Part shown: positions 1 to 64,000 of the stretch, one piece after another
Layout: every line of letters starts with the position of its first letter
Numbering within the stretch: position 1 is the stretch's first letter
Made by a program: the position numbers and the translations under genes
Notes under the pieces: generated by a model
Database searches by the model: none
Told to the model about the DNA's origin: nothing
What the model saw: only the letters and a program-made list of their open reading frames with translations
From: Candidatus Caldarchaeum sp.
GTDB taxonomy: Archaea > Thermoproteota > Nitrososphaeria_A > Caldarchaeales > Caldarchaeaceae
Assembly: GCA_038831915.1 (NCBI GenBank)
Contig: JAWBKB010000002.1
Span: forward strand, 64,001 to 128,000
Direction of reading: 5' to 3'
Length of the DNA: 64,000 bases

Positions 1-37
1 ACGGTTTAAATCATGCTTTGCAGTTTAGCCGGAAAGA

Positions 38-316
38 ATGAAAGTTCCGGCAAAAACCACAACTTACTGTCCTAAATGCAACGCGCATACTGAACATACG
101 GTTGCCCTTTACAAAAAAGGCAAAGAAAGGTCTCTCGCGATAGGTGCGAGAAGACACGAAAGGGAGCTGAAAGGCTATGGAGGTCAGAAATATCCTATTC
201 AGCGTAAAAAGTCGAAGACAACAGACAAGAAGACATTAGTCCTCAAATGTGTCACATGCGGTCGAAGCGTCATGCGGGAAGGCATCAGACTTAAGAAATT
301 GGAGGTTGTGAGGTAA
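38..316 (+). CDS. rpl44e: 50S ribosomal protein L44e (eL42)
   Basis: Basic 92 aa protein with YCPKC...CVTC zinc ligands and GYGGQKYP motif; followed by S27e. Confidence 0.97.
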
Positions 317-516
317 TGTCGGAATCGTGGAGCAAATACATTCCATCTCCGCGGTCGAGATTTCTTATCGTCAGTTGTAACGAATGTGGCAACTCGCAAA
401 TAGTTTTCGACTCCGCGAAAACGGTTGTCAAATGTAATGTCTGCGGCGCGGTGCTGGCCCGTCCAAGCGGAGGAAAAGCAATCATATTGGGAAAGAAGGA
501 GAGAACTCTTGAGTAA
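316..516 (+). CDS. rps27e: 30S ribosomal protein S27e
   Basis: [20 protein letters not shown]...CNVCG zinc ribbon; conserved L44e-S27e-aIF2a order. Confidence 0.97.
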
Positions 517-1279
517 AGTCCCCGAAATTGGGGAGCTTGTTCTAGGAAGGGTAAAGGAAGTTAAGGACTATGGAGCTTATGTCGAAATCGAGGAATATCC
601 AAGCTATGAAGGATTTGTCCATGTTTCTGAAGTATCGCTCAAATGGGTTCGAAACATCCGCGAACATCTCAAAGAAGGACAAAGAACCGTTTTCAAAATC
701 ATCCGAGTAAACCCGGCCACGATGCAGGCTGACCTATCCATTAGACGTGTGTCTCAGAAAGAAAGAGTTGACAAGCTTCTTGAACTTAAGAGAAAGGCAA
801 AAATCAAAAAAGTCTTTAAAACCTTAGAGGAAAGAAAATTTGACGCAGCTGTTCAGAAAATTTTGGCGACCACGTCCAACTATGAAACCCTCTATGGTTT
901 GTTCGAGCAGATAGCTGTCGGACACGATGTTTCGAAAATCTTTCCCACTCTCGACCCGCTCGAAGCAGAGGAGCTGCGTAAAGCCGTCGAGCAGGAAATC
1001 AAGCTTCGGGAAGTTGAGGTAAAGGTAGATATGGTGCTTAGATGTGAGAGCAGGGACGGCGTAAAGGCCATACGTGAAGCAGCTGCAGCCGTCGAAAAAA
1101 TAGCTGAAACTGGAGAAACTGTCGAAATGAGGACTAAGGGTGCTCCCGTTTACAGCCTGTCCGTCAAGGCGTCGACCAAAGAAAGGGCGAACGAGCTGAT
1201 CGCTCTAGCCGTGCAGGTCTGCGGCGACGTAATGAAAAAGTACGGTGGTTTTGCGGAGCTTAAGACAAAAGAGAAGTAG
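509..1279 (+). CDS. eif2a: translation initiation factor aIF-2 subunit alpha
   Basis: S1 domain ([28 protein letters not shown]) and C-terminal GAPVY. Start moved to TTG 509, overlapping the S27e stop. Confidence 0.95.
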
Positions 1280-1598
1280 AGTTTGTAATCTTCTCCATTT
1301 TGAATAAGAGAGACCTTCTCCGAACTATGGTTGTCCTGTTTTCGACTCTTTGGTATTTTGCGTTGACTTCAACATCCATCGGCAAAGGCTCTTGAGATGT
1401 TTCGACGTCGAGGACCCTAGCATCGGAAGGAAAATCAACATGCCTACCTTTCCCCAGCTTCACCTCTATCCCAAAAATCTTAAAACCGTCCAGCGATTCG
1501 GGCGGGTTTTCCAAAATCGTTACACGGTATTTATAGACACGGGTTCTTTCCGACCGTGTCCTAGGGGTGGGCTTTGAAACGATTTTTCCCTTCTTCAT
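1260..1598 (-). CDS. hypothetical protein (basic, beta-rich)
   Basis: ATG-started 112 aa ORF filling the gap between aIF2a and the TauE gene, AT-rich upstream region; no recognisable motif. Confidence 0.55.
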   Translation of the reverse strand: MKKGKIVSKPTPRTRSERTRVYKYRVTILENPPESLDGFKIFGIEVKLGKGRHVDFPSDARVLDVETSQEPLPMDVEVNAKYQRVENRTTIVRRRSLLFKMEKITNSTSLLS

Positions 1599-1661
1599 TC
1601 CAACCCATATATAAACATCAAAAAATAATTAAATTTATCTGTCCGCCGGCGTTATTGGTTT

Positions 1662-2405
1662 ATGAACGAACTATTTGTCTTCCTGGTTGCGTTTTTCGCC
1701 GCTGCGTTCGGCTCTGTATTAGGTATCGGCGGCGGAATTTTTTTCGTTCCGTTTTCGACGATGTTTCTTTCCTTTCCGCCTTCCAAAGCTGTTCCCGTAA
1801 GCCTTGCCATGGTTTTCACCAACGCTGTTTCCGCCACTTTCACAAGGTTTCGGCAAGAGTCGTTGCAAATCGGGCCAAATGCGTGGCTTGGGATTGCTGC
1901 TATTCCATCGACTTTGCTCGGGTCCTTGATAGGGGCCAGACTTGAGGCACAGACCTTCAGGCTTCTCTTCAGTCTTTTCGTTATATCTGCTGCTGTTTTT
2001 GTCTTTGTAAAGCGGCCAACCGTGTCTATTGAAACCAGGCAAAAAGGTAGGCTCGCGAGAAAACTGGCAGTGGTAGTCGCGGCGGGATTCGTTTCAACTC
2101 TTCTCGGTGTGGGAGGCGGTTTGATAATGGTTCCAGCTTTCATAATTTGGGCCAAGCTGGATTCACATCAGTCGGTCGGCACCAGTCAATATGTGACGGC
2201 GTTCGCAACTTCAACAGGCCTAATATCATACACGGTTCAGGGCTATTCCGAACCATTTCTGTTCGTGTTAGCCTCGGTGGGAGGATTTCTCGGTGGCATG
2301 GTAGGCAGCAGAATCGAACTAAGACTATCAGAAAAAAACTTAAGGAAAGTAATAGTTGTGGCGTTTCTCGCAATAGGCTCCTGTATGATTTATTCAGCCC
2401 TTTAA
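1662..2405 (+). CDS. TauE/SafE (TSUP) family membrane transporter
   Basis: Two repeats of G(I/V)GGG(I/L)xxVP and about 8 hydrophobic segments. Confidence 0.9.
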   Translation: MNELFVFLVAFFAAAFGSVLGIGGGIFFVPFSTMFLSFPPSKAVPVSLAMVFTNAVSATFTRFRQESLQIGPNAWLGIAAIPSTLLGSLIGARLEAQTFRLLFSLFVISAAVFVFVKRPTVSIETRQKGRLARKLAVVVAAGFVSTLLGVGGGLIMVPAFIIWAKLDSHQSVGTSQYVTAFATSTGLISYTVQGYSEPFLFVLASVGGFLGGMVGSRIELRLSEKNLRKVIVVAFLAIGSCMIYSAL

Positions 2406-3157
2406 AACAACTGGATCACGGTCAGTAACGCAAGCGACATAACGAAAATCGTCAGCCAAACTTTCCAGCTCCAGTTGAGAACTTTTTCGCCGTCTAGCGG
2501 TGGAATAGGCAACATGTTGAAAAACATCAAGAAAGCATTAATCGAAGCCACTATTTCCAGCAGAAAGTTGTTGAGAACCTTGGCTAAAACAAACAGGGCC
2601 GTCGCTGCAATGAAGTTGAATAAGGGACCTGCGGCCGCGATTTCCCCTATTGTTCTTGGAAGGGTTAACCCCCGAATCACCACCGCACCCGGCATGATGA
2701 CCTTGAACGGAACAGGTAGCAAAGAGGTTATCAAAGTTACGAATAGTCCGGGTGGAAAGATTTTAAACTCCGCTGAAAGGCCTCTTCTAATCGCTGTAAA
2801 CTTGTGCGCTAATTCGTGACCTATGAACGAAGCGCAAAATCCTCCGACAAGAAATGCTAACGAGGTTATGGAAGCGGCTGCGAAACCAACCAAGCTGAGG
2901 CCAGCTACGGAAACGACCGCGGCTGCAATGGCTAGCTGTGCTGTCTCCGACTTGGTGAAAGAAAGTTGAGGCTTTGCCCCTCTGCTCACGTATTTTGCCG
3001 CCGCTCGTAATCTTATTTCTTCGGGACTACGTGTCTTGGATATGCCTATGCATCCATGATTTTCAGGCAGCCGGTGCGAGGAGCAGTAGGGAAGCCCGCA
3101 GTAGGTACACCGAAACGGAAGCATTTCGTCAACGCCGCAAACGCTACACCTGACCAA
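2402..3157 (-). CDS. AN1-type zinc finger fused to M50 (site-2) membrane metalloprotease
   Basis: N-terminal CxxC...PFRCxYC...CxxHRLPENHxC; HELAH zinc motif, AAAGP and FNMLPIPPLDG M50 motifs. Confidence 0.9.
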   Translation of the reverse strand: MVRCSVCGVDEMLPFRCTYCGLPYCSSHRLPENHGCIGISKTRSPEEIRLRAAAKYVSRGAKPQLSFTKSETAQLAIAAAVVSVAGLSLVGFAAASITSLAFLVGGFCASFIGHELAHKFTAIRRGLSAEFKIFPPGLFVTLITSLLPVPFKVIMPGAVVIRGLTLPRTIGEIAAAGPLFNFIAATALFVLAKVLNNFLLEIVASINAFLMFFNMLPIPPLDGEKVLNWSWKVWLTIFVMSLALLTVIQLF

Positions 3158-3229
3158 CCTTGCTTTAATAAAGCTCGACGGTTTTTATAGCTTGCTAAAC
3201 ATAAATACGTTAGACGCGTAAATTAGGGT

Positions 3230-3661
3230 ATGGAAAGTGCTCCTGACTGGGATGAATTTTTCCATAGGATAGGTCGGGAGGTTGAGCATAGGGTTCGCGA
3301 CGCCATTGAATATTCGATGAACCTGTTAGAGCCTTTAGTCGGCGATTACCGCAGGCCAAGAGCTGATTACACGGTGTCTTCTACACATGTCTACGTCGTC
3401 GTTGAAATGCCCGGAACATCTAAAGAAAATATCGAAATGCAGGCTGATGAAACTTCGATAACAGTTTCCGCGGAATACGTCATGCCAGCAGATGAATACA
3501 GCAGGCTGTACCCCTTCACCTATGGAAAAGGCTATCGAAGAACCATCAAGCTTCCTAAGGCAATCGACCCCTCCAAGATTCAAGCCCGTTATGAGAACGG
3601 GTTGTTGTATATCAAAGCTGAAATACCAAAACCCAAAGGTGTAAAAATCCAGATAGAATAA
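3230..3661 (+). CDS. Hsp20/alpha-crystallin small heat shock protein
   Basis: VVVEMPG...KENI, YRRTIKLP, ARYENGLLYI and C-terminal IQI motif. Confidence 0.93.
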   Translation: MESAPDWDEFFHRIGREVEHRVRDAIEYSMNLLEPLVGDYRRPRADYTVSSTHVYVVVEMPGTSKENIEMQADETSITVSAEYVMPADEYSRLYPFTYGKGYRRTIKLPKAIDPSKIQARYENGLLYIKAEIPKPKGVKIQIE

Positions 3662-5245
3662 ATGGCCCGGCTGTTCAAGGAGCTTGCGGTTCTCTGTGAG
3701 GAGCTGGAGTCAACCAACTCGCGGAACGAGAAGATCTCTCTCGTGGCCAAATATTTCCGTGGCTTTCTAAATTCAGAAGCTGAGGAAGCTAAAGCCGCTG
3801 CTTATCTTCTGGTCGGAATCACGTCAGGTATCAGACGCATCGGCATAAACATCGGGCCCTCAACCCTTTTCAAAGCCGTGTCAGAGAAGCAACTGTCTCT
3901 GGTCGATTTACAGCCGCTGACTGTGCTCGATGTCTGGACAGCCGTGCAGAAATCCATGAAAACTGCTGGAGAAGGCTCTTCGGAAACGAGGAAAGCTCTA
4001 CTTGCGAATCTTTTCGCCAGAAGCGACGATGTCGAACGTAAATGGCTTGTCAGAATTCTCATGGGCGAAATGAGACATGGGTTCAACGCGGGTCTGCTGA
4101 TTGAATCGGTGGCCCAACTCTCTCAGCGGCCCGTGGACACGGTGAGAAAGGCCGACATGTTGTTAGGTGACCTGGGAGAACTCGTGAAAAAAGCTTTGGA
4201 GAAAACGCTTGATTCCGTGAGTTTGACGATTTTCCACCCAATAAAGCCGATGTTGGCAGAATACGCCTATACTGTCGAAGAAATCATAAGTAAAACCCGC
4301 TTGCCTGTGTACATCGAGCCGAAAATCGACGGTGTGAGACTTCAGGTTCACAAAAAAGATGATGAAATCAGAGTTTTCACCCGAGGTTTGAAGGACATTA
4401 CCAGGTCTGTTCCCGACGTTGTGGAAACCGGGAAGACATCCGTTAAAGGCGAAACGGTCATACTGGACGGGGAGGCTTTTTCAGTCGATGACAAGGGCCG
4501 GCCAACGCCTTTCCAAGAAACGATGCGGAGGATAGGCAGGGAAAAACAAACAGAAGACATACTCAAACAGCTGAAACTGGTAATCAAATTTTTCGACATA
4601 ATCTATGTTAACGGAGAAGATAGTTGGAGCATGCCTTTGGCTTATCGGAGGCGAAAATTGGAGACAATTGTTGAGCCGTCTGCTGTCAACCCGGTAGTGG
4701 TCGCGGAAACAGCACAAACCATCATCGAGAAACTTCATGATTGGACGTCCATGGGCCACGAAGGATTAATGGCCAAATCCCCGAACAGCCCGTATGTTCC
4801 AGGCAGAAGGGGCGGTTTCTGGTTCAAGATGAAACCCGCCAAAACGCTCGACGTGGTGGTTATAGCTGCTGAATGGGGTCATGGAAGGCGGCAAGGCTGG
4901 CTGAGCAACTATCATTTAGCTGTGATAGACGAGACAACCGGCCAATTCGTACCAGTTGGAAAAACTTTCAAGGGATTAACTGACGCCGAATTCAAAAAAA
5001 TGACCGAAGAGTTGCTGAAAATTAAAACGAAAGAATTCGATTGGGGCGTGACGGTGGAACCCAAGGTCGTGCTCGAAATAGAATACAACGAAGTTCAGAA
5101 AAGCCCCCGGTATTCCAGCGGCTACGCCCTCAGATTCGCCCGGGTGAAAAACATAAGGTTCGACAAGAGCCCGTCAGAAGTCGATACCTTAGAAACTGTC
5201 CGAAAGGCATATGATCAAAGTATTGACACAAGAACATCCAGCTAA
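3662..5245 (+). CDS. lig: ATP-dependent DNA ligase
   Basis: Motif I EPKIDGVR, ILDGE, FDI, EGLMAK, WFKMK and ALRFARV. Confidence 0.95.
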   Translation: MARLFKELAVLCEELESTNSRNEKISLVAKYFRGFLNSEAEEAKAAAYLLVGITSGIRRIGINIGPSTLFKAVSEKQLSLVDLQPLTVLDVWTAVQKSMKTAGEGSSETRKALLANLFARSDDVERKWLVRILMGEMRHGFNAGLLIESVAQLSQRPVDTVRKADMLLGDLGELVKKALEKTLDSVSLTIFHPIKPMLAEYAYTVEEIISKTRLPVYIEPKIDGVRLQVHKKDDEIRVFTRGLKDITRSVPDVVETGKTSVKGETVILDGEAFSVDDKGRPTPFQETMRRIGREKQTEDILKQLKLVIKFFDIIYVNGEDSWSMPLAYRRRKLETIVEPSAVNPVVVAETAQTIIEKLHDWTSMGHEGLMAKSPNSPYVPGRRGGFWFKMKPAKTLDVVVIAAEWGHGRRQGWLSNYHLAVIDETTGQFVPVGKTFKGLTDAEFKKMTEELLKIKTKEFDWGVTVEPKVVLEIEYNEVQKSPRYSSGYALRFARVKNIRFDKSPSEVDTLETVRKAYDQSIDTRTSS

Positions 5246-5311
5246 TATTCAGAAAACATTCGATGAAAGAATTCAACGAGGCTTTTATCGCGGCTTAGAA
5301 ATGCAGCCGCC

Positions 5312-5887
5312 ATGAGAGGGTTGGCTGCCACGCTGACAGGGTTGTGTATGCTCATCGCCTTCGGAGGGGTTCTAGCCCGCGACATCCTGTTCTCGCTTCC
5401 CACGTTAGAGTTTCAGTCCGCAATTCTGGCCGTCATCCTTTCATCGCTGTCTACATCGCTAACACCTTTGTCGTCCGCTTTCGGCGCATTCACGTATGTT
5501 CCGCCCAGTCAAACACCCGTCCAGCTTGGGATATGGCCTCTCATAGCTTGGATAGCAGTAGGCGTAATGGTAGGGCTGTTAACCCAAAAACCCAGCGAAT
5601 CGGTAATACCATCCCTCTTAACACCCACCATAACTTACATCTCAGTGGTGGGGTTGGCTGGCTACGTCTTACCCAGAATTCCTTCAGCCATAAATTGGGA
5701 AATTTACTTGACCAAACTAGCCCAACAAATAATATTGGAAGGGCCGCTCGACTTCGCCTTCCTTTTTGCCGTGCCCATTACATTCTCGCTTATCACGGCT
5801 TCCATGGCGGAGCTGGCTTCTCCAAAGCCAGTCGTCACAACCGTGAGTCGTAGAAGAAGGTTCCTACACTGGCCTGAAGAGGAATAA
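5312..5887 (+). CDS. hypothetical membrane protein
   Basis: ATG start, 4-5 hydrophobic segments, charged C-terminal tail. Confidence 0.7.
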   Translation: MRGLAATLTGLCMLIAFGGVLARDILFSLPTLEFQSAILAVILSSLSTSLTPLSSAFGAFTYVPPSQTPVQLGIWPLIAWIAVGVMVGLLTQKPSESVIPSLLTPTITYISVVGLAGYVLPRIPSAINWEIYLTKLAQQIILEGPLDFAFLFAVPITFSLITASMAELASPKPVVTTVSRRRRFLHWPEEE

Positions 5888-5909
5888 AAAATGATAGGGT
5901 TTTAGGGTT

Positions 5910-6032
5910 TTAAGCCGTTCCCGCTGGAGCTCCTTCTGGAGGCGTTGGTTGGGCTGGTTTCTTTGCTTTCTTAGCTTTTTTCGCTGGCTTTTTCTTAGCA
6001 GCCTTCTTGGCTGTTTTTTTCTTCGTCACCAT
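5910..6032 (-). CDS. unlisted 40 aa Lys/Ala/Pro-rich, histone-H1-tail-like microprotein
   Basis: Manual translation MVTKKKTAKKAAKKKPAKKAKKAKKPAQPTPPEGAPAGTA*; ATG 6032, TAA 5910, TTTTTATG upstream, T-run downstream. Confidence 0.75.
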   Translation of the reverse strand: MVTKKKTAKKAAKKKPAKKAKKAKKPAQPTPPEGAPAGTA

Positions 6033-6141
6033 TTTTCGCTCTCATCATATTGACGACGTAGGAGCATAAAAAATTTTCTGAAAAAATTGTGGAAAACCCT
6101 TGTGCATAACTATTTTTAGAGCGCTGACGGAAGTTTCGGCC

Positions 6142-6465
6142 ATGATATCGATTAACGAATTCAAACGTGTGGAAATGAAGGTCGGTAGAGTGGTTCACGC
6201 CGAGAAGGTGAAGGGGTCGGACAAGCTGTTGAAGCTGAAGGTTTCTTTCGGCGATGTCGATAAGCAGGTATTGACCGGGCTGGCAAACCTGTATCCTCCC
6301 GAACATTTCATAGGTCGGCAATTCGTCTTTGTCACAAACCTCGAAAGCCGAAAAATCAGGGGAGAGGTCTCAGAAGCAATGCTATTAACGGCCGTGGAAA
6401 GCGACGAGGTAATTGTGCCGGTGACACCTGAAAAGACGGTCAAAGACGGAACTTTAATCTTGTAG
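6142..6465 (+). CDS. tRNA-binding OB-fold protein (Trbp111/CsaA/MetRS C-terminal-like)
   Basis: ISINEFKRVEMKVGRV, SDKLLKL, VTNLESRKIRGEVSEAMLL; start ATG 6142. Confidence 0.9.
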   Translation: MISINEFKRVEMKVGRVVHAEKVKGSDKLLKLKVSFGDVDKQVLTGLANLYPPEHFIGRQFVFVTNLESRKIRGEVSEAMLLTAVESDEVIVPVTPEKTVKDGTLIL

Positions 6466-6500
6466 CTCTATATACTAGGCTTTTTTAACCAGGTCTAGGG

Positions 6501-7790
6501 ATGCTTGTCCGAACAGTCGACGTCACCTCGGCAGCAGAAGGCGCCGAGGTTTCTTTGATGGGCTGGATTAGGTCCAAACGTCTTCATGGCAAGCTTTTAT
6601 TCATCGACCTTCGGGACGGCTGGGGAACAATTCAGGTTACTCTGAGGGCCTCGCAGTTGGCGGAACCAGCTTACAAAGCCGCAGTCGAGGCGGGCAAAGA
6701 ATCGGCTGTGATGCTAACGGGAAAAGTTGTCCACGACCCACGGGCCCCCAGCGGAGTTGAAATTCATGCGACTAGTTTTTCAGTAGTTTCGCCGTCTCTG
6801 GCAGAATTTCCTATTAAGAAAGGTGTTGGGCCAAGGTTCCTTAGCGATAATAGGCATCTCGCCATTCGAAGCCCTAAAGCGGCGGCGATATACCGTTTTC
6901 GTTCGAACCTCATTAAAAGCATTCGAAACTGGTTCGACTCCCATGGATTTGTCGAAGTTCATTGCCCAACATTCATCACGGCGGCGGTCGAAGGAGGGGC
7001 GACTCTTTTCAAGGTAGACTATTTTGGGAAAGAAGTATATCTTACGCAGAGCGTTCAATTTTATCAGGAGGCGGCTATTTATTCTTTGGGTAAGGTTTAC
7101 AGCGTTCAGCCAAGTTTTAGGGCGGAGCGGAGTAAAACCAGGCGGCATTTGACCGAATTCTGGCACGTCGAAGGCGAGCTGGCGTTCGCCGGTCTCGAAG
7201 ATTTGATGAAAACTGTGGAACAGCTGGTCGGCGAAGCCAGCATCGAAGCCATTAGAAATTCGCAGCGTGAACTCGGAGTTTTGGGTAAGGAGAGAAAGCT
7301 CGAACCCCTCGAGCCGCCTTATCAACGAATAAAGTACAGCGAGGCTCTTGACATTCTCGAGTCGAAAGGCGTTCATGTCGAATATGGGTCAGACTTGGGA
7401 GCTGATGAGGAAAAGGTGTTGACCAAGGAGTTTGAGAAACCGTTTTTCTTGACTCATTTTCCTAAAAAAGCCAAGGCTTTCTACCACATGCCTCACCCTT
7501 CAAACCCCGACCTGACGCTTTCTAGTGACCTGCTTGCGCCTGAAGGCTATGGGGAAATTGTCGGTGGCGGCCAGCGTATACATGACTACGACCTTTTGAT
7601 GGCCCGAATCGTCGAAGAAGGGTTGGAGCCAAGCCAGTACAGCTGGTATCTCGACCTACGTAAATATGGTAGTGTTCCCCACAGTGGGTTCGGGCTTGGA
7701 GTCGAGAGGTTGATTCAATGGCTTCTCGGACTGAAAAACATCCGGACAGCGGCCATGTTCCCAAGAACACCGACACGCGTCTACCCATGA
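6501..7790 (+). CDS. asnS: asparagine--tRNA ligase
   Basis: N-terminal OB fold, FRAERSKTRRHLTEFWH motif 2, GEIVGGGQR, YGSVPHSGFGLGVER motif 3. Confidence 0.9.
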   Translation: MLVRTVDVTSAAEGAEVSLMGWIRSKRLHGKLLFIDLRDGWGTIQVTLRASQLAEPAYKAAVEAGKESAVMLTGKVVHDPRAPSGVEIHATSFSVVSPSLAEFPIKKGVGPRFLSDNRHLAIRSPKAAAIYRFRSNLIKSIRNWFDSHGFVEVHCPTFITAAVEGGATLFKVDYFGKEVYLTQSVQFYQEAAIYSLGKVYSVQPSFRAERSKTRRHLTEFWHVEGELAFAGLEDLMKTVEQLVGEASIEAIRNSQRELGVLGKERKLEPLEPPYQRIKYSEALDILESKGVHVEYGSDLGADEEKVLTKEFEKPFFLTHFPKKAKAFYHMPHPSNPDLTLSSDLLAPEGYGEIVGGGQRIHDYDLLMARIVEEGLEPSQYSWYLDLRKYGSVPHSGFGLGVERLIQWLLGLKNIRTAAMFPRTPTRVYP

Positions 7791-8338
7791 ATCATCCGTA
7801 TACACCTCGTGAAGACACTTTCCTGCTTCTGGAATGCCTTGAAATGGTTCCGAAGGTTGACCTGGCCGCAGAAGTGGGATGCGGTCCGGGCTATGTGTTA
7901 AGACAGTTACTAGCCAGAAGCCGTGAATCCGTGGGCATTGACATCGATGTAACGGCTTTGAAAGCTGGGAAACAACATCTTGCCGAGGTATACGGCTCCG
8001 TTCACCTAGTCAACTCCTCGATTCTACCCTTCCGTCAAGACAGCTTCGACATGGTGGTTTCGAACCCACCGTACCTCCCCAGCGAAGAAACGCTCTATGA
8101 CCCGGCGGTTCACGGAGGGCCTACGGGCGTCGAAACATCCTTAGAAATAGTCAATCAAGCTTCACACACCCTCAAAAGCGATGGAATATTGCTGATTGTC
8201 GCGTCGTCGCTCAGTGACGTCGACCGTCTATTAACTCAAGCAATTCAAACAGGTTTTAAACAGTGGGAAAAAGCGCCTTATTTTAAGACCTTTTTCGAAA
8301 TTGTTTACTGCTTTATATTTTCGCTGAACCGCCAATAG
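7787..8338 (+). CDS. HemK2/N6AMT1-like SAM methyltransferase (probable aRF1 glutamine methyltransferase)
   Basis: YTPREDTFLL, EVGCGPG, NPPY, GGxxG; ATG overlaps the asnS stop (ATGA). Confidence 0.88.
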   Translation: MNHPYTPREDTFLLLECLEMVPKVDLAAEVGCGPGYVLRQLLARSRESVGIDIDVTALKAGKQHLAEVYGSVHLVNSSILPFRQDSFDMVVSNPPYLPSEETLYDPAVHGGPTGVETSLEIVNQASHTLKSDGILLIVASSLSDVDRLLTQAIQTGFKQWEKAPYFKTFFEIVYCFIFSLNRQ

Positions 8339-8353
8339 AGCCGGCGGCATCGT

Positions 8354-10228
8354 TTGCCGAAATCCAGAGAAGTTGGCTACCGGAGAGAGGTCGGCTGGTT
8401 TGGTTCATTCGCCCTCGGATACGGCGACGTAGGCCCAAACATTTTCATCGCGTTGGGTGTCATCACATTTTTCGCGGGAGGAGCCGCCCCCATCGCGTTT
8501 GCTTTAGCGGCTTTTCTCTACGCCATTATCGGGCTGATATACGCTGAACTCGCGCCGACATATCCATACGCTGGCGGCGTTCAGGTCTATGCGGTCAAAG
8601 CCTACAACAGCTTTGTAGGATTCGTCGCAGGATGGGCTATGCTTCTCGCCTACATCCTCTGCATATCGCTTTTCGCCGTTGCCGCCGCCGGATATCTTCG
8701 CCAACTTTTTCCCGTTCTGATTTTCCCCGACCTGGAGTTCTTCGGGCTGACGGGCTCGTCGCTGGGGCTTCTAGCGGGTCTTCTCGCTAGCCTGCTTGTT
8801 TTCCTCAACATCGTTGGGATTAAATATTCTTCTTTCATGGTTTCTGCTCTTGTCTTCGTTGGTTTGTTCATCGAAGCCGTCACGTTATCCGCAGGGTTTC
8901 TGCTAAAATTTGACCCCGATTTGTTTCTCCAGCAAATCACCGTCTTCGGCAGCGATGTCGTGCACAGAGACGTTGCGTACGCACCGTTCTTCACAACCCA
9001 AATCAACAACTTTCTCTACGCCATAACTTTGGCGATGGCCTCGTTTGTAGGCATAGAATCAATAGCACAGGCCGCTGAAGAGACCCGGAGGCCTCACTTC
9101 TCCCTGCCGAAAGCCGCAAAACTCGTGGTCGCGGTCGTAGCGTTTTCAGCCATCGCTTTCCCGGTCCTATCAATCGGTTCGATGAAATGGCAAGACCTCG
9201 CAGCCGCCTATGAAAACCCTGTCTACACACTGGTGAGCACGTATCCCTACGTGTCCGAAATTTTGATGCCCATGGTCGGCGTCGCCGCTTTCATCCTTTG
9301 CTATTCTTCGTCAAACACAGGGTTGGTGGGGGTTTCAAGGCTTACCGCGAGCATGGCAAGGTTCCGGCTCCTGCCCTCTTGGATACGCGTGATTCATCCA
9401 AAATTCAGGACACCCGTACGTGCTATCATTTTCTTCGGGCTGTTAGGTGTGCTACTTTCGTTTCTCGGCGATATCCCGTTTCTCGCAAGTGTATACGCTT
9501 TCGCGGCCGTCATCAGCTATGTCATCCTGTTGGCAACATTTTTCAGGCTCAAGAAGCTCGAGGAAAAAGTATATACTCCGTGGAAAATGCCTTTCACGGT
9601 CAAAATCGGGACACGCGAAATTCCGCTACCCGCCGTCGTTGGCTTGATAGGGCTGTCGGCTGTGCTGTTTCTCATGGGCCTTTTCCACGCTTCGGGAAGA
9701 ATTGCCATCATCCTGTGGATGGCTTTCGGAATATTGTTCTATGTTGCTTATAGGAGGTCAGCTGGATGCGAGCTGCTAAGCACCGACGAAGCCGCCCTCA
9801 TCGAGCCGCTCAGCTACCGGATGAAAGTCGGAGTATTGGTCAGGCCTTATGAAAACATGGAAACCGCCTACAAATCGATCACTCACGCTTTCGACAGACG
9901 TTTTGACATCAGCCTGGTAAGCATAGTTGAACCACATACAAACATGGGTGGAGACCTTTCCATAATCAAGGCCGAAGTCAGCAAAGACCTCCACACGCTT
10001 TGCAAAACCTTGAGAAAAGAGAAATATGTAGCCGATCACGTGGTTGAAATCGGTGATTTCGAGAAGAAGGTTTCGCAGATGCTGGATCAAGGAAGGTTCG
10101 ACCTCGTCGCTTATATTCAAAGGCGGGCTGAAAAATCGACCTTTGAGAAGGGGCATGAAAAGAACATACACAACCTTTTAACCAGGTATCCGGGACGTGT
10201 GTTGTCGTTGAAGAGGGTTGGTGAATGA
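8354..10228 (+). CDS. APC family amino acid permease with C-terminal USP-like domain
   Basis: YAELxxxYPxAGG, FVGIESIAQAAEE, HPKFRTP, about 12 TM segments, soluble C-terminal domain. Confidence 0.9.
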   Translation: MPKSREVGYRREVGWFGSFALGYGDVGPNIFIALGVITFFAGGAAPIAFALAAFLYAIIGLIYAELAPTYPYAGGVQVYAVKAYNSFVGFVAGWAMLLAYILCISLFAVAAAGYLRQLFPVLIFPDLEFFGLTGSSLGLLAGLLASLLVFLNIVGIKYSSFMVSALVFVGLFIEAVTLSAGFLLKFDPDLFLQQITVFGSDVVHRDVAYAPFFTTQINNFLYAITLAMASFVGIESIAQAAEETRRPHFSLPKAAKLVVAVVAFSAIAFPVLSIGSMKWQDLAAAYENPVYTLVSTYPYVSEILMPMVGVAAFILCYSSSNTGLVGVSRLTASMARFRLLPSWIRVIHPKFRTPVRAIIFFGLLGVLLSFLGDIPFLASVYAFAAVISYVILLATFFRLKKLEEKVYTPWKMPFTVKIGTREIPLPAVVGLIGLSAVLFLMGLFHASGRIAIILWMAFGILFYVAYRRSAGCELLSTDEAALIEPLSYRMKVGVLVRPYENMETAYKSITHAFDRRFDISLVSIVEPHTNMGGDLSIIKAEVSKDLHTLCKTLRKEKYVADHVVEIGDFEKKVSQMLDQGRFDLVAYIQRRAEKSTFEKGHEKNIHNLLTRYPGRVLSLKRVGE

Positions 10229-10500
10229 CAGCTCCAGCGGTGAGGGCGATAATTCACATTTTCGCGGAAAGCAACAGCATCGAAAAAGTGGCGAAGCAAG
10301 TCAGCAAACTCCCTGAAGTTGTCGACGTCTACGAGGTGACCGGAGAATTCGACCTAATTCTGTTTGTTAACACAAAGGACATAAACGCCTTCAGAGATTT
10401 TTTGAAAAATAAAATTTTGACCGTGGAGGGAATAAAAAGCACTGTGACGAGTATAGTCTTGTACACTCACAAAAAAGAGGGAGAGGAGACAGGAGAGTAG
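10225..10500 (+). CDS. stand-alone Lrp/AsnC ligand-binding (RAM) domain protein
   Basis: LPEVVDVYEVTGEFDL...GIKSTVTSIV; no HTH. Confidence 0.9.
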   Translation: MTAPAVRAIIHIFAESNSIEKVAKQVSKLPEVVDVYEVTGEFDLILFVNTKDINAFRDFLKNKILTVEGIKSTVTSIVLYTHKKEGEETGE

Positions 10501-10620
10501 CTAAAACTCCTCTTCTTCCTCCCACTCTTCTTCTTCGAAATCTTCTTCCTCCCATTCTTCCTCGAATTCTTCCTCTTCTTCCTCAGCCCAGTAAACTCTT
10601 TCGCCCAACATTTTGGTCAC
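10501..10620 (-). CDS. unlisted Glu-rich acidic microprotein (36-39 aa)
   Basis: (MTK)MLGERVYWAEEEEEEFEEEWEEEDFEEEEWEEEEEF*; GTG 10620 or ATG 10611; BRE/TATA-like GAAAAACCTTAAAG about 26 nt upstream. Confidence 0.7.
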   Translation of the reverse strand: MTKMLGERVYWAEEEEEEFEEEWEEEDFEEEEWEEEEEF

Positions 10621-10645
10621 GCGGCGAATAGACACGGCGGCTTTG

Positions 10646-10659
10646 CTTTAAGGTTTTTC
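10646..10659 (-). promoter_or_regulatory. BRE/TATA-like promoter for the acidic microprotein
   Basis: Minus strand GAAAAA-CCTTAAAG at archaeal spacing from GTG 10620. Confidence 0.5.
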
Positions 10660-10702
10660 GGTCTCCTGATAAGCATATTAGGAGATTAACACATAGTAAA
10701 GC

Positions 10703-10761
10703 GGGGGATGAGGCCGCTGCCCCAGACTGAAACATGATGCAGGAAGAGCCGAGCCGACCCC
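10703..10761 (+). ncRNA. box C/D methylation guide sRNA
   Basis: GGGG/CCCC ends, C box GGGATGA 10705-10711, D' CTGA 10727-10730, C' ATGATG 10734-10739, D CCGA 10754-10757; both guides complementary to conserved 23S rRNA segments. Confidence 0.8.
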
Positions 10762-10831
10762 TAAAAATCCTCTCACACATGGGGTTTGCACGCCGTCCGG
10801 AAAGGTGCGAAGCTTTTTCGGCGATGTGTTG

Positions 10832-11119
10832 TTAAGAAATCCTGAAGTTCTCCTCAAGAAACTTGTAGGTAGAATCGTCGCATACTAGCCGGAATGTTGG
10901 AACACCTTCGATCTTAATCTTCCCATCTATAACTAGGGTGGGAACAGCTCTTATCCTGTATCTTTTAACAAGGTCCTCTACTTTAGGAAAATCTTTCGAC
11001 AAGTCAAACACCTCTAGCTTGCAACCGGCGCATTTTCCCACCTCAACGATGTTGGCCATCTGCCTGCAGAGCGGGCATCCTCCGACGAAGAGCTGCAGGG
11101 AGTGGTGCATAAGCCCCAC
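10832..11119 (-). CDS. thioredoxin/glutaredoxin-like protein
   Basis: CPLC active-site motif, YRIRAVPTLVIDG cis-Pro motif. Confidence 0.85.
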   Translation of the reverse strand: MGLMHHSLQLFVGGCPLCRQMANIVEVGKCAGCKLEVFDLSKDFPKVEDLVKRYRIRAVPTLVIDGKIKIEGVPTFRLVCDDSTYKFLEENFRIS

Positions 11120-11151
11120 AGACCGGCAGCCTTTTTAAAACCTTTACCTGT

Positions 11152-12393
11152 CTACAGGGTCGGCGGGTAATGGACCCAAACCTTCGAGCCTTCTGTAATT
11201 TCTTTAACGCCTGGCATTCCTATTATGAAGCCGTCGGATCGGGAAGGTATGCTCATTCCGCTCGACTCTCCGTAGTTGGGAACGCAGAAAACCTTGTCAT
11301 CCCTCTCCTTCACTGAAACCCATACAACTTTTACGAAATCATGATATTTTCTGAAACGCACCGTCTCCGTCAACTCGGCCTTTAGTCTGTGATGGTAGAA
11401 AAGCGGCTGCTGATGAAGTAATCTGCGGATGGCAGGGTAGGCTAAAAACATGAAGACGTTGAGGGTCGACATAATTAAGCCCGGCAGAAGTATCAGAGGC
11501 TTTTCGCCGATGAAGCCGAAACCGCCGACTCGTCCCGGCTGAAGTTTAAGGCCGTGAACAAAAGCACCGGTCGACTGTTTCGACGTGAAGATGGACGAAA
11601 CATCTTTTTCACTTATTGATGACCCTGCGATAGATAAGAACATGTGAACCTGATTGTAGTGGTTCTGCACCGTCTCCTGTAGAGCTATTGGGTCGTCGCG
11701 AATAATGCCGAGGAAAATGAATTGTCCGCCACATGATTGGACGAGTTTTTTGACGAGATGAGTGTGGGTGTTCAGAACTTTTCCTCTACGTGTTTCCCCG
11801 AAGTCGTCCGTCAGCTCGTCCCCAACAGCTAATACACCAACCCGTGGCTTCACGAAGACCTCGATGCTCCCGACTCCCATAGATGCGAGAAGTACGGCAT
11901 CGGCCATTTTGAGCCTATGACCCTCTTCAAACAACGTTTGCCCGCGTTTGACGTCAAATCCCTTCAAGTCGACGTATTGGTAAGGTGTAACAGGAGAAGT
12001 GAAAATAACTTGGTCTCCTTCGACCGTGACTTCCTCTTGTGGAACTACTGCGTCAGCTCCTTCTGGTAGGTAGGCCCCTGTCAAAATCCTCGCCGTGGTA
12101 CCCGGTGTGAGACGTAGATAGGGAGGCTGGCCGGGCGTACATGTCGCAATATTTTTGAGTGAAATTGGGCTGTGTAGCGAAGCAGTTTGTAGGTCTGCGC
12201 TTCGAACAGCAAATCCATCCATGTGGGATGAATCATACGGTGGCAGGTCTGTCGGCGCGATGAAAGGTTCACACAGCACCCTTTCCGCAGATTCAAAAAC
12301 GTGAACTCTTTCTTTTTCCACCAACGGCTTGATGTTTGAGACCAACAGTTTTTGAGCTTCCCAGATGTCGAAAAATTGATTTATCCGCCGCAA
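11152..12393 (-). CDS. moeA: molybdopterin molybdotransferase MoeA
   Basis: PPYDSSHMDGFAV, ILTGAYLPEGADAVVPQE, GDEL, LPG. Confidence 0.93.
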   Translation of the reverse strand: MRRINQFFDIWEAQKLLVSNIKPLVEKERVHVFESAERVLCEPFIAPTDLPPYDSSHMDGFAVRSADLQTASLHSPISLKNIATCTPGQPPYLRLTPGTTARILTGAYLPEGADAVVPQEEVTVEGDQVIFTSPVTPYQYVDLKGFDVKRGQTLFEEGHRLKMADAVLLASMGVGSIEVFVKPRVGVLAVGDELTDDFGETRRGKVLNTHTHLVKKLVQSCGGQFIFLGIIRDDPIALQETVQNHYNQVHMFLSIAGSSISEKDVSSIFTSKQSTGAFVHGLKLQPGRVGGFGFIGEKPLILLPGLIMSTLNVFMFLAYPAIRRLLHQQPLFYHHRLKAELTETVRFRKYHDFVKVVWVSVKERDDKVFCVPNYGESSGMSIPSRSDGFIIGMPGVKEITEGSKVWVHYPPTL

Positions 12394-12446
12394 CCCGTTT
12401 TGAGAACGATTAGCTTATATTTTAGCGAGACTGTTTCAACAACAGA

Positions 12447-13298
12447 TTGGACAAGTTAACTTTCTACACAAAAGTAGCTGAACTCATCGCACAGCAGAAA
12501 AAATTCTGCATAGCCACCGTAGTTAAGACCGTCGGACATACTTCGGGAAAAATTGGCTCGAAAGCCATAATCCTTGAAGACGGTAAAGGTCTTTTTGGAT
12601 GGGTTGGCGGAGGATGTGTAGAAACAACCGTTTTACACGAAGCGCTCAAAACAATAAAAGAGGGAAGGAGCCGTACAATTTACCTCGAGATGGAAGATGA
12701 GTTACGTGGGACGGGTGTCCCATGCGGCGGCTCGATGGAAGTTCACCTTGAACCGGTTTTGCCAAAGAAAAAACTCGTCCTCGTAGGTCATGGTGGAATA
12801 GTTGAAAACCTCGCAAAAATTGGCAAAATTCTCGACTACAAAGTAATAGTGGCCGACCCAGACGGCATGTTCAAAGACCCATCATCGGTCGACCAATATG
12901 TCACAGACCCTGACTTGGAGGGGGTGGAAATCGACTCGAACACGGCCGTCATCGTCTCGACGATGCATAAATTGGACCACAAATACCTCAAAATCGCTTT
13001 AGATAAAGGAGCGAAATACATAGGTTTGATTGCGAGCGCCAAACGTTCAGGCATTGTTTTTGAAACTCTTTTGAGGATAGGTGTGCCCGAAGAGCAGGTT
13101 AGGCTAATCTCTTCTCCCGCGGGACTTGACATAGGAGCTGAAAAACCGGAGGAAATCGCGCTGAGCATCTTCGCCGAAATAATCAGCTTTGAAAAAGGCG
13201 GAACCGGGAAACGTCTAGCAGAGGTGAAGGCTTCACAGAAAGATTTGCGTGAAATCGTTTCGGAGGCTACTGGCGAACGAGTCGGGCCGGTCTGCTGA
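12447..13298 (+). CDS. XdhC/CoxF-CoxI family Moco chaperone
   Basis: GWVGGGCVE, PCGGSMEV, YIGLIAS, PAGLDIGAEKPEEIALSI. Confidence 0.93.
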   Translation: MDKLTFYTKVAELIAQQKKFCIATVVKTVGHTSGKIGSKAIILEDGKGLFGWVGGGCVETTVLHEALKTIKEGRSRTIYLEMEDELRGTGVPCGGSMEVHLEPVLPKKKLVLVGHGGIVENLAKIGKILDYKVIVADPDGMFKDPSSVDQYVTDPDLEGVEIDSNTAVIVSTMHKLDHKYLKIALDKGAKYIGLIASAKRSGIVFETLLRIGVPEEQVRLISSPAGLDIGAEKPEEIALSIFAEIISFEKGGTGKRLAEVKASQKDLREIVSEATGERVGPVC

Positions 13299-14418
13299 CA
13301 GGTCTCTTGGCCATAGGTTCGAGCGCAGAACCAAAGTAGGTTTTAAATGCATTAAGGCTCCGGAGTGCACTCATTCCAGCTAACACATCAATGTAAGGCA
13401 TGGCTGTTTCCATTCCAATGGTTCTCGGCTTGAACCCGGGCTTGTCGGCGTGAGGATTAATCCAAACAATTCTACCAACCATAGCTTTCAAATTCTTCAT
13501 CGACTTGTCGAGGACTTCTGGCTCACCTGTGTCCCATCCATCACTAACTATGAGTGCGACCGTTCCCTTCCCGACCAATCCACGATGTTTCTCTATGAAT
13601 GATGCAAGACAACTTCCAATCCTGGTTCCGCTTCCCCAAATGTTCACTTCGCGGGAAATCAGCTCCGCGGCTTTTTTCGGCCCGAAATACTTCAAGAGCG
13701 AACTCACTTTCATGAGTTTGGTGCTGAATACGAATACTTCTACTGCTACACCTTGTCTTGCCAGAGCATACATCGACTGCATTAAAAACTCAGTGTAAGT
13801 ATCCATGGACCCGCTGACGTCAAATATCGCCACGAGCTTGCATCGCGTTACTTTTCGTTTCTTCCGAAGAACTTTTAGAAATTCGCCATGTGTTCGAAGA
13901 CTTTGACGAATCGTTTCGCCAAAATCGACAGCGCCCTTGCTACTTCTTTCGAAACGGCGGCCTGGGAGGAGAGCCATTCTCCGCCGAAACCTTTTCATGA
14001 TTCGTTTGCTTTCACGGAGAAAAGCTAGCGTCGGCGTGGGAAATTCTCTTCTCATTAGCACTTCGACAGGACTATAGTAAACAGTGGTTTGTTTCTGACT
14101 ATCGGTGTTCGTCTCGCGGCTATAGCTCTTGCTGACTGTAGATGCCTTCTCTTGCCCCTCTTTCTTCTCATCTTCACGCTCCATCGGCTGCCTTTGTCTT
14201 AATAGTTCATCGAAAATTCTGTCGAAAATTTCATAGTCTTCAAGCCGCTTGATCATACAGATCCTGAGAACCTGTTTCAGATGTTCTACTGATTTGATGG
14301 TTGTTAGCCCGACAGCTCTATAAGCGTCGATGTTCTCTGAGGTTCCACACTTAACCCCATGTAATCGCAGCCTTCGTGAAATCTCTGTAACCAAAAACAG
14401 CATATGTGTCGTTGACAT
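13267..14418 (-). CDS. coxE: CoxE-like VWA domain protein
   Basis: DVSGSMD MIDAS motif, GSGTRIG, SDGWDTG, WINP. Confidence 0.9.
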   Translation of the reverse strand: MSTTHMLFLVTEISRRLRLHGVKCGTSENIDAYRAVGLTTIKSVEHLKQVLRICMIKRLEDYEIFDRIFDELLRQRQPMEREDEKKEGQEKASTVSKSYSRETNTDSQKQTTVYYSPVEVLMRREFPTPTLAFLRESKRIMKRFRRRMALLPGRRFERSSKGAVDFGETIRQSLRTHGEFLKVLRKKRKVTRCKLVAIFDVSGSMDTYTEFLMQSMYALARQGVAVEVFVFSTKLMKVSSLLKYFGPKKAAELISREVNIWGSGTRIGSCLASFIEKHRGLVGKGTVALIVSDGWDTGEPEVLDKSMKNLKAMVGRIVWINPHADKPGFKPRTIGMETAMPYIDVLAGMSALRSLNAFKTYFGSALEPMAKRPVSRPARLVRQ

Positions 14419-14420
14419 TT

Positions 14421-15293
14421 CTAAACGAGTCCGAGGTCTTTGACGACCTTCAAGTCGTCTTCGTTTTTAATGAGACAAGTAAGCGTAGATGAAAGTATAG
14501 ACGGCGTTATTTCGCGTGCCCTGAGAACCGTTAAGGCATTCGCCCAGTCAAGAGTTTCGGAAATCCCGGGCTTCTTAGTCAACTCATTTACTTGCCTCAG
14601 TTTCTGGACAAACGCTACCACTTCGTCAGCGAGTTTGGTGGACATGTTGGGAACCTTTAGCGAAAGAATTCTACGTTCCTTTTCAGGCGAAGGATAGGTG
14701 ACATAGAGATAAAGACATCTTCGTCTTAGACCGTCCCCGACTTCGCGCGTCCTGTTAGAAGTAATTATGACAACAGGCTTTTTCTTCGCTTTAATAGTTC
14801 CAAGTTCGGGAATTGTGACCTGAAATTCAGCCAGAAACTCAAGAAGAAATCCTTCGAACTCTTCGTCGCTTCGGTCTATTTCATCGATGAGCAGAACCGG
14901 CGGGTTTGGGCCTTCGTACAGCAAGGCCGCCAACAAAGGCCTTTTCAAAAGATATTTTTCGCTGAAAATTTCTTCACTTATTTCGTCGACTGACTTCCTG
15001 TCTTCGAGCAGACGGATATTTATCAATTGTCGCGGATAGTCCCATTCGTAGAGAGCTTGCGAAGCAGTTATTCCTTCGTAACACTGAAGCCTTATCAGCT
15101 CTGTGTCGAGAAGCTTCGCCAGCACTTTTGCGACTTCGGTTTTACCGCAGCCAGGCTCCCCCTCGATGAGTAAAGGTTTTTCCAATTTCAGAGCCAAATA
15201 AACAGCAAGAGCAAGAGGCTCATCAGCTACGTAGAGCTCCTTCTCCATCTCTTTGACCAACATTTCAGGTGTCAGGTCCGATGTCAACAACAT
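14421..15293 (-). CDS. coxD: CoxD-like MoxR family AAA+ ATPase
   Basis: Walker A GEPGCGKT, RLQCYEG, LLIDEID, TSNRTR. Confidence 0.92.
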   Translation of the reverse strand: MLLTSDLTPEMLVKEMEKELYVADEPLALAVYLALKLEKPLLIEGEPGCGKTEVAKVLAKLLDTELIRLQCYEGITASQALYEWDYPRQLINIRLLEDRKSVDEISEEIFSEKYLLKRPLLAALLYEGPNPPVLLIDEIDRSDEEFEGFLLEFLAEFQVTIPELGTIKAKKKPVVIITSNRTREVGDGLRRRCLYLYVTYPSPEKERRILSLKVPNMSTKLADEVVAFVQKLRQVNELTKKPGISETLDWANALTVLRAREITPSILSSTLTCLIKNEDDLKVVKDLGLV

Positions 15294-15385
15294 CTTTACG
15301 GTGTTATCCGGATTTTATTAAACTATGTCCAACTTAACGTGAATTACTAAAAATTTTTAAAGAAGCCCAATCCCTACACCAATCG

Positions 15386-16261
15386 ATGATTCCAAGGCAA
15401 TTTGAATACTTCGCCCCTACGACCCTTGCTCAGGCAGTTGCTCTATTGAGGAAATATAAAGAGGATGCGAAAATTCTCAGCGGCGGTATGAGCCTCATTC
15501 CGATGATGAAGCTCCGCCTTCTTTCTCCTCAGTACATTATCGATATTAACCACATCAAAGGGCTCAATTACATCAAGGACACTGGTAAGTCGGTTCGAAT
15601 CGGTGCGTTGGTCCGACATGCTGACATCGAACATTCGCCCATCTTCAAGCAGAAGTTTCCGATGATGGTGGACGCAGCGGCTCATATTGCTGACATGCAG
15701 GTTAGGAATTTGGGGACCTTCTGCGGAGCACTTGCTCACGCCGATCCAGCTGCCGACTGGCCTGCATCAGCTCTCGCTCTCGATGCCGAACTAGTGGCCA
15801 AAGGCACGTCAAAAAGAATCATAAAGGCAACGAAATTCTTCAAAGGCCCCTTTGAAACCGCTCTGAAGCCGACCGAGATATTGGTCGAAGCAGTCCTCCC
15901 AGTTCCGAAAGGTGCCAAAGTAGGTCAAGCCTATCTTAAATTTGAACGAAAGGCCGGTGACTACGCCATCGTCGGCGTTGCGTCATCAGTCGTTTTAAAC
16001 GAAGAAAACGAAATCGAAAAAGCGGCTATTGCGTTGACCGCAGTCAACCCGTATCCATTCAGGGCGACCGATGCAGAAGAAATTCTCATCGGGCAGAAAC
16101 CAACAAAGGAACTCATTGAGCAGGCGGCCAAAACGGCTTCCGCGATGTCAGACCCATCGTCAGACCTCCGGGGCTCTGCTGAATACAAGAAAGAGATGGC
16201 GAAAGTTTTTACTCGAAGGTCCTTATATAGGGCTTTAGAACGTGTTGGAATAGCTTTGTAG
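15386..16261 (+). CDS. coxM: CO/xanthine dehydrogenase-family FAD subunit (CoxM/CutM)
   Basis: MIPRQFEYFAP, GGMSLIPMMKLR, VRNLGTFCG, AHADPAAD, DLRGSAEYK. Confidence 0.93.
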   Translation: MIPRQFEYFAPTTLAQAVALLRKYKEDAKILSGGMSLIPMMKLRLLSPQYIIDINHIKGLNYIKDTGKSVRIGALVRHADIEHSPIFKQKFPMMVDAAAHIADMQVRNLGTFCGALAHADPAADWPASALALDAELVAKGTSKRIIKATKFFKGPFETALKPTEILVEAVLPVPKGAKVGQAYLKFERKAGDYAIVGVASSVVLNEENEIEKAAIALTAVNPYPFRATDAEEILIGQKPTKELIEQAAKTASAMSDPSSDLRGSAEYKKEMAKVFTRRSLYRALERVGIAL

Positions 16262-16271
16262 GTGATGGTGT

Positions 16272-16811
16272 ATGCCCGCGAAGAAAACTAAACAGCCCGT
16301 TTCTCCGAAGAAGCAGGTCACCATAGAAATCAACGGGACAAAGTATTCCTACGAAGTTGAGCCGAGGCTTTTGCTAGTGCATTTTATACGTGAATTTGCA
16401 GGGCTCACCGGAACCCATATTGGCTGTGACACAACCAACTGTGGTGCATGCACGATTTTGATGGAAATGGATGGGAAGTGGAAGGCAATCAAATCCTGCA
16501 CATATTTCGCCGTCCAGGCTAACGGTAAGAGAATTATCACAATCGAGGGCATGGCGAAGGGTGAGGAGCTTCATCCCCTTCAGAAAGCTTTCTGGGAGAA
16601 CCATGGTCTACAATGTGGTTACTGCACTCCCGGTATGATTATGGCGGCTGCTGGATTTCTGATGATTAACCCGAACCCGACTGAGGAAGAAGTGCGACAT
16701 GGCATATCTGGCAACCTATGCAGATGCACCGGATACGTGAACATTGTAAAATCCATACTCGCTGCCGCTGAAGAGATAAGAGCTTCGGGCAAACCCGTTA
16801 TAGAGGTTTAA
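16272..16811 (+). CDS. coxS: CO/xanthine dehydrogenase-family 2x[2Fe-2S] subunit (CoxS/CutS)
   Basis: [26 protein letters not shown]. Confidence 0.95.
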
Positions 16812-16816
16812 GTTTC

Positions 16817-17272
16817 ATGAAGCTTTCCGACAAATTTGTAGTCGCGGCCGACAGAGCGGCTGTTTTCAAATTCGTGACAGATCCCGACAGCTTCATCAAG
16901 CTCATACCTGACCTGCAGAAGTACGAGAAGGTGGACGACCGCAACTTCAAAGTTGTTTTCAAGATCGGGCTTGGAATGATCAAGGGAACGCTCAACATGG
17001 CGTTTAAGCTGGAGGAAGTTAAAGAGCCTGAATTCGTCAAAGTGGTTGGTCGTGGTTCGGGGCTTCAGTCTACGGCCGACCTTGTCCTCAACCTTTCTTT
17101 AAATCAGGCTGACGGTGGCACCGAGGTCTCCTGGGACGCCGACATAGTCGTCGGAGGACTTGTAGCAAGCGTCGGTAGCCGGCTCCTCGAATCCACCACA
17201 AAAACGAAGGTCAGGGAAATTGTCGAAGGTTTAAAACGAGAGCTGGAAGGCGGGAAAAAGAAGAAGAAATAG
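16817..17272 (+). CDS. coxG: CoxG/SRPBCC family protein
   Basis: SRPBCC pattern (GTEVSW, VGGLVASVGSRLL) directly after coxS. Confidence 0.88.
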   Translation: MKLSDKFVVAADRAAVFKFVTDPDSFIKLIPDLQKYEKVDDRNFKVVFKIGLGMIKGTLNMAFKLEEVKEPEFVKVVGRGSGLQSTADLVLNLSLNQADGGTEVSWDADIVVGGLVASVGSRLLESTTKTKVREIVEGLKRELEGGKKKKK

Positions 17273-17324
17273 ATATTCCACATATCTTTAAAGCCGACAT
17301 AAATTCGTATGGGTTGGATAAGAT

Positions 17325-19511
17325 ATGCCGAGAGTTAAACGAATCTCTGAAGTTGTCGACATCCTGAAGAACAAAGACAACATTAGGAACATCGGAATCA
17401 TCGCCCACGTCGACCACGGAAAAACAACGACCTCGGACAGCCTGCTCGCCGCAGCCGGGCTTCTTTCTCCCTCACTCGCCGGACGAGCCCTGGCTCTTGA
17501 CTACTTGGAAGAAGAACAACAACGACAAATGACCATCAAAGCAGCCAACGTTTCGCTCTATTATGAAACAGACGGTAAGCAATACATTGTGAACTTGATC
17601 GACACGCCGGGACACGTGGATTTTTCGGGAAGGGTCACACGGGCTTTGCGAGCAATAGACGGAGCCATCGTGGTCGTCGACGCGGTAGAAGGAGTGATGA
17701 CCCAAACCGAGACAGTCATTCGACAGGCTTTGAGTGAAAGAGTAAGGCCTGTGCTTTACATAAACAAAATGGATAGGCTTGTGAAAGAGCTGCGGCTGCC
17801 GACGGAAAGAATACAGGAAACTTTGGCCCGAATTGTTCGCGACGTGAACAACCTCATCGAGATGTATGGTGAGCCTGAGCAGAGAGAGAAATGGAAGCTC
17901 AGCTTCGCTGATAACACTGTTGCTTTAGGCAGCTCAAAAGATCGATGGGGTTTCACGGTCAAACAGGCTCAGCAGAAAGGCATTAAATTCAGCGACGTAA
18001 TCGATGCTTTCAGTCGTGAAGACATCGACTGGCTTCGCCAGAAAACACCGTTGCATGAAGCGTTGCTGGAAATGGTAATTTCGAAACATCCGCCTCCACA
18101 CGTGGCGCAGAAGTACCGGATTTCAAAAATTTGGAAAGGAGATTTGGAAAGCGAAGTTGGTCAAGCTATGCTGGAATGTGATGAAAAAGGGCCCACTGTT
18201 ATGGCTGTGACAGACGTGCGGGTCGACCCACAGGCCGGCGTAGTAGCGACTGGCAGGCTTTTCAGCGGAACCATAAGCGAAGGAGACTCCGTCATCATCA
18301 TCGGGAGAAACATATCAGGCCGTGTTCAACAGGTCGGTGTTTACATGGGGCCCGCCAGGGAAATAGTTGGAAGTATTCCGGCTGGAAACATTCCAGCCAT
18401 TCTGGGACTCAGCGAAGTGCGTGCAGGAGACACACTTGGCTCGGTTGAAACCGTTCCCTTCGAATCGCTGAAGTACGTATCTGAGCCGGTTGTCACGATT
18501 TCGGTCGAGCCAAAGTACAGCAGAGACCTTCCGAAGCTCGTCGAATTCCTCAACAAACTATCCATCGAAGACCCAACACTTGTAGCAATCGTCAGACCTG
18601 AAACCGGTGAATACCTGATCAGCGGTATGGGCACTCTGCATCTAGAAATAGCGTTGACCTGGATACAGAAAGCAGGTCTCGAAATCGTTTCGGGCAGGCC
18701 GATCATCCTTTATCGTGAAACCATTCAGACGAAGGGCCGTGAATTCGAAGGAAAATCACCTAACAGGCACAACCGCATTTACACCATGGTTGAGCCGTTA
18801 GAACCCGAAATCATCGAGCTAATAAGAAAAGGTGAGCTTTTCGACGAAATGGACAGAAAACAGGTCGCAAAAATTCTGAGAGACCATGGATGGGATGCTG
18901 ATTTGGCGAGAAACGTCTGGGTTATCGACGGAAGAGGAAACATCTTAGTCGACGCGACAAAAGGTGCTCAGTATTTGCAGGAGTCAAAAATGATGATCAT
19001 AGGTGGATTTCAACGCGTGATGCAGGAAGGCCCGCTGGCGGCTGAAAACATGAGAGGTGTTAAAGCGATTTTGACACAGGTGGAGCTTCATGAAGACCCC
19101 GTGCACAGAGGATACGCCCAAATAGCCCCCGCCACATGGAGAAGTCTTTATGCGAGCGTTTTATCGGCTACTCCAACCTTGCTTGAACCAGTTCTAAAGA
19201 TCGAAGCCAAAGTCGCTCCAGAATTCATGGGAGCTGTGACATCAACGATAACCAGCAAAAGAGGCCGCGTGCTAGACGTCAAACAAGCCGAATACGTCAC
19301 GGTTGTTATCGGTGAAATTCCCGCCAGCGAAACCTTCGACCTCAGCGAAGCCATGAGAAGCGCCACGATGGGCAAAGCTTTCTGGGCCACTGAATTCAGT
19401 CAATGGAAACCAGTGCCAGCATCGATAAAGGACAAAGTCATTCAGGAAATCAGGAAAAGAAAAGGATTGCCGCCTGAATTACCGACGATATCACAATTCG
19501 TCGAAGAATAA
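17325..19511 (+). CDS. fusA: elongation factor EF-2
   Basis: AHVDHGKTT, DTPGHVDF, NKMD, diphthamide-site HEDPVHRG. Confidence 0.98.
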   Translation: MPRVKRISEVVDILKNKDNIRNIGIIAHVDHGKTTTSDSLLAAAGLLSPSLAGRALALDYLEEEQQRQMTIKAANVSLYYETDGKQYIVNLIDTPGHVDFSGRVTRALRAIDGAIVVVDAVEGVMTQTETVIRQALSERVRPVLYINKMDRLVKELRLPTERIQETLARIVRDVNNLIEMYGEPEQREKWKLSFADNTVALGSSKDRWGFTVKQAQQKGIKFSDVIDAFSREDIDWLRQKTPLHEALLEMVISKHPPPHVAQKYRISKIWKGDLESEVGQAMLECDEKGPTVMAVTDVRVDPQAGVVATGRLFSGTISEGDSVIIIGRNISGRVQQVGVYMGPAREIVGSIPAGNIPAILGLSEVRAGDTLGSVETVPFESLKYVSEPVVTISVEPKYSRDLPKLVEFLNKLSIEDPTLVAIVRPETGEYLISGMGTLHLEIALTWIQKAGLEIVSGRPIILYRETIQTKGREFEGKSPNRHNRIYTMVEPLEPEIIELIRKGELFDEMDRKQVAKILRDHGWDADLARNVWVIDGRGNILVDATKGAQYLQESKMMIIGGFQRVMQEGPLAAENMRGVKAILTQVELHEDPVHRGYAQIAPATWRSLYASVLSATPTLLEPVLKIEAKVAPEFMGAVTSTITSKRGRVLDVKQAEYVTVVIGEIPASETFDLSEAMRSATMGKAFWATEFSQWKPVPASIKDKVIQEIRKRKGLPPELPTISQFVEE

Positions 19512-19513
19512 AT

Positions 19514-20416
19514 TCAAGATTTTTCTGTTTTCTTTATCAAGACATTCCACGTCGATTCGTCTTCCATCAAAAGCTTCATTTCTTCGAACGTCAGCTTCTC
19601 CCCATGCGAAAGCTTTTCCATCGCCCTTGTCTTGATTTTTTCCTTCATCATGTATTCCCTTGTCCTTATTTCAAGTTCACGCGACTTTTTGACAAATTCC
19701 TGCAACTCCACAAGCCGTGAAATCATCAGGATTTCCTCAGCTTCACACATCTGAGCCTTCTTCTTCATCTCGAGAAAAGTATTGTGATGTGTGTCAGCTT
19801 CGGGCTTAAGCTGCTGAATTAAATCTTTAACAGACTGAATTGCGTGTTTCGCGGCTTGAAGCTCCTCTTTTTTCTGTTTGATTTTTTCTCGAAGAGCTCT
19901 GGCTTCTTCATATAGCGGAGCAGTTGAATTGTTTAGTTCCCGAAGTTTTTCGGCCACTCCTTCGCGTTTCTGCACTTCCGCTAAAAGCTTGTTCAGGTGA
20001 CGAAGTTCTTCGTAGATTTTCTTCTCTTCCTCAGGTCGGAGAATTTCAGTTTCAACCCTCTGTTCAAGATCACGTATACGTCGTATGATTTCCTGACCGG
20101 TGTATCCTTTAGCGTTGTCAGCTATTTGTGTGGATAAAATTGTTTGCTTCTCCAACCTTTTTTCGTTAATTTTCTTAACTACTTCGTCGAGCCGTGCACG
20201 CAGCTCGGCCAACTCAGACCGAAGCTGTGAAACTCGCTCTAGATAGGATGAATTTTTTTCCTTTATTTCTTTAATCCGCGCATGAATTTTATCCCTCTTT
20301 TCAAGTGCCTTCTGGGCTTCTTCTTCGTATTCAGCTTTCTTCTTCCGCAGCTCAGCGAGCCTAGCTCGTATTTGGTAAATTTCCTCCTCGACCGCCGAAA
20401 CGTTTTCTTCAGTCAC
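19514..20416 (-). CDS. archaeal coiled-coil protein (COG1340-like)
   Basis: Continuous heptads, ETEILRPEEEKKI, C-terminal GEKLTFEEM typical of the family. Confidence 0.8.
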   Translation of the reverse strand: MTEENVSAVEEEIYQIRARLAELRKKKAEYEEEAQKALEKRDKIHARIKEIKEKNSSYLERVSQLRSELAELRARLDEVVKKINEKRLEKQTILSTQIADNAKGYTGQEIIRRIRDLEQRVETEILRPEEEKKIYEELRHLNKLLAEVQKREGVAEKLRELNNSTAPLYEEARALREKIKQKKEELQAAKHAIQSVKDLIQQLKPEADTHHNTFLEMKKKAQMCEAEEILMISRLVELQEFVKKSRELEIRTREYMMKEKIKTRAMEKLSHGEKLTFEEMKLLMEDESTWNVLIKKTEKS

Positions 20417-21186
20417 TGTAGCTCAACCTCACCTTCACCGTATATACGTGTAAGAGTCGCGAAAAGCTCGTTGAACCCTTCGAACGTTCTGGACGAAACA
20501 GCTATGAGGGGGACGCTGTTTGACAATTCCCACAAGCTTTCCACGATTTCACGTGAAAGAGTGAGCTGCAGCTCGTTCAGCGACCCTGCTGCATGGGTTG
20601 GAAATGAGTCCTCCGTTTCATGCCAGCGAAGGATCCGTGCAATATAACGGGCTGGCACAGCGTCAACTCTGCTCAACAAGTTAACAGCGGGAAGGCCCAG
20701 TGAAAGAGTTGTCGAAACAGAAAGGAAAAGCGAAGCAGCATAGTTACGCGGACTCGTGCAAAGTAAAGCATCCATCAAAAACAGAAGGAGTTTTCTTCCG
20801 TTCGACAGTTTTTTAGCGATAATCCTTCCCTCTTTTCTGAAGGCGAAAAGTTCAAGCTGGCCAGGTGTGTCCACCAGAATCCATTCGGCGTTTATTTCTT
20901 CGACGGTGCTCGCTATTTCTTCGATGTTTCTCGTAGCTTCTCTGACCGAGGCGATCAAGGCTCCGTTAGGCCCAAGGCTTTTCGAAGCCATTATCCTTTC
21001 ATAGTCAACAAATTCTCGAACGTCCACATCTGGGTCGTATGGGAGAGTTATTGCAGCAGGGTCCATGTTAACGGTGGCCGATGTTTGACCATGGTCTCTC
21101 AACCATTCGGCGAACACACCTGCCAACGATGACTTACCCGAGCCAGCTGTTCCAACCACGAAAATTATCCGGCTGATGTCAATCAA
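20413..21186 (-). CDS. GPN-loop GTPase
   Basis: GTAGSGKS, VNMDPA, LGPNG, DTPGQLE. Confidence 0.93.
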   Translation of the reverse strand: MIDISRIIFVVGTAGSGKSSLAGVFAEWLRDHGQTSATVNMDPAAITLPYDPDVDVREFVDYERIMASKSLGPNGALIASVREATRNIEEIASTVEEINAEWILVDTPGQLELFAFRKEGRIIAKKLSNGRKLLLFLMDALLCTSPRNYAASLFLSVSTTLSLGLPAVNLLSRVDAVPARYIARILRWHETEDSFPTHAAGSLNELQLTLSREIVESLWELSNSVPLIAVSSRTFEGFNELFATLTRIYGEGEVELQ

Positions 21187-21273
21187 AGTTACCTAACTCC
21201 TCTCTCCCACTGAGAATGACGCTATTTAGACTTTCCCGACAAAATTAATACGCCTTGTTCACAGCAAGCAAAC

Positions 21274-21420
21274 ATGGAAAAAGCAGTTGAGAAACTTCTC
21301 CGAATAGCCGGAATAGAGTACCGCGATGTAAAGAATCGATTTGACGACAGCGCTTGGAAGAACATAGAAATTCTTGAAGAACTACTCGAGGTTGTCGAAG
21401 ATGATGACAGGCCATTTTGA
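21274..21420 (+). CDS. unlisted 48 aa helical protein preceding the amidase (GatC/AtzG-like partner)
   Basis: MEKAVEKLLRIAGIEYRDVKNRFDDSAWKNIEILEELLEVVEDDDRPF*; TTAATA about 25 nt upstream; overlaps the amidase start. Confidence 0.65.
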   Translation: MEKAVEKLLRIAGIEYRDVKNRFDDSAWKNIEILEELLEVVEDDDRPF

Positions 21421-22729
21421 GGCCGCGGAAGAGCTGAGTAAAATTTTGAAATCCAGACGATTTGACGCGGTTGAAAGATGGGAGAAACAGCGTAAAAAGA
21501 TTCTTGAACTTAACCCGTTGGTTAACGCTTACATAACTGTTTTCGACAAACCGTTATGCCGTAAAGATTTCCGGAAAAGACTTTTGAGGGGTTTGACCGT
21601 TGCCGTTAAAGATGTTTTCCATGTCAGCGGTTATCCGACGACAGCTGGGTCCAAGCTTTTCGCCAACCGTGTTTCCAGTCACACGGCCCCAGTCGTCGAA
21701 AAGCTTTTGGAGGCGGGGGCGGCGGTCAACGGAAAAACAAATCTGCATGAATTCGCATTTGGAGTCTCAAACATCAATCCTCATTTCGGCGCTTGCAAAA
21801 ATCCGTTTGATTTGGCTCGTGTTTCAGGCGGTTCGAGCGGAGGCTCGGCTGTGGCTGTTGCATTAGGAATGTGTGATATCGGTCTAGGTACCGACACGGC
21901 TGGCTCGGTTAGAATTCCAGCTTCGTTCTGCGGTGTTGTCGGATTCAAGCCATCCATCGGTTCTTTAAGCACAGAAGGAGTTATACCGCTTAGCTGGAGC
22001 CTTGACCACGTCGGAACACTTTCAAGAAGCGTTTGGGAAACCGCAGTCGCCTACGCAGTGATGACGAACAAGGTCAAAGAAATATCCAAAATAACGCCAG
22101 CAAAGCTCGAACGGCTGAAAATCGGAGTTCCCATCAACTATTTCCTGGAATATCTCTCTCATGATGTGAGAGAAATGTTTGAACAAAGCCTGAAAAAAAT
22201 GGAAGCCAAGGGAGCTGAATTGGTTGACATACATGTTCCAGATGTCGAAAAAGCAGTTAGGTGTCGGACGGTCATAGGTTTTGCAGAATCATCGGCCTAT
22301 CACCTCGGTGTATGCAAAGGCAATCTCGCGGTTTACGGAGAAGATGTAAAACAAAGAATAGTGGCAGGGCTGTCAATCACTGCAGTAGGATATCTAACCG
22401 CGTTAAGGGCTAGGAAAAAACTCGTCGCTAAGTTCCGACAGGTTTTCAACCAAGTTGACGTTTTGGCAACTCCGACAACGACGATAACGGCTCACCGAAT
22501 CGATGAACAAGAAATAGACGTAGACGGCAAAATAATAAATGTCCGTGCAGCAACTCTCAGGAACACCGAGCCATTCAACCTATACGGTGTACCCTCGATC
22601 AGCATCCCCATGGGCTTTTCAAGCAAAGGATTACCTACCGGACTTCAGCTAGTCGCTGATTTCGGCGAAGACTTCAAACTTCTAGGCATCGCCTACGGTG
22701 TTGAGAAGCTCTTCAAGACTTCGAGCTAA
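21401..22729 (+). CDS. amidase signature family enzyme (GatA/AtzE-like)
   Basis: AVKD, GKTNLHEFA, GGSSGGS, GTDTAGSVRIPA; ATG 21401 or 21404 preferred over TTG 21374. Confidence 0.93.
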   Translation: MMTGHFEAAEELSKILKSRRFDAVERWEKQRKKILELNPLVNAYITVFDKPLCRKDFRKRLLRGLTVAVKDVFHVSGYPTTAGSKLFANRVSSHTAPVVEKLLEAGAAVNGKTNLHEFAFGVSNINPHFGACKNPFDLARVSGGSSGGSAVAVALGMCDIGLGTDTAGSVRIPASFCGVVGFKPSIGSLSTEGVIPLSWSLDHVGTLSRSVWETAVAYAVMTNKVKEISKITPAKLERLKIGVPINYFLEYLSHDVREMFEQSLKKMEAKGAELVDIHVPDVEKAVRCRTVIGFAESSAYHLGVCKGNLAVYGEDVKQRIVAGLSITAVGYLTALRARKKLVAKFRQVFNQVDVLATPTTTITAHRIDEQEIDVDGKIINVRAATLRNTEPFNLYGVPSISIPMGFSSKGLPTGLQLVADFGEDFKLLGIAYGVEKLFKTSS

Positions 22730-22916
22730 GCCACCATTCGAGATATTCTTCTCGTTTCTTCCTTTTCCTGTCTGCCTCGAATTTGCTGTTAAATCTTTTC
22801 TCCCGGTCAATCAACAAATCCTGAGACGTGTAGGTTCCCCCGCATCCTGTACACGTGTAGGTCCTGGTTTCGCGGTCGTAGACGAGACTAGCTCCACATT
22901 CAAAGCATAGGGCCAT
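22713..22916 (-). CDS. small zinc-ribbon protein
   Basis: CxxC...CxxC followed by a charged helix and EYLEWWLS. Confidence 0.75.
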   Translation of the reverse strand: MALCFECGASLVYDRETRTYTCTGCGGTYTSQDLLIDREKRFNSKFEADRKRKKREEYLEWWLSSKS

Positions 22917-23014
22917 CGGCTTCGTTGACTAGCTATCCGTGCCGTATATAGGTTTAAGCCTACGCTAACTTTATTTAATCCCCGTCTCGTCTGATGTAGC
23001 AGGTGCATTAAGAA

Positions 23015-23749
23015 ATGGCTTTAGGCATGACGGGTGCCTATGACAGAGCGATCACGGTTTTTTCACCTCAGGGCCGTCTTTACCAAGTTGAATACGCTTT
23101 AGAAACTGTCCGGTCAGGGTCGACGGCATTGTCGCTGGTCTGTAACGAAGGTGTTGTTTTGGCTGTTGAGGAAAGGATGCATACCAAGCTGCAGAACCCT
23201 GATTTTTCTTGGAAAATTTTCCAGATAGACGAACACATTGGAGCCGCCACTGCCGGGCTTAATTCAGACGCCAGAGTTTTGGTTGACAACGCACGCGTCT
23301 ACGCTCAAACACTTCGGCTATCATACGACGAAGAACCGTTGGTCGAAGCTGTTGCACGCCGTGTTGGGGACATCATGCAAATCTACACCCAGCATGCAGG
23401 CGTGAGACCCTTTGGAACGGCGCTCCTCATCGGAGGAGTCGATAAAACAGGGCCACGGCTTTTCTACGCAGAACCCAGTGGCCTAATTCTCGAATACAAC
23501 GCATGGGCCATCGGAAGAGGAGCTGAAAAAGTAAGGGAGCTCTTCGAAAACAACTACAATCGTTCGATGACTCTTCAAGCAGGCGTGGAGCTCAGCCTCA
23601 GAGCATTAGTAGAATCCGTTGACAAAATCGAAGAGGGCTGGACGGTCCGGCTTGTCACAATCCCAATAACGACCAAGAAATACACGATGAAGCCTCAGTC
23701 GGAGCTTTTACCGATTCTTAATGATTTGCTCAAGTCTAAGAAACAGTAG
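23015..23749 (+). CDS. psmA: proteasome subunit alpha
   Basis: YDRAITVFSPQGRLYQVEYA, GVRPFG. Confidence 0.97.
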   Translation: MALGMTGAYDRAITVFSPQGRLYQVEYALETVRSGSTALSLVCNEGVVLAVEERMHTKLQNPDFSWKIFQIDEHIGAATAGLNSDARVLVDNARVYAQTLRLSYDEEPLVEAVARRVGDIMQIYTQHAGVRPFGTALLIGGVDKTGPRLFYAEPSGLILEYNAWAIGRGAEKVRELFENNYNRSMTLQAGVELSLRALVESVDKIEEGWTVRLVTIPITTKKYTMKPQSELLPILNDLLKSKKQ

Positions 23750-23760
23750 TTGAGCAAAGA

Positions 23761-24459
23761 ATGCCTAAACAGAAAGAGACGTACACAATCGCTAGGCTCG
23801 GCGTAGGAGAAACCACTTTCGAAATTCTCGTCGACCCAGACAACGCACTCAAATACAAAATGGGCGAGAAAATCCCAATCTCGAAGATACTGGTCTATGA
23901 CGAGGTTTTCAAAGACTGGAAAAAAGGAATAAGGGCGTCAGAGGCGGATTTGAAGAAATCCTTCGGCATCACCGATGTTAGGCAGGTTGCTGAGAAAATT
24001 ATGTCCGAGGGGGAAGTATTGATCACAGCTGAACAGCGGCGGCGACTCATCGAGGAGAAGAAGCGTCAAATCATCGACTTTATTTCGAGAAACGCTATTG
24101 ACCCGAGGACCAATGCTCCTCATCCGCCCCAGAGAATCGAGCTTGCGTTGGAGCAGGTGGGATTATCCATCGACCCGTTTTGCGACCCGAAGCAGGAGGC
24201 GATGAAGGCGGTTGAAAGACTCCGGAAAATTCTGCCGCTGAAAATCGGTAACGTGCGTGTTGAAATCAGGGTTGCGGGTGAATTCGTTGGAAAGGTTTAC
24301 GGATTGATACGTAGCATGGGAACGATGGTCGAAGAAGGATGGCTTGGGGACGGAAGCTGGCGATGTCTAGCCGAAATTCCAACAGGTTTACATGCGGACC
24401 TCGTCGACCGACTGAACAAAATCTGCGGCGGAAGGGTGGAGATTAAGCCGGTGACTTAA
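23761..24459 (+). CDS. ribosome maturation protein SBDS/Sdo1
   Basis: FEILVDP, IDPRTNAPHPPQRIE. Confidence 0.95.
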   Translation: MPKQKETYTIARLGVGETTFEILVDPDNALKYKMGEKIPISKILVYDEVFKDWKKGIRASEADLKKSFGITDVRQVAEKIMSEGEVLITAEQRRRLIEEKKRQIIDFISRNAIDPRTNAPHPPQRIELALEQVGLSIDPFCDPKQEAMKAVERLRKILPLKIGNVRVEIRVAGEFVGKVYGLIRSMGTMVEEGWLGDGSWRCLAEIPTGLHADLVDRLNKICGGRVEIKPVT

Positions 24460-25116
24460 ATGATGTACGTGCCTGAAAACGAGTTGGTTGTCCCGGGTCA
24501 GCTGCTTTCCGACAACTCTAGGCGAAGCGGGTTCGGAACCTATACACGTGACGGCAAAGTATATGCATCAGTAATGGGGTTTGCACGAGTAATCAACGGT
24601 CAGCTCCGAATCATACCCGTCGGAGGAAGATACCGTCCTCAAAGAGGAGACAAAGTCGTGGGCATAGTTTCAGACGTTAAGCCCAACGTTGTCGAAGTAG
24701 AAATAGGTGGAGAAACAATTGCTATGATAAAGCCTTCCGAACGAGAAACAACTCCGCTCAAAATAGACATAGGCGACTGCATCTACGCAGAGGTCAAATC
24801 AACAGGCTTGAAGGGAATAGTCTTGTCAAACGAAGGCCTCCAAAAAGTTCCTTCAGGACTTTTGATAAGCATCAACGCGGCAAAAGTCCCGCGACTGATT
24901 GGTAGGAAGGGCTCAATGCTGCAAATACTACGTAAAGAGACGGGGTGTGATTTCTGGGTGGGACGCAACGGATTACTTGTTGTTAATGGCCCCGACCCGG
25001 CCAGTGAATTCGCGGCTGTTGCCGCAATCAACTTAATTGAACGAGAGGCTCATACCGTTGGGTTGACGGAAAGAGTGATTCAGTTTTTAAAGCGTTTAAA
25101 AAATCAAGGTGGTTAG
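24460..25116 (+). CDS. rrp4: exosome RNA-binding subunit Rrp4
   Basis: [17 protein letters not shown]1 domain, [14 protein letters not shown] domain. Confidence 0.95.
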
Positions 25117-25840
25117 TTTGCGTCTGATTGATGAAAACGGGTTGAGAGTTGATGGAAGAAAACCGGACGAATTGCGTAAGCTCCGCATCGAGGTAGGTGT
25201 TCTAGAGAAGACCGACGGCTCGGCTTATGTTGAGCTAGGGGGCACCAAAATCTACGCCGGAGTTATCGGCCCGAGGGAAGTGCATCCCAAACATCTTGAG
25301 CTCCCCGACAGAGCTGTGATCAACTGCCGCTACCACATGGCTTCTTTCAGCGTCGACGAAAGAAAACCTCTTGGAATGACTCGGAGAGAAATCGAGCTTT
25401 CCAAAGTTTTGCGAGAAGCCGTCGAAACGGTTGTCTTTCTCGAAGAGTTTCCGCGGATGATGATCGACATCTTCGTTGAGGTGATACAGGCTGACGGTGG
25501 AACAAGAACGGCAGGAATTACCGCCGCTTCCCTAGCTCTTGCTGACGCTGGTGTTCCCATGGCGGATTTAATAGCCGCGGTTGCTGTTGGAAAAGTCGAC
25601 GGAACCCTAGTTCTTGACATCAACGAGACGGAGGATAAATACGGCGAAGCAGACATGCCAGTCGCCATGGCTCCCCAGCTTAACTCCATCGTTCTGCTCC
25701 AGCTAAACGGCAGAATGACACCGGAGGAAATCGACAAAGGCCTCAGCATGGCCCAGTCAGCGATTAAGAAAATTTACCAAATGCAGGTCGATGCTCTAAA
25801 AAGACGTTACAAAGTTGAACCAGAAGGGTTGGAGACATGA
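25109..25840 (+). CDS. rrp41: exosome exonuclease Rrp41
   Basis: [31 protein letters not shown]. Confidence 0.97.
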
Positions 25841-26664
25841 GCTTCGGATTTGAGAAACGAGGCTATGGAATCAAAATCATGAAAAACAAGGTCTACGAGT
25901 TGCTTAAGCTAGGTAAACGAATCGATGAACGCGACCCGCTGGCTTTCCGTGAAATCAGCATGTCAACTAACGTGGTGGACAAAGCCGATGGCTCCGCCCT
26001 CGTTTCACTAGGTAAAACAAAAATCTTGACAGGCATCAAAGTTGAGGTCGGCTCGCCTTACCCCGACAGACCAAACGAAGGTGTTTTCACTGTTAACGCA
26101 GAATTGTTACCTCTTGCTTCGAAATCTTTCGAGCCAGGGCCGCCCGATGAAAGAGCTATAGAGCTTTCACGCATCGTCGACAGGGTCATCAGGGAAAGCA
26201 AAGCGATTGAAGTCGAGAAATTATCAATAGTGCCTAGCCAGAAAGTTTACATGCTTTACATCGACTGCTACGTGTTAGATTATGACGGTAACTATTTCGA
26301 CGCCGCTGTTTTATCAGCTGTCGCAGCTCTCGCTAACACGAAGTTACCTGTGTACAGGTTTGTTAACGATCGAATTGAATTAGTTCCCGGTGAGAAGATA
26401 CAGGTTCCATTGAGAACGTATCCCGTCAGCGTGACTATGGGCGTGATCAGGGACAAAATTGTGGTAGACCCGTTGCCGGCGGAGGAAGAAGTTGCCGACA
26501 CTTTGGTTACATTAGGTTATGACTCTTTTGGATACGTTTCTGCGGTTCAGAAAAGCGCCCCGGGTCTTTTGAACGTCGAGGTGTTTAAACAAATGGTTCA
26601 AATTGGGCTTTCGAAGTCAGAAGAGCTTAGAAAGAGGTTGCTGGAGGTGATACCGGTTGGTTAA
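25837..26664 (+). CDS. rrp42: exosome subunit Rrp42
   Basis: RNase PH fold, [13 protein letters not shown]. Confidence 0.96.
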
Positions 26665-26878
26665 GACGAAGCTTGGCATCGCTAAGGGGCTTGGAGCTAG
26701 ATACGGTTCAACGGTAAGGAAGAAATGGGCTGAGGTTGTTACTGCGGCTCGCTCCAAATATCCATGTGAGAAATGTGGCGCTGTAAAGGTGCGGCGAATA
26801 TCTGTCGGCATATGGCAGTGCGAAAGATGCGGATTTAAATTCGCGGGGCAGGCTTACACTCCGAAAGCGGAGAAATAG
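26657..26878 (+). CDS. rpl37ae: 50S ribosomal protein L37Ae (eL43)
   Basis: GARYG, CEKC...GIWQCERC, FAGQAY. Confidence 0.96.
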   Translation: MVKTKLGIAKGLGARYGSTVRKKWAEVVTAARSKYPCEKCGAVKVRRISVGIWQCERCGFKFAGQAYTPKAEK

Positions 26879-27133
26879 TTGGCGCCCGTCAGGCTTAACT
26901 TTTCAGTGAAAACGTTTCCTAAGCTTGCGGCGATACTCTATAAAAGCATCAAGCCCGAAATAGAATCGATAAAGTCTTCGCGGTCAAAGGCGTCTGTGAC
27001 GCTTCAAGGTGACGAGATTGTCTTCTCCATCGAATCTATGGATATGGTCGCTGCGAGGGCGGCGGCCAACACAGTAATAAGGCTGCTCAACACGTCTTTC
27101 CAGACGGTAGAGGTGCTTCAAAATGTCAGGTAG
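26879..27133 (+). CDS. pcc1: KEOPS complex subunit Pcc1
   Basis: YKSIKPE, RS, RAAANT; usual position in the exosome superoperon. Confidence 0.85.
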   Translation: MAPVRLNFSVKTFPKLAAILYKSIKPEIESIKSSRSKASVTLQGDEIVFSIESMDMVAARAAANTVIRLLNTSFQTVEVLQNVR

Positions 27134-27488
27134 AGAAATTCCACCAAGCGTCCAGCAACAGGTTTTGAGGCTTCAACAGCTTCAGCAAAGCCTAGCCCTT
27201 CTTCTTTCGGAGAAACAGCGAATCGAAGCAGAGCTGGCGGAAGTGAGCACTGCCCTTGAGGAAGTAAACAAAATGGATGATGTCGCAGTCGTTTACAAGG
27301 CGGTAGGACCTGTTCTGGTTCAGACCACCAAAACAAAGATTGTCGCAGAACTGACTGAAAGAAAGGAACTTGCCGACACTCGTTTAAAGGTCATCGAAAG
27401 ACAGGAATCACGGGCCCGAGCTCAGATTGAAAGCCTTCAGAAAGAGGTGCAGAAGCTTCTGTCAGGAGGTCAACCGTCTTCTCAGTAG
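27123..27488 (+). CDS. pfdB: prefoldin subunit beta
   Basis: IPP, coiled coils flanking VYKAVGPVLV. Confidence 0.95.
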   Translation: MSGREIPPSVQQQVLRLQQLQQSLALLLSEKQRIEAELAEVSTALEEVNKMDDVAVVYKAVGPVLVQTTKTKIVAELTERKELADTRLKVIERQESRARAQIESLQKEVQKLLSGGQPSSQ

Positions 27489-27521
27489 TCAAATAGGGTT
27501 TAAAGCTTAAACTAGCCTTTC

Positions 27522-28541
27522 TTGAAAAGGGTTATGAGAAATCATTGGCTTATCCGACAGCTTCATGAAATGTTGGCGAGCCATGTTCGCGGTAAGAAAG
27601 TGCAGATAGTTTCTCACTGGGGTGGAGACCCCGACTCGGTGGGAGCCGCCTACGTATTGGATAGATGTTTCCGCACATTCTACGAAGCTTCTGAAGTCGG
27701 ATTCTTGATTCCCGACGAGGTTTCAGCCCATGTTAAAGCCATCATGACGCACATCGGATTTTCCGAAAAAAATGTCACATCGCCTGACGCTTACATCCTA
27801 GTAGATGTCGGAAGCTTGGCTCAGCTAGGAGACCTGAAAACCACAGTTCTCGAATCTGGTAAGCCAGTTTTGGTCATCGACCATCATCTACAGCACAGCG
27901 TAAATCCCAGCGTAATGTCAGTGGCTTCTCCCAGCTATTTGGCTGTGTCCGAAATGGTCTACGACCTTCTCGAATTTCTGAACGTCAAACCTGACAAACA
28001 AATGGCTGAAGCTCTTTTCCTCGGAATGTATTATGACACGGTGCGGCTGGCTGTCGCTGACTCAGAGCTAGCCTATAAAGCAGCCAACCTTCTTTCCCAA
28101 TTGAATCCTTCAACGATAATAGGGATGCTAGAGCCAAAAATCGACGAACCTGAAAGAATCGCGCGGCTGAAAGCCCTGCGCCGAATAAATGTCTTCAGAC
28201 TCGGCGAATGGTTTGTGGTGAGTTCAAACGTCAACGGCTATCTTTCTTCCGTGGCTAGAAGCCTCGTATCAGCTGGGGCTCACGTGGCCTTGGTTGGAGC
28301 TACTAAAGGCGAATACGCAGTGGTAGCGGCGCGTAGCTCCCAGGACTTTCAAAAATATGCCGGAATAGGTTTGGGCGACGATTTGGCAAAATATCTTCTG
28401 CGGAAGTTCGAAGGCGATGGAGGTGGTCACGCAGGCGCGGCGCGGCTGCGATTGAAAACGTCTGTCGATGAAGCTTTGTCTGAAGCTGTAAAAGGATTGT
28501 CGCTTCTACTCGGAGTGAACGCGGTGGAGCTGGCCGGTTGA
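27522..28541 (+). CDS. DHH/DHHA1 family phosphoesterase
   Basis: HxxxDPDS, DVG, IDHH, GGGHAGAA. Confidence 0.92.
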   Translation: MKRVMRNHWLIRQLHEMLASHVRGKKVQIVSHWGGDPDSVGAAYVLDRCFRTFYEASEVGFLIPDEVSAHVKAIMTHIGFSEKNVTSPDAYILVDVGSLAQLGDLKTTVLESGKPVLVIDHHLQHSVNPSVMSVASPSYLAVSEMVYDLLEFLNVKPDKQMAEALFLGMYYDTVRLAVADSELAYKAANLLSQLNPSTIIGMLEPKIDEPERIARLKALRRINVFRLGEWFVVSSNVNGYLSSVARSLVSAGAHVALVGATKGEYAVVAARSSQDFQKYAGIGLGDDLAKYLLRKFEGDGGGHAGAARLRLKTSVDEALSEAVKGLSLLLGVNAVELAG

Positions 28542-28544
28542 ATC

Positions 28545-29393
28545 ATGACGCTTATCGAAATCAGAAACCTATCATTCAAATACGCAGGAGCTCAGAAACA
28601 CGCCATTTATGAGGCAAACCTTGACATCGAAAAGGGCGACTTCGTCCTAATCGTTGGGCCAAGTGGTGGAGGTAAATCAACTCTTTGTAGATGCATGAAT
28701 GGCTTGATTCCTCAGTTTTACGTAGGCGAATACAGTGGTCAAGTTTTGGTCGACGGTCATGACGCAGCGAAGACGCCCACCTACATCCTTTCTCAAATCG
28801 TGGGAATGGTCTTTCAAAACCCGCAAAACCAGCTTTTCGCACTCTCTGTGGAAGCCGACGTTGCCTTTCCTCTCGAAAATTTGGGCCTTCCGAGAGAAGA
28901 AATCAAGGCGCGGGTCGATGAGGTGCTCGCCGCGTTGAATATTGAACATTTACGGGAAAGGTCTCCTTTCGAGCTTTCCGGAGGACAGCAGCAGAGGATA
29001 GCAATAGCGTCTGTCCTTGCAATGAAGCCGAAAATTATAATCTTGGACGAACCGACTTCTTTTCTCGACCCTGTTTCGAGCCTTGGGCTTTTCAACCTCA
29101 TAGACGACATTCGGAAAAAACTCGGGTTGACAATAATCTTGGTTGAACACCGGGTTGACTTGGCTGCATCTCGAGCCAATAAGATTGTGGTGGTGGCTGA
29201 TGGTAAAATCGTTTTTCACGGTAATCCACGCGATTTTTTTAAACAATACGATCCACATGTTTTCGGAGTTTCATATCCAAAAGTGACTCTGCTTTCTAGG
29301 AAAATCAAGAACGTTGTGAAGGATTGGAACATGCTTTGTCTCAGTGGAGATGAGTTCGAAAATGAGGTGAGGAGGCTTGTCAGTCGTGTTTGA
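28545..29393 (+). CDS. ecfA: ECF transporter ATPase EcfA
   Basis: GPSGGGKS, FQNP, LSGGQQQR, LDEPT. Confidence 0.93.
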   Translation: MTLIEIRNLSFKYAGAQKHAIYEANLDIEKGDFVLIVGPSGGGKSTLCRCMNGLIPQFYVGEYSGQVLVDGHDAAKTPTYILSQIVGMVFQNPQNQLFALSVEADVAFPLENLGLPREEIKARVDEVLAALNIEHLRERSPFELSGGQQQRIAIASVLAMKPKIIILDEPTSFLDPVSSLGLFNLIDDIRKKLGLTIILVEHRVDLAASRANKIVVVADGKIVFHGNPRDFFKQYDPHVFGVSYPKVTLLSRKIKNVVKDWNMLCLSGDEFENEVRRLVSRV

Positions 29394-30195
29394 AGACGTT
29401 CACTATGTTTATCCGTCAAACGTGCATGCTTTGCGAGGTGTTTCTTTCGAATTTCAGCCTGGTGAACTCGTTGCTTTGATGGGTGAAAACGGCTCGGGGA
29501 AAACCACATTGCTCAAACATGTCAACGGCTTGCTGAAACCAACTCGCGGCAAAGTCTGGGTCGAAGGAGTCGACACAACGAAGGCGTCGGTTGCCGAGCT
29601 TTCACAAAAGGCCGGACTAGTATTTCAGAACGCGGAGGAAATGTTCTTCGAATCGACGGTTTACGATGAAGTCGCCTTCGCTCTTAGAAACTTTGGATAC
29701 AGTGAGGATAAGGTCAGGAAAAGAGTTGAATGGGCTCTAAAATTTTTTGAGCTCGATTCTTACGCGGGTCAGTCGCCTTTTCTCCTCAGTGGTGGGGAGA
29801 AGAAGCGTTTGGCGATGGCGATTATTTTGGCTTGGGGGCCTCAAGTGGTTTGTCTAGACGAGCCCACGATAGGACAAGACAGCGTTCAGAAGGAAAAAAT
29901 GAAACATATGGTGAAGATGCTGAACCTTCAGGGCAGAACAGTTATTTTGGCTACACACGACGTCGAATTCGTCGCAGAATTGCGACCGAGAACAATCCTT
30001 CTTTCGAAGGGTCAGATAATCGCTGACGGCCGATGTGAAGAAGTTTTAACCGATTTCGTCTCGCTGGAAAAAGCTTCGGTCCTTCCGCCGCAAGTGGTCT
30101 CTGCACTCAAGCGAGTAGATGACTTAGGCGTCGACTACCGGATTTTAGACGTTGACATAGCGGTTGAAGAAGTTCTCAAAGTGATTAAGCCATGA
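29377..30195 (+). CDS. ECF transporter ATPase EcfA'
   Basis: GENGSGKT, SPFLLSGGEKKR, LDEPT. Confidence 0.93.
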   Translation: MSVVFEDVHYVYPSNVHALRGVSFEFQPGELVALMGENGSGKTTLLKHVNGLLKPTRGKVWVEGVDTTKASVAELSQKAGLVFQNAEEMFFESTVYDEVAFALRNFGYSEDKVRKRVEWALKFFELDSYAGQSPFLLSGGEKKRLAMAIILAWGPQVVCLDEPTIGQDSVQKEKMKHMVKMLNLQGRTVILATHDVEFVAELRPRTILLSKGQIIADGRCEEVLTDFVSLEKASVLPPQVVSALKRVDDLGVDYRILDVDIAVEEVLKVIKP

Positions 30196-30989
30196 GACTT
30201 TTCGAAGGCCTTCGCTTCAGGCCTGGAAACACGTTTGTCCATAGACTCGACCCGCGTGCAAAACTTGGCGTATCCATTTTGATTTTGACAACTGCCATCA
30301 TATACGTGGACGTTGTGGTAATTTTGACTTTGCTGAGTGTCGAGGCTGCCGTGATTTTCTTGGCACAAGTGCATAAGCTATGGTTGAGAACTTTGAGGGG
30401 AGCTTTGCCACTAGCTGCGATTGTATTCGTCATAACCTTTGTGAGTCAATATGGAAGGGACCCGTCTTTGCTCGCTGCTGCAGGCTACGGCTTTGCGTAC
30501 GCTCTACGACTGGTCGTCTTTCTTTCTTCTTTTTCGCTTTTTTTCTTGACAACAACACCCGACGAAATTGCTCTTACGCTGCAGCAGCTTAAGGTTCCGT
30601 ATGAATACACGTTTGCGTTTGTTTCGGCCATTCGTTTCACCCCGGTGATGGCTGAAGAACTCAAAGCGGTCATGGATGCTCAAAGAGCGCGAGGGCTTGA
30701 GCTAGACAAAGGCTCATTTGTAAAAAGAATCCGCAACCTCATCCCCATCCTCGTACCATTACTCGTCAACGTCATCAGACGCTCATACGAACTAGCTGAA
30801 GCCATGGAGGTGAAATGTTTCGGCGCCACCAAAAAAAGAACGAGCCTGCGGATTCTACAAATGAAAAAGAAAGACTTTGTTTTTGTTTCCACGGCGACGG
30901 GCCTGTTCATGTTGGCGGTGTTCATAAAAATTTCTGGTCTTGAACCAGTGAAGGTTCTACCTTTTCTCCGGACGATTTTCCCAGCCTAA
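30192..30989 (+). CDS. ecfT: ECF transporter transmembrane subunit EcfT
   Basis: HRLDPRAK, RFTP, AQRARG. Confidence 0.93.
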   Translation: MRLFEGLRFRPGNTFVHRLDPRAKLGVSILILTTAIIYVDVVVILTLLSVEAAVIFLAQVHKLWLRTLRGALPLAAIVFVITFVSQYGRDPSLLAAAGYGFAYALRLVVFLSSFSLFFLTTTPDEIALTLQQLKVPYEYTFAFVSAIRFTPVMAEELKAVMDAQRARGLELDKGSFVKRIRNLIPILVPLLVNVIRRSYELAEAMEVKCFGATKKRTSLRILQMKKKDFVFVSTATGLFMLAVFIKISGLEPVKVLPFLRTIFPA

Positions 30990-31549
30990 TCATACGTGAT
31001 GAGCTGTTTTTCCTCCAACAATTCCTGCAGCTTAGTTACGGCTTCGTAGACATCCTTCTCATACTTTGCCCCTGTGCACACCAGTTTTCCGCTTGCAAAC
31101 ATCAAAATCACGACTTTCGGGCTCATCATTCGATAAATCAAACCTGGAAACTGCTCTGGCTCATACATTACGTTCTCGAGCGTTGTCGCGGCCTTTTCCA
31201 AGTCTATGCGGCCGTGAAGGTCGATTGACGCGACGATGTTCTGAATTTCTATTTGCGGCTCTTCGCGAATGACGAAGCCTTCCTTCTTCAACGCCTTGAC
31301 AACGGTTTTGACCGCCCGAATGGATTCTTCCTCGCTTTTAGCTCCTGTGCAGACCATTTTGCCGCTGCTGAATATCAAAGTGGCGGTCTTCGGCTTAGCG
31401 AGGCGAAATACGAGGCCAGGAAACTGAGCGGGCTTGTATTCAACGTCTGGAAAAGTTCTCTGAACCTGTGCAAGGTCAAGCCGCTGAAAAAGGGTCACAC
31501 TCGAAACGACGTTTTGAATTTCGATTTTTGGTGGGGGGCCTTTCGGCAC
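30986..31549 (-). CDS. tbp: TATA-box-binding protein
   Basis: Two repeats of IQNxVxS...YxPxQFPGL...FxSGKxVCTGAK. Confidence 0.98.
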   Translation of the reverse strand: MPKGPPPKIEIQNVVSSVTLFQRLDLAQVQRTFPDVEYKPAQFPGLVFRLAKPKTATLIFSSGKMVCTGAKSEEESIRAVKTVVKALKKEGFVIREEPQIEIQNIVASIDLHGRIDLEKAATTLENVMYEPEQFPGLIYRMMSPKVVILMFASGKLVCTGAKYEKDVYEAVTKLQELLEEKQLITYD

Positions 31550-31582
31550 GATTTTTAAACGGTTTAAATAGTTTATAAGGAT

Positions 31583-32260
31583 TTAAATACCTGACTTCGG
31601 CTGGGTCAAAACTGCGTTGAGCTTTTCGACAACTTCCGGCTCCTTGTTCAAAGCTTTAGACACGTGTTTGACCATGCTTTTTTTGACCTTGTTGATGTCG
31701 ACTGGTCGTCCGATAATGGAGGCCATCGAGGTCATGATTGTTGCCTCCATTCCGCATGGTTTAATTCCGTAGAATTTTTTCAGGTCTGTGTTGACATTCA
31801 ACGCAACGCCGTGATAAGTTACCCAGTTTTTCACAGCCATGCCGACCGACGCGATTTTGCGTCCATCAACCCAGACACCCGGCTTACCGACGACCCGTTC
31901 ACCAGAAATTTGGAAATCAGCGAGAACGTCTATGATCGCTTGTTCGACCAGATGAACAAAATCAGCTACGCCGATTCCAAGTTCTTGCAAGCTCACGATG
32001 AAATAGGCGACTAGCTGGCCTGGGCCGTGATAGGTTGCTTCTCCACCCCGCTCCACCCGATAGACAGGAATCGTCCTGTCGAAAACGTCTTCTTCCCTAC
32101 CGCGTTTGCCGAGAGTGTAAACGTCGTAGTGTTCAAGCAGTAAAACGGTGTCCTCAATCTGATTTTCAACTCGTTTTTGATGAAGTTCGAGCATAAGTTT
32201 GTGGCAAGATTCATATTCAATCGTTCCGAGGTCGACGAAGATGATGCTATTTCGTGACAT
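31583..32260 (-). CDS. lipB: octanoyltransferase LipB
   Basis: EHxxVYTLG, RGGEATYHGPGQLV, KIASVG, HGVALN, PCG. Confidence 0.95.
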   Translation of the reverse strand: MSRNSIIFVDLGTIEYESCHKLMLELHQKRVENQIEDTVLLLEHYDVYTLGKRGREEDVFDRTIPVYRVERGGEATYHGPGQLVAYFIVSLQELGIGVADFVHLVEQAIIDVLADFQISGERVVGKPGVWVDGRKIASVGMAVKNWVTYHGVALNVNTDLKKFYGIKPCGMEATIMTSMASIIGRPVDINKVKKSMVKHVSKALNKEPEVVEKLNAVLTQPKSGI

Positions 32261-33632
32261 AGTGAATCGCTCGGCGTTTAACCATTAGCATCGATTCGCC
32301 TATCGCCTCCGAATAGGTTGGATGAATGAAAACTGTTTTTGAAACGTCTTCAAGAGTCGCGCTTGACTTGATAATGGTGGTCAATACTGCGATGGTTTCG
32401 GTCGCATGAGGGCCGACAACAACGGCTCCGAGGAGACGGTCTGTTTTTCTATCCGCGATAAGTTTGACGAAGCCGTCTTCGCCATCCGTAATTGCTCGGC
32501 CCAATGCTGTATATGGAAACCTTGCTTCGACGACATCGTAGCCTGCCTCTTTCGCGGCGTCTGTGCTAAGCCCGACTGCTGCGACTTCCGGCGAAGTAAA
32601 CACACCGTATGGAACCAGGCCGTCAAAGCGAGAGTCGAGACCTGCTATCGCCTCGGCTGCCACAATTCCTTGATGGGAGGCCTTGTGGGCGAGAAACGGC
32701 GGACCGGTAACGTCGCCGACAGCGTAAACGCCCGCTGCAGTTGTCTGCATCTTTTCATCGGTTTTGACGTATCCTTTCGCATCGAGCTCAACACCCAAGT
32801 CGACGAGGCGACGCGTCCAAGAAGTTGGCCGCTTACCAACCGCGACCAAAACCAAATCGAAAACATCTTCAAAACCGTTAGAAAGAACCACTTTCACACC
32901 ATCCGAAAAATACGAATATTCTGAAACTGTTGTGCTGAGGTGAATTTTCACGCCGATCTTTTCCATGCCTCTTTTGAGTAAGCGGGAGGCGTCTGCGTCA
33001 AATCCGGGCAAAAGCTGGTTCATAACTTCAACAACGGTCACGTCTGAGCCGAGATGAGCGTAAGCTGTGCCAAGCTCCGCTCCAACCGCACCCCCTCCGA
33101 CGACCAGAAATTTCTTCGGAACTTTGTCGAGAAACAATGCTTTACGATAGTCGATGATGCAGGTTCCGTCAAAAGGAATGGATGGAAGCGATACGGGTTC
33201 GGTTCCGGTTGCTATGATGATGTTTTCAGCTGAAATCTTTTGCTCACCGTCGTTCTTCTTGACGGAAATCAGGCCCGGCTTTTCGAAAACCGCTTCGCCT
33301 TTAACGACGGTTACTCCGTTGGCCTTGAGCAAATAAGCTATTCCTTGTCGCAGCTTATGAACTACCTGTTTAGTAGATTCTGAGATTTTAGCCATGTTGA
33401 AAGGTACAGACGATGCCAAGATGTTCTTTGCGGCGAGCTCCTTAATGCTGTGTATTTTTTTCGCGTTTCCGATTAAATGTTTGCTCGGAATGCATCCCCA
33501 GTTCGTGCATTCTCCTCCGAGCTCGTCTTTTTCGATAAGCGTGGTTTTTAAGCCGAGCTGAGAAAGCCTGATTGCCGCCACATACCCACCGGGCCCGCCT
33601 CCAACGACAACAACATCCCCCATCATCCACAC
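32247..33632 (-). CDS. lpdA: dihydrolipoamide dehydrogenase (E3)
   Basis: GGGPGGY, GGECTNWGCIPSK, HPTYSE. Confidence 0.95.
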   Translation of the reverse strand: MWMMGDVVVVGGGPGGYVAAIRLSQLGLKTTLIEKDELGGECTNWGCIPSKHLIGNAKKIHSIKELAAKNILASSVPFNMAKISESTKQVVHKLRQGIAYLLKANGVTVVKGEAVFEKPGLISVKKNDGEQKISAENIIIATGTEPVSLPSIPFDGTCIIDYRKALFLDKVPKKFLVVGGGAVGAELGTAYAHLGSDVTVVEVMNQLLPGFDADASRLLKRGMEKIGVKIHLSTTVSEYSYFSDGVKVVLSNGFEDVFDLVLVAVGKRPTSWTRRLVDLGVELDAKGYVKTDEKMQTTAAGVYAVGDVTGPPFLAHKASHQGIVAAEAIAGLDSRFDGLVPYGVFTSPEVAAVGLSTDAAKEAGYDVVEARFPYTALGRAITDGEDGFVKLIADRKTDRLLGAVVVGPHATETIAVLTTIIKSSATLEDVSKTVFIHPTYSEAIGESMLMVKRRAIHYVTK

Positions 33633-33633
33633 C

Positions 33634-34608
33634 TCAGAAAGAAACCGATTTTCTCACCGCCCTGAGTATTCGCGTTTCATTCGGCATGTAGTAATGTTCA
33701 TGAGCGAATGGAAAAGGTGTGTCGTAACCGGTCACCCTGAAAACCGGCGCCTCGAGATCGAGGAGAAGTCTTTCAGCTATGAAGGCAGCGATTTCCGCAC
33801 CGAAGCCACACATCTTGGGAGCTTCATGAACGATAACGGGCCTGCCGGTTTTCTTGACGGTTTTCTCAATGGCTTCTTTGTCGAAAGGCAGCAAAGTCCG
33901 TAAATCAATCACTTCGCAGTCAATTCCCTCCTCCTTCGCTTTTTCAGAAGCTTTCAAACAGTCAACAACGGTCGCCGCATATGTTATCAGTGAAACGTCA
34001 GCGCCTTCACGAGCAATTCGGGCTTTACCCAAGGGTATAGTGTAGTCTCCTTCAGGGACTTCCTGTCGGAAAGATCTGTAAATTCGTTTGGGTTCGAAGA
34101 AAATGACGGGGTCATCGTCGCGGATGGAGGAGATTAGCAATCCTTTCGCATCGTATGGTGTTGAAGGAGTGACGACTTTAAGCCCCGGTGTGTGAATGAA
34201 GTATGCTTCAGGGCTTTGGCTGTGAAACATCCCTCCTTTAACGCCTCCGCCGACAGGAGCTCGAATGACTAGCGGCACGGAAAACTGTCCGCCGGTGCGG
34301 TAACGAATTTTCGCTACATTTGAAACTATCTGGTCGAAGCCCCCAAAAATAAAGTCGGCAAATTGAATTTCAGCCACCGGCCGAAGACCATTCATAGCCA
34401 TCCCCGCTGCGACGCCAATGATGGCTGCTTCTGACAGAGGCGTGTCGATGACGCGTTCCGGCCCAAATAATTCGTACAAGCCTTCTGTTATTAGGAATAC
34501 ACCGCCGCGCTTTCCAACGTCTTCTCCCAAGATAATCACTCTTTTGTCGCGCTGCATCTCCTCCCTCAAAGCTAAGTTGAGAGCTTCTGCCATGTTAAGC
34601 ATGGGCAA
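33634..34608 (-). CDS. 2-oxoacid dehydrogenase E1 subunit beta
   Basis: GEDVG..GGVF, DTPLSE, EIQFADF, HSQS, FFEPK. Confidence 0.96.
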
Positions 34609-34614
34609 AAGCTT

Positions 34615-35490
34615 TCACCTCTTCAACATGGATTCGACAAAAAATTCAGCCGCTCGGTAGCTGCTACGAACCAGAGGTCCGCAAGCCGCATATTTGAAAC
34701 CCATCCGCAAAGCCTCCCTTTCATAAAGTTTAAACACATCAGGATGAACATATTCTTTTACGGGCAAGTGATTCAACGTAGGGCGAAGATATTGGCCTAT
34801 AGTCACAAAGTCAACATCGGCTTGGCGGAGTTCTTTTAGCGCATCCAATACTTCTTCAACGGTTTCACCCAAACCAACCATTATCGATGATTTAGTGTAC
34901 ATGCTTGGGTTGAATTCTTTGACGAGTCTGAGAACTTTGAGTGATTTGTCGAAAGAAGCTCTCCTGTCCCGCACGTAAGGGGTAAGCCTTCGCACGGTTT
35001 CGACATTATGCGCCACTACATCGGGCCCGGCTCGTACAACTCTTTCTAAATGTTCGGGCACTGCGTCAAAATCAGGAATCAGCACTTCTACAAGTACTTC
35101 TCCCTTCCTTTCCTTGATTTTTTTCACGGTTTCAGCGTAAATGGATGCTCCGCCGTCGGCGAGGTCGTCGCGACAGACAGAGGTGAGAACCACGTATTTC
35201 AAATTAATTTCTTCAACCGCTTTCGCAACTTTTTCAGGTTCGCTAGCGTCTACGAATCCCTGTGGATGACCTGTTTTCACAGCGCAGAACCTACAGCTTC
35301 TGGTGCATATGTCGCCGAGGATCATTATCGTAGCCGTTCCGCCTCCCCAGCATTCACCCAAGTTGGGGCACATCGCTTCCTCGCAAACAGTGTGTAACAT
35401 GTATTTCCGTAACACATGTCTGATATGGGGGTAAGCTCCAAAACCGGGCAACCGAGTTTTAATCCATTCGGGCTTTCGAAGAGTCTGCAT
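34615..35490 (-). CDS. lipA: lipoyl synthase
   Basis: CEEAMCPNLGEC, CTRSCRFC, RSSY; start set at ATG 35490 (MQTLRKPEW). Confidence 0.96.
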   Translation of the reverse strand: MQTLRKPEWIKTRLPGFGAYPHIRHVLRKYMLHTVCEEAMCPNLGECWGGGTATIMILGDICTRSCRFCAVKTGHPQGFVDASEPEKVAKAVEEINLKYVVLTSVCRDDLADGGASIYAETVKKIKERKGEVLVEVLIPDFDAVPEHLERVVRAGPDVVAHNVETVRRLTPYVRDRRASFDKSLKVLRLVKEFNPSMYTKSSIMVGLGETVEEVLDALKELRQADVDFVTIGQYLRPTLNHLPVKEYVHPDVFKLYEREALRMGFKYAACGPLVRSSYRAAEFFVESMLKR

Positions 35491-35557
35491 TCGTGTCTCT
35501 CGGAGTGAACAAGCGAATTTAAGCATATATGTGTCGCAGTATTTTAGAACAAACGGG

Positions 35558-35998
35558 TTGAAGACGAGAGTAGACGAGCGGAGTGCTGGAGCAGTCATCT
35601 ACTATGTTGGTGAAAACGGGGTCGAATATCTACTACTCAAATACGGTGCAGGACATTGGGATTTTCCCAAAGGACACATTGAGAAGAATGAATCCGAAAT
35701 ACAAGCTGTTCTTCGTGAGGTCAAGGAAGAAACAGGGATGGAGAATATCACTATCATCGACGGCTTCCGGAAAGTCATAAACTACATGTTCATGAAAGAG
35801 GGGAGGCTCGTTAGGAAAGAGGTTGTCTTCTACCTAGGCCAAGCACGTGATAAATCCGTTACTCTTTCGCCGGAACACCTCGACTATGTTTGGCTTTCTC
35901 TTGAAAAAGCACTTGAGAAATTAACCTTCAAGACAGCTAAGGAAACCCTGATTGAAGCCGACAACTTCCTCAAGACACGTTTAAACGTTCAAATTTAA
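35558..35998 (+). CDS. Nudix hydrolase (Ap4A hydrolase-like)
   Basis: SAGAV, WDFPKGHIE..E....A.REVKEETG; probable TTG start 35558. Confidence 0.92.
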   Translation: MKTRVDERSAGAVIYYVGENGVEYLLLKYGAGHWDFPKGHIEKNESEIQAVLREVKEETGMENITIIDGFRKVINYMFMKEGRLVRKEVVFYLGQARDKSVTLSPEHLDYVWLSLEKALEKLTFKTAKETLIEADNFLKTRLNVQI

Positions 35999-36024
35999 AA
36001 ACCACATAACCATGAATCCAGCAA

Positions 36025-37722
36025 ATGAAACCCATTTTCGTGCTGCTGATCATAGTTCTCCTGACGCTTCCGCAAATAGCCGTGTCCCAACAAGATGCTC
36101 AAAGTTTAACCGTGTACGTTACCACGCCTGACGGAAAACCTAAACCTGGATTGACGGTAACAGCTCAAGCTCAAAACTTTCGGGAAACCGCTGTAACCAA
36201 CGCGTCGGGCTACGCCGTCTTTCGCCAACTCACAGCGGGAACATATGAAATAATTATATCGTTGAGGAACATCGAGCTTCTACGAAAAACAGTCGAGTTC
36301 CCCTCCACTCCATTTTTGGCAGAGACGGCGCCACTCAGCTCTGTAACGGTTCAGGTATACGATGTTGCTCAAAGGCCCGTAGCAAACATCCCCGTTACGC
36401 TATCTTCGCCCAATCGTATACTATCCACCACTCAGAGAACGAATGCAACAGGGTATGCAGTTTTCAACGACATCCCATACTCTTCGGCTCCGTCAATAGC
36501 CGGCGACTACAGGCTTTCAGTAACTAAGGAAGGTGTTGAAGTTGGGTCAGTGCAGAGGCGAATTGAAGCTTCTACTGAATTTGTGGAGATATCTGCCCGT
36601 CTTGTGAGGGTCAACTTCACGTTTACAGATCTTGGGGGTTCCAAAGCTCTGGTCGACGGAACCCTCGTAATGCGTGGAACAAACTTTACTCAGCAAATAG
36701 AAGTAATTCAGGGCTTTGCTTCAGTAATTCAGGTTATAAGCTCTGAAGTGGTCGGAAGCTACAATGCTTCGCTTTCTATGCGGCTTGGTAACAGGGATGC
36801 TGTGGTCTATTCATCGCTCTTGAGGTTGGAGGCTGACGCCGACCTTGTTCTCAGAGCTGACCTCGGACTTTTGGTTGTCCGATTGGTAGACCCTTCTGGA
36901 CAACCCGTCAAAGGACTTGGTGTATTGGTAGGTGCCACTGGATACGGAAATTTCAGCAGCGGAATAACAGACAGCAACGGAGAAATCACAGCCGGATATC
37001 TTCCAATTTCCAACCGTGTTGACCAATACACAATACACGTCTTCAGAGGGCGGACGAGAATAATAACAGAACAGCTGGTTATGACCGAAGCAAAGATAAC
37101 TAAACAAATCACAATACCGTTGACAAAAACAACTTTCACAGTGGTAGACTTTAAGAATAACCCGCTGTCTGGTGCGGTAATCCAAGTAACTGACCCAGTC
37201 ACTGGAAGAACGTTCAACGCAACGACTGTTAACGGAGCCGCAACCGCCGAAATATTCCCGGGTGCCAACAATGTAACAATAAGGTACAAAAACACAGTGG
37301 TATTCAAGAAAACTATCGAACTGACGGAATCCAGTCAAGCCATCAAAATTAATTCAATTAATTTCCCAGTAAGCGTCCGTGTGCTAGATTCGGTCGGAAA
37401 GTTCGTTGAAGATTTACGAATCATCGTAAAAGCTGATTCGAACGTTTTACTAGACCGGAAAACATCGGCTTCGCCTGCATCTGTGGAGCTTGAGCTTCCA
37501 CGCGAAATAACAATAGATGTCTACAAAGGAGAGGAGCTGCTTTGGCGGGAACGCCGGTTCGCTGACGGGCCTTCCGATATTGACATAAGGTTCACTGACA
37601 TCGTGGTGATTAGCGGTATTTTCATCTCTGCTGATGCATTGGTATCCGCGGTTTTGGCAGCCATTCTCACAGCGCTGATGTTGACGGTGGTAGTTCGATT
37701 GAGAAATTTGAGACAACGTTAA
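36025..37722 (+). CDS. secreted, C-terminally anchored surface protein with tandem carboxypeptidase-regulatory-like beta domains
   Basis: Signal peptide, about 6 repeats of VxVxDxxGxPV...TxxxG, C-terminal TM helix plus basic tail. Confidence 0.85.
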   Translation: MKPIFVLLIIVLLTLPQIAVSQQDAQSLTVYVTTPDGKPKPGLTVTAQAQNFRETAVTNASGYAVFRQLTAGTYEIIISLRNIELLRKTVEFPSTPFLAETAPLSSVTVQVYDVAQRPVANIPVTLSSPNRILSTTQRTNATGYAVFNDIPYSSAPSIAGDYRLSVTKEGVEVGSVQRRIEASTEFVEISARLVRVNFTFTDLGGSKALVDGTLVMRGTNFTQQIEVIQGFASVIQVISSEVVGSYNASLSMRLGNRDAVVYSSLLRLEADADLVLRADLGLLVVRLVDPSGQPVKGLGVLVGATGYGNFSSGITDSNGEITAGYLPISNRVDQYTIHVFRGRTRIITEQLVMTEAKITKQITIPLTKTTFTVVDFKNNPLSGAVIQVTDPVTGRTFNATTVNGAATAEIFPGANNVTIRYKNTVVFKKTIELTESSQAIKINSINFPVSVRVLDSVGKFVEDLRIIVKADSNVLLDRKTSASPASVELELPREITIDVYKGEELLWRERRFADGPSDIDIRFTDIVVISGIFISADALVSAVLAAILTALMLTVVVRLRNLRQR

Positions 37723-37745
37723 AATTCAACCAGCCGGCTAAATCA

Positions 37746-38066
37746 TTGCAAAGAGTGAGGTTCGGGTTGCCGAATTGGACCCTAAGTAAGGAACCGACCC
37801 CTATCTGCAACCCACTGTGCAGATTTTTCCGATGCGGCAAAAAAGTTCTCGACTTCAGAAGAAACCCCCCATGGTGCAACTGGGTAGACGCTCCATGCAT
37901 AGGCTATCAGTGCCCATACGCTCAATGCATTCAAGTTAAGCTGCTTCCAGACGGACGATGCGGGCTATTTGTAAAAAGAAAAACCGTGGAGCAGGAAGCT
38001 GTCTTTGACGTCTCCGGCGTTGCAGCCGCCCGAGCGAAGAAAAAGCTCGACAAACTCGGTTTATAA
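37746..38066 (+). CDS. Cys-rich hypothetical protein
   Basis: 8 Cys in a patterned core; stop 5 nt before cofE; start uncertain. Confidence 0.7.
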   Translation: MQRVRFGLPNWTLSKEPTPICNPLCRFFRCGKKVLDFRRNPPWCNWVDAPCIGYQCPYAQCIQVKLLPDGRCGLFVKRKTVEQEAVFDVSGVAAARAKKKLDKLGL

Positions 38067-38071
38067 AACCT

Positions 38072-38830
38072 ATGGTAAACAAGCTCGAAATCATACCAAT
38101 CACAGGGATCCCACTGGTCAAGGAAGGCGATAATATTGCTGAGCTAATTGTTGTAGCAGCCAAACGTGCAGGGACAGAGATTGTAGATGGTGACATAGTG
38201 GTCATCGCTCATTCGATAGTATCCAAATCGGAAGGTAGAATTGTAAAACTGGTCGACGTACAACCTTCACGCTTTGCTGAAAATCTCGCCGAATTAACCG
38301 GCAAAGACCCTCGTCAAATTGAAGTGGTTTTGAAAAATGCGAGGAAGATAGTCAGAATTGGGCACGGGGTCATCATCTGCGAAACTTTTCATGGATTTGT
38401 TTGCGCGAACGCAGGCGTGGACGCGTCGAATTCCGGCGGCGAAGATTACTTGATAACTTTTCCCGAAAACCCCGACAAGTCAGCGAACAGAATCCGGGAA
38501 GAAATCAAACGTATCACCGGCAAAGAGGTCGCGGTGATAATCAGCGACAGCTTTGGAAGGCCATTCCGCGTCGGGTCGGTGAATGTCGCCATCGGATGCA
38601 GCGGCATCAACCCCTTGAATGACATTAGAGGCTACAAAGACCTTTACGGAAGAATTCTAAGGTCTAAAATTGTCTGTATAGCTGATGAAATAGCTTCTGC
38701 GGCGGGTCTCGTGATGGGCGAAGCAGACGAAGGAATTCCCGTCGCAATCGTAAGGGGGCTTAGCTACGACCGAACCAACATCCCCGCAACGGCGATTATC
38801 CGTGACGCAAAGGATGACCTATTCAGATAA
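38072..38830 (+). CDS. cofE: coenzyme F420:L-glutamate ligase family protein
   Basis: IVSKSEG, ANAGVDASN, DSFGRPFRxG, ADEIASAAGLVMGEADE. Confidence 0.93.
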   Translation: MVNKLEIIPITGIPLVKEGDNIAELIVVAAKRAGTEIVDGDIVVIAHSIVSKSEGRIVKLVDVQPSRFAENLAELTGKDPRQIEVVLKNARKIVRIGHGVIICETFHGFVCANAGVDASNSGGEDYLITFPENPDKSANRIREEIKRITGKEVAVIISDSFGRPFRVGSVNVAIGCSGINPLNDIRGYKDLYGRILRSKIVCIADEIASAAGLVMGEADEGIPVAIVRGLSYDRTNIPATAIIRDAKDDLFR

Positions 38831-39536
38831 AGCATATCTGCTAAAGCTCATCGAAACAACCTTCCAAAATTTAAAAGACGAAAGAAGCATCGATTTTCAA
38901 GAAATTACGAAGCAAATCAGCGTCGACTATGAGAATGTCATTGAAACGCTACGCGGCCTGTTGGGGCAGAACCATCCACCCGGGTTCATCAGAGTTTCTC
39001 TTGGTTTGGCAGCGATAAGTCTGGGGGCTGAACCGGAGAAAATCGCTAGACAGCTCAGCTGGCGAGAAATGGAAATATTCGTAGCTCACGCATGTCATCT
39101 GAGCGGACTGATGCAGAGAACAAACGTGCGACTGAGCTTCGAAAAAAAGAGAGTGGAATTGGACGTGGTCGCCGCCTCGACTTCGCTATGCCTTGTTTTC
39201 GACTGCAAACGCTGGAATAAGAGACTCGCCGGAAAAACTCTCAACACAATCGTGGAAAAACACAAACAACGCACGATAATCTTAAAACAATTCTTTGAGA
39301 AAAACATGTCCGGCAGAAAGCTCGTTTTCTTCACCCCTGTCATCGTTTCTCTCTACGAACCGAGCTCTAGAAAAGCGTCAGATATATACATCGTGCCGGT
39401 CAACTCGTTGAAAAGCTTTTTACAGTTCGTTGAAAACGTTTTGGGCGGCGAGGTTTACACCGCTCATTTGGACGAAAAGTGGACAGAGTTTTTCGCACGT
39501 GATAACTTAAATCAAAGCTTGGAGAACTGGCGTTGA
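38802..39536 (+). CDS. PD-(D/E)XK (Mrr/NERD-like) nuclease family protein
   Basis: LSWREME, ELDVVA, FDCKRW. Confidence 0.75.
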   Translation: MTQRMTYSDKAYLLKLIETTFQNLKDERSIDFQEITKQISVDYENVIETLRGLLGQNHPPGFIRVSLGLAAISLGAEPEKIARQLSWREMEIFVAHACHLSGLMQRTNVRLSFEKKRVELDVVAASTSLCLVFDCKRWNKRLAGKTLNTIVEKHKQRTIILKQFFEKNMSGRKLVFFTPVIVSLYEPSSRKASDIYIVPVNSLKSFLQFVENVLGGEVYTAHLDEKWTEFFARDNLNQSLENWR

Positions 39537-39537
39537 A

Positions 39538-40029
39538 TTGGATAGGCTCTGGGCGCCGTGGCGGATGGCTTACATCAAAGAGTCGAAAAAAGAGCAGGAC
39601 TGCGTCTTCTGCTTAGCGGCGTCCACCGAAAAAGACAGTGACCGATATGTCGTCTACAGAGGAAGCCACGTCTTTATAATCATGAACCTTTATCCATACA
39701 ACAATGGTCACGTAATGGTGACTCCGTTCAGACACATCGGCTCTGTTGAAGAAATGAGTGACGAAGAAATGTTGGAAACGATGAGGCTAATCAGGCTGGC
39801 TGTTAAGGCGATATCATCGGTCATGAAACCGGATGGGTTCAACATCGGCGCGAACGTTGGCAAGTCCGCGGGTGCGGGCATTGAAGACCATGTTCATTTT
39901 CACATCGTCCCGAGGTGGAGGGGTGACACAAATTTTATGACAATCATCTCTGATACACGTGTTCTGCCTGAAACAATCGACGAAACTTACAAAAGACTGG
40001 TCGCGGCTATTGCTGAGTTAACCGGTTAG
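39538..40029 (+). CDS. HIT family hydrolase / Ap4A phosphorylase
   Basis: LWAPWR, CVFC, NLYPYNNGH, HVHFHIVPRW. Confidence 0.95.
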   Translation: MDRLWAPWRMAYIKESKKEQDCVFCLAASTEKDSDRYVVYRGSHVFIIMNLYPYNNGHVMVTPFRHIGSVEEMSDEEMLETMRLIRLAVKAISSVMKPDGFNIGANVGKSAGAGIEDHVHFHIVPRWRGDTNFMTIISDTRVLPETIDETYKRLVAAIAELTG

Positions 40030-41011
40030 CTATTTCGAGATAATATTTTGAAACGGGGTTGGCGAGCAGAACAACTCTGCTGACTTCGTCTTCAGTTACG
40101 TTAACGAATCCAATATATTTTGCCAGCTCGGCCGCGAATTCTTTGATTTCCTCTATAGAAGGCATGTTCTCTCTTCGAAGTCGTAGCTGAGATTCACCGA
40201 CGTGTGTGTATCCTTTGCATTCGACGAAATCAGGTTGCGCTTTTCTGATCAAATCAGCGTACGACTCTGGCGCATGCATGTTCAAATCCTTTACCAAAGT
40301 TAAGCGAACCACCTTTCTGCATGTAAACCTGGACATCAGGTCCAGGGATTTCATCAGTCTTTCCCAGCTATCCGATATTAACGGCTTGCATGTTTTGATA
40401 TGCGTTTCCCGGTCGGGGCCGTAAACGCTCAGGTATAGGCTGGTGGGTTGGCATTTGTGAAGTATTTCTGCGAGTCTTTCAGGCATGGTGCCGTTGCTGA
40501 CGAGAAAGGTAGTCATATCTCTACGAGTCGCCTCCTCGATGAGTTCTCCGATGTAGGGATAGAGAGTGGGCTCGCCGTCTAAGGAAATAGCGATGTGTTT
40601 GGGGTTCAGCGCTTCCGAGAACTTCTGCTTCGAAACTTTTGGATTGCCTCCGAAACCTGAAAGAAGCTGCCTCTGCTCCTGGATAATTTGGTCAAGTAGT
40701 TCAGAAGGGCTGTCCCATTGCCCGTCAAACGGTTGTACACGGTTTAGGGTGTGAAAACGCCAGCAAAAAACACACATCATGTTACAGTATTGAAGGGACG
40801 GGGTCATCTGAATACATCTATGACTTTCGATTCCGTACCAGCTTTTGTAGCATTTTTTACCGCCTCGAAGTGCCGACTTTGTCCAATGACAAACCTTGAC
40901 CGCTGAATGTCTGCCCACTATGCGGTAACCTGCTTTCTCAAACTTGCCGGCTTCAGCCACCGACGACCTCTTCGGCTTCTTGACTTCCTTCAGCGGTATG
41001 ACCGTAGTCAA
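40007..41011 (-). CDS. taw1: 4-demethylwyosine synthase (radical SAM)
   Basis: HSAVKVCHW, CYK, CNMMCVFCWR, ISLDGEP. Confidence 0.95.
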   Translation of the reverse strand: MTTVIPLKEVKKPKRSSVAEAGKFEKAGYRIVGRHSAVKVCHWTKSALRGGKKCYKSWYGIESHRCIQMTPSLQYCNMMCVFCWRFHTLNRVQPFDGQWDSPSELLDQIIQEQRQLLSGFGGNPKVSKQKFSEALNPKHIAISLDGEPTLYPYIGELIEEATRRDMTTFLVSNGTMPERLAEILHKCQPTSLYLSVYGPDRETHIKTCKPLISDSWERLMKSLDLMSRFTCRKVVRLTLVKDLNMHAPESYADLIRKAQPDFVECKGYTHVGESQLRLRRENMPSIEEIKEFAAELAKYIGFVNVTEDEVSRVVLLANPVSKYYLEIANRLTQQ

Positions 41012-41070
41012 CCCAGCCCATTAACAAATAAGCGAATCATTTAATCTTTCCCTCACCCACATAGAAAGTT

Positions 41071-41952
41071 GTGAAGTTCGGGGTTGTCGGCGCCTTGACA
41101 ATCGACGTTTATGGTGACAAGATATTTCTCGGAGGTCCTCCGTGGTTTGCCGGAGGAGCGGCCGCGTCCATCCATCACTCGGTAAATGTCTATTCCGCAG
41201 TTGGAGAACTCGATTTTCCACAATCTTTCTATGACCAGCTCGTGAAAGCGCGTGTGAACATCTCTAAAATAGTCAAGGTGCCTGACAGTTTTTCCTACAC
41301 TTTTCAGCACAACTATACGCAAAAAACTCGAAGGTCAAAGCTTATCAGGATAGGGCCCCGAATTCCAGAGGATAGTCTCGCCGACATCGACGTCGACAGC
41401 CTACTGTTGTCACCGGTTTACCGCGAAGCCGGCGAAAATCACTTCAAAATCCTTCGGAACAGTTCGTCTCATCTGGCCTTAGACATTCAAGGGTTTCTCC
41501 GCGAGGCCGACGACTCCGGAAACGTGTTTCTAGTTTCAAAAGAACTGGGACATTTGCTGAAGTCAGCTGATGTCATTCATTGCAGCGACGAAGAAGCCGT
41601 GGTGCTGTCTGGAGAAGCTGACCCGTTGCAAGCGGTTAAGAAAATAGCTAGGGCCGCACCTGGAGTTGTGCTGGTAGGCTCGAGAACAGGGTTGTTGGCT
41701 GCACATCGAGGCATGGTCAGCTTCTTCAGCATCAACCTTGAACACAGTGATGTTGATCCAACAGGCGCTGGAGACATGCTTACAGCTCTTCTTGTCGCTT
41801 TCGTTCGGGAAGCAGACTCGGCGACCGAGGCGACTGTATCGGCTTTGGCGCATCTCGTAGAACTGCTCCGCAGACCCCGGGAATCACGGTTCATTCAACC
41901 TGTCCATCCGCGGCCCGAGCTTGTTCATCTACTGTGGACAACGCCCGTTTAG
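41071..41952 (+). CDS. PfkB family carbohydrate/nucleoside kinase
   Basis: GGPP, LDIQGFLR, DPTGAGD. Confidence 0.9.
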   Translation: MKFGVVGALTIDVYGDKIFLGGPPWFAGGAAASIHHSVNVYSAVGELDFPQSFYDQLVKARVNISKIVKVPDSFSYTFQHNYTQKTRRSKLIRIGPRIPEDSLADIDVDSLLLSPVYREAGENHFKILRNSSSHLALDIQGFLREADDSGNVFLVSKELGHLLKSADVIHCSDEEAVVLSGEADPLQAVKKIARAAPGVVLVGSRTGLLAAHRGMVSFFSINLEHSDVDPTGAGDMLTALLVAFVREADSATEATVSALAHLVELLRRPRESRFIQPVHPRPELVHLLWTTPV

Positions 41953-42208
41953 CCCGTTTGTTTCCAGATTTCATTAATTTTTTCACCTTGTTTACGAGGC
42001 TTGGATAACGGTCCTTCAATGCCTTTTCAACGATGTCCGCAAGCTCTTCGCTGATGCTATAGCGGGGAATAACGTTCTTACGGTAGTTGAACACGGCGGT
42101 CGCGACCGGCGAATAGAATGCGAGTCGGGGCTGTTTTTTCGCGTAATCCACGGATTGTTTCAAGATTTTGTCGTCGATTTTGTTCTGTATGGTTTTCCTC
42201 CTTTTCAT
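41891..42208 (-). CDS. segB: SegB-like ribbon-helix-helix DNA-binding protein
   Basis: YxxKxPxxxxxSxxxxxVxxYxxxxxP...EKxLKxxYPxL pattern aligns without gaps to Sulfolobus SegB as recalled from memory. Confidence 0.7.
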   Translation of the reverse strand: MKRRKTIQNKIDDKILKQSVDYAKKQPRLAFYSPVATAVFNYRKNVIPRYSISEELADIVEKALKDRYPSLVNKVKKLMKSGNKRAKRALSTVDEQARAADGQVE

Positions 42209-42218
42209 GATGACTAGG

Positions 42219-42246
42219 TTTACCTTTTACCTTTTAACGTTTACCT
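42219..42246. repeat. tandem heptad array TTTACCT-TTTACCT-TTTAACG-TTTACCT over the segB promoter
   Basis: Read directly; includes minus-strand TTAAAA 24-29 nt upstream of the segB ATG. Confidence 0.85.
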
Positions 42247-42603
42247 CGAATCATCAAAGCACAGGTTTCAGTGCGTGTGCGATCTTTCGAACGGTGTGAA
42301 GGATTTTTAAACACGGGGGCTTGTACAACGCGTATTGAGATGAAATAGAGGTTGAAATAAACGAGGTCATGCAATTCAATGCTGGTTGATTTGTGGTTAA
42401 ATGTGGTGTGCTATCGCCGGGGTCTGAGGTCGAAAAAGGGCTTAACAACACTTTTGCCATATGAATCGGTTGGAAAATCGGACAGTTGGTTCCCTAATTC
42501 AATTGGCATTGTTGACAGTAGAATACCATAGGATAGCCGTATTAACAGTGTTCAGTAAATCGAACGGCTACCATTACATACTGGTTCAATGAAAAATGTA
42601 TGG

Positions 42604-42627
42604 AGGTAAACCTTTTACGGTTTACCT
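42604..42627. repeat. second heptad cluster AGGTAAA-cct-TTTACGG-TTTACCT (also a 9-6-9 inverted repeat)
   Basis: Read directly: AGGTAAACC/GGTTTACCT. Confidence 0.75.
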
Positions 42628-42999
42628 TGATGAGCGGTCCGCATAGTGTCTGACAAAGCTTTCTGGATTCAGCTTTTTCACTATGTGTTCAAAGGCTTTA
42701 TCGGGTTCGCTGTCCTCTCCGCATGTGTAGATGTCAACGGTGGCGTATCGGTATTGGTTCCAAGTGTGTACCGCTACATGGCTTTCCTTGATCAACGCGA
42801 TGACCGATACTCCGCCTTTTTCACCGCCGAACTTCCACGACCTCAGGGAGACCAGATTCATCTTCGCTATTTTGACAGCTTCGAGCACCGTCTTGCGCAT
42901 GAATTTTTCGTCAAGCAGCAGTTCGGAGGGGCATCCGTAAAGGTTTCCGAAGACATGTTTCCCAACTATTTGTTTCTGAACCGTTTTTCCTTCAAGCAT
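42622..42999 (-). CDS. pyruvoyl-dependent decarboxylase of the AdoMetDC family, probably crenarchaeal-type arginine decarboxylase
   Basis: ESH cleavage site; [35 protein letters not shown]; GAGGT RBS. Confidence 0.88.
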
Positions 43000-43209
43000 T
43001 TCTCTTTCTGCTTACCTCAAAATCGTTGACAAAAAGATTTAGATATAAATCATTTGTTGACAACATCAGCAGACGAAAAGATTTGCGACGATTTCTGTCA
43101 GTTTAGAAATTTTTTTGCCCGAAAAATACGTGCTTATCCAAGTTTTCGAACGCATCGAAAATTTGGCCATGAGCAAAGATTATTGGCTGGACATGCAACA
43201 CGTCGGGTG

Positions 43210-43650
43210 ATGAATCCACTGCAGCCTGGCGTTTATGCTCGTGGTCGACTTGACTTTAGAAAACTTTTCGACAGTGTTCTTTCCTTCGTGTCTGATGGCT
43301 CGTGTGGGGCAGCTGCTTTTTTCATCGGGATAGTCAAGCGCGCTGGCAAAGGAGCGTTCCCGGTTGATCAAGTTGTGATGGAATCCTACGAAGAGCATGC
43401 AAACAAGGCCTTGAAAAGAATTTGCGATGAAGTAGCCGCCGAATATGGTTTGAAGTTTGTAGGCATATGGCATTTGGTTGGCTCGTTCACGGTGGGTGAA
43501 CCGGTGGTTTTCGTTTGCGCGGCTGGAGAGCACAGAGACGAGGTATTTAGAGGCCTTAGAACAGCTGTTGAAAGATACAAACGCGAGCCGGCTTTGTTCA
43601 AGAAAGAGGTTTATGTCGACGGCACGTCGGCATGGATGGAGGGAGCTTGA
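43210..43650 (+). CDS. moaE: molybdopterin synthase catalytic subunit MoaE
   Basis: GAAAFFIGIVK, ESY, HR, KREPALFKKE; ATG 43210. Confidence 0.93.
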   Translation: MNPLQPGVYARGRLDFRKLFDSVLSFVSDGSCGAAAFFIGIVKRAGKGAFPVDQVVMESYEEHANKALKRICDEVAAEYGLKFVGIWHLVGSFTVGEPVVFVCAAGEHRDEVFRGLRTAVERYKREPALFKKEVYVDGTSAWMEGA

Positions 43651-43961
43651 AAGTCGTCACCAAGTATTATGCGTCGATTCGTGAAAAAGTCGGTAAATCC
43701 GGTGAAGAATTCGAACTGAAGGATGATGCTTCGATTCTGGATTTTCTCGAAGCTTTCAGGTTGAAGTATGCTGGTTTGGTGGATGGTTTTTTCGAAGCTG
43801 GGGGGCTGCGTTCCGGTTTTGCGGTTGCGTTGAACGGTGAGAGCGTGGAAAGAAAAGCATGGAGCTCGACTAAGTTGAAAGAGGGAGATGTTGTGGTGAT
43901 TCTGCCGCCGATTGCCGGCGGTCATTTAAAACTGGGTAGCCTTACTCCGCGTTGTCCCTGA
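43647..43961 (+). CDS. moaD: MoaD/SAMP ubiquitin-like sulfur carrier with C-terminal extension
   Basis: YYASIRE, VALNG, LKEGDVVVILPPIAGG followed by HLKLGSLTPRCP. Confidence 0.88.
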   Translation: MKVVTKYYASIREKVGKSGEEFELKDDASILDFLEAFRLKYAGLVDGFFEAGGLRSGFAVALNGESVERKAWSSTKLKEGDVVVILPPIAGGHLKLGSLTPRCP

Positions 43962-44440
43962 TATTTGCCAGTGTAGGGTTTTTCCACGATTGAAGAAAGG
44001 CGGGCAAAAACAACGTGTAGAAATCTGTCGCCGGCATAGAGCCTTACTGGGAAGTCTCCCCCGACAAGCTCGATGGTCAACTCTCCTTCGAAGTTGGCGT
44101 CGATGATGGTCGGTGGAATTGTCAACCCGATGCGGGCGAAACTGCTTCTCAAATTGACAAAGCCCATCAAATCTTTTGGAAGTGACAAATATTCCATGGT
44201 GTGAAGTAAAACATGCTCCTTCGGTTGAATTAGGAAGGATTCTCCTTCTTCGAAAGTGTAGTATTCAGCGGGATCGGATGACTTTGTGTCAAAGATCTTT
44301 CCGGCTTTGCTGAAGCGTGCTATCTGCCGTCCGATTCGAAGGTCAAGCCCGTTTTCGCGGACGATGTCTTCAGAAAATGGAGTGATGCTTAGACGCTCGC
44401 TTCTGATGTAGTTCCACAGGTCGAAGTCTGAAAGAATCAT
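43922..44440 (-). CDS. dcd: dCTP deaminase
   Basis: MILSD, DLRIG, RSSFARIG, IDANFEG, YxGKYQGQ. Confidence 0.95.
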   Translation of the reverse strand: MILSDFDLWNYIRSERLSITPFSEDIVRENGLDLRIGRQIARFSKAGKIFDTKSSDPAEYYTFEEGESFLIQPKEHVLLHTMEYLSLPKDLMGFVNLRSSFARIGLTIPPTIIDANFEGELTIELVGGDFPVRLYAGDRFLHVVFARLSSIVEKPYTGKYQGQRGVRLPSFK

Positions 44441-44464
44441 GTTCGGTGAGGGGATGGCGGCAAT

Positions 44465-45247
44465 TTAAAGCTCTACAACCGTCATGTCCTGGGCCACGAC
44501 GACGTCATCGATTCCGACCGATTTGACCGCTTCTATAATTTCAACCTCTCTGCCGCGCCACGCTGGATAAAGGTGAGTGACCACCAATTTCTTCGGCTTA
44601 ATTCGTTCAACGATAGCTGCAAGCTGTTTCTCGGACGTATGTTTGCCGACGAGCTGTTCATGTGGGAAGCTGCATTCATGAACGAGAACATCGCACCCTT
44701 GTGCCAACATGATAAGTCTTTCGTCGGGCACGGTGTCGCCGGAATAAACCACCGAAAATCCTTGAAAACCAATTCTGTAAGCAAGCCCATTGTAATGGTC
44801 GACTTCCGCACAGCTTACGACACAGTCGCCGACACTGTATCTGTGATCCGCCTTCAACTCCAAGACTTCAAGATAGTTCTCGCAACGCATAGTTGTAACG
44901 AGGTATCTGAACGCGTCGATGTATACTATCTGGTTTACGAGGGTTTTGAGATTCTTTGGGCCCACCAGCCTTAACTTTGGTGGGTTGTTTAATGGTGTGC
45001 CTTCGGAGCTGTAGGGCCAGAGCATGATCAGCGCCGGTAGGTCTCCTACATGGTCTAGATGGAAATGAGTTATGAAAAATGCGTCGATGTCGTGGACCTG
45101 TATGTTTAATTTGATGAGTTTTGAAATTGTTGATGGCCCGGGGTCGAATAGAATTCGTGTGTTAGCTGTTTCGAGCAAGAGTCCACTCGCGAACCTGTTA
45201 TCCGTCGGAACTATGCTTCCCGCTCCGAGGATTATGAGACGGTTCAT
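44465..45247 (-). CDS. RNase Z-like metallo-beta-lactamase
   Basis: THFHLDH, YSGDT, HEC, HT, THLYP. Confidence 0.9.
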   Translation of the reverse strand: MNRLIILGAGSIVPTDNRFASGLLLETANTRILFDPGPSTISKLIKLNIQVHDIDAFFITHFHLDHVGDLPALIMLWPYSSEGTPLNNPPKLRLVGPKNLKTLVNQIVYIDAFRYLVTTMRCENYLEVLELKADHRYSVGDCVVSCAEVDHYNGLAYRIGFQGFSVVYSGDTVPDERLIMLAQGCDVLVHECSFPHEQLVGKHTSEKQLAAIVERIKPKKLVVTHLYPAWRGREVEIIEAVKSVGIDDVVVAQDMTVVEL

Positions 45248-45776
45248 GCGAGACCGCTCCTTTCGCGATGTGGACGATGTGTGGGATTTCCGGCCCGAAG
45301 AGTTTGAGCCCCAGTTCGACCGCGGCAGGAGAGCCTGGCAAAGCTATGACAAGCCTACCGTTCACGATTCCAGCCGTTGTCCTCGTCAAGGCAGCGGCAG
45401 CCCCAACTTCATGGAAACTTGCCATGCGGAAAACATCGCCCCAGCCCTCCACCTCTTTTTCGAACAGAGGTTTCAGAGCTTCAATGGTGACGTCTCTCGG
45501 CGAAAGACCTGTTCCGCCTGTCACGACGACCACGTCGAATCCTGATTCGATTGCTCGGACCACAGCATTTCTAATCACCCAGACGTCATCGTTCAACACT
45601 CCGAGGTATTGCGCTTCGTGTCCAAGGGCTGTGCATATTTCGACTGCTTTTTCACCTGATTCGTCGACGAAATGCTCACCCTTGACTTTCTTCTCATACC
45701 TCGAGCTGCTGGCCGTTAACACGCCTATCTTGAGCCTTGTTGGAGCATGTGCCCTGTGAAGTTCATGTGGTTTCGT
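45198..45776 (-). CDS. moaB: molybdopterin adenylyltransferase MoaB/MogA
   Basis: TGGTGLSPRDVTIEA, GWG, LPGSP; family-like N-terminus HELHRAHAP extends to an ACG at 45776. Confidence 0.9.
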   Translation of the reverse strand, partial: TKPHELHRAHAPTRLKIGVLTASSSRYEKKVKGEHFVDESGEKAVEICTALGHEAQYLGVLNDDVWVIRNAVVRAIESGFDVVVVTGGTGLSPRDVTIEALKPLFEKEVEGWGDVFRMASFHEVGAAAALTRTTAGIVNGRLVIALPGSPAAVELGLKLFGPEIPHIVHIAKGAVSHEPSHNPRSGKHSSDG

Positions 45777-46212
45777 TTTCCTTCACCTTCGACACCACTT
45801 TAATCTCGGTTATGGCCGTGTATGGATATTGGCCGTTTTGGTCTTTCTCATACTGTTTTACAACATCCCAGATGTTAAGCAACGCCGCCGCAGTAGCCGT
45901 TAACGCTTCCATCTCAACTCCTGTCTTCTCAAAAGCAACAACCTTAGACTTCACTTCGATGTAGTCGTATCCTATCGACTCGGTGACTTCGACCGATTCG
46001 AGCTTGAGTTGATGGCAGAGCGGAAGAATCGACGGCGTGTTTTTGGCTGCCAGTATCCCGGCTATTCTCGCAACTTCGAGAGGGTTGCCTTTTTCAACAG
46101 ACCCCTGGCGTATTTTTTCGACGGTTTCCGGTCGGAGCTTAATTCTTCCCACCGCTACAGCCTCTCTTCTCTGCACGGGTTTATGCGAAATGTCAACCTG
46201 CCTAACGCTCAT
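45763..46212 (-). CDS. moaC: cyclic pyranopterin monophosphate synthase MoaC
   Basis: VDISHK, KGNPL, LPLCH, TGVEMEAL; ATG 46212. Confidence 0.95.
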   Translation of the reverse strand: MSVRQVDISHKPVQRREAVAVGRIKLRPETVEKIRQGSVEKGNPLEVARIAGILAAKNTPSILPLCHQLKLESVEVTESIGYDYIEVKSKVVAFEKTGVEMEALTATAAALLNIWDVVKQYEKDQNGQYPYTAITEIKVVSKVKENETT

Positions 46213-46251
46213 CGAGGTAATGATCTGACACAGCATATAAAAGATTATGAC

Positions 46252-46674
46252 TTACACTCTTCTACCTCTTCTGCCGCCTTTCTTTCTCACGCTGTCATGC
46301 GGTATAGGCGTCACATCTTCAATTCTTCCAATCTGCACCCCAGACCTGGCTATCATTCTGATGGCTGCTTGAGTAGCGGGTCCTGGTGTTCGTGATTTTA
46401 CTCCGCCCGGCGCCCTGACGAGTATGTGGACGGCGTTTATTCCAGCTGCTTTGGCCTGCTCCATCACGAAAGAGGCTGCTCTCATACCTGCGTATGGAGT
46501 TGGTTCGAGACGTCCGGCGTCGACAAACATTCCACCTGAAGCTCTCGCTATTGTTTCGGCACCGGTAAGGTCTGTGAGATGGACTATGATGTTGTTGTAG
46601 GATGAGAAGATATGCACTACTCCCCACTTGAGTTTCTGCGGCTGTTTCTGCTCTTGCTGCTGTTCCACACTCAT
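46252..46674 (-). CDS. rps11: 30S ribosomal protein S11
   Basis: [28 protein letters not shown]. Confidence 0.97.
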
Positions 46675-46702
46675 CTACTTCCCAACAGATGGAACCGTGT
46701 AT

Positions 46703-47197
46703 TTAGGTCTGACCTTTGACCACGATTTCTTCGGCAAGTCTAAGGATCTCCTCTTCGCCCCGTTTGACATGATAGCTAGGTGCTCGCACCTTTTTACCGC
46801 CGACGAAGATTTTTCCGTGAGTAATTAGCTGTCTGGCGTGATGAATCGTCCGAGCCAAGCCAGACCTATACACGATGGTTTGAAGCCTTCTTTCGAGAAA
46901 GTCACGAACCGTTAGCTTGAGTACGTCGTCTAAAGTAGCTCCTTGAGGAAGAACACCAAGCCTGTTCAACCGTCCGATCAGCCGTCCCTCCTCTACCATT
47001 CTTTTTTCGCCGACGACGACGAAAAGTTTCCTCGCCATGGTTCTGTACTTTTTCAAGATGCTTGCCACTCTCCAAAGTTCGCGCTTGTTGCGCAAACCAT
47101 ATTCACCCATCAGCTTCAATTCTTCTTCGAGAGCTTCCCTTCTCCAAGGATTCCCCGGTGTTTCATACTTCTTCCTAATCCGCTTCGGGTCTCCCAT
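46703..47197 (-). CDS. rps4: 30S ribosomal protein S4
   Basis: [30 protein letters not shown]. Confidence 0.97.
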
Positions 47198-47302
47198 GCC
47201 TGGCAACATCACCGTGTGAACCATGATTTAAACATCGAACCGACCGTTTCACGGGAGAAAAATTCGACAAACCTTATATAAAATGCATGGCTTAAACCGC
47301 AC

Positions 47303-48442
47303 ATGATTGAAAGAGAGATCATCGTGGTGGGCGGTGGACCCGCAGGAGTCGCCGCCGCGAAAGGAGCTGCACTCGAAGGCGGTGATGTGTTACTTCTCGA
47401 AAAATATCCAACCATCATGGCGAACAAGCCGTGCGGCGAAGCCTGTAGCAAGGAAACACTTGTCACCGCCGGAGTTAAACCCACGTCCCGAATAGTCATG
47501 CATGAAGCCTACGCGCTTGTTTATTCACCCAACATGATTGAAATCGAGATCAAGCAAATCGGATACAATATCAACAAATCTTTTTTCATTCAGGAAATTG
47601 CGGCTCAAGCGGCTGAATATGGTGCGGACATTCATGTAAGGGAAGAGGTGACAGCCGTTAAAAGGGAGGATTCACGTCTCGTTGTTAAGACCAATCGGGA
47701 AACTTACGTAGCTAAAGTGGTAATAGGAGCCGACGGCTATAACTCTACTGTTGCGAGGAGTCTTGGGGTTACGGAGAGACCCGAACCGATACCAACCGTT
47801 CAATACATCATGGCGAACTGCAGGCTAAAGTATCCGGACGCCGTTCGCTTCTATCTTGGAAACAAAATCGCGCCGGGTGGATATGCATGGATTTTCCCAC
47901 GCACGGAAAAACTCGCTGAAGTTGGAATAGGGGTAAGGGGAGCCGTTGCGAAAGAATATCTTGACGCTTTCGTCAAAAGGTTTTCGGATGAGCTCGGCAA
48001 CGCGAAAATCATAGATTACCGTGGTGCACCTGTTCCGATTGGCGGCGCCATTTCAGAAAGCGTTTTCGACGGGGCCATGCTTGTGGGAGACGCCGCCGGC
48101 CACGTGATTCCTCTTACCGGCGCTGGAATTCATTCATCGGTTGCCGCAGGCCTCGCAGCGGGTAAGGTGGCTGCAAGAGCTGTGAAGGAAGGAGATACCT
48201 CGAAGAAACATCTGTCAGAGTTCTACATGCTGTATGAGCCGTGGCTGACACGTATAAAGAAGAGTTTGAAAGCGATGCGTGCTGTGGAGGTGTTGTCAGA
48301 CGAGGAACTTGACACGTTGGCCCGAATCTTTCAAGCAGACGACATACTCGACCTCGCCAACGGCCTCGACGTTGGCCGAGTGGCCCGAAAGCTTCTCAAC
48401 CACCCCGTCCTCGCAATCAAGCTTGCCCGCCAACTACTGTGA
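47303..48442 (+). CDS. geranylgeranyl reductase family flavoprotein
   Basis: GGGPAG, KPCGE, GADG, PGGYAWIFP, GDAAG..PLTGAGI. Confidence 0.92.
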   Translation: MIEREIIVVGGGPAGVAAAKGAALEGGDVLLLEKYPTIMANKPCGEACSKETLVTAGVKPTSRIVMHEAYALVYSPNMIEIEIKQIGYNINKSFFIQEIAAQAAEYGADIHVREEVTAVKREDSRLVVKTNRETYVAKVVIGADGYNSTVARSLGVTERPEPIPTVQYIMANCRLKYPDAVRFYLGNKIAPGGYAWIFPRTEKLAEVGIGVRGAVAKEYLDAFVKRFSDELGNAKIIDYRGAPVPIGGAISESVFDGAMLVGDAAGHVIPLTGAGIHSSVAAGLAAGKVAARAVKEGDTSKKHLSEFYMLYEPWLTRIKKSLKAMRAVEVLSDEELDTLARIFQADDILDLANGLDVGRVARKLLNHPVLAIKLARQLL

Positions 48443-49766
48443 AAATCATCGAATGATGTTCAATTGATTTGACGAAGTGTTCGAGGTAGATGTTTTCGTT
48501 GGGTGCGTGAAGTCTCGAACCTGGATGTGCGAGGACTGAAAGCATCGCAGTCGGAATTCCTGCTTTTACGAAGTGATAAATCGGGCCCGTGCCCGGCATG
48601 TTGGGAAGTATCGCTGGCTGTTTGACGTAGACCAGTTTCGCTGTGTCAACAGCGGCCTTAACGAGGGGATTTTCAGGGCTGACCCTCGCAGGATAAGACA
48701 TCGATTGAACCGTGATCTCCACGTCTTTAGGCAGGTAATTCTTCAGTCTCCGCAGTATTTTCGCCGGGTCTTGGTTGGGAACCAGCCTGAAATCGATTTT
48801 AACTGTCGCGGAGGATGGAACGATTGTCTTCGAACCGGGCCCGGAATATCCAGAGCTGAATCCAGCGACGTTGCAGGTTGGCTCATAGACAATTTTCTCC
48901 GCGAGGTTGTGACGTGAAGCGGTTAATCTGTTTACACCGAGGCTTTTAACGTATTCAGAAGGGGTTCGCCTGAATGTTTTCAACATTCTTCTTTCAGCAG
49001 CGGTCGGCTTCAAAACATCGGCATAGAAACCCGGAATCCTGATGACGCCTCTATCATCTTTCAACATACGGAGTATCCGCACCATTTTCTCGGCAGCGTT
49101 TTCGATGATCGGCGCATACATGGAATGAGCATCTGCCTTAGCTGTCCTAACATTCAATTCCACGTACAGCATCCCTTTAACTCCAAGGTAGAAAGTAGGG
49201 CCTTTTTCGTCGATGTCGCCCCCCTCCCACATACATCCAACAACGTTTCCGAAAAGGCTGCGGTTTCTGGAAATCAAATCCGATATTCCCGGGCTACCCA
49301 CTTCCTCTTCGCCCTCTATTATCCATTTCACGGTCAGGGGCAGTAGGCCGAAAGCTTTCTCAACAACACGCACGGCAGCTAGTCTGGCGATGATTTCGCC
49401 CTTGTTATCTGAAACCCCCCGACCATACAAAATTCCGTCTTTTTCAGTCAGCTTGAATGGGTCTGTTTGCCATTCTTCCAGCGGCTCGGGAGGCTGCACG
49501 TCATAATGATTGTAGAGAAGTATAGTGTTTTTTCCGCCTTTTTTCTCGGCATAAACCGCGGGCCTCCCGGTTTTTGTTTCAAGAAGCGTAGCGGAAAAAC
49601 CATCTCTTTCAAGCAGTTGTTTTACAAAGTTGGCGCATTCATCTATTGATTGATTTCGGGCCGAAACGCTTGGTATGGAAATTAGCTCGGCAAGGTCGTC
49701 GAGAGCTTTCTGCCGCTCGGATTCAACATTTTCCCTTATCCTGCCATGACGCTCTGAAATTTTCAC
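48417..49766 (-). CDS. M20 family metallopeptidase/deacylase
   Basis: YNHYDVQP, GRGVSDNKG, EGEEE, HAPNE. Confidence 0.93.
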   Translation of the reverse strand: MKISERHGRIRENVESERQKALDDLAELISIPSVSARNQSIDECANFVKQLLERDGFSATLLETKTGRPAVYAEKKGGKNTILLYNHYDVQPPEPLEEWQTDPFKLTEKDGILYGRGVSDNKGEIIARLAAVRVVEKAFGLLPLTVKWIIEGEEEVGSPGISDLISRNRSLFGNVVGCMWEGGDIDEKGPTFYLGVKGMLYVELNVRTAKADAHSMYAPIIENAAEKMVRILRMLKDDRGVIRIPGFYADVLKPTAAERRMLKTFRRTPSEYVKSLGVNRLTASRHNLAEKIVYEPTCNVAGFSSGYSGPGSKTIVPSSATVKIDFRLVPNQDPAKILRRLKNYLPKDVEITVQSMSYPARVSPENPLVKAAVDTAKLVYVKQPAILPNMPGTGPIYHFVKAGIPTAMLSVLAHPGSRLHAPNENIYLEHFVKSIEHHSMIFTVVGGQA

Positions 49767-49813
49767 GTCTAATTTTTGCTAAGATTATATTTATGGTTTG
49801 ACCATTTCATTCC

Positions 49814-50404
49814 GTGAGCGAACCATCGATTCCCGAGCCCGTGAACGTTAAGCTGAAGCCGGAAAGAACCGCGGTCATCGTGGTGGACATGCAGAACGAT
49901 TTCTGCCATCCGAACGGTAAACTTTTTGTGCCCTCTTCTGTCGCCACGATTCCCGCGATAAGAAGAATCGTTGACAACGCGAGGAAAAACGGTGTGAAAG
50001 TTTTCTACACACAGGACTGGCATCAGCCGGAAGACCCGGAATTTGAGATATGGGGAGAACATGCGCTGGCGTATTCTTGGGGAGCCCAAATAGTCGATGA
50101 ACTAAAGCCGTCCGAAAGCGACATAGTTGTTCAGAAGCTGCGTTACGACGGATTTTACGGAACGAGCCTCGAACACTTGCTCCGCCTACATCATGTCACG
50201 GGCTTGGTAATAACGGGGACGGTAGCGAACATATGCGTTCTACACACCGCGGGAAGCGCTGCCCTTCGATGGTTTCGCATCTACGTTCCGGTTGACGGCA
50301 TTTCAGCGTTAAATGAATTTGACATGAAGGCTGCTCTACGCCAAATCACGTTTCTTTACAGAGGTATTTTAACAAGTTCAGAATTGATAGAATTTGCACG
50401 ATGA
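49814..50404 (+). CDS. pncA: nicotinamidase / isochorismatase family cysteine hydrolase
   Basis: VDMQNDF, DWH, ANICV; overlaps pncB. Confidence 0.85.
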   Translation: MSEPSIPEPVNVKLKPERTAVIVVDMQNDFCHPNGKLFVPSSVATIPAIRRIVDNARKNGVKVFYTQDWHQPEDPEFEIWGEHALAYSWGAQIVDELKPSESDIVVQKLRYDGFYGTSLEHLLRLHHVTGLVITGTVANICVLHTAGSAALRWFRIYVPVDGISALNEFDMKAALRQITFLYRGILTSSELIEFAR

Positions 50405-51609
50405 AGCCAAAACCCAAGGCATACATAGCCGACCCCGGCCAGATAAAGAACGGTGGATCGACAGATATTTACTTCCAAAGGACGAAAACGATTTTAGAGA
50501 AAAGCGGTTCGACTGATGTTGCGGTTGCGGCTGAAATTCACTCATATGGGCTTCCAAACAGCTATGATTGGGCTGTTTTCACGGGGTTAGAAGAAGCGGT
50601 TTGGCTCCTTGAAGGTCTGCCCGTCGACTTGTACGCGATGGATGAGGGAACTGTCTTTAGGGCCGTGGAACCTGTGGCAAGGGTTGAAGGCCGTTATGTC
50701 GACTTTGGTGTGTATGAACCTTCTCTTCTCGGAATTCTGCGTCATTCATCAAGCGTTTCGACAAAAGCCGCGCGGATAAAACTGGCAGCTGGCAACAAAT
50801 CCGTGTTGTTTTTCGGAATCAGATGTGTTCATCCAGCAATAGCTCCGATGGTAGATCGAGCCGCGTACGTTGGCGGATGCGACGCGATTTCCGGTACGTT
50901 AGGCGCGTCTATGCTTGAACTCGACCCCATGGGTACCATGCCTCACGCCTTAATACTCGTGGTAAACGACCAGGTCAAGGCTTGGCGTCTTTTCCACGAA
51001 ATCATGCCCGAAAAAGTGCCCAGAATTGCACTCGTGGACACCTTCTACGACGAACGCTACGAATCGCTTAAGGCTGCTGAAGTCTTAGGAAAGAACCTTT
51101 ATGGAGTTCGCCTTGACACACCCAGCTCACGTCGCGGAAACATCCGGAGAATCGTTGAGGAAATTAGATGGTCTCTGGATGTCGCAGGTTATCGTCACGT
51201 AAAAATTTTTGTCAGCGGTGGCCTTTCCGAAGAATCCATTCCCGAGCTTGTCGACATTGTAGATGGTTTCGGTGTTGGAACATCTATCGCTTTTCCTGAA
51301 TCTGTCGACCTCGCCCTCGACATCGTCGAAAGAAACGGCGCACCGCTTTCTAAAAGAGGCAAGCTACCTGGGAGAAAACAGGTCTACCGATGTCAAAACA
51401 TGCACGACACCATAACTCTTTGGAACAAAACCCTGGTGAAATGCCCTGTCTGCGCTGAACCAGTCAATCCGTTGATAAAGCAAGTGCTGAAAAAAGGAGA
51501 GCTCGTAGTGGATTTGCCGGACGCCAAAAAAATAAGGGAGAAAGTTTTGGCACAACTCGATTCGATTAGAAGGCTTGAGTCTTTGGCTCGGCCTAAGTTT
51601 TATCTATGA
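50401..51609 (+). CDS. pncB: nicotinate phosphoribosyltransferase
   Basis: TDIYF, GTMPH, LVDTF, VRLDT, SGG, GFGVGT. Confidence 0.95.
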   Translation: MKPKPKAYIADPGQIKNGGSTDIYFQRTKTILEKSGSTDVAVAAEIHSYGLPNSYDWAVFTGLEEAVWLLEGLPVDLYAMDEGTVFRAVEPVARVEGRYVDFGVYEPSLLGILRHSSSVSTKAARIKLAAGNKSVLFFGIRCVHPAIAPMVDRAAYVGGCDAISGTLGASMLELDPMGTMPHALILVVNDQVKAWRLFHEIMPEKVPRIALVDTFYDERYESLKAAEVLGKNLYGVRLDTPSSRRGNIRRIVEEIRWSLDVAGYRHVKIFVSGGLSEESIPELVDIVDGFGVGTSIAFPESVDLALDIVERNGAPLSKRGKLPGRKQVYRCQNMHDTITLWNKTLVKCPVCAEPVNPLIKQVLKKGELVVDLPDAKKIREKVLAQLDSIRRLESLARPKFYL

Positions 51610-52996
51610 GACCTCCTTTCGTGATGCGTAAGAGGTCGATGATTTTGTCAACTTCTTCAGGCTTAACAACTCCTTCTTCAATCAAGGCCTGCTTGATAGT
51701 TTTGCTTTCGGTGAGCATTTTCTTCGCTATTTTCGCGGCTTTGTCGTAGCCGATTTTCGGAGCCACAACCGTGACAAGGGCCGGGCTCGATTCGGCTATT
51801 CTTCTAGCCTTTTCAACATTGACAGTTATGCCTCGCACACATTTCAACGCAAGGTTTTGACAAGTGTTCGCCAAAATTTCAACGGCCTGAATCAAGTCAT
51901 ACGCGATGAGTGGGAAACCCATATTAAGCTCGAGTTCGCCAAGTTTGCAAGCCTCCTCGATTGCTTTATCGTATCCAATGACCTGCGCGGCGACTAGCAT
52001 GGTTGACTCTACGATGACCGGGTTAACTTTGCCCGGCATGATAGATGACCCGGGCTGAACCGCTGGAAGCTCGAGTTCACCGATTCCCGTGTTTGGACCC
52101 GATGAAAGAATTCTTAAGTCGTTGCAGATTTTCATCAGCGAAACCGCCGTGCTCCGAAGGGCTGCCGATGCCTCGAGACAGCAGTCACGTGTTCCCATGG
52201 CTTCGAACCGATTCTCTGCTATTCGGAAGTCGATTCCAGTCAGCTGACTTAGTTTCTCGACAACGAGGCGGGCGAAATCTGGATGCGCGTTTAGACCCGT
52301 CCCGACCGCGGTTCCGCCGATAGGAAGTTCAAGAAGGCTTTCAAGAGCATTCATCACACGGCGCCTGCTTTTCTTTATCATGGTAGCATAGCCGGAAAAC
52401 TGTTGGCCGAAGGTAACTGGAACAGCGTCCTGAAAATGAGTCCTGCCCGCCCTCACGTATTCGACAAATTCAGCGGCTTTTGCGTTGAATTCTTTTTCAA
52501 GAAGCTCAAGCGCCGGTAGAAGCTTTTTCACGATTAGCTCGGCGACCGCCACGTTGATCGCTGTGGGTATCACGTCGTTAGTGGATTGAGCCATGTTTAC
52601 ATGGTCATTGGGGTGAATGGTTTTCTTGTCTCCACGTGGAAGGCCTAGGATTTCAAGTGCTCTGTTAGCGATGACTTCGTTGGCGTTCATGTTTGTTGAA
52701 GTTCCAGAACCCGTTTGGAAAATGTCTACGACGAAATGTTTGTCCAACAACCCTTCCGCGACTTCCAATGCTGCTTTTGAAATGGCTTCGCCGATTCTTC
52801 TGTCCAGCAAGCCAAACTGCATGTTAGACTCTGCGGCCGCGAGCTTGATCAAGCCGAGAGCTCTTATGAAAGCTCTTTGGAAAACAAGGCCCGAAATCGG
52901 GAAATTGTCCACGGCCCTCGCGGTCTGCGCACCATACAAGGCATCAACGGGAACCTTCATCTCACCTAAAGTGTCCGTTTCTATTCTGTAGCTCAT
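51593..52996 (-). CDS. fumC: class II fumarate hydratase (fumarase/aspartase family)
   Basis: QTGSGTSTNMN, HPNDHVN, GSSIMPGKVNP. Confidence 0.9.
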   Translation of the reverse strand: MSYRIETDTLGEMKVPVDALYGAQTARAVDNFPISGLVFQRAFIRALGLIKLAAAESNMQFGLLDRRIGEAISKAALEVAEGLLDKHFVVDIFQTGSGTSTNMNANEVIANRALEILGLPRGDKKTIHPNDHVNMAQSTNDVIPTAINVAVAELIVKKLLPALELLEKEFNAKAAEFVEYVRAGRTHFQDAVPVTFGQQFSGYATMIKKSRRRVMNALESLLELPIGGTAVGTGLNAHPDFARLVVEKLSQLTGIDFRIAENRFEAMGTRDCCLEASAALRSTAVSLMKICNDLRILSSGPNTGIGELELPAVQPGSSIMPGKVNPVIVESTMLVAAQVIGYDKAIEEACKLGELELNMGFPLIAYDLIQAVEILANTCQNLALKCVRGITVNVEKARRIAESSPALVTVVAPKIGYDKAAKIAKKMLTESKTIKQALIEEGVVKPEEVDKIIDLLRITKGGLIDKT

Positions 52997-53025
52997 AACA
53001 ATAGATAGCTGAAGCGTGATATATA

Positions 53026-54063
53026 TTAAATCAACATGGTCTCTTCGAGAATTCTGAATATTTGTGGCCTTGTCAACGGTGCTTTGTGAAGGATTGTGTA
53101 TCTTTCCTTGCGGATTTGAGGTGCCTTTAAAACAGCTTCAGCGAACAAATCAGCGTCGACGTTTATGTCTTTTAAGGTATGAGGTGCTCCGAGTATTCTG
53201 AGACTTTCCCTAACCTTCGCCCATTTCGCGTTGTGAAGCCAGGAGGTGAAGATGGTGGCGACTCCGCATCTTTCACCATGAAGCGCCGGCTTTTCCATCA
53301 AGGTTTCGATGGCGTGAGCGATTAGATGTTCGCTTCCGCTGCAGGGCCTGCTGCTTCCAGCGACTCCCATGGCGACTCCCGCGCTTATCAAAGCCTCGAC
53401 AACGGTTCTCGCTCCTTCTATCGCGTCGTTTCGGATATGTTTGGCTGATTTCATGACAACTGATGCGCTGAGATAGGCAAGGTGGGCTGCGTAGCGGCCG
53501 TAGTATTCATTTCTCTCGGTGTGGGCTAGCCACCAGTCTCTCACAGCTGTATGTTTGGCGACGAGGTCTCCGCATCCGCTGACCAAATATCTTCCCGGAG
53601 CCTTTGCGATGACGTTCATGTCGGCGAAAATTTCAAGCGGCATGACGGATTTTTTCGAATAGGCGACTCCGTTTTGGCGGAAGCTTGTCATCGGGCTGGC
53701 GATACCGTCGTGCGAAGCAATTGTAGGAACGCTGAAAAGAGGTTTTCCAATTTGTTCCGCGACAACCTTCGAGACGTCGAGGACTTTACCACCGCCTACA
53801 CCGACGACGGCGTCAAAATTTTTCAACCCTTCAACCTGTTTCCCGAAACTTTCAACGACTTCATCCACGAAAAACACTTCGACGGCAGACATCCCAACGC
53901 CGGCTTCAATTATTTTAGAACCCAGAATGTTATACGGTGTTTTGCTCGTGATCATTAAAATCTTCCTGAAGTCGTGGACAGCTTTGAGGCGGTGGCCGAC
54001 TGTTTCAGCGAGGTCGCTGCCGATTACTACGTATTGCGGCAGCTCCATTTCGTGACGGTGCAT
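53026..54063 (-). CDS. egsA: sn-glycerol-1-phosphate dehydrogenase
   Basis: GGGKVLD, SHDGIAS, SRPCSGSEH, HGE, RYTIL. Confidence 0.95.
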   Translation of the reverse strand: MHRHEMELPQYVVIGSDLAETVGHRLKAVHDFRKILMITSKTPYNILGSKIIEAGVGMSAVEVFFVDEVVESFGKQVEGLKNFDAVVGVGGGKVLDVSKVVAEQIGKPLFSVPTIASHDGIASPMTSFRQNGVAYSKKSVMPLEIFADMNVIAKAPGRYLVSGCGDLVAKHTAVRDWWLAHTERNEYYGRYAAHLAYLSASVVMKSAKHIRNDAIEGARTVVEALISAGVAMGVAGSSRPCSGSEHLIAHAIETLMEKPALHGERCGVATIFTSWLHNAKWAKVRESLRILGAPHTLKDINVDADLFAEAVLKAPQIRKERYTILHKAPLTRPQIFRILEETMLI

Positions 54064-54115
54064 CTGCTAAGCGGTTGAGCGGGTAGCTTATAAACCTCGA
54101 ACGCAAAGTCATCAC

Positions 54116-55057
54116 ATGTTTCCGCCGTGCGAAATGATGGCGAAGAATTTTCTACCAGCTGTCCGGGGGCTGGTGGCCCATAGGTTGAAAAAAATGGGGA
54201 AGGGCCAGACTTTCATAGCTAAAACGCTTGGAATAACTCAGTCCGCGGTAAGCCAGATTCTTGCTTCAGACGAAAGAAAATACGGGAAAAAGCTCGAAGA
54301 GCTCGGACTGGAAAGACGTGAATATGCCCTCCTTGTCGAAACAATCAGCCAGGAAGTTTCGGTAAATCCGACTCGCGCCACGGAAATACTGTACGGGTTC
54401 TGGCTTGATATGCTTTCGAAAGGCCGGTTTTGCGATTATCATCGTCGCATGTATCCTCAGTTGCTCGGATGCGAAATTTGTCTGCGCCGTGCATTCGTGG
54501 CTGAGTTTGATGAAGAAAGGACGCGGATTTTGGAAGCTCTTGAAAAGTCTGTTAAAAGGTTGGAGGGAAGTAGGGCGTTTGCAAAACTAATTCCACAAGT
54601 CGGCACTAACGTTGTGGCATGTTTGGAGCGCTCCCAGTCTGTCGATGATGTCGCCGGCGTTGTTGGTAGAATTGTCCGGGTTGACGATGGAGTAAAAGCA
54701 GTTGGAAGGCCGGCATTCGGAGGAAGTCATCATCTCGCCTTGGTTTTGCTAACAGCGAGAAGATATAACAAATCGGTGAAAGCGGCGGTAAACATCATAA
54801 ATTCATCGGCTGCGCGTAAAACTATCGCGGAAGCTGGCATAGTTTACGCTGTCATCGAGCCACATCAATCACCTATTTCGGACGAAACCGTGCTGCAAGA
54901 TTTGGAAAACGTTTTCCAAACTTCACCTAAATTCCCGGCCGCAGTTTTTCACGGAGGCGGAGTTGGATATGAACCGATTACCTATCTGTTTTCAGATAAT
55001 CTCGAAAAATTAATCGACCTTGTACTAATTTTGGCGAACCGCATTTCCCTGAGTTAG
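54116..55057 (+). CDS. HTH + ThiN-domain protein (ThiR-like regulator / thiamine-phosphate synthase family)
   Basis: LGITQSAVSQ HTH; LIPQVGTN, GRI, FGGSHHLA, G.GYEP ThiN motifs. Confidence 0.88.
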   Translation: MFPPCEMMAKNFLPAVRGLVAHRLKKMGKGQTFIAKTLGITQSAVSQILASDERKYGKKLEELGLERREYALLVETISQEVSVNPTRATEILYGFWLDMLSKGRFCDYHRRMYPQLLGCEICLRRAFVAEFDEERTRILEALEKSVKRLEGSRAFAKLIPQVGTNVVACLERSQSVDDVAGVVGRIVRVDDGVKAVGRPAFGGSHHLALVLLTARRYNKSVKAAVNIINSSAARKTIAEAGIVYAVIEPHQSPISDETVLQDLENVFQTSPKFPAAVFHGGGVGYEPITYLFSDNLEKLIDLVLILANRISLS

Positions 55058-55425
55058 TCGCAGACGTGGCATGAATCGACGTCGATGTCCGGTTCAACCT
55101 TTTTGTGGACTTCACACAAAATTCTCATCATCCTAATGTTCTTCAAGGCGTCGTTGATTCGTCGCGCGATTTCTTCCTTCGGCTCGTTCTTCATGACAGC
55201 TTCGACAACTTCGTCAACCCATTTCATCAGTTCATCATTTTTCTCAAGCTCAGTCGTAATCCCCCGCACCCCTCGTAAATAGTTGCTCACCGCCGCCTGG
55301 GTGACTCCGAGAACTTTCGCTGTCTGCTCCTGAGTAAAAGATTTGTCGTAGACCAGCTTTTTCGCGACCATCGCTCTCAGTATAGGGATGATGACCTTGG
55401 ATTCGATTTCAGCGGGAAGCAGCAT
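55054..55425 (-). CDS. XRE-type HTH transcriptional regulator (COG2522-like)
   Basis: PxE..PxLR, TQ..A..LGVTQAAVSNY..G.RG, CxxH...CxxC. Confidence 0.88.
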   Translation of the reverse strand: MLLPAEIESKVIIPILRAMVAKKLVYDKSFTQEQTAKVLGVTQAAVSNYLRGVRGITTELEKNDELMKWVDEVVEAVMKNEPKEEIARRINDALKNIRMMRILCEVHKKVEPDIDVDSCHVCD

Positions 55426-55469
55426 ACCTCCCCAATCCTTCGTGCTATCAGTATATAAACAATTGGGTT

Positions 55470-56273
55470 CTAAACCTTAATGACCTCCACGTTCAATTCT
55501 TCAATCTGCTTTAAAAGCTGGGTCCGGTGTTCAGATTTTAGCCCATCCCAATCAATAAGAGCCGTTCGGGGCTTCTCTATTGTTCTTTCGAAAGCCTGTG
55601 ATATCATTCGTGATGTCATGGGAAAATGATGTTTGGATGCAACATGTCCAACGCCGAATTCCCCATCCTGTAACGCTTTGACGATGTCCCGTGCGTAGTG
55701 GCCGCCGCCGAATCCAACAGCGTGTCTGGACGGTTTTTTGACTTTTTGAAAGCAGACATCGGCAACTGTTTGGGCGACTGCTTCGGCCATTTGGTCGTTA
55801 CGCCACTCTTTTTCCGAACAACCTATCTCTACAAAAATCAAAGGCTTTTCAGAAAATGGGCCGTGATGAGTGGCCTCCATTCCGACTTCTAACCCACGCA
55901 ACCCGACTGATTGAGCGGCATGCAGTCCAGCGGTGAACGCTTGATAAACAGCCGCTGCGGACGTCATCGAAAGCATTTCCGGCCTTCCGCCGAACAAGGC
56001 TGAATTTCCCCAGTTCCCAGTAGAATGTACGAGCAAACAGGGCTGCCCAGATTCCGAAACATGTTTAGAAGGCACAACTATCAGGTCGCCTTCGACCTGT
56101 GAAACTTGGTCATCGGCTGTCAGCATCGAGCCCTGTACGCAGAAAATTTTAACATCTCGGTTGACGTAAACGTTTTCCATGTCGGTTTGACGCCAACCGA
56201 AGTTTTCCACGAGTTTATGCAAAATATTGACCGCGGCGATGTCCTGCAGCGAAAGCATCACAACCGGCTTCAT
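55470..56273 (-). CDS. dtdA: D-aminoacyl-tRNA deacylase (DTD2/GEK1 type)
   Basis: SKH, HSTGN, EATHHGP, FVEIG, FGGGHY; ATG 56273. Confidence 0.93.
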   Translation of the reverse strand: MKPVVMLSLQDIAAVNILHKLVENFGWRQTDMENVYVNRDVKIFCVQGSMLTADDQVSQVEGDLIVVPSKHVSESGQPCLLVHSTGNWGNSALFGGRPEMLSMTSAAAVYQAFTAGLHAAQSVGLRGLEVGMEATHHGPFSEKPLIFVEIGCSEKEWRNDQMAEAVAQTVADVCFQKVKKPSRHAVGFGGGHYARDIVKALQDGEFGVGHVASKHHFPMTSRMISQAFERTIEKPRTALIDWDGLKSEHRTQLLKQIEELNVEVIKV

Positions 56274-56310
56274 CACGTTTTTAAAAAGGTAGCAGGTATT
56301 AAAAACATCT

Positions 56311-57153
56311 ATGCAATCCGGCCTTAGGCCGATAAACGCCATCCTATTGTCGGGATACGAAGTTCAGCAAATTTTGGCCCAGAAGTCAAACGATGTCTCG
56401 CTAGACCTCGGTATGTCCTTGACGAAAGTTTTCGTGACTGAGGCCGGGGTGCAGGTGGGAGAAAAATTGTTGAGCTGGGATGTTTTGCACTCCATGTCGG
56501 AAAGACCGGAGGACGTGTATCTGATAGGTGAAAAAATTTCGAAGCTTGCTTGGTTCGACCGGTCATACTACAGGTTGGTCGTGCCTGGCTTCCGTCAGCC
56601 ACCGACCGTTGAAATTAACGGAATAAGAATGCATCGCACAGTCGACATATCCCCTTTGGATGACGCAAAGGCAAAGGTTTCGCTGTTTGATGAGCTTTTG
56701 GGAAAAACCGTTCTCGATATCTGCACAGGCCTTGGATACACGGCGATTAGTGAAATTGGAAGAGGAGCTGAGAAAGTCGTAACAGTTGAACACGATGTCA
56801 ACGTGCTAAGGATGGCGGCTTACAACCCTTGGTCGAGGGCTCTTTTTCAGCCGAAAATTGATATCGTCGTAGATGACGTTGTACGCTATTTGGAAAAATG
56901 CGACGTCGCTTTCGACGCCGTGATGCATGACCCACCAACCTACAAAATAGCAGGCCACCTCTATTCAATGGAATTGTACACAGCAGTATACAACGTGATG
57001 CGAAGAGGAGCTGTCCTCGTCCATTACGTCGGCCAACCCGGAATAAAAAGGGGTGTTCAATTTTACCGAGGAGTTTTAAACCGGCTGCGCAAAGCTGGGT
57101 TCAAACCGATTTACATTCCGGAAGTTCAGTGTGTGAAAGCATTTAAGTTGTAA
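56311..57153 (+). CDS. archaeal SAM-dependent methyltransferase (COG2521-like)
   Basis: EINGIRMH, LDICTGLGYTA, NPWS, HDPP. Confidence 0.9.
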   Translation: MQSGLRPINAILLSGYEVQQILAQKSNDVSLDLGMSLTKVFVTEAGVQVGEKLLSWDVLHSMSERPEDVYLIGEKISKLAWFDRSYYRLVVPGFRQPPTVEINGIRMHRTVDISPLDDAKAKVSLFDELLGKTVLDICTGLGYTAISEIGRGAEKVVTVEHDVNVLRMAAYNPWSRALFQPKIDIVVDDVVRYLEKCDVAFDAVMHDPPTYKIAGHLYSMELYTAVYNVMRRGAVLVHYVGQPGIKRGVQFYRGVLNRLRKAGFKPIYIPEVQCVKAFKL

Positions 57154-57172
57154 CTGAGATGATGGTTTTTCG

Positions 57173-58801
57173 TTGACTGAAGCTGGGCGGCGTCAAATCG
57201 GGTTGGGCACTTGGATTGACAAGCTGGCGTTCGAAATAGTTGAAAGGGAGCAGCGGCTCGGTCGTAGTTTGGATAAAATCATAACGGAAGCTGGAATCGC
57301 TGCCTCGGGGTTTGTTCACATCGGCAGCTTATCCGACTCCATTCGTGCTTACGCCGTTTCACTTGCTTTGAGGAACCTCGGCTACAACTCGGAGATGATT
57401 CAATTCGCGGACGACATGGACGGGCTTCGAAGCGTTCCCGCAGAAATCCCAGCAGAATTTGAAAAACATCTCCTCAAGCCAGTTTCTTTGATACCCGACC
57501 CTTTCAAATGCCATGACTCATACGCTGAACACATGGAAAATCAACTGCTCGACGCTCTCGCCCAAACCGGTGTCGATGCAAAACTTTACCGTGGATATAT
57601 CATTTACAAAGAGGGGAGGCTCGCGAACGAAATTGCGAAAATCCTCACCCATGCGAAAACTATCGGAGAAAAGATTGCCGAACTAACCAGTCAGAAAAAA
57701 TTCCTCGAATCACTTCCATACTTCCCCCTGTGTGCATCATGCGGTCGTATCTACACAACCTACGCACAATCCTTCAACCCTCAAACAAATAAGGTGTATT
57801 ATGTTTGCAAAGGTGTTTCGATTAAGAAGCGTTGGTTTGAAGGATGTGGATACGAGGGAGAAGCTGATATCAGAAAAGCTGACGGCAAGCTTTCTTGGAA
57901 GGTTGAATGGGCGGCGCGGTGGGCTGGGTTGGATGTTAGGTTCGAAGCCTATGGTAAAGATTTAGCTGCCTCGGTGATGGTCAACGACTGGGTTTGTGAA
58001 AACATTCTTGGATTTCCACCACCGATGCACGTCCAGTACGAGCTATTTCTTGACGCGTCCAAGAGAAAGATTTCCAAATCACGCGGCGTATCGGTTTTCA
58101 CACCTAGTGAATGGCTCAAATATGGAACCCCTCAAAGCCTCGTGCTTCTCTTTCTCAAAAGAATCAAAGGAACACGCGTCATATCACCGTCACTCATCCC
58201 CGCCTTGATGAACGAATTAGACAGGTTGGCTGAACAACATTACAGAGGCGAAGGAGACCCTAGAAAGACCAACCTGTATCTATACGCTTACCTCCTCAAC
58301 CCGCCTCCGAAAAAACCCGCAACCGCGCCCTACGAGCTTCTACTATTTCTAGCGTCCATCGCACCCGCGGGGAAGGAGTATGAGTTCGTCACATCGCGGC
58401 TCAGGAAGTACGGATATCAGGTCGACGAAGAACTTTCGAAACGTGTTCAGTTGGCGATAAACTATTACAAAGCTTTTGGAAGGCCTCCGGCCGCGGCTCT
58501 TACGTTGGAGGAGCCTTTACGAACCGCGGTTGAAGAAGTTGCTGAAGCAGTAATTCATTCGGAAACACCGGAAATGCTTCAATTAAAAGTGTTCGAAACG
58601 GCGCGTCGTCACCAAATCAAGCCCGCGACTCTTTTCCAAAATCTATACAAAGTTCTCATTGGGCATGAAAGCGGGCCGAAATTCGCTCCCTTTGTTTTCG
58701 AAGACATCGGTGTGCAGAAGGCTTACGAAATTTTGAAAACCGCGGCCTCACAAGGCTTAAATACGTCTACATCCAATAAAAGACACCCAAAACAAGAGTG
58801 A
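57173..58801 (+). CDS. lysS: lysine--tRNA ligase, class I
   Basis: SGFVHIG, DDMDGLR, GKLSWKVEW, KISKSRG. Confidence 0.96.
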   Translation: MTEAGRRQIGLGTWIDKLAFEIVEREQRLGRSLDKIITEAGIAASGFVHIGSLSDSIRAYAVSLALRNLGYNSEMIQFADDMDGLRSVPAEIPAEFEKHLLKPVSLIPDPFKCHDSYAEHMENQLLDALAQTGVDAKLYRGYIIYKEGRLANEIAKILTHAKTIGEKIAELTSQKKFLESLPYFPLCASCGRIYTTYAQSFNPQTNKVYYVCKGVSIKKRWFEGCGYEGEADIRKADGKLSWKVEWAARWAGLDVRFEAYGKDLAASVMVNDWVCENILGFPPPMHVQYELFLDASKRKISKSRGVSVFTPSEWLKYGTPQSLVLLFLKRIKGTRVISPSLIPALMNELDRLAEQHYRGEGDPRKTNLYLYAYLLNPPPKKPATAPYELLLFLASIAPAGKEYEFVTSRLRKYGYQVDEELSKRVQLAINYYKAFGRPPAAALTLEEPLRTAVEEVAEAVIHSETPEMLQLKVFETARRHQIKPATLFQNLYKVLIGHESGPKFAPFVFEDIGVQKAYEILKTAASQGLNTSTSNKRHPKQE

Positions 58802-58810
58802 ACACGAAAG

Positions 58811-59239
58811 TTGAGTGAATTGGTAAAGATAGGAAGTCTGACCCCGCGTTCGCGGGGCGTGAACCTCGTGGCAAAAGTCGTCGAAAAACCAGAGCCTCGC
58901 GTTGTTTCATCGCAGTACGACCAAGCCGAACACCGCTTGACAGAGGCTTTGATAGCTGACGAAACCGGAGCCATAACACTGGTTCTTTGGGATGACAACA
59001 TCGACCTTGTAAACGAAGGCGACTCTGTTAAAGTGACGAACGGCTTCATCAAATTGTTCCGCGGAAAAATGCAGCTTAACCTCGGAAGGTTCGGCAGAAT
59101 CGAGCAAAGCGATGTGCTGATATCAGAGGTTAATACCGAGAACAACCTTTCGCAGAAAGAAAGCTATTCATCCGAGGAGAGGCCTCGGAGGAGTAGTTTT
59201 AGGTCGAGAGGCTTCCAAAGAGGCAGACGGTTTACGTAG
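58811..59239 (+). CDS. ssb: single-OB-fold ssDNA-binding protein (crenarchaeal SSB type)
   Basis: IADETG..LVLW, NGFIKLFRG, flexible Arg/Gly-rich tail. Confidence 0.92.
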   Translation: MSELVKIGSLTPRSRGVNLVAKVVEKPEPRVVSSQYDQAEHRLTEALIADETGAITLVLWDDNIDLVNEGDSVKVTNGFIKLFRGKMQLNLGRFGRIEQSDVLISEVNTENNLSQKESYSSEERPRRSSFRSRGFQRGRRFT

Positions 59240-60503
59240 ACTGTTCAGGCTCCACCAATAACAAACCATCTTCTTTTCCCACAACCTTTATTCTCTGATT
59301 TTCAGAGACAGATTTAACAGCTTTCGCCCTCCAATATTCCCCATCTACGAACACGTACCCTTCCTTGCCAGCTTCGATGGGCTCAGCCGCTCTCCCGAAT
59401 TTCAACTCAGGTTGTATCGGTTTTTTCCGCTGAACTTTGAAGGATTTGTACATTAAGAAGCTGAAGAAACCTGCGAGAAACAAAGCTATCAGAACGACGC
59501 TTGTCTGGAAAGAAGTAAACCATTCCTGTGCGACGAAAGCTGGAGCCGGTGAATATCCCCCGAGAAGTATGATGCCGACCGTCAGCGAAACGAGGCCGCT
59601 GACACCGATCACGCCGAATCCCGGAGACAGAATTTCGTAGAGCAGTAGAACAGCCCCTAGAAAGGCGAGAAAAGCCCCCGCTATGTTTATGTTCAGGCCT
59701 TGGCCGATTAGGCCGAGAACGATCATCAATCCGCCTACAATTTCTCCGCCCCATCCTGGCGAAGATAAGCCAACCAAAAGCATCAAAATTCCAATTGATA
59801 TTAACAGGCTGGACACAAGAGGGTCTGAAATAGCCGAAACGACCGCAGCAGTCAGGCCGACCTCTTTCCTTTCCACCCGCGCATTGCTCAGTCTAAGAAT
59901 TTTCTCACCTTCGAGCCTTTTCACAACCTTTCCATCGGCCAGCTTCAACAATTCATCGATATCCACCGCAACGGCCTCAATCAACCCTGATTCGTATGCT
60001 GATAAAGGATTGAAGTTTTTGTTCTCTGTGACGATTTTAATCGCTTCTTCACGATTTCTGCCATGCGTTTCCGCCAAAGTCCCCATTTTCTCCGCGAAGA
60101 AATTCAAAACCTTGCTGTCGGTAACCGGCTCACCGCCTGCAATAGGCTGCGCTGAACCAATTACCGTGCCCGGAGCCATGGCTGCGAAATCAGTTGCTAA
60201 CAGGATATATGTTCCAGCGGAAAGCGCCTTGCCCCCTGGGGGATAAACGAAGCCGATGGTTGCAACTGGCGCCCTTTGAAGCGCCTCAACTATTCGTAAC
60301 ATCGCGTCCGCGCTTCCGCCAAGGGTATTCAAAGTAATCAACAGCGCCGAATATTTTGCTGAAGAGGAGACGGCTTCCTCAACATACAAAACGGTGCCAG
60401 AAGATATGTATCCGTCTATACTAATCCACAGAACCGACGGCTGTTCAGCGTTAATCACAAGGAGAAAAAATCCGAGGAAAATCAGTAGCGCGCCTATCTT
60501 CAT
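59232..60503 (-). CDS. nfeD: NfeD long-form membrane-bound serine protease (ClpP class)
   Basis: NTLGG, SAGTYI, AMAPGTVIGSAQP, C-terminal OB domain GEYW. Confidence 0.93.
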   Translation of the reverse strand: MKIGALLIFLGFFLLVINAEQPSVLWISIDGYISSGTVLYVEEAVSSSAKYSALLITLNTLGGSADAMLRIVEALQRAPVATIGFVYPPGGKALSAGTYILLATDFAAMAPGTVIGSAQPIAGGEPVTDSKVLNFFAEKMGTLAETHGRNREEAIKIVTENKNFNPLSAYESGLIEAVAVDIDELLKLADGKVVKRLEGEKILRLSNARVERKEVGLTAAVVSAISDPLVSSLLISIGILMLLVGLSSPGWGGEIVGGLMIVLGLIGQGLNINIAGAFLAFLGAVLLLYEILSPGFGVIGVSGLVSLTVGIILLGGYSPAPAFVAQEWFTSFQTSVVLIALFLAGFFSFLMYKSFKVQRKKPIQPELKFGRAAEPIEAGKEGYVFVDGEYWRAKAVKSVSENQRIKVVGKEDGLLLVEPEQST

Positions 60504-61315
60504 GTTTTTTTCTGTGCCACAAGCCCAAGTAATGTTGCGAGGTCTTTGGTTGCCGATTCTGTGACTACTATCATGTTCTTCTCTCTCGCGATTTCACCCC
60601 AGGTCTGAAGTTCTCGGAGACGTAGCGCTATCGGGTGTGCGGCATAATAATCTGCGGCTTGAGCCATTTTTTCAGCGGCCATCAACTCACCCTCAGCAGC
60701 GATGATTCTGCTTCTTCTTTCTCTTTCTGCTTCCGCCTGCTTCGCGATGGCCCGCTGCATCATTTCCGGAATAACGACGTCCCGTAACGCAACCGTTGTC
60801 ACTTTAATTCCCCACGGAGCTGTTGCTTCATCAAGTATTTGCTGAATTCGTTTGTTTAATTCTTCGCGTCGGGTGAGCAGGTCATCCAATTCAACCTGCC
60901 CAATAACGTCTCTTAGAGTTGTTTGAGCAAGAAGAGTCGAAGCCATAAAGTAATCCTTAACCTTAACTACGGCCATTTCAGGGTCTGTGACGCGGAAATA
61001 AACGATGGCGTCCACATCAACGGTTACGTTGTCCTTGGTGATGATACGTTGTTTTGGAACGTCGAAAGTAACCAGCCTCAAGTCGATGATTCTTTTCCGG
61101 TCGATTACTGGAAGTATTATAACTAACCCCGGGCCTTTGACTCCTAGAAGTCTGCCCAGCCGGAAGATTACAGCTCTTTCATATTCTGTCACAATCTTGA
61201 TGGATGATGACAATATAATTAGCAAAAGCAATATTAGGAAAAACAGTGGAATCGCTACATCGGGCGCAAAAAGCAACGAAATTGGGATTTGATAAAAACT
61301 CAGAGGGAACGACAT
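60500..61315 (-). CDS. stomatin/slipin (SPFH) family protein
   Basis: EYERAVIFRLGR, TKDNV, QAEAERERR; paired with nfeD. Confidence 0.96.
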   Translation of the reverse strand: MSFPLSFYQIPISLLFAPDVAIPLFFLILLLLIILSSSIKIVTEYERAVIFRLGRLLGVKGPGLVIILPVIDRKRIIDLRLVTFDVPKQRIITKDNVTVDVDAIVYFRVTDPEMAVVKVKDYFMASTLLAQTTLRDVIGQVELDDLLTRREELNKRIQQILDEATAPWGIKVTTVALRDVVIPEMMQRAIAKQAEAERERRSRIIAAEGELMAAEKMAQAADYYAAHPIALRLRELQTWGEIAREKNMIVVTESATKDLATLLGLVAQKKT

Positions 61316-61463
61316 CTCAGCAGTTTTAGTATTGTCCGCTTTTTATTTAAGCATATATTACCTAAACCTTACCGTGATACTGTCGCTGTCTATGTTCGAA
61401 CATTTTCTAAACCAGCTCGCGCGTTATAGCTTATATCACTGCTCGTTGATTTAACGAGAAGAC

Positions 61464-62894
61464 ATGGAAGGCGCCAAGAACAGCGCTGAAAACATCGAGT
61501 CACTTGAACAACAATACGATGTCCAAGGGCTCTCGGAAGCTTTGAAAAAAGCTGGAATCGAGATTTCACAGCTGAAAAAGTATCTGAAAGCGGCCGCCAG
61601 GCTTCGCGAACTCGAAAAACAATACGGCAAATCCTATCAGGTTCTTCTTCGAGAATACGAGAAGAAGTTCCGTGAAAGCGTTAAGCTTGAATACAATATC
61701 AGTGAACTGCTGGAGAAAAGGAAACGCATCGAAGAAGATTTGAAAGTTTACATGGAGCAGCAGAAGCTCACTCTGGAAACCATTAACAAAGTTGCTTCGG
61801 TTCTTCAGACGCTCCAAAAATATTCGATAGACGTCGGTGATATTGAGAAGTTAGCGAAAGTCGCGGAGAAAATAGCTGCTACAGGAATGGACTTTAAGCA
61901 ATTGTTTGAAACTTTTTCAAAGCTTGAGGATGCCGAGTCTAGGCTCGCCGAGGCTGACAAGAGGCTCGCAGAAACTGTTGAGAAACTTCGAAAAGCCGAA
62001 GAAGAGCTGCAGTCTCGCGTTCGGTTGATTCAAGAAGTGGCACAATGGTGGCCTGAAATCGAGAGCATCGCCGAAGTCAGAACCAAGCTTGCGAGAGAGA
62101 AAGCCGAGCTCGAATTAAAGCTTGAAGAGACCAAACAGAAACTCGAATCGCTCACATCGCAGTACGAGGCGATTTTAGGGTTCAAGGTAAACTCGGAACA
62201 GATTGTAAGAATGATCGAGGAGAAAAAGAACGAGTTGAACAGGCTTGAGGAAGAGGTGGTGCGTAAGAAAGAGACGCTTCAAATTCTAGACGAAGAGCTT
62301 GCATCGGCGAGGTCTCTTCTGGTTCTCTTGCAGAACCCTGAACTTGTTAAAAAAGATGATTTGGAAGCATTGTCGCGGCAATTCGCCAACCTTGCTAACA
62401 TCAAATCAGGAGTTATGCCGTCCTTGAAAGCTTTGGAACCCTCTCTCATGGAGAATGTGCGGAAGCGTGTGGTCGAGCTCGTGATGCCTGTCATCAGAAT
62501 GGAGCTTGTCCCTCGATGGGTTTTTGAAAAGCTGGAAAAAGAGTTCAAAGATATTGTGGCTAAGAAGGTGCAGCTAGAAGAGGAGCTGGAAAAAATCAGG
62601 AACGAGCTAGGTCAGAACAAGTCGTCGAAGACTTCCGTCTTCGAACAGCCGCCTGTTCAGCAGCCGAAACAGTTTCGGCTTTTGAAGAAAGGCGTCATGT
62701 TAACATCTGACAGCGGGGTAAGAATTAGGCTTAAGTGCATTTACTGTCAAAATTCGACTCTTATGATGTTACCGGTAAAAGAGGATTTGGCAGCAGCCGC
62801 TTCAAAGGATTTGCTTGTTACTTCATGCAGCTACTGCGGTAAAGAAATATCGGTTGACCCTACGACTTTGATTGACAGATTCTTCAAGGGGTGA
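61464..62894 (+). CDS. long coiled-coil protein with C-terminal zinc ribbon
   Basis: About 370 aa of heptads; CIYC...CSYC; no Walker A motif. Confidence 0.85.
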   Translation: MEGAKNSAENIESLEQQYDVQGLSEALKKAGIEISQLKKYLKAAARLRELEKQYGKSYQVLLREYEKKFRESVKLEYNISELLEKRKRIEEDLKVYMEQQKLTLETINKVASVLQTLQKYSIDVGDIEKLAKVAEKIAATGMDFKQLFETFSKLEDAESRLAEADKRLAETVEKLRKAEEELQSRVRLIQEVAQWWPEIESIAEVRTKLAREKAELELKLEETKQKLESLTSQYEAILGFKVNSEQIVRMIEEKKNELNRLEEEVVRKKETLQILDEELASARSLLVLLQNPELVKKDDLEALSRQFANLANIKSGVMPSLKALEPSLMENVRKRVVELVMPVIRMELVPRWVFEKLEKEFKDIVAKKVQLEEELEKIRNELGQNKSSKTSVFEQPPVQQPKQFRLLKKGVMLTSDSGVRIRLKCIYCQNSTLMMLPVKEDLAAAASKDLLVTSCSYCGKEISVDPTTLIDRFFKG

Positions 62895-62900
62895 ATTTCC

Positions 62901-63275
62901 ATGAAGAAACTTAACCCTATCGTTCAGATGCTTAAATGGAAAACCAGACTTTTGTCCCACGACGAAATCATACAGATACTTTCAGCTATCGGAACGATTG
63001 AGCACAACCCGTTCACGTTAACTGAACTTACTGAGAAGCTTCCGGAGTCGATTTCGCGAAACGAAAGCAAACGACGCAGTGTTTCGACTTTTCTGTCGAA
63101 CTTGGTTGAGCTCGGCTACCTTATAAAACCGTCTGAGAGAAAGTGGCTGAAAACCGCCGCGACTCTCAGCGTATACCTAAGCCCTTTGCTGATAGAGTTG
63201 AACGACTTGGAAAAACATTCGGTTCAATCCGAGAAGAAAGAGAAGAAGGTTATCCAGCTCGAGGATAGAAGATAG
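62901..63275 (+). CDS. winged-helix domain protein
   Basis: FTLTELTEKL...VSTFLSNLVELGYL...W pattern. Confidence 0.75.
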   Translation: MKKLNPIVQMLKWKTRLLSHDEIIQILSAIGTIEHNPFTLTELTEKLPESISRNESKRRSVSTFLSNLVELGYLIKPSERKWLKTAATLSVYLSPLLIELNDLEKHSVQSEKKEKKVIQLEDRR

Positions 63276-63701
63276 ATGCCGCGAAAGCCTTCGAACCCGA
63301 GCTCTCCAAAATACAAGGCGAGGCTGGGCTACGAAGGAGAATATGGTTTGTTGAAGCGTTTTATCGAAGTTGGTGAGAAAGGGTTTTACGCGGTTAGAAC
63401 TCCAGGAAGCGGGACCGGCAAGCTGCCAAAGCCTGACGTTATAGCGGTTGACCAAGGAGAGTTGCTCGCCATCGAGGTGAAGAGCAGCAGCAAGAACTAC
63501 GCGTCGCTGTCGGCTGAACAGGTAAGACGTTTGAGGGAATTTGGTGAAAGGTTTGAGGTGAAATGTCCCCACTGTGGCGGAACATTCAAACCGAGGCAGG
63601 TTGTTGCAGTGAGATTCGTCGGCCGGGGTTGGAAATTCTACGATTTAACCGATTATCCATCAGGGCAGGGGTTTACGGTGAAATGGGAGAATGATGGTTG
63701 A
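63276..63701 (+). CDS. hjc: Holliday junction resolvase Hjc/Hje family
   Basis: GxxxE, R.PGSG, PDVIA, IEVKS; CPHC insert. Confidence 0.9.
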   Translation: MPRKPSNPSSPKYKARLGYEGEYGLLKRFIEVGEKGFYAVRTPGSGTGKLPKPDVIAVDQGELLAIEVKSSSKNYASLSAEQVRRLREFGERFEVKCPHCGGTFKPRQVVAVRFVGRGWKFYDLTDYPSGQGFTVKWENDG

Positions 63702-64000
63702 CGAGCTTGACCTCAAAATTTTACACGAGCTTTACAGGGATGGCCGCGCGGCTTTCGCCGACATAGCACGAAAACTAGGCGTGAGCGAGAACACCGTCCG
63801 CTTTAGGTATAAGAGAATGCTGGAAGAGGGTGTGATCCGACGCATCACTGTTCTGGTTGACCATACTAAGCTCGGCCTCAACAATTCCGCAGCCTTGATG
63901 CTAAAAATCGAGCCAACAGAGATACAGCACGTTCTCGAAGAGCTGAAAGCGATGCGCGAAGTTTACAACATTTACCAACTTTCGGGAGACTATGACGCTA
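63694..64000 (+). CDS. Lrp/AsnC family regulator (runs off the window end)
   Basis: MVDELDLKILHELYRDGR...IARKLGVSENTVRFR...GDYD. Confidence 0.92.
   Translation, partial: MVDELDLKILHELYRDGRAAFADIARKLGVSENTVRFRYKRMLEEGVIRRITVLVDHTKLGLNNSAALMLKIEPTEIQHVLEELKAMREVYNIYQLSGDYDA

Follow-up and report, generated by a model that had tools for sequence, protein, structure and literature searches.

A conserved SegB-domain protein of the Caldarchaeales without an adjacent SegA, and its candidate upstream targets

We found that a small protein of Candidatus Caldarchaeum sp. is, on the evidence of sequence comparison, a true homolog of the C-terminal DNA-binding domain of the archaeal segregation protein SegB. 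Its gene lies at 41891..42208 on the minus strand of the window, the 64,000-nucleotide stretch of assembly GCA_038831915.1 that we analyzed (contig JAWBKB010000002.1, positions 64,001 to 128,000), and encodes 105 amino acids from an ATG start, as indicated by the ORF list, by homology to PDB chains and profiles, and by conservation among orthologs. A prior reading of this DNA from its letters alone (the sequence-only reading) had pointed to this ORF as an orphan SegB-like protein, and both the 105-aa frame and the core that it quoted are present. We think it fairly probable that this is a stand-alone SegB-type ribbon-helix-helix (RHH) protein that targets the region upstream of its own gene, with no ATPase involved. 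The host lineage belongs to the hot-spring Aigarchaeota.

RESULTS

Sequence and fold comparisons relate the protein to the DNA-binding domain of SegB

A phmmer search with this protein against all PDB chains returned SegB (7duv_A, E 7.2e-7, 32.9 bits; 7dv2_A, E 1.1e-6), with the best non-SegB match at only E 0.31. The alignment pairs residues 6-82 of the query with residues 31-106 of the SegB chain and contains one single-residue gap. The sequence-only reading had set the protein against the Sulfolobus SegB core and matched it, ungapped, at Y, K-x-P, S, V, Y, P, S, EK-x-LK and YP-x-L; the SegB core that it used is correct, every one of these identities occurs in the phmmer alignment, and the sole gap falls upstream of the core. 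A profile of 21 orthologs likewise matched SegB in the PDB (E 1.3e-6; next match E 1.1), and hhalign against four Sulfolobaceae SegBs from segA-segB operons gave 89.6% probability and E 1.9e-6 over 59 columns. By all three methods, the homology covers the C-terminal DNA-binding domain (SegB residues about 35-109), and these scores bear out the proposal of a SegB domain homolog in a non-Sulfolobales lineage. When the 21-ortholog profile was run against 1.84 billion proteins, it recovered 262 cluster representatives at E ≤ 1e-3, which bridge the Caldarchaeales proteins to euryarchaeal SegBs.

Routine annotation does not detect this relationship. Scans against Pfam and NCBIfam assigned the protein to no family, but the missing NCBIfam family is uninformative, because a true Sulfolobaceae SegB also gets none. 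Similarly, BLASTP gave no alignment between the protein and the SegB of genome G183, although phmmer aligns the same pair; we attribute this failure to BLAST word seeding. In the databases, the SegB-like proteins are all named "hypothetical protein."

In the protein, residues 1-11 form a short basic N-terminus and residues from about 12 to 82 the SegB-type domain, after which comes a basic tail that is poorly conserved; 20 residues are invariant across 21 sequences. PMC8682754 gives K52, W56, K75, S77, R78 and K81 as the DNA-contact residues of SegB. Mapped through the phmmer alignment, K52 corresponds to R28, which is invariant in 21/21 orthologs (the same paper gives Arg at this position in euryarchaea), W56 to Y32 and S77 to S53, both also invariant among the 21. 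The other three contacts are not retained (K75 to S51, R78 to E54, K81 to A57), which counts against our main reading. Moreover, the SegB signature K/R-D/N-P-K/R-I-G/T-V/L-W-S-Y/P-P/E, as given in section 7 of bioRxiv 10.1101/2025.04.15.649018, is matched by K-Q-P-R-L-A-F-Y-S-P-V at only 5/11 positions (K, P, R, S, P). At the remaining positions the changes are conservative (L instead of I, Y instead of W), and the KQPRLAFYSPV form is invariant across the order.

An AF2 model of the monomer, of middling confidence (pLDDT 68), has helices at 13-25, 34-43, 54-67 and 69-101 and no strand. Its top row in VIA-align was SegB 7dv2_C, a weak match (Z 3.7, rmsd 3.9 Å, 57 residues; next 2.7). The suggested Foldseek comparison with SegB structures failed to bear out the similarity, with no match for the monomer at E ≤ 0.001 and SegB second at E 1.7 in a chain-by-chain search of what is an intertwined dimer fold. 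We also modeled P0031, a natural two-domain relative that scores 73.6 bits to the profile. Foldseek, again chain by chain, found no match at E ≤ 0.001 for this tandem model either, but the model itself (pLDDT 94.6) is twice alpha-beta-alpha-alpha-alpha. Of 48,161 chains compared, only four score Z ≥ 5 with it (two SegB chains, single-chain Arc and an F-plasmid relaxosome chain), and SegB 7duv_A superimposes at Z 6.3 and rmsd 2.3 Å over 74/74 residues; omega is also among its structural neighbors.

Repeats and a conserved element lie upstream of the gene

The gene is flanked by a pfkB-family kinase gene (41071..41952, plus strand; PF00294, 2.3e-7) and an S-adenosylmethionine decarboxylase gene of the speH type (42622..42999, minus strand; PF02675, 2.3e-35). 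These matches, which we use as context only, confirm the neighbors named in the sequence-only reading. The 3' ends of the convergent SegB-like and pfkB-like genes overlap by 62 nt (41891-41952), as they do in relatives, and the gene order TYW1-pfkB-X-speH-MoaE is kept in family f1 only.

Four consecutive 7-bp units (GGTAAAC GTTAAAA GGTAAAA GGTAAAC on the coding strand; 42218..42245, minus strand) end about 10 nt before the ATG. Nowhere else in the genome do at least three such words cluster within 45 bp (0 in 5 shuffles), and in the other families the promoter is flanked by direct or inverted repeats of the GGTAAAC word. Judging from the known archaeal promoter layout, we infer that the block is a BRE/TATA-like promoter of a leaderless mRNA. 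It possibly doubles as a candidate operator, or it may be nothing beyond a strong BRE/TATA promoter.

Palindromes of the form TGTTCGA-N4-TCGAACA occur at two positions. The proximal, an 18-bp degenerate copy with 2 mismatches (CGTTCGAAAGATCGCACA; 42276..42293), lies 85 nt upstream of the ATG. In most family f1 relatives this palindrome is perfect or carries 1 mismatch, and in family f3 it is found at -100/-104. The distal copy (CGTTCGATTTACTGAACA, 3 mismatches; 42549..42566) lies 358 nt upstream. A conserved non-coding element of roughly 60 nt (42442..42531, minus strand; 20-nt core 42464-42483) comprises a loose dyad of the TAATTCAAC-N4-6-GTTGAATTA type and, after it, GATCCAACTGT(C/A)CGA..CC-CAACCGATT. 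In families f1 and f4 this element adjoins the gene, in f3 (L032) it is found on the downstream side, and in f2 its orientation is reversed; in our genome it falls within an RNA-library contig (42429-42625). Another factor could bind the palindromes and the 60-nt element, or these could belong to an RNA. No Rfam family was found in 41000-43500 at E ≤ 1, and RNAalifold on both strands of the 318-nt upstream region returned palindromes only. For the dyad of the 60-nt element, 64.9% of cells are paired and the covariation is 0.184 versus 0.130, with 8/500 shuffles as high, a signal too weak for an RNA hairpin to be called. Farther upstream, a perfect inverted repeat, AGGTAAACC-N6-GGTTTACCT (42604..42627), spans the speH stop codon, is followed by a T-rich run and is probably the speH terminator hairpin. 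It includes the GGTAAAC word of the promoter block and is the genome's only GGTAAAC-N5-9-GTTTACC.

We considered that the protein might be a chromosome-wide organizer or centromere-binding protein with a SegA-independent, chromatin-like role, for which this upstream region would be centromere-like. Sulfolobales SegB sets a precedent, as it binds 32-46 sites and builds higher-order protein-DNA assemblies according to PMC12284271 and PMC8682754. Furthermore, the gene is universal, single-copy and strongly conserved in the order, as for a housekeeping chromosome protein, and its own non-coding element has been retained despite varying genomic contexts and orientations. However, we did not find a repeated genomic motif. 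At ≤ 2 mismatches the palindrome shows no excess over control across the genome, and the heptad cluster, like the 60-nt core, occurs there only once. The 13-bp Sulfolobus site TCTAGA-S-TCTAGA, at ≤ 2 mismatches, has 6 matches in the genome, none of them at the locus, versus 13 for the control; four such matches cluster around the segAB locus of the Sulfolobaceae genome G116. A motor protein that could move a centromere is also lacking. We regard a chromosome-wide role as possible but unlikely. The segregation or nucleoid "system" of the sequence-only reading is similarly unsupported, given that the candidate target sites that we found are only local and unique and that the Sulfolobus site is absent from the locus.

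A further reading is a SegB module without a motor, kept by the Aigarchaeota, in which the protein, the ~60-nt element and the flanking palindromes would make up a dedicated locus of architectural or centromere-like type, to mark or tether the chromosome with no ParA; we offer it tentatively and consider it doubtful. A replication origin at the locus was considered and set aside: Orc1/Cdc6 genes lie elsewhere, in the closed genome G010 at 0.95, 464 and 697 kb, compared to 1,540 kb for the locus.

SegA and the SegA-activating peptide were not found

The sequence-only reading held that no ParA lies in the window and none beside the gene, and both statements stand. A six-frame scan for the deviant Walker A motif found no such open frame on contig C2, which carries the window, and the flanks of the SegB-like gene in 47 Caldarchaeales genomes hold no ParA. 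In SegAB systems as defined in the literature, segB directly follows segA and overlaps it; as positive controls, segA was found directly upstream in 4/4 Sulfolobaceae loci and ParA in 72/76 euryarchaeal loci. Genome-wide searches found no SegA/ParA in our genome (95.6% complete, 34 contigs) or in G010, of the same genus; a ParA may lie on unassembled DNA of the former, but the closed G010 argues against this. A Sulfolobaceae SegA query reached at most 36.2 bits in our genome, with a Mrp/MinD-type protein, and 29.5 bits in G010. The six-frame scan of our genome yielded five [KR]GGxGK[ST] open frames, of which four could be classed (one Mrp/MinD-type, one Mrp/ApbC and two Get3/ArsA) and the fifth, on contig C1, is a frame of 104 aa. 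The Mrp/MinD-type ATPase matches 3vx3_A best in the PDB (160.7 bits, compared to 34.5 for SegA 7dut_A). In a few relatives (G030, G038, G040 and G028), a true ParA is present away from the SegB-like gene.

According to PMC8682754, the N-terminal peptide of SegB (its conserved first 10-12 residues) binds and activates SegA. Indeed, 4/4 Sulfolobaceae SegBs start with MSELD(F/L)(L/I)L, while 76/77 euryarchaeal relatives carry the peptide LG(K/R)GLDALI, and 72 of the 76 peptide-bearing loci sit directly behind ParA. This euryarchaeal peptide resembles the ParA-activating N-terminus of bacterial ParB. Neither form (MSELDFLL-type or LGKGLDALI) was found in any of 43 Caldarchaeales genes, even with the entire open frame preceding the core included. 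The sequence-only reading had left two options, that the protein works with an unlinked ATPase or alone. Because our genome yielded no SegA and the protein no SegA-activating peptide, we conclude that an unlinked ATPase is unlikely and that "alone" is likely.

The protein might nevertheless be a partition adaptor for a different deviant-Walker-A ATPase (Mrp/ApbC-like, Mrp/MinD-type or Get3/ArsA-like) that its MKRRK N-terminus would stimulate. The genome does encode four such ATPases, the N-terminus is Lys/Arg-rich in all orthologs, and a divergent Mrp/ApbC-like gene (367-380 aa) adjoins the SegB-like gene in 4/47 Caldarchaeales genomes (G390, G033, G037 and G039). However, these four represent only two genera of one family, the ATPases match Fe-S carrier, hydrogenase-maturation and tail-anchor families better than ParA, the gene for the Mrp/MinD-type ATPase adjoins a HypA-looking ORF, and the conserved SegA-binding motif is missing from the Caldarchaeales proteins. 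We therefore consider such an adaptor role quite improbable.

The ORF is conserved and under purifying selection

The SegB-like gene is single-copy in our genome and occurs in 40/41 relatives. The sequence-only reading had named lack of conservation as grounds for abandoning its proposal, and this is not what we observed: 58 of the 59 other sampled genomes of the order carry the gene (f1 16/16, f4 24/25, f2 15/15, f3 3/3). Since the Caldarchaeales profile detects only 1/15 Sulfolobaceae genomes, absence outside the order means absence with this profile. Core differences among 14 orthologs fall at codon positions 1, 2 and 3 in the ratio 2007 : 1223 : 3997, and from the third-position excess we conclude that the ORF is coding and under purifying selection. 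Contigs of RNA library X11 map to 40900-40987, 42429-42625 and 42599-42838 (the third also matches 42933-42968); none lies over the SegB-like ORF, although contigs cannot show absence. These conservation data, together with the 20 invariant residues, the third-position excess and the conserved promoter block, contradict the idea that the gene is a degenerating leftover from a lost segAB operon or that the ORF was called in error and has no function, and we give this idea almost no credence despite the missing Pfam and NCBIfam families, the "hypothetical protein" names and the lack of X11 contigs over the ORF.

DISCUSSION

The reading that we favor is a SegB-type RHH protein working without an ATPase on the DNA upstream of its own gene. 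The paired beta-strands of a dimer would enter the major groove, with Arg28 in place of SegB Lys52 and Tyr32 in place of Trp56. The protein would chiefly target the conserved repeats upstream of its own gene, that is, the GGTAAAC words, the TGTTCGA-N4-TCGAACA palindromes and/or the ~60-nt element, and binding there would let the SegB-like protein at least control its own transcription and shape that one locus.

According to published comparative work, every segB lies behind segA, and within Thermoproteota SegB is confined to Sulfolobaceae; the portions of the full-text literature that we found on SegB with Aigarchaeota or Thaumarchaeota report no such homolog. Here, a whole order has a conserved SegB-domain protein without SegA or the SegA-activating tail, such that nature has separated the DNA-binding half of SegB from the half that activates the motor. 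The Caldarchaeales protein thus provides a clean system for the role of the DNA-binding half on its own, and bears on the origin of SegB. If the motor-less module exists, the SegB DNA-binding domain would predate the SegAB machine and be more widespread than it; the machine would have arisen once a ParB-like activating peptide and a neighboring ParA had been added to the domain. Alternatively, the domain may outlive the loss of SegA through an essential ATPase-independent role; a quick tree of the SegB domain (75 columns) did not separate loss of SegA from a primitively partnerless state.

Compared to SegB of Saccharolobus solfataricus and Sulfolobus acidocaldarius (7DUV, 7DV2), the Caldarchaeales protein probably has the same succession of a helix, a strand and three helices in a homologous C-terminal domain of ~65-75 residues. 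Like Sulfolobus SegB, it is small (about 100 aa), keeps the groove residue as Arg and the next aromatic as Tyr, and has candidate sites directly upstream of its own gene, as are sites S1 and S2. Unlike Sulfolobus SegB, it has no segA upstream, none found in the genome and no MSELDFLL-type peptide; it retains 5/11 signature positions, with K75, R78 and K81 changed, and its locus lacks the 13-bp TCTAGA-S-TCTAGA.

Euryarchaeal SegB-type proteins are nearer to those of the Caldarchaeales than are Sulfolobaceae SegBs (50-114 versus 27-31 bits by profile score). The related-locus search reached only the euryarchaeal clade, and the loci compared come from Methanobacteriaceae, Thermococci, Archaeoglobaceae, Methanomicrobiales and Methanotrichaceae. 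Both groups share the core (N/Q)PR(I/L)x(F/V/I)(W/Y)SP ... P(E/R)(F/Y)S(I/M)S ... YP.L, but the euryarchaeal proteins start with LG(K/R)GLDALI and have ParA directly upstream, whereas the Caldarchaeales have neither. The small RHH proteins omega of pSM19035, ParG, Arc and CopG show no detectable sequence relationship to the Caldarchaeales protein, which has no plasmid or toxin-antitoxin context, and the SegB-type domain differs from them in having one additional helix at its N-terminus and also a fourth one. It likely shares with them the mode of action, an RHH dimer bound to short direct or inverted repeats at its own promoter.

A conserved gene encoding a SegB-type domain

The SegB-like ORF described from the sequence alone was recovered on the minus strand at 41891-42208 (105 aa, ATG start, with the quoted core), between the neighbours named for it, a pfkB-family kinase gene (41071-41952, plus strand) and the S-adenosylmethionine decarboxylase gene speH (42622-42999, minus strand). 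The ORF converges with the pfkB-like gene, and the two share 62 nt at their 3' ends (41891-41952). In the SegB-like protein, the shared stretch corresponds to the tail, which is not conserved, and similar 3' overlaps of 53-68 nt are seen in genus relatives (L017-L019).

The gene is present in one copy in the source genome (G000; 1.59 Mb, 34 contigs, 95.6% complete) and in 40 of 41 relatives, G000 counted; the sole relative in which it was not found (G028) is 89% complete. In a 401-genome sample of the phylum, we found it in 16/16, 15/15, 3/3 and 24/25 genomes of families f1, f2, f3 and f4 of the order Candidatus Caldarchaeales, to which NCBI taxonomy assigns Ca. Caldarchaeum; beyond the order, the profile matched a single genome out of 341, from Sulfolobaceae (E 5e-6). 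The close homologues (from Candidatus Caldarchaeum sp., archaeon HR01, Aigarchaeota archaeon / Ca. Calditenuis and Nitrososphaeria archaeon) are all annotated as "hypothetical protein". An alignment of 21 sequences contains 20 invariant residues, and core substitutions at codon positions 1, 2 and 3 number 2007, 1223 and 3997; these sequence comparisons mark the ORF as a genuine gene subject to purifying selection. The synteny TYW1-pfkB-X-speH-MoaE is restricted to f1, and the other families have other neighbours.

The SegB core given in the sequence-only reading was correct, and SegB was the sole significant match when the protein was compared by phmmer to all PDB chains (7duv_A, E 7.2e-7; 7dv2_A, E 1.1e-6; then E 0.31), with residues 6-82 aligned to SegB 31-106 across one single-residue gap near the start. 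Similarly, a profile of 21 orthologues found SegB alone in the PDB (E 1.3e-6; runner-up E 1.1). The Sulfolobaceae match lies in a textbook operon (L066), in which a gene for a 220-aa ParA-like SegA overlaps that for a 125-aa SegB, and this SegB and three from other Sulfolobaceae genera served as references. Within their order, SegB was found in 4/4 Sulfolobaceae and in 0/37 from other families, in agreement with the literature. When compared profile to profile, the Caldarchaeales alignment matched the four references with 89.6% probability (E 1.9e-6, 59 columns). Among 1.84 billion proteins, the profile matched 262 cluster representatives at E <= 1e-3 and 74 at E <= 1e-10, a family that exceeds the 72 sequences of a published BLAST survey; the domain is nearly always C-terminal after a variable linker, as in SegB. 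By these alignments, the Caldarchaeales protein belongs to the SegB-domain superfamily.

The AF2 monomer was of middling quality (pLDDT 68); its helices follow the SegB order, and the strand region was modelled as coil, which is what a single chain lacking its partner should show. Foldseek with this monomer gave no significant match, and in VIA-align SegB came top with a weak score (Z 3.7, rmsd 3.9 A over 57 residues; second row 2.7). A natural two-domain relative, P0031 (73.6 bits to the profile), was modelled at pLDDT 94.6 as two helix-strand-helix-helix-helix units, and only four of 48,161 PDB representatives matched this model at Z >= 5 (following row Z 3.9): SegB twice (7duv_A: Z 6.3, rmsd 2.3 A, 74/74 residues), a permuted single-chain Arc and an F-plasmid relaxosome chain. 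From these matches to a predicted model, the family fold is probably the SegB-type ribbon-helix-helix (RHH). The proposed kinship to SegB held at the profile level.

P0031, modelled as an intramolecular RHH pair, is one of several natural chains that carry two SegB-type domains without an N-terminal motif (P0023, P0031, P0039, P0042, P0055, P0065, P0069, P0083, P0110, P0134, P0136, P0143 and P0151). A 322-aa Methanosaeta protein (P0011/P0159) has two domains after a long repeat-rich linker.

We transferred the DNA-contact residues named in excerpts of PMC8682754 through the phmmer alignment to 7duv_A. The groove-inserting Lys52 of SegB corresponds to Arg28, invariant in the orthologues, and Arg is also the residue of euryarchaeal SegBs at this position according to these excerpts. 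Trp56 and Ser77 correspond to Tyr32 and Ser53, both invariant, and three contacts are changed (Lys75 to Ser51, Arg78 to Glu54, Lys81 to Ala57). Since the contact residues are partly kept and partly changed, DNA binding is plausible, presumably with a different specificity. The Sulfolobus consensus, given as TCTAGA-S-TCTAGA in excerpted text of PMC12284271, had four matches clustered at the segAB locus of a Sulfolobaceae genome (G116); in G000 it occurred 6 times at <= 2 mismatches, compared to 13 for the reversed control, and never near the gene, consistent with a different DNA specificity.

Non-coding signals accompany the gene

Non-coding signals persist with the SegB-like gene although its neighbours differ between families. 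Directly before the start codon is a heptad block, GGTAAAC GTTAAAA GGTAAAA GGTAAAC (42218-42245), the only cluster of at least three such words in G000 (0 in 5 shuffles), whose position would fit, by analogy with archaeal promoter layout, the BRE/TATA box of a leaderless mRNA. At about the same place, inverted repeats of the GGTTTACC...GGTAAACC type occur in families f2 and f4. Families f1 and f3 share an 18-bp palindrome, TGTTCGA-N4-TCGAACA, 75-104 nt upstream of the gene, and f1 has another copy some 270 nt beyond it; both copies in the window are degenerate (2 and 3 mismatches). In four genus relatives, 7/8 copies with <= 1 mismatch are at the SegB-like locus; at <= 2 mismatches there was no excess over the control.

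An element of ~60 nt (42442-42531, minus strand), with a loose dyad and the sequence ...GT(C/A)CGA..CC-CAACCGATT, is unique in G000 and adjoins the gene in four families in varying position and orientation: upstream in f1 and f4, inverted in f2 and downstream in f3 (present in L032, not found in L031). Further copies include L017:1182-1271, L035:1986-2075 and L172:3102-3191. The element could serve as a binding site for a protein or encode a small RNA. Rfam assigned it to no known RNA family, RNAalifold found no structure other than the palindromes, and covariation in its dyad was weak. No Orc1/Cdc6 genes occur near the locus. In a metatranscriptome (X11), a 197-nt contig (42429-42625), intergenic downstream of speH, includes the element and overlaps a second contig extending into speH; transcription of part of the region is therefore probable, and the contigs suggest either a small RNA of its own or an extended 3' UTR of speH. 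The SegB-like ORF itself is covered by no RNA contig, and the contigs carry no weight on its expression.

Most likely, the protein is an RHH dimer that binds repeated sequences upstream of its own gene; it would at least autoregulate, and may assemble a specific nucleoprotein structure at that place. It might also organise the chromosome more widely, as reported for Sulfolobus SegB, but no repeated genomic site supports such a role.

No SegA/ParA partner gene was found

We searched G000 for ATPases with Pfam AAA_31 and CbiA and with a six-frame scan for the deviant Walker A motif [KR]GGxGK[ST], which yielded five open frames, four of them classed. The first (contig C13) encodes a 252-aa Mrp/MinD-type protein (best PDB match 3vx3_A, 160.7 bits, compared to 34.5 bits for SegA 7dut_A), another (C15) an Mrp/ApbC with a SUF-associated N-domain, and two in tandem (C24) Get3/ArsA proteins whose scores exceed the curated cut-off; the fifth (C1) has 104 aa with the motif near its end. 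None is on C2, the contig whose positions 64001-128000 are the window, in keeping with the claim that the window holds no ParA. The C13 protein (L067:1246-2377) is the sole SegA-like match in G000; its flanking ORFs, HypA-looking and a 394-aa Cys-rich ORF resembling an Fe-S protein (both by eye), point to ATPase-type nickel insertion, HypB-like, and we take 3vx3 to be a HypB-type protein.

With Sulfolobaceae SegA as query, the maximum was 36.2 bits in G000 and 29.5 bits in a closed genome of the same genus (G010). Real ParA (48-55 bits) appeared in this search in four genomes only, G028 and three members of one genus, g5 (G030, G038 and G040). The g5 ParA is preceded by its own small partner gene, and in G030 and G040 it and the SegB-like gene are on separate contigs. 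These loci (L070:1177-2369, L071:1154-2346 and L072:1077-2224) consist of a 106-120-aa gene, a ParA of 276-290 aa and more small genes, and resemble the partition cassette of a plasmid or integrated element.

The absence of an adjacent SegA/ParA was also upheld: 43/47 genomes have no deviant-Walker-A ORF within 1.5-2.5 kb of the gene, and in the other four (G390, G033, G037 and G039) this ORF is always divergent, 367-380 aa long and Mrp/ApbC-like. These neighbours (L065:3-1142, L169:808-1923, L170:3246-4346 and L171:3208-4332) belong to two genera of f4, and the ~60-nt element lies inside the shared intergenic region.

The sequence-only reading had proposed a segregation or nucleoid system working with an unlinked ATPase or alone. 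Action alone is likely, and work with another Walker-type ATPase is unlikely. The protein probably does not drive ParA-type partition, and the results lent no support to a segregation or nucleoid system as proposed.

Comparison with SegB systems

In the portions of the comparative literature available, segB is invariably downstream of segA and, in Thermoproteota, confined to Sulfolobaceae. A full-text literature search, including partial texts of PMC11381335 and PMC5120986, found no report of a SegB homologue in Aigarchaeota or Thaumarchaeota, where supplementary lists may hold some. In a quick tree (192 rows, 75 columns), the Caldarchaeales sequences and two metagenomic ones formed a clade of 13 rows (SH-aLRT 95), all without an N-terminal motif; with its deeper branches unresolved, the tree does not separate loss of SegA from a primitively partnerless state.

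According to excerpts of PMC8682754, SegB residues 1-33 are dispensable for DNA binding and required for SegA contact, and SegB without its first 21 no longer stimulates the SegA ATPase; section 7 of a preprint (bioRxiv 10.1101/2025.04.15.649018) describes the first 10-12 residues as conserved across SegBs. All four Sulfolobaceae SegBs begin with MSELD(F/L)(L/I)L. Family alignment provided 80 euryarchaeal loci, from Methanobacteriaceae, Thermococci, Archaeoglobaceae, Methanomicrobiales and Methanotrichaceae (L079-L158). An LG(K/R)GLDALI-type motif, with which most SegB-domain family members start (P0011-P0158), was present in 76/77 complete ORFs, and a ParA-like ORF ended at or <= 60 nt from the gene in 72/76 testable loci, four having too short an upstream flank. 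This motif resembles the ParA-activating N-terminus of bacterial ParB. The testable loci in which the scan showed no adjacent Walker-A ORF were L087, L104, L132 and L154; one Archaeoglobaceae genome has two copies, one with (L088) and one without (L087) an adjacent ParA, and partnerless SegB-type copies may thus occur outside Caldarchaeales too.

Neither motif was found in 43 Caldarchaeales genes when the entire open frame upstream of the core was read (four more loci did not fit the parsing pattern). Since four defining features were looked for and not found, the Caldarchaeales protein does not count as a SegB in operational terms. In contrast to the Sulfolobaceae and euryarchaeal proteins, it begins with a few Lys/Arg residues followed directly by the domain, and it corresponds to the DNA-binding half of SegB standing by itself.
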